Of a stretch of DNA of 12,961 nt, positions 1-12,961 are shown piece after piece. Position 1 is the first letter of the stretch; each line of letters opens with the position of its first letter. The notes under the pieces are model-generated. The model saw only the letters and a program-made list of their open reading frames with translations. It was not told the origin of the DNA and ran no database searches. Made by a program: the position numbers and the translations under genes. This DNA is from a virus (taxonomy: Duplodnaviria; Heunggongvirae; Uroviricota; Caudoviricetes): the IMG/VR virus record IMGVR_UViG_2778261527_000007; one strand, 5' to 3'.

Positions 1-92
1 GTGTTACCTCAGTGTAAAAGTAAAAATGAATATAACCGGAAGAGATAATCCCCAGCCGATACCCAAAGGGCGCGACCGGGGGGCATTTTGCA

Positions 93-1112
93 TTACTTCA
101 GCTTGACGTTCAGCGTGTAGTTCGGGCGCAGGTTCAGAGGGATGAAGCTCGCCTCCTGGTGAATGGTCACCATGCCGTAACGGTCAGTCATTACTTTCTG
201 GTAGAACGGGCTGATCTCGCCTTTCGCGGCGATGTCCTGATTACGGGAAGCCGGGCCGTGTACCAGTTTGAACGGGTTACGGTCAGCGCCGTTAAACTTA
301 GGAACGAACAGGCCGGAACCTTCTTCGCTTTCGTAGCGGTCATCGTCCGCCAGAATGAAAGTAATGTTGCCAATGCTGAAGGAGTCATAACCCGCAGTGT
401 TAACCGGGATCAGAGCGCCTTTTGCAGCTTCCGCCACTTTGTTGGTAATAAGGCTGGTTACTTCCGGGTGGCTCGCCAGTACGTCATACAGATCCGGGGA
501 GCAGAAGCAGAAGAAGCGGTCCAGATAGGAGCGGCTCGCGCCGTACTCTTTAACCAACATGCGGCGAATCTTCGCAAGCTGTGCATACACGTTAGCGCCT
601 GCTGAACCGTCCAGGTTGAAACTCAGCGGATCGGCACCCATCGCCGCGCGAAAGTCGATATCACCGTCGTCAGTCTTAGCCGCTTTCGCTTCCTGTTTGA
701 ACAGGGCGCGGGCCAGCGTACTTTCAACCGTTTCCAGGTGATGGTTACGCATACGGATAGCTTTAGACGCGATCACTTCAGAAATAGCCGCAACCTGATC
801 CGGGTTAGCCGGGCTGATCAGACCTTGCCAATCAGCGGTTTTTACGTCCGCTTCGGTGGCGTAGTGTGGGAGCTCCTGGTCACGCAACAGAGGCTTATCC
901 ATTTTGATGGAGTTAACTTCGGTGCCGTAGCGGGCTACCTGTTCCAGTTCAGAGACTTGAGTCTCTACGATGTCCAGAACTTGAGCGTTTGGAGTGGTGG
1001 AGTTAACACCGGAGAAGATACCCAGATCAGAGATCAGGTAATTACCCGCTGGCACTTGTTTAAGTGCCGCTACGGTGTCCAGCTTTTCAAACTGTTTAAA
1101 ATCAATAGCCAT
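93..1112 (-). CDS. Phage major capsid protein (339 aa; lambda gpE-type family suggested)
   Basis: 339-aa ORF with RBS AAGGAAAT just upstream of the ATG at 1112-1110. It lies 13 nt downstream of a ~120-aa head gene, the classic decoration-then-major-capsid arrangement; size and composition fit gpE-type capsid proteins. Family assignment is by recognition, not search. Confidence 0.7.
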   Translation of the reverse strand: MAIDFKQFEKLDTVAALKQVPAGNYLISDLGIFSGVNSTTPNAQVLDIVETQVSELEQVARYGTEVNSIKMDKPLLRDQELPHYATEADVKTADWQGLISPANPDQVAAISEVIASKAIRMRNHHLETVESTLARALFKQEAKAAKTDDGDIDFRAAMGADPLSFNLDGSAGANVYAQLAKIRRMLVKEYGASRSYLDRFFCFCSPDLYDVLASHPEVTSLITNKVAEAAKGALIPVNTAGYDSFSIGNITFILADDDRYESEEGSGLFVPKFNGADRNPFKLVHGPASRNQDIAAKGEISPFYQKVMTDRYGMVTIHQEASFIPLNLRPNYTLNVKLK

Positions 1113-1124
1113 TGTGTGATTTCC

Positions 1125-1496
1125 TTATGCTTTGAAGTAATCGGCGTTGATAGCCAGGCGAATATCACCGGAGGCTGTCAGCGCTTCCAGTGCGGCTTTT
1201 TTGCTCGCGGCGTCTTTAGCACGTAGGGCAAAATCGGTAATCACAACATGGCGATCCACGATAACCAGAGTCTTAGGCTTGCCATCGGCGGACATATTGG
1301 AAAGGTTGATGATCGGCTTGCCAGCGTCAGCGGCGGCGGAGTCGAACAGTGCAAAAGTTTTGCTGTCCAGGAGGTCACCGCAGAAGACGTCAGCCGGGAG
1401 GCTTGGGGCGGTGACTTCGGTGCGGTCAAACAGGCTGGAGGCGTAATTCACGATTACGTCACCTTGCGTTACCGGGTAGCGCTCGGAAGTTTTCAT
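1125..1496 (-). CDS. Small phage head protein, decoration-like (123 aa)
   Basis: Internal ATG at 1496-1494 preceded by AAGGAAAA, the same RBS context as the capsid gene; the longer track ORF (to 1640) has a Cys/Pro/Arg-rich N-terminal extension that is unlikely to be real. Ala/Ser-rich 123-aa protein immediately upstream of the capsid gene. Confidence 0.55.
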   Translation of the reverse strand: MKTSERYPVTQGDVIVNYASSLFDRTEVTAPSLPADVFCGDLLDSKTFALFDSAAADAGKPIINLSNMSADGKPKTLVIVDRHVVITDFALRAKDAASKKAALEALTASGDIRLAINADYFKA

Positions 1497-1689
1497 AAAG
1501 GTTTTCCTTATGGAGGGTTTTAGACGTGGAGAGAGTCCACAGGGTGATCCGGTGCAACGCCGGATATAAGGACCGCCACAGAGGACAATCCGAATTGTTG
1601 GAAGATGGGAGGCCGTGGGGTGAATAGAAGAGGGCGGCATCCGCGCCGCCCTTTCTAATCTGGCTCTCTCTCACCCTCTAGGGTGGGGG

Positions 1690-1709
1690 GAGGTGTAAAC
1701 CTCTTTTTT
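1690..1709 (+). terminator. Possible intrinsic terminator hairpin (GAGGU-GUAA-ACCUC followed by UUUUUU)
   Basis: 5-bp stem with GNRA-type tetraloop followed by six T. Nothing obviously coding upstream on +, so the role is unclear. Confidence 0.3.
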
Positions 1710-1767
1710 GTGGTCACTCACCCGCCAGCGTCACGGGAGCAACCGCCAGCCGATGGGTAAATAACCA

Positions 1768-1796
1768 CAAAAAAGAACCCGGTAGGAGAGACCGGG
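1768..1796 (-). terminator. Intrinsic terminator upstream of the head gene pair
   Basis: On the - strand: CCCGGU-CUCUCCU-ACCGGG perfect 6-bp GC-rich stem followed by UUCUUUUUUG. Sits ~270 bp upstream of the decoration-like gene start. Confidence 0.45.
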
Positions 1797-2697
1797 AGAA
1801 GACAATGTAACTTACTGTCTGATCACTTGTTTTCCTGTGTAGCCTCAGAGCCTTACATGATTTGCTTTCATGGTTCAGCAAAGAAGCCACAGAGGAAAAC
1901 GGGACGCAACCAACGCCCCGGAAACCATCGACACAAATCAACAGTTTATCGTTGAGACCAGGTAACCAGCCCGGCCCAACTGTGGACCCCTAAAGGGTCA
2001 ATACAATCGAAGGAGATTCCGCTTGTATTCTGAAGAGCCGCAGTTAGCGACGCTTTAAAATAGGGCCTGTGCCGCAAGCCCTATGATTAGAGGCATTTTG
2101 AATCGTAGGAATGTCATCAACTGGCGGAACTTGAGGAGAGGACCGCACACAAAGCATTCTGGCAAGTGGAGTTGAAAGAACGCTTTGGGTGAGGGCCGGG
2201 GACTTGCTGAAGGTTCCCGGCTCTCTTACAGACCCTGACAGGTTGGCTAAAACCCATGTTTCTGTACAGGTGTGAGGCGGCAAGCTGCAAAACGGCGATT
2301 TCGACATACTCACCATATCCCACACCATGTATATTAGTTTAACACGAATGATTATCATTTGCAATAAAAATTAATTGCATTGTGTTGTTTGATATGATAT
2401 GTGAGATTGAGGGCAGATCTGGCGGCAGGTACAGAGGAGCCACACAGAAGAGGGGCGGGAGCATCCCACAGGGGCCACAGGAAAGCCTCCACGGGGTTTT
2501 AATGGGGTAAGATGATAAATGACCTTGTCACAGTGGCGGACGCGCTGGAGAGCTTTACAGGAGGTTGTAGAGGGTGGAGGGATTATTGATTGATAATTGA
2601 ACAGGTGAGAGTGTAATTAATTTTTATTGACAGTCTATAAAGATCATGTTATTTGCGTGTGCATACGCACTCACGCCCGCGCCTCCGCGAACACATC

Positions 2698-2802
2698 TTT
2701 TAAATAAAAGATTTTTATTATAATCGTTCAATCGGACTTTGACAAGTCCTCTTTCACTCTTAAATAAAAGATCTTTTATATAATATCTATCGTTCAATAA
2801 TT
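2698..2802. repeat. AT-rich imperfect direct repeat (two ~40-bp copies, ~60 bp apart)
   Basis: TTAAATAAAAGAT(C)TTTTAT..TAAT..CGTTCAAT occurs at 2698-2735 and 2758-2802. A TTGACA hexamer lies between the copies (2739-2744). Confidence 0.5.
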
Positions 2803-2948
2803 AATCGCTTAGGCTCTTAATTATTTCACTCATATATTATTACCATTAAAACCTTCTCGGCCTGATCGGCCTTACCAGGTTTTAGGCCGTAGGCCTGTTC
2901 CCACAATGTGGAGTCTCGCCTGTGTGGCTCACTCCAGACAGGGACCCC

Positions 2949-3006
2949 GGAAATATTTTCCGGGCAGGGTGGAAGATTTTTCCGGCCTGTTAGGAAATAT
3001 TTTCCG
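2949..3006. repeat. Three phased 14-bp repeats GGAA(A/G)AT(A/T)TTTTCCG at 22-bp spacing
   Basis: Copies at 2949-2962, 2971-2984 and 2993-3006, each a near-palindrome (GGAAA..TTTCC). The 22-bp phasing equals two helical turns, typical of protein-binding arrays (operator, iteron or packaging-site type). Confidence 0.6.
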
Positions 3007-3414
3007 ACAATAAGACTATATATAAAACTACCCATAAGACTAACACCCAGGGGCCAGGTCAAGATCTTTAAGGGAGTGTTGGGGAAATCGTAGATTGATT
3101 GGTAAGAGACTGATCTCTGTTAAGCGTCTTACAGACGCGCCTCTTTGGCAGCGCTCGTACCAGCGAGCAAGACCCCTTTGGAACACCGCACGATGTAAGG
3201 TGACCTCTGGGCGGCGGGGTGGGGTCCCCGGCCCGGCATAACGTACAGAACCACAACCCACAGGAACCCACCTAAACGCGCCGCTGTGGCGCTCTCTCCT
3301 ACGTAGACAAGGAAACACCTTATAAACGCCCTCCGGCGCTCTGAGAGCCTTACAGGGGCTTTCTGTGCCTATAGCACAATAAACAAATGATCGCAAGATA
3401 AATCAATAAAGTTA

Positions 3415-3443
3415 TTGCGAATCATTGTCAAATAGTGTAAAAT
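3415..3443 (+). promoter_or_regulatory. Candidate sigma70 promoter for the + strand operon
   Basis: TTGCGA (3415-3420), 17-bp spacer, TAAAAT (3438-3443), ~75 bp upstream of the first ORF. A second candidate is TTGTGA (3449-3454) / TATATA (3472-3477). Confidence 0.3.
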
Positions 3444-3517
3444 AGATATTGTGACGGGGTAGTTAATCAGGTATATAAATCCCCATCATACTATAACCAA
3501 CCCAGCAGGAGAATGCA

Positions 3518-3943
3518 ATGAGTATTTACCTTGATGTTGAAAAAATGGTTGAACGTGTCGATCAGCGTGATCTGACCCGTAAGACCCTGACAGAAACCCG
3601 CAGCCGGATGAAAGCCGCCGGACGTATGAGAGAAGTAGAAGCGATTACGCAGGCCCTTGAATTGACCAAATCCAGTGCCTCCGGCGTTATGCGCCAGTCT
3701 CAGCGCCTCACAGGTAAAATTACAGAGATGGACGCAGAGAAGGCATTAGAGCTTAAAGCAACCGTTGCGCTGTTCGCTTCCAAGTCTACGGATCTGCAAG
3801 CCTCCATTGTGCTGGCGTTCCAATCCCTCTTTGAGGCTAAAGGCGTGCCGATGGAATATGACGAAGTGATGGCCTACATCATGTTGAATGCGGCGGATCA
3901 GTTTGAGCGTATCACCGGAGAGCTACCCGTAATCGTACATTAA
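3518..3943 (+). CDS. Hypothetical protein (141 aa)
   Basis: First gene of the operon; ATG preceded by AGGAG with a 6-nt spacer. No family recognised. Confidence 0.65.
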   Translation: MSIYLDVEKMVERVDQRDLTRKTLTETRSRMKAAGRMREVEAITQALELTKSSASGVMRQSQRLTGKITEMDAEKALELKATVALFASKSTDLQASIVLAFQSLFEAKGVPMEYDEVMAYIMLNAADQFERITGELPVIVH

Positions 3944-3972
3944 TTTTTAACTTACTTTTTGGAGAGGAAACA

Positions 3973-4158
3973 ATGAGCAAATATCAGCCTTATGTTGATT
4001 TGAGTGATTCCCCTGTGTTGTCAGCGTATGCACAGCAGACGATCAACCAGTTAGACCCCATCCTGTATAGCGACATTTACGAAATGTTGACGCAGGTTAG
4101 CCCCTCCCAAATGGTGACGATTGGCAACCCGGCTATTACCGCCCCGGCGTCATGGTGA
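3973..4158 (+). CDS. Hypothetical small protein (61 aa)
   Basis: ATG preceded by GGAGAGGA; tightly packed after the previous gene. Confidence 0.45.
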   Translation: MSKYQPYVDLSDSPVLSAYAQQTINQLDPILYSDIYEMLTQVSPSQMVTIGNPAITAPASW

Positions 4159-4220
4159 GGTGATTGGTTCGGCCTCAACCTCACCGCTGAAGACATCGCA
4201 GAATTAAAGGAGATTAGCCT

Positions 4221-4409
4221 GTGAGTAAAAATAAAGAGTTGGGGATCAGCTTCGATCCCTATGTGATGGAGCAGCTTTTCGCGTTGGCCTCCACCCGTGA
4301 ACATGGCAGCGTTCACACCATTGTTAAGAAAGCCGTTAGCCAGTACCTGAAAACCGTTAATTCCATCTCTGTTAAGGATTCCCAAAATGACAGCAGCCGC
4401 AGTAAGTAA
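4221..4409 (+). CDS. Ribbon-helix-helix (CopG/Arc-like) DNA-binding protein (62 aa, GTG start)
   Basis: GTG start preceded by AAGGAG. N-terminal pattern ISFDPYVMEQLFALASTREHGSVHTIVKKAVSQYLK fits the beta-strand/helix/loop/helix layout of RHH regulators. Confidence 0.5.
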   Translation: MSKNKELGISFDPYVMEQLFALASTREHGSVHTIVKKAVSQYLKTVNSISVKDSQNDSSRSK

Positions 4410-5049
4410 GCCATTTACCGCAATCCCGCATGACCTTGCGGACATTGAGCTGATCGGAGGCAAGGCGTTTACCATGAACATGGTTTACACCTACAGCCTG
4501 ATCAAAGGTTACCAGGACAATGGGCAAACGGCCTATTTCTCACAAGATCTTTTAGCCCGTCGCCTGGGGGCCACAGATCGAACCGTCCGCAACCTGTTGC
4601 GCGATATGTTGGAGATGGGTCTGATTAACAAGACCGGGCAGATCGGCGGCAAGACCTGCCATTACACAGTTAACCCGATCACCCCGGAAATGGTGGGAAC
4701 CCCTGAAGCCGCCAAACCTGAAGTAACCAAACCAACCGCAGCACCCCAACCGAAGGAGACCGTAGAGAATGCAGGAAGTAACCAGCCTGGAATTGTTAAG
4801 TGTGGATCTGAAAGTGTACATAGAAGCCGCCCGGCGTCGCCTGGAGCTTCTCCTGTGGACCACAGCGGGGGCGCTATTCGTCCCGCTCCTGTCCCTGTGC
4901 CAGTAGAGCAGGGGGCCGCAAACGATGATTTACGCAACCCTGTTATTAATTTTGTGGCTGGCTCTAATGTGATGATGGTCAACGGCTTGCCTGTTGAATA
5001 TCTGGAGCCAGAAGAAAGCGCCGTTGATCAGTTTGGTGATGCTTTCTAA
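4387..5049 (+). CDS. Winged-HTH (HTH_36-like) DNA-binding protein, possible replication initiator or organiser (220 aa)
   Basis: ATG preceded by AAGGA; overlaps the RHH gene by 23 nt. Motif AYFSQDLLARRLGATDRTVRNLLRDMLEMGLI resembles the HTH of phage/plasmid replication proteins, followed by a Pro/Ala-rich linker and an acidic C-terminal domain. Alternative start at ATG 4474. Confidence 0.6.
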   Translation: MTAAAVSKPFTAIPHDLADIELIGGKAFTMNMVYTYSLIKGYQDNGQTAYFSQDLLARRLGATDRTVRNLLRDMLEMGLINKTGQIGGKTCHYTVNPITPEMVGTPEAAKPEVTKPTAAPQPKETVENAGSNQPGIVKCGSESVHRSRPASPGASPVDHSGGAIRPAPVPVPVEQGAANDDLRNPVINFVAGSNVMMVNGLPVEYLEPEESAVDQFGDAF

Positions 5050-5125
5050 AAATCTGCAATTGATTTCCCAATAATAACACTATACACCAAACCCCCGCGC
5101 TTTACAACCCTCTGGAGACTCTCGC

Positions 5126-5692
5126 ATGAATGAATTTATTACAACCAAATTCAAAGCCTTATCCTCTGAGGAAGAGGCCGCAGTTAACGCACTGGCTGAG
5201 AAATTGGCAGCAAACAAGCCCCGCCGGATTATGGATGAGAGCCACTTAACCCCGGATCAAATCCTGAAGATCAAGCGGGCCTGTATTCAGGGCCACAGCG
5301 CTAAAGCCATCCAAGCGGCGTTTAATGTGTCGCTGGCTTACGTCCTGAAAGTAAAGCGCAGCCACAACCCCCAGAAGTACCAAAAGACCCCGCTAACTTT
5401 GGCTGAAAAAGGCGTTATGGCTAAACAGATGGAAGCCGACGGCCTGAGCCTCTCCAAAATGGCGGAACTCCTGGGGATTAACAGTAAGATGGTCTCCCTA
5501 CTTCTTACCCAACCTTCACCCCGTTACCTGGTGGAGCAAATGCTCCCGTATGACCAAGTTTTGCAGAATCTACGCAGCGCCCGCTATGTAGAAAACCCTG
5601 TATACAAAGAGGGGACGAATAAGCGCCGTGTGCGTCTAATCGTTTCTGAAGCACGTCAGCAGACCCGCCAGGCAATCATTAAATCCCGGTAA
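5126..5692 (+). CDS. DNA-binding protein with two predicted HTH motifs (188 aa)
   Basis: ATG preceded by GGAGA. Two HTH-like segments (..GHSAKAIQAAFNVSLAYVLKVKR.. and ..GLSLSKMAELLGINSKMVSLLL..) and a basic C-terminus. Confidence 0.6.
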   Translation: MNEFITTKFKALSSEEEAAVNALAEKLAANKPRRIMDESHLTPDQILKIKRACIQGHSAKAIQAAFNVSLAYVLKVKRSHNPQKYQKTPLTLAEKGVMAKQMEADGLSLSKMAELLGINSKMVSLLLTQPSPRYLVEQMLPYDQVLQNLRSARYVENPVYKEGTNKRRVRLIVSEARQQTRQAIIKSR

Positions 5693-5863
5693 CTATGCCC
5701 AACCCAACGGAATGGGGTCTAAAGGATTATTTAGGCTCCAAACTGGTTAAGCGTCAGACAAGACTCTCTAACTTTCTCGCCTCACTCCTCTACATCCCCT
5801 TTAAACCCGCCTCCCTCTTCCTGTGGGGTGTGGTAATCACTTTACTTATAAGGACCCTCTCAC

Positions 5864-6238
5864 ATGGAAGCATTTAAGAACCTCCTCAATCAGTTGGAAA
5901 TTCAGAAGGCAGAACAGCGCCAGCGGGAAGCCGAAGAGGCAACCAAACAGAACGAACTCCGCAAGGCACAGGCCGATCTGTCACTGGATGAGGCTATCGC
6001 TCTGTACGCCACACAGTTGGAAGCCTCCGCCAATGCCGCAGACAGCGCCCAGAAGGGCCGCGCCATTAAGAGCCGGGGAATTGCTCTGTGTCACAAGGAT
6101 CAGGGATTCAGCGCCAACGGTCGCCCGGTCTCTCTCCTGACCAAATCCGCAGACCTGCCAGCAGGTCACCGCCGGGTAATCATTAACAAGGCAGCAGGGC
6201 GCACCCTGAAGGCTATCAAACTGGAAGGGGATGAATAA
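5864..6238 (+). CDS. Hypothetical protein (124 aa), translationally coupled to the tape-measure-domain gene
   Basis: ATG preceded by AAGGA. Its stop TAA (6236-6238) overlaps the next ATG (6238-6240) as TAATG. N-terminus is coiled-coil-like. Confidence 0.6.
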   Translation: MEAFKNLLNQLEIQKAEQRQREAEEATKQNELRKAQADLSLDEAIALYATQLEASANAADSAQKGRAIKSRGIALCHKDQGFSANGRPVSLLTKSADLPAGHRRVIINKAAGRTLKAIKLEGDE

Positions 6239-8373
6239 TGAGCGGTAACGTGATCATTACCAAAACGATTAACCGGACCATGTTCACCACGGACGGGGCC
6301 AGCTATAAAAAGACAGTTGACCGTATCAAACAGGTAGGGAAAGAGTGGGACAAAGTAGCGTCCAAGATGAAACCGCTACGCCTCAAGTTTGAGGAAAACG
6401 CCTACACCAAGATCCGCCGGAAACAGCAGGACGCCGCCGCAAAAGCAGCACTGGCAGAAGCCAAAGCCAAAGCGGCAGCAGACGCCAAAGCAGCCAAAGC
6501 ACAGATCGCAGCGGAGCGTAAGATCCAGACAATCCGCGCTAAAGCTATCCGCTTCAGCACTTCAGCGGCTAACGCCAACGTGACCCCGGCCCAACGTGCT
6601 GGACACCTCCAGGAGTTTGGACAGCTTACGCGCCAGTATCACGCCGGGTCTATGGCATTGCAGGAATATAACGCCCGTGTGTCAAAACTTCAGCAAACCA
6701 TGCGCCAACAAGGCCGGGTAGGCATGAGGGGAGCCACAATTCCAGTAACCGCCAAAGTTAACAAACTGGACACCTCCATGATCGAGGGTGCAGGGGGGGC
6801 GATCACCATTGCCGCAACTGTGGCGCTGAGCGGCAAGATCATGACCACCGGGCAGGATTTTGAATCCGCGCTTTCTGGTCTGACAGCGATCACCGGTTCC
6901 ACAGATAAGGCCGCTAAAGAGTTTGATTATCTCCGTGATCAATCCAACCGTTTGGGGCTGGACCTCCTGAAGACTTCAAAGGATTACACTCAATTTGCCG
7001 CCGCTGTTGGTGACAAACTCCCTAAAGACCAGATGAGATCCATCTTTGAGGGTGCCAGTGAATGGGGCCTTGTTACTGGTGCAGACGCCGACGCACAAAG
7101 CCGCGCTTTGAAAGCACTTAACCAAATGATGAGTAAGGGAACGGTGATGAGTGAAGAACTCAAAGGCCAGCTTTCCGAAGCTCTCCCGGGCGCTGTGGGT
7201 CTGTTCGTTAAGGCTCTCAACCAGATGAAAGGGACAACCAACCTTACAGAAAAGGATCTGTTTGACCTGATGCAACAAGGGAAGCTGTTCTCTAAGGACA
7301 TCCTCCCGGAAGTGGCGAAACAGATGAAAGCCGCAGCTCGTAACGGCGGCGCTCTGGATAAGGCTATGAAGTCCAACCGGGCAAGTTGGCAGCGCCTGCA
7401 AACCAGTATGCAGAACGCTATGAATATCTTCTTTACTTCTGGCTTTGGTAACTCACTAACCAGCGCTTTCGACGCTATCAGCGCCGCTGTTAACGGCTCT
7501 GGTGGGGCCTTTGAGATGTTCGGGCATATCGCCGGGAAAATCGTTGAGGGTGCCACAGATGCGTTTACAGAGTTGCACGACACTGTGATCCTGACCTTCC
7601 GCATTATTGAGTATTACGCCGCTAAGATGGGGATCACTGGTGAGCAGCTTAAATCCTGGGGAGAAATGGCAGCATACGCCGCCGGGGTGGCTCTGTTCGC
7701 TGGCTCTATCTGGAAGTTGGGCGGGGCCTTTAAATGGTTGTTGACCATGCTCAACCCGCTAACCAAATTGCTGGGGGTCATGAAAGGGATCGCCGCTATT
7801 GGTGGCATTGAATCCGCTACAACTGGCGGATCTGGTGGGGAAGGTAAAGACAAGCCAAACAAACCGGGCCGGGGTCCGAAAGTTGGCAAGGTAGGCGGCG
7901 CGGCGGCTCTCTCTGGCGGTCCTGTTGGCTGGGGCATTGCGATCGGTTCGGTAGGTGGGGATTATGCCTGGGATAAAGTCATGGACGCTAACGACGCCAT
8001 GTATGGACAGGACACCACCGCCGGAGGCAATCTGAAGAAAGATAGCCCGCTGGGTAAACTGTGGGATTTCATCCACAGCCCAGACCTTCCGACTAATCCA
8101 GACTTTGCCAAACCAACAGATAAAACAGGGTGGGTAAGCTCTTACTCCAATCCGGGTTATGTTCCTCCTGCGCCGACGATTACAGCGCCACAGCTTAAAG
8201 TTGATATGGCAGGTAATCCACTGATGACGCCGCCAGCGTGGCTAAACCAGCCGCTTAACGTGAACGTCAATGTGAAAGTGCAGGATGGGCAGGTTAGGGA
8301 TCTGGTCCGCTCTGAAGTTGAGACCAACAACCAGCAGGCTTTCAACATGCTGATGCAGGGCGGGCCGAACTAA
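6238..8373 (+). CDS. Phage tail tape-measure-domain protein (711 aa)
   Basis: N-terminal Ala/Lys-rich coiled coil, then a region (..ADAQSRALKALNQMMSKGTVMSEELKGQLSEALPGAVGLFVKALNQM..) matching the conserved tape-measure domain as I recall it. C-terminal half has hydrophobic Gly-rich segments (..VGGAAALSGGPVGWGIAIGSVGG..) typical of tape-measure proteins. RBS AGGGGA. Confidence 0.75.
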   Translation: MSGNVIITKTINRTMFTTDGASYKKTVDRIKQVGKEWDKVASKMKPLRLKFEENAYTKIRRKQQDAAAKAALAEAKAKAAADAKAAKAQIAAERKIQTIRAKAIRFSTSAANANVTPAQRAGHLQEFGQLTRQYHAGSMALQEYNARVSKLQQTMRQQGRVGMRGATIPVTAKVNKLDTSMIEGAGGAITIAATVALSGKIMTTGQDFESALSGLTAITGSTDKAAKEFDYLRDQSNRLGLDLLKTSKDYTQFAAAVGDKLPKDQMRSIFEGASEWGLVTGADADAQSRALKALNQMMSKGTVMSEELKGQLSEALPGAVGLFVKALNQMKGTTNLTEKDLFDLMQQGKLFSKDILPEVAKQMKAAARNGGALDKAMKSNRASWQRLQTSMQNAMNIFFTSGFGNSLTSAFDAISAAVNGSGGAFEMFGHIAGKIVEGATDAFTELHDTVILTFRIIEYYAAKMGITGEQLKSWGEMAAYAAGVALFAGSIWKLGGAFKWLLTMLNPLTKLLGVMKGIAAIGGIESATTGGSGGEGKDKPNKPGRGPKVGKVGGAAALSGGPVGWGIAIGSVGGDYAWDKVMDANDAMYGQDTTAGGNLKKDSPLGKLWDFIHSPDLPTNPDFAKPTDKTGWVSSYSNPGYVPPAPTITAPQLKVDMAGNPLMTPPAWLNQPLNVNVNVKVQDGQVRDLVRSEVETNNQQAFNMLMQGGPN

Positions 8374-8389
8374 CCGCCCATACAAAAAA

Positions 8390-8419
8390 GGCTCCCCTAG
8401 TGGGAGCCTTTTCTCTTTT
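8390..8419. terminator. Bidirectional intrinsic terminator between the convergent tape-measure and recombinase genes
   Basis: GGCTCCC-CTAGT-GGGAGCC perfect 7-bp stem, flanked by an A-run (8384-8389) and a T-rich tail (8409-8419). Confidence 0.6.
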
Positions 8420-8442
8420 ATAACTCCTAATATCCAGGCTTT

Positions 8443-9009
8443 TCATAACAGATCTTCTATTGAATATTTATTACTGAAATCATCTACTTTGCGTTGTGTG
8501 GCCCCAATGTAATGGAGCGTACTGGATAACGATTTGTGCCCCAATGCCTTACTGATTACGGCTATATCCTCCCCATTGTCATAACCAATCGTTGGTTTAC
8601 TCTTCCTCATGCTGTGGGTCGAAAGATTCAGCCCCAGCTTTTCCCCGGCGTAGCTAATTTCCTCATGCAATTTGGAGCGGCTCACAGGTTTTCCCTTGCT
8701 CCTGTGGCTGTCCAACTGTAAGAGGTATACATGATCAGGGTTCGCCTCTCTCCGGGCCGCTATGATGCGTTTAGCGGTATCGGTGAGCCTCACCCGGACA
8801 GATTCACCCGTTTTCTGTTGGGACAGGACAAGGTGATCGCCTTTGATGTCGTCATAACGGATAGAGCGCAGATCCGACACCCTCAGCATTAATTCATAAC
8901 CCAGCAACCAGGCGTCACGGTACAGCGTCAGCCCCTTGCCCTGTTTGAGTAGCTCAACCGCTACCGCTTTCACTTCCTGAACTGATTTACAGCCCTCTAC
9001 GAAATTCAT
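8443..9009 (-). CDS. Tyrosine recombinase, integrase catalytic domain only (188 aa; FimB/FimE-sized)
   Basis: Strong RBS GGAGGG 5 nt before the ATG. All catalytic signature residues of lambda-Int-type recombinases are present in order: R (LRVSDL), K (QQKTG), H-x-x-R (HSMRKS), H and Y (LGHKSLSSTLHY). There is no room for N-terminal arm- or core-binding domains. Confidence 0.75.
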   Translation of the reverse strand: MNFVEGCKSVQEVKAVAVELLKQGKGLTLYRDAWLLGYELMLRVSDLRSIRYDDIKGDHLVLSQQKTGESVRVRLTDTAKRIIAARREANPDHVYLLQLDSHRSKGKPVSRSKLHEEISYAGEKLGLNLSTHSMRKSKPTIGYDNGEDIAVISKALGHKSLSSTLHYIGATQRKVDDFSNKYSIEDLL

Positions 9010-9033
9010 TCTGTACCCTCCAGATCCTAACTG

Positions 9034-9050
9034 TGATCAATTCTTGATCA
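9034..9050. promoter_or_regulatory. 17-bp palindrome TGATCAA-TTC-TTGATCA with two GATC sites, in the recombinase promoter region
   Basis: Perfect 7-bp inverted arms with a 3-bp spacer, 25-41 bp upstream of the recombinase start codon. Confidence 0.35.
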
Positions 9051-9403
9051 AAAACATGCACTTGTAAACGACAAAAATGATTAATTTTATGATGTGTCTT
9101 TTTAGTGAATTAAATCGGGTTTAATCGCGTTTAATGGTAAAGTAATGACCCGGCAGGGGAGGTAATGACCTGTTTAAGTGGGTAAAAGATGGTTACTTAA
9201 TGTACTATCACCACAAGGCGGGTAAGGTGATTTGACTCCCCCAGCGCCTTAAAGTTACTGTATTTGTGGGCAATTAATTATTGTTTCGTTATGGTGTTGC
9301 CTGGCAAATTTTCAATTTACCCTCAAGAAAAAATCCCCAGCTTTTTTATCCTTATATGAGAATCAATATCATTTGTAAACGATAGTCGTTCTCGTTACCA
9401 ATC

Positions 9404-9582
9404 GGGGCGAAAGCCTTCGCCCCTCAAAGGGCCTCTGTAGGCCCGCTCTCTGTATGCGCCTGTGGCGCTACCACTCTTAACCCTGTGGGTTTGTATTACT
9501 TGTCACAAGATAATGCGCCACAGGCGCACAGGGGAGGCGTCCGCCTCCAGGGTGGCCCGGCTGGGCCACTGGTCCACAGGGT
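9404..9582. repeat. Cluster of GC-rich hairpins and nested inverted repeats
   Basis: Successive perfect stems: GGGGCGAA/TTCGCCCC (9404-9423), GGGCCT/AGGCCC (9429-9444), GCGCC-TGT-GGCGC (9456-9468) and its reverse complement GCGCC-ACA-GGCGC (9515-9527), GGAGGC/GCCTCC (9533-9548), GTGGCCC/GGGCCAC (9552-9569). A 9-bp inverted pair ACCCTGTGG (9480-9488) / CCACAGGGT (9574-9582) encloses part of it. Does not match the REP consensus I remember. Confidence 0.5.
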
Positions 9583-9972
9583 AAAACAACAGAATGGTAT
9601 TGTGTTGTTATTAAGTAATTGAGAATAAAGGGATATCTGAGTGAGCGCACTGTAAGAGCGGAAGGTTGGACAATGTTTGACCAGAATGCAGGCCATCCGG
9701 TAGGGAGCGCCCCCAGATATTTGGCGAAAATACTCTCATCACCCGGGGCCTCAGATCGAGGGGCCTAGCAACAATATCCAAACTCCCGGATATTTTCCCA
9801 CCCAACTGGAAGGAATCCGCCCCTATTTTCTGTTCGTGTATAGGTTAGGCTGAGGGAGGCTTGCCAATGTACACCCCCTGGATTTGGTGATCTGTTAAGT
9901 TATTGATTTTGATCGATTTTAGATCAATCATCCGTTGCCGGGATTACCCCCCACCCAGACGGATGGCACACA

Positions 9973-10155
9973 ATGAATAACGATAAAGCAAACCACCCTA
10001 AACACTTCCAATACTTGGGCCGCATGGTCACTGTTTACCCTACATACATCATTATTGACGGTATCAAGATCAGCCGTGCCCGTCTTTCCTTTGCATTCCA
10101 ATTGGAATTGGCAAAAGCACTTCGACTGCATGAAGAAAGCGTATGCAGAAAATAA
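9973..10155 (+). CDS. Hypothetical small protein (60 aa), uncertain
   Basis: ORF followed 37 nt later by a strong intrinsic terminator; RBS is weak (GGATGG). Confidence 0.3.
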   Translation: MNNDKANHPKHFQYLGRMVTVYPTYIIIDGIKISRARLSFAFQLELAKALRLHEESVCRK

Positions 10156-10191
10156 ATTTCATTTAAATCTTCACGACTGAATAATTTACTT

Positions 10192-10217
10192 AAGCCGCCT
10201 TATGGGCGGTTTTTTTT
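10192..10217 (+). terminator. Intrinsic terminator
   Basis: GC-rich stem (GCCGCC / GGCGG) with 5-nt loop, followed by eight T (10210-10217). Confidence 0.6.
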
Positions 10218-10366
10218 GTGCCTGCCATTTATCTGTGGGTCACAACGTGAGACACAAACTGGGACACAGAGGATTTTTTAGGGTTGAGTCTTTGGCTTCC
10301 CGCTGGCATGATCCAGAACAGGGATTAACGGGACGTTAATCGCAAGCTTTTGATTTTGTTTTATTT

Positions 10367-10492
10367 GACTCGGGGTGCCCTTCTTAAATGAAGGCTGAGA
10401 AATACCCGTATTACCTGATCTGGATAATGCCAGCGTAGGGAAGTCACGGACCACCAGGTCATTGCTTCTTCACGTTATGGCAGGAGCAAACT
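10367..10492 (+). promoter_or_regulatory. TPP (THI-box) riboswitch in the thiM leader
   Basis: Aptamer (about 10367-10445) GACUCGGGGUGCCCUUC..GGCUGAGAAAUACCCGUAUUACCUGAUCUGGAUAAUGCCAGCGUAGGGAAGUC is near-identical to the E. coli thiM TPP aptamer as recalled, including the CUGAGA and ACCUGAUCUGGAUAAUGCCAGCGUAGGGAA elements. Expression platform runs to the thiM SD and ATG. Confidence 0.9.
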
Positions 10493-11281
10493 ATGCAAGT
10501 CGACCTGCTGAGTTCAGCGCAATCTGCGCACGCGTTACACCTTTTTCACCAACATTCCCCTCTTGTGCACTGCATGACCAACGATGTGGTGCAAACCTTT
10601 ACTGCCAATACCTTGCTGGCGCTCGGTGCATCGCCAGCGATGGTTATCGAAACCGAAGAGGCCAGTCAGTTTGCGGCTATCGCCAGTGCCTTGTTGATTA
10701 ACGTTGGCACACTGACGCAGCCACGCGCTCAGGCGATGCGTGCTGCCGTTGAGCAAGCAAAAAGCTCTCAAACACCCTGGACGCTTGATCCAGTAGCGGT
10801 TGGTGCGCTCGATTATCGCCGCCATTTTTGTCATGAACTTTTATCTTTTAAACCGGCAGCGATACGTGGTAATGCTTCGGAAATCATGGCATTAGCTGGC
10901 ATTGCTAATGGTGGACGGGGAGTGGATACCACTGACGCCGCAGCTAACGCGATACCCGCTGCACAAACACTGGCACGGGAAACTGGCGCAATCGTCGTGG
11001 TCACTGGCGAGGTGGATTATGTTACCGATGGCCATCGCGCCGTTGGCATTCACGGTGGCGATCCGTTAATGACCAAAGTGGTAGGAACTGGCTGTGCATT
11101 ATCGGCGGTTGTCGCTGCCTGCTGTGCGTTACCAGGCGATACGCTGGAAAATGTCGCATCTGCCTGTCACTGGATGAAACAAGCCGGAGAGCGCGCAGTC
11201 GCCAGAAGCGAGGGGCCAGGCAGTTTTGTTCCACATTTCCTTGATGCGCTCTGGCAATTGACGCAGGAGGTGCAGGCATGA
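10493..11281 (+). CDS. thiM: Hydroxyethylthiazole kinase
   Basis: 262-aa product essentially matching E. coli ThiM as recalled ([31 protein letters not shown]..). RBS AGGAG; preceded by the TPP riboswitch. Confidence 0.95.
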
Positions 11282-12078
11282 AACGAATTAACGCTCTGAC
11301 GATTGCCGGTACTGATCCCAGTGGTGGTGCGGGGATTCAGGCCGATCTTAAAACCTTCTCGGCACTTGGCGCTTATGGTTGCTCAGTTATTACTGCACTG
11401 GTGGCGCAAAATACCCGTGGCGTACAGTCGGTGTATCGCATTGAGCCTGATTTTGTCGCCGCCCAGCTCGATTCGGTGTTCAGCGATGTGCGAATCGACA
11501 CCACTAAAATCGGTATGTTGGCGGAAACCGATATTGTTGAAGCGGTGGCAGAACGGTTGCAACGTTATCAGATCCAAAACGTGGTACTCGACACCGTTAT
11601 GCTGGCAAAAAGCGGCGACCCGCTGCTTTCACCTTCGGCGGTTGCTACACTGCGCAGTCGATTATTGCCACAGGTTTCATTAATAACGCCAAACTTGCCC
11701 GAAGCTGCCGCCTTGCTCGACGCGCCACACGCGCGCACCGAACAGGAAATGCTGGAACAAGGGCGATCGCTGTTGGCGATGGGCTGTGGCGCAGTGCTAA
11801 TGAAAGGTGGTCATCTGGATGATGAGCAAAGCCCGGACTGGCTGTTTACCCGCGAGGGTGAACAACGGTTTACCGCACCGCGCATTATGACCAAAAACAC
11901 CCACGGCACTGGTTGTACGCTCTCTGCGGCGTTGGCTGCACTACGCCCGCGCCATACAAACTGGGCTGACACCGTACAGGAGGCAAAAAGCTGGCTTTCA
12001 TCAGCATTAGCCCAGGCCGACACGCTGGAAGTTGGTCACGGTATTGGTCCGGTTCACCACTTCCACGCCTGGTGGTGA
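11278..12078 (+). CDS. thiD: Hydroxymethylpyrimidine / phosphomethylpyrimidine kinase
   Basis: 266-aa product matching E. coli ThiD as recalled ([27 protein letters not shown]..). ATGA start/stop overlap with thiM. Confidence 0.95.
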
Positions 12079-12142
12079 GCACCGTACTATAGCTGCTTTG
12101 GTTATTGTCAGCCTTTGGCACTGACATTCAGGGATGAAACCA

Positions 12143-12961
12143 ATGCAGCTAAGAATTACCAGTCGAAAAAAACTCACCTCTCTATTATGCGCTCTTGGGC
12201 TAATTTCCATCGTTGCAATTTATCCGCGTCAGACGGTGAATTTTTTCTATTCGACAGCAGTTCAGATTACAGACTACATCCATTTCTACGGTTATCGCCC
12301 GGTTAAATCTTTCGCTATTCGCATTCCTGCCAGTTACACCATTCACGGAATAGATGTTTCTCGCTGGCAGGAGCGGATCGACTGGCAGCGGGTGGCAAAA
12401 ATGCGCGACAACGGTATCCGCTTACAGTTTGCTTTTATTAAGGCGACGGAAGGCGAAAAGCTGGTGGACCCGTATTTTTCGCGTAACTGGCAACTAAGCC
12501 GCGAAAATGGCCTGCTGCGCGGGGCGTATCATTATTTCTCCCCGTCGGTAGCAGCGCCGGTTCAGGCACGATTATTTCTGCAAACGGTGGATTTCTCACA
12601 AGGCGATTTCCCTGCGGTACTGGACGTAGAAGAACGGGGAAAATTATCGGCAAAAGAATTACGCAAACGAGTAAGTCAGTGGCTAAAAATGGTCGAAAAA
12701 AGTACGGGAAAAAAGCCGATTATTTACTCAGGAGCCGTTTTTTATCACACCAATCTGGCGGGCTATTTCAATGAATATCCGTGGTGGGTGGCTCACTATT
12801 ATCAACGTCGTCCGGACAATGACGGCATGGCCTGGCGCTTCTGGCAGCATTCCGACCGTGGACAGGTAGATGGCATCAATGGTCCGGTGGATTTTAATGT
12901 ATTTCATGGCACGGTGGAGGAGTTGCAGGCATTCGTTGATGGGATTAAAGAAACGCCTTAA
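12143..12961 (+). CDS. yegX: GH25-family lysozyme-like protein YegX
   Basis: Product matches E. coli YegX as recalled, with a GH25 muramidase-like core. Start chosen at ATG 12143 (SD AGGGA 8 nt upstream) over the in-frame ATG at 12134. Stop codon is the last 3 nt of the window. Confidence 0.85.
   Translation: MQLRITSRKKLTSLLCALGLISIVAIYPRQTVNFFYSTAVQITDYIHFYGYRPVKSFAIRIPASYTIHGIDVSRWQERIDWQRVAKMRDNGIRLQFAFIKATEGEKLVDPYFSRNWQLSRENGLLRGAYHYFSPSVAAPVQARLFLQTVDFSQGDFPAVLDVEERGKLSAKELRKRVSQWLKMVEKSTGKKPIIYSGAVFYHTNLAGYFNEYPWWVAHYYQRRPDNDGMAWRFWQHSDRGQVDGINGPVDFNVFHGTVEELQAFVDGIKETP

Follow-up and report, generated by a model that had tools for sequence, protein, structure and literature searches.

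A chimeric thiM TPP riboswitch at the attachment site of a ~15 kb integrative island in Escherichia coli

Islands that restore structured RNAs

Integration that restores its own target is known from several structured-RNA genes, namely those for tRNA, tmRNA, 6S RNA (ssrS) and RNase P RNA (Mageeney et al. 2020, PMC7192596). The element described here, found between rcnR and thiM of Escherichia coli, resembles such islands in that a tyrosine integrase is encoded beside one att site, the direct repeat is part of a structured RNA, the element's copy rebuilds the target and the dyad of an RNA hairpin (P5) sits at the likely crossover. Unlike these islands, it targets a cis-regulatory mRNA leader instead of a stable RNA gene; unlike in the tRNA paradigm, it is the 5′ part of the target that is restored, so the promoter is displaced too. 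RNase P loci differ in yet another respect: the copy adjacent to the integrase is complete there, whereas it is truncated here.

Two TIGER/Islander entries, 'Eco824.15.TPP_RNA' and 'Kox2.11.TPP_RNA', are named in the supplement of PMC7192596. Judged by these names only, they denote islands of 15 kb in E. coli and 11 kb in Klebsiella oxytoca, sizes that fit the clade-A and clade-B elements considered below. The text of PMC7192596 contains no mention of a riboswitch, and in open-access papers and bioRxiv we found no analysis of a thiM/TPP integration site or of a hybrid aptamer; an earlier description elsewhere is possible. Overall, we regard the chimeric origin reported here as modestly new, the site having been catalogued by TIGER but not described as an RNA-restoring integration site. 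In size (10-15 kb), possession of an integrase, variable defence cargo and a few phage-like genes, the element is also similar to the integrase-bounded defence islands and phage satellites of E. coli. Membership among the P4-like, PICI or cfPICI satellites would be putative, the phage-like genes seen being scattered ones (a PF03864 capsid, a TMP_3 protein and weak replication-initiator matches).

The thiM leader and its differences from K-12

The stretch of DNA analysed here (hereafter, the window) comprises 12,961 nt and is 99.9% identical to E. coli strain 90-1 over its whole length. An Rfam scan of the window gave a single gathering-level match, to the TPP riboswitch family RF00059, at 10361-10458 on the + strand (75.0 bits against a gathering score of 54.3; E 1.2e-13), covering the whole model (positions 1-105 of 105). 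Directly downstream, also on the + strand, are thiM (10493..11281, ATG at 10493), encoding an intact hydroxyethylthiazole kinase of 262 aa, and the next ORF, thiD (11278-12078), which is required for synthesis de novo. In E. coli genomes almost identical to the window, the same element carries the PGAP (NCBI) label "riboswitch / TPP riboswitch". Window 10366-10492 is, then, the TPP-sensing leader of the thiMD operon, and the riboswitch itself is the already known, textbook thiM element. The first-pass annotation had called it a canonical thiM TPP riboswitch that fixes strand and species, and had proposed an RF00059 covariance search as a check. The score of that search, above the gathering score, the thiM and thiD genes on the 3′ side and an expression platform identical to that of K-12 bear the identification out, and both the + strand and E. 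coli were correct. The span given there, 10367-10492, opens with G11, where P1 begins, and closes immediately before the thiM start codon.

We numbered the aptamer as in the thiM literature, where nucleotide n corresponds to window position n+10356 for n<=28 and to n+10357 for n>=33; this numbering was verified against PMC2018614 and bioRxiv 10.1101/2025.01.21.634073. The aptamer proper, U10-A89, occupies 10366..10446 (+), as judged from the Rfam structure line, pair counts and fold energy. Its helices, arranged about a three-way junction and taken from the Rfam structure line, all lie on the + strand: P1 (10366-10370/10442-10446), P2 (10371-10376/10402-10408), P3 (10377-10383/10390-10395), P4 (10414-10417/10436-10439) and P5 (10420-10423/10430-10433). 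The expression platform follows on the same strand. The anti-anti-SD element GGGAAG occupies 10438-10443, its first base being G81. The anti-SD CUUCUUC (10465-10471) and the SD GGAG (10483-10486) were both located by identity to K-12.

The crystal structure of the K-12 thiM riboswitch is PDB 2GDI (as cited in bioRxiv 10.1101/2025.01.21.634073). The window's riboswitch is like that of K-12 in locus, strand, downstream genes, P1, P2, P4, P5 and J3-2, and all ligand-contact nucleotides and the complete expression platform are identical. The remainder of the native leader (10439..10492, +), which consists of the 3′ strands of P4 and P1 and the expression platform, lies within an aligned stretch (10439-10510) with no difference from K-12. 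Three differences were found within the aptamer. Alignment to MG1655 showed that CTTCTGCGTGAAGG of K-12 is replaced by CTTCTTAAATGAAGG in the window; in other words, loop L3 changes from UGCGU to UUAAAU and gains one base (10384..10389, +). In the same alignment, TATCACC of K-12 is TATTACC in the window, a C55U change in J2-4 (10412, +). Both differences had been suspected in the first-pass annotation, and both proved real once the leader was aligned to that of K-12. The third difference is U10, characteristic of island-type copies, instead of the C10 of native E. coli copies; it permits a fifth P1 pair, U10-A89. It is also important to note that the Rfam model treats L3 as an insert region, that no other part of the aptamer varies as much between genera, and that nt 54/55 occur as UC, UU, CC or AU among natural copies. 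The ThiM protein itself differs from that of K-12 by four amino acids.

Upstream of G11 the two loci have nothing in common: all of the sequence on that side, promoter and leader included, is island DNA in the window. Homology to K-12 sets in sharply where P1 starts (10367), with phage-like DNA upstream of it, and the same onset is seen against about 99% of 5,426 complete E. coli genomes. The site is empty in K-12 and PMV-1, as it is in the vast majority of these genomes, with rcnR, a single aptamer and thiM in this order.

The island, its crossover and its spread

The right ~10 kb of the island (1..10212), delineated by ORFs and profile matches, encodes a major capsid protein (93-1112, - strand; capsid PF03864 profile), a tape-measure-like protein of 711 aa (6238-8373, + strand; TMP_3 profile), a tyrosine recombinase of 188 aa (8443-9009, - strand) and HTH or replication-initiator-like proteins, the replication-initiator matches being weak. 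An island ORF of 60 aa (9973-10155) lies 5′ of a terminator-like hairpin followed by a T run (10192..10212, +; terminator scan). The segment between this hairpin and the aptamer (10213..10366, +), which ends where K-12 homology stops (10366/10367), is the right arm of the island, that is, the P arm of attP. It holds a conserved motif, TTAATCGCAAGCTTTTGATTTTG (10337-10359, +), repeats of the form TGrGaCACAA (about 10236-10271) and, at 10288-10327, a stretch complementary to 10409-10451 that repeats the core region in inverted, attB-like form.

In strain 90-1, the integrase-bearing island is ~14.9 kb (~15 kb) long and is bounded by a 71/72-nt direct repeat corresponding to aptamer nt G11-G81 (locus L004, 31251-31321 and 46170-46241). 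The left copy, attL (31251-31321), lies outside the window. It follows the native rcnR-thiM intergenic region, is of the K-12 type and is truncated at its 3′ end. After GCGTAG it gives way to island DNA, and the integrase gene begins 87 nt after attL. This copy scores 53.3 bits, just below the RF00059 gathering score. The right copy, attR, was delimited by direct-repeat comparison as a 72-nt identity block (10367..10438, +); it carries UUAAAU and U55 and runs on, through native GGAAGTC and the expression platform, into thiM. The same pattern is shown by five other elements at this site, those of E. coli strains H8, N921, TC24, ETEC1732 and MRE162. All six, representing two integrase clades (A and B), have a K-12-type attL and an attR of element type at L3 and nt 54/55, and the element-specific bases of attR are confined to L3 (UUCGUU, UUUGU or UUAAAU) and to nt 54/55.

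With native bases in attL and variant ones in attR at L3 and nt 55, strand exchange must have taken place 3′ of nt 55 within the identity block, in the interval 10413..10438 (+), which holds the 5′ strand of P4, P5 with its loop L5, and J5-4. The boundary between core and mobile DNA therefore falls inside the aptamer, and 10367 to ~10412 is island DNA. The first-pass annotation had placed the edge of core DNA at 10367, a position that marks only the onset of K-12 similarity. Two further observations connect the variant bases to the island. The exact window allele is present in 25 of the 5,426 E. coli genomes, and a query extended by 32 nt of island flank again returned 25 genomes (24 full-length 100% matches among those listed); with the same count in both searches, the allele is not seen without the island. 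In addition, a metagenome contig (L059, coverage ~2x) joins the right arm, the 72-nt block with UUAAAU and U55, the left arm and the start of the integrase gene. Such an order corresponds to an attP-type arrangement or to a junction inside a tandem array. No match to an attP or excised form was found among IMG/VR viral contigs or GenBank phages.

Overall, we consider it very probable that the attR aptamer is chimeric, with its 5′ part from a site-specifically integrated island of ~15 kb, its 3′ strands, expression platform and thiMD from the host, and its RNA fold preserved. Judged from these comparisons, the mobile element supplied the 5′ two-thirds of the aptamer, and the L3 and C55 differences are best read as the signature of the island's copy of aptamer nt 11 to ~55, not as independent substitutions. 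The variant bases (L3, U55 and U10) are all island bases, located where the fold tolerates change. The first-pass annotation was thus right in taking the variants as natural, while its view of them as independent changes in a chromosomal aptamer gives way to that of an island-borne copy.

The integrase is intact in strain H8, with 452 aa, and matches the PHROG_1 integrase (E 5e-28); its Pfam PF00589 score (25.1 bits) is just below the cut-off of 27.1. Strain MRE162 has an intact integrase as well. In strain 90-1 the gene is split by IS911, because of which the island of this strain, the one matching the window, is probably no longer mobile. At attL and attP there is a dyad, GGATAATGCCAG-CGTAGT(C)-CTGGCkrTTATCC, made up of the P5 region and, behind it, an inverted repeat of that region, around nt 78-81; in the RNA fold of attL it forms a long hairpin. 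This dyad is of the core type, and crossover takes place within nt 56-81, with the exact cleavage sites putative. Narrowing the crossover further by attL/attR differences in other genera was unreliable: attL copies are non-functional and decay (e.g., L021, L052 and L054). As for the inverted core copy in the P arm (10288-10327), it stands out from shuffled sequences with z = 8-16 in clade-A elements, and a shorter version occurs in some clade-B elements; the right-arm block is conserved across genera. In both clades the crossover region forms the centre of the inverted copy, for which we therefore favour a function in the DNA, as an accessory site of the integrase; an effect through RNA is possible.

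With the intact 452-aa integrase as query, 49 loci were obtained from species-representative genomes. In all 29 Enterobacterales loci among them (integrase identity 52-95%, ~17 genera), a 3′-truncated TPP aptamer precedes the integrase gene by 85-160 nt, and 14 of the 29 also have a full-length aptamer 3-11 kb downstream. The repeat ends at G81 in clade A and at G83 in clade B. Enterobacter nematophilus (L008/L023) has a tandem array of one clade-A and one clade-B element. At 15 of 17 loci subjected to an Rfam scan, distant relatives of the integrase (~30% identity) lie directly 3′ of complete RNase P RNA genes, which proved to be their target; tRNA genes, also considered as their target, were found next to almost none of them.

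Clade-A elements are carried by ~35 E. coli genomes, and megablast revealed a second aptamer copy in a further 170-182, two of which were inspected and contain clade-B elements. Strains 90-1 and AMSCJX02 have clade-A islands, and strain MRE162 has one of clade B. Clade-A attL copies share no 28-nt exact word with the megablast query and so are absent from the second-copy count. By extrapolation, some 4% of complete E. coli genomes would carry an island at this site. The E. coli elements (10-15 kb) have a variable cargo slot with Drt2, TIR-domain, SIR2-family or ATP-dependent-nuclease genes. Every island-bearing genome inspected has kept both thiM and thiD intact.

Restoration, expression and meaning of the rebuilt leader

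How well the rebuilt aptamer keeps its fold was assessed on 18 functional copies: 16 hybrid attR copies, K-12 and PMV-1. In the canonical helices, 98.8% of the cells are paired, compared with 30-53% when the 3′ partners are slid by one to three columns. P2, P4 and P5 show no variation, and in P3 three pairs are changed on both sides (e.g., CCTTC/GAAGG versus CCCATC/GATGGG). Residues whose roles in contacting TPP, or in the contact between L5 and P3, are described in PMC2018614 and bioRxiv 10.1101/2025.01.21.634073 are invariant in the 18-copy alignment: U39-G40-A41-G42-A43 of J3-2 (window 10396-10400), G60 (10417), A61 (10418), C63 (10420), C77 (10434), G78 (10435), A69/A70 (10426-10427) and C24 (10380). 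The canonical structure has an energy of -18.8 kcal/mol in the window and -18.4 kcal/mol in K-12. Furthermore, the onset of the identity block always falls exactly at the first base of P1. Since the block starts at P1 and varies as an RNA does, the island's copy appears to be selected to restore the RNA, in the manner of islands that restore tRNA genes.

Such evidence induces us to propose the following scenario. A tyrosine-integrase island uses the aptamer as its chromosomal attachment site, recombining within nt 56-81. It brings its own copy of aptamer nt 11-81, so that integration rebuilds a complete aptamer, while the native promoter, leader and a 3′-truncated aptamer end up ~15 kb away, 5′ of the integrase gene. 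How the thiM riboswitch switches in K-12 is established knowledge, and the hybrid leader should respond to TPP in the same way because the sequence of its switching parts is unchanged. With TPP, P1 would close and the anti-SD (10465-10471) would be freed to pair with the SD (10483-10486), blocking translation of thiM; without TPP, GGGAAG (10438-10443) would hold the anti-SD and leave the SD free. In the minimum free energy fold of 10362-10500, GGGAAG is paired with CUUCUUC and the SD is open, which is the ligand-free ON state.

With the native promoter staying at attL, the presumed transcription of the rebuilt leader must come from island DNA. A simple, insensitive scan revealed no sigma-70-like promoter in 9900-10520, and manual reading of ten aligned right arms revealed neither a conserved -35/-10 pair nor a conserved -10 element. 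A good TATAGT box is present only in the right arm of the TC24/Silvania type, where the start would fall inside P1. One might suppose from this that the rebuilt leader is no working TPP switch, with thiMD either silent or driven by read-through, or with an antisense block making expression insensitive to TPP. Replacement of all sequence 5′ of G11, the empty promoter scan and the terminator-like hairpin upstream all point in this direction, as does a long-range duplex predicted in RNA 10290-10500 (-80.6 kcal/mol, z = -5.5), in which the aptamer is destroyed and the SD hairpin closed. In a transcript that began 5′ of 10288, the 3′ half of the aptamer would be paired with the inverted core copy and the aptamer fold overridden. 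We nevertheless consider a defunct switch unlikely: element-borne copies from ~17 genera retain all helices and ligand-contact bases, changes in loops together with compensatory P3 pairs are expected only if selection acts on the fold after integration, P1 marks the exact start of the identity block, all inspected carriers have intact thiM and thiD genes, and the promoter scan is insensitive.

Working restoration of the switch is, then, our preferred reading, and the next question is whether restoration is what the 72-nt block is kept for. The block could be maintained only as DNA, for recognition or synapsis by the integrase, with the rebuilt RNA as a by-product. DNA sequence clearly matters to the element: nt 56-81 are invariant, a core-type dyad is formed with the adjacent island arm, and both integrase clades have an inverted attB-like core copy in the P arm. 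Tyrosine recombinases, however, need just a short core, whereas nt 11-55 (45 nt) have been kept far from the crossover. This distal part also varies in an RNA-like way, with loops changing and whole P3 stems being swapped while pairing is retained, and its boundary lies precisely at the first base of P1. A purely DNA-level explanation of the block thus seems to us still less likely than a non-working switch. That the variants are ordinary chromosomal polymorphisms, with an island merely inserted beside the riboswitch at 10366/10367, is scarcely credible, for although L3 also varies in island-free genomes (the PMV-1 type, UUUGU, makes up the 95-99% identity band of ~1,090 genomes) and K-12 similarity does start exactly at 10367, the truncated copy at the other end of the island agrees with K-12 at precisely those positions that vary, the allele goes together with the island flank and is shared by the attP-type junction, and the repeat architecture recurs in 29 species loci.

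Keeping in mind the restored aptamer, we would also like to comment on a more far-reaching idea, that the island rewires the riboswitch. It might do so at attR, with a promoter and an anti-aptamer (10288-10327) of its own, or at attL, where the thiM promoter and the truncated aptamer might couple the integrase to thiamine; we think it quite improbable that the island does either. In the former case, pairing of the anti-aptamer with P4/P5 and the 3′ strand of P1 would place thiMD under island control or make it blind to TPP; in the latter, excision would be tied to thiamine status. Control of the integrase by TPP through the attL remnant was rejected as a working explanation and kept only as a low-probability idea: the remnant is missing the 3′ strand of P1, and an aptamer without P1 shows no TPP response (PMC2018614). 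In clade-A attL RNA the core-dyad hairpin takes the place of P4/P5, and the attL RNA fold showed no alternative pairing of a platform-like kind. If either version were true, a mobile element would be using a host riboswitch as a regulatory device, beyond a landing pad.

Restoration of the aptamer by a chimeric attR, our main finding, bears on several fields. For genome annotation, it means that the boundary between core and mobile DNA falls within a riboswitch, and that variant aptamer alleles at the thiM locus signal carriage of an island rather than point mutation. For riboswitch biology, aptamers that are natural chimeras of an RNA with a characterised structure offer a ready set of tolerated variants, in which a horizontally supplied 5′ domain (the 5′ strand of P1, P2, P3, J3-2 and J2-4) must work together with the host's 3′ strands and expression platform. 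For the biology of mobile elements, gene-restoring integration is extended from stable RNA genes to an mRNA leader, where the promoter needs to be replaced too. The thiM aptamer is also a hotspot for islands carrying defence genes in E. coli and many other Enterobacterales.

Gene content and mobility of the island

In the islands inserted between rcnR and thiM, the cargo slot directly downstream of the integrase varies from element to element. Genes of defence type occupy this slot, according to annotation, at positions 5775-7061 of L006, 7413-10028 of L057, 6409-7926 of the element of strain MRE162 (L058) and 34129-35577 of the locus of E. coli 90-1 (L004), the strain whose sequence matches the window. 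As annotated, they code for a Drt2 reverse transcriptase, a TIR-domain protein, a SIR2-family protein and an ATP-dependent nuclease. Because the cargo varies and carries annotated defence-type genes, we suggest that the site is a defence-island hotspot.

The part of the island present in the window encodes a major capsid protein (93-1112, minus strand), a 711-aa tape-measure-like protein (6238-8373, plus strand) and a second, small tyrosine recombinase of 188 aa (8443-9009, minus strand). Despite the capsid and tape-measure-like genes, no full virion gene set was obvious in the island. The capsid module of strain H8 lies in the opposite orientation and at a different position as compared with the window; therefore, the island is internally rearranged.

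Insertion sequences have also reached these loci. In E. coli 90-1, the island integrase is interrupted by an IS911-family IS3 element, and yehB, located near the island, is interrupted by ISKpn26; the IS-disrupted stretches (L004 32060-33228 and 26904-27884) both lie outside the window. The island copy of this strain is probably immobile. In other strains, IS4 was found within the island.

Repeats in the right arm

Reading the right arm by eye, we found three units of about 12 nt resembling TGrGaCACAAnn at approximately 10236-10271 of the window, namely TGGGTCACAACG, TGAGACACAAAC and TGGGACACAGAG. A repeat finder did not return them as direct repeats. Similar units are partially conserved in the right arms of other elements, and they may represent arm-type integrase sites.

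The same arm contains, at 10288-10327, an inverted attB-like copy of the P4-P5-P1(3') portion of the aptamer, able to pair with 10409-10451; about 10 nt of this copy correspond to host sequence outside the direct repeat. Among clade-A elements, the inverted copy of the aptamer core is kept across genera (z = 8-16), and some clade-B elements carry a shorter version of it. This copy may serve the integrase as an accessory site. Were it transcribed, the RNA would be antisense to the aptamer and override its fold, the structure with the two paired being predicted at -80.6 kcal/mol (z = -5.5).

Aptamer alleles and tandem elements

A second common native allele has UUUGU in the P3 loop and C55 at the J2-4 position; E. 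coli PMV-1 has it, as do about 1,090 genomes that lack the island. The clade-B element of MRE162 carries exactly this allele at its attR. This allele may be an ancestral polymorphism or, alternatively, the footprint of island loss via homologous recombination between attL and attR. The aptamer search of the E. coli collection gave approximately 5,600 matches, one of which lies on a plasmid and not on a chromosome. In Enterobacter nematophilus, a clade-A and a clade-B element (L008 and L023, on one contig) occupy the same riboswitch in tandem, resulting in three successive aptamer copies.

Distant relatives of the integrase

Integrases about 30% identical to that of the thiM aptamer come from marine gammaproteobacteria (L034-L050, L056). 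Of 17 loci examined by Rfam scan, 15 have the integrase immediately 3' of a complete RNase P RNA gene; in L042, a partial RNase P copy is also present, displaced by a further 3.3 kb. The TIGER catalogue also names an 'RNaseP_RNA' island. Given these RNase P RNA-adjoining integrases, structured RNAs are targets of the wider integrase family, with a switch to the TPP aptamer in its enterobacterial branch.
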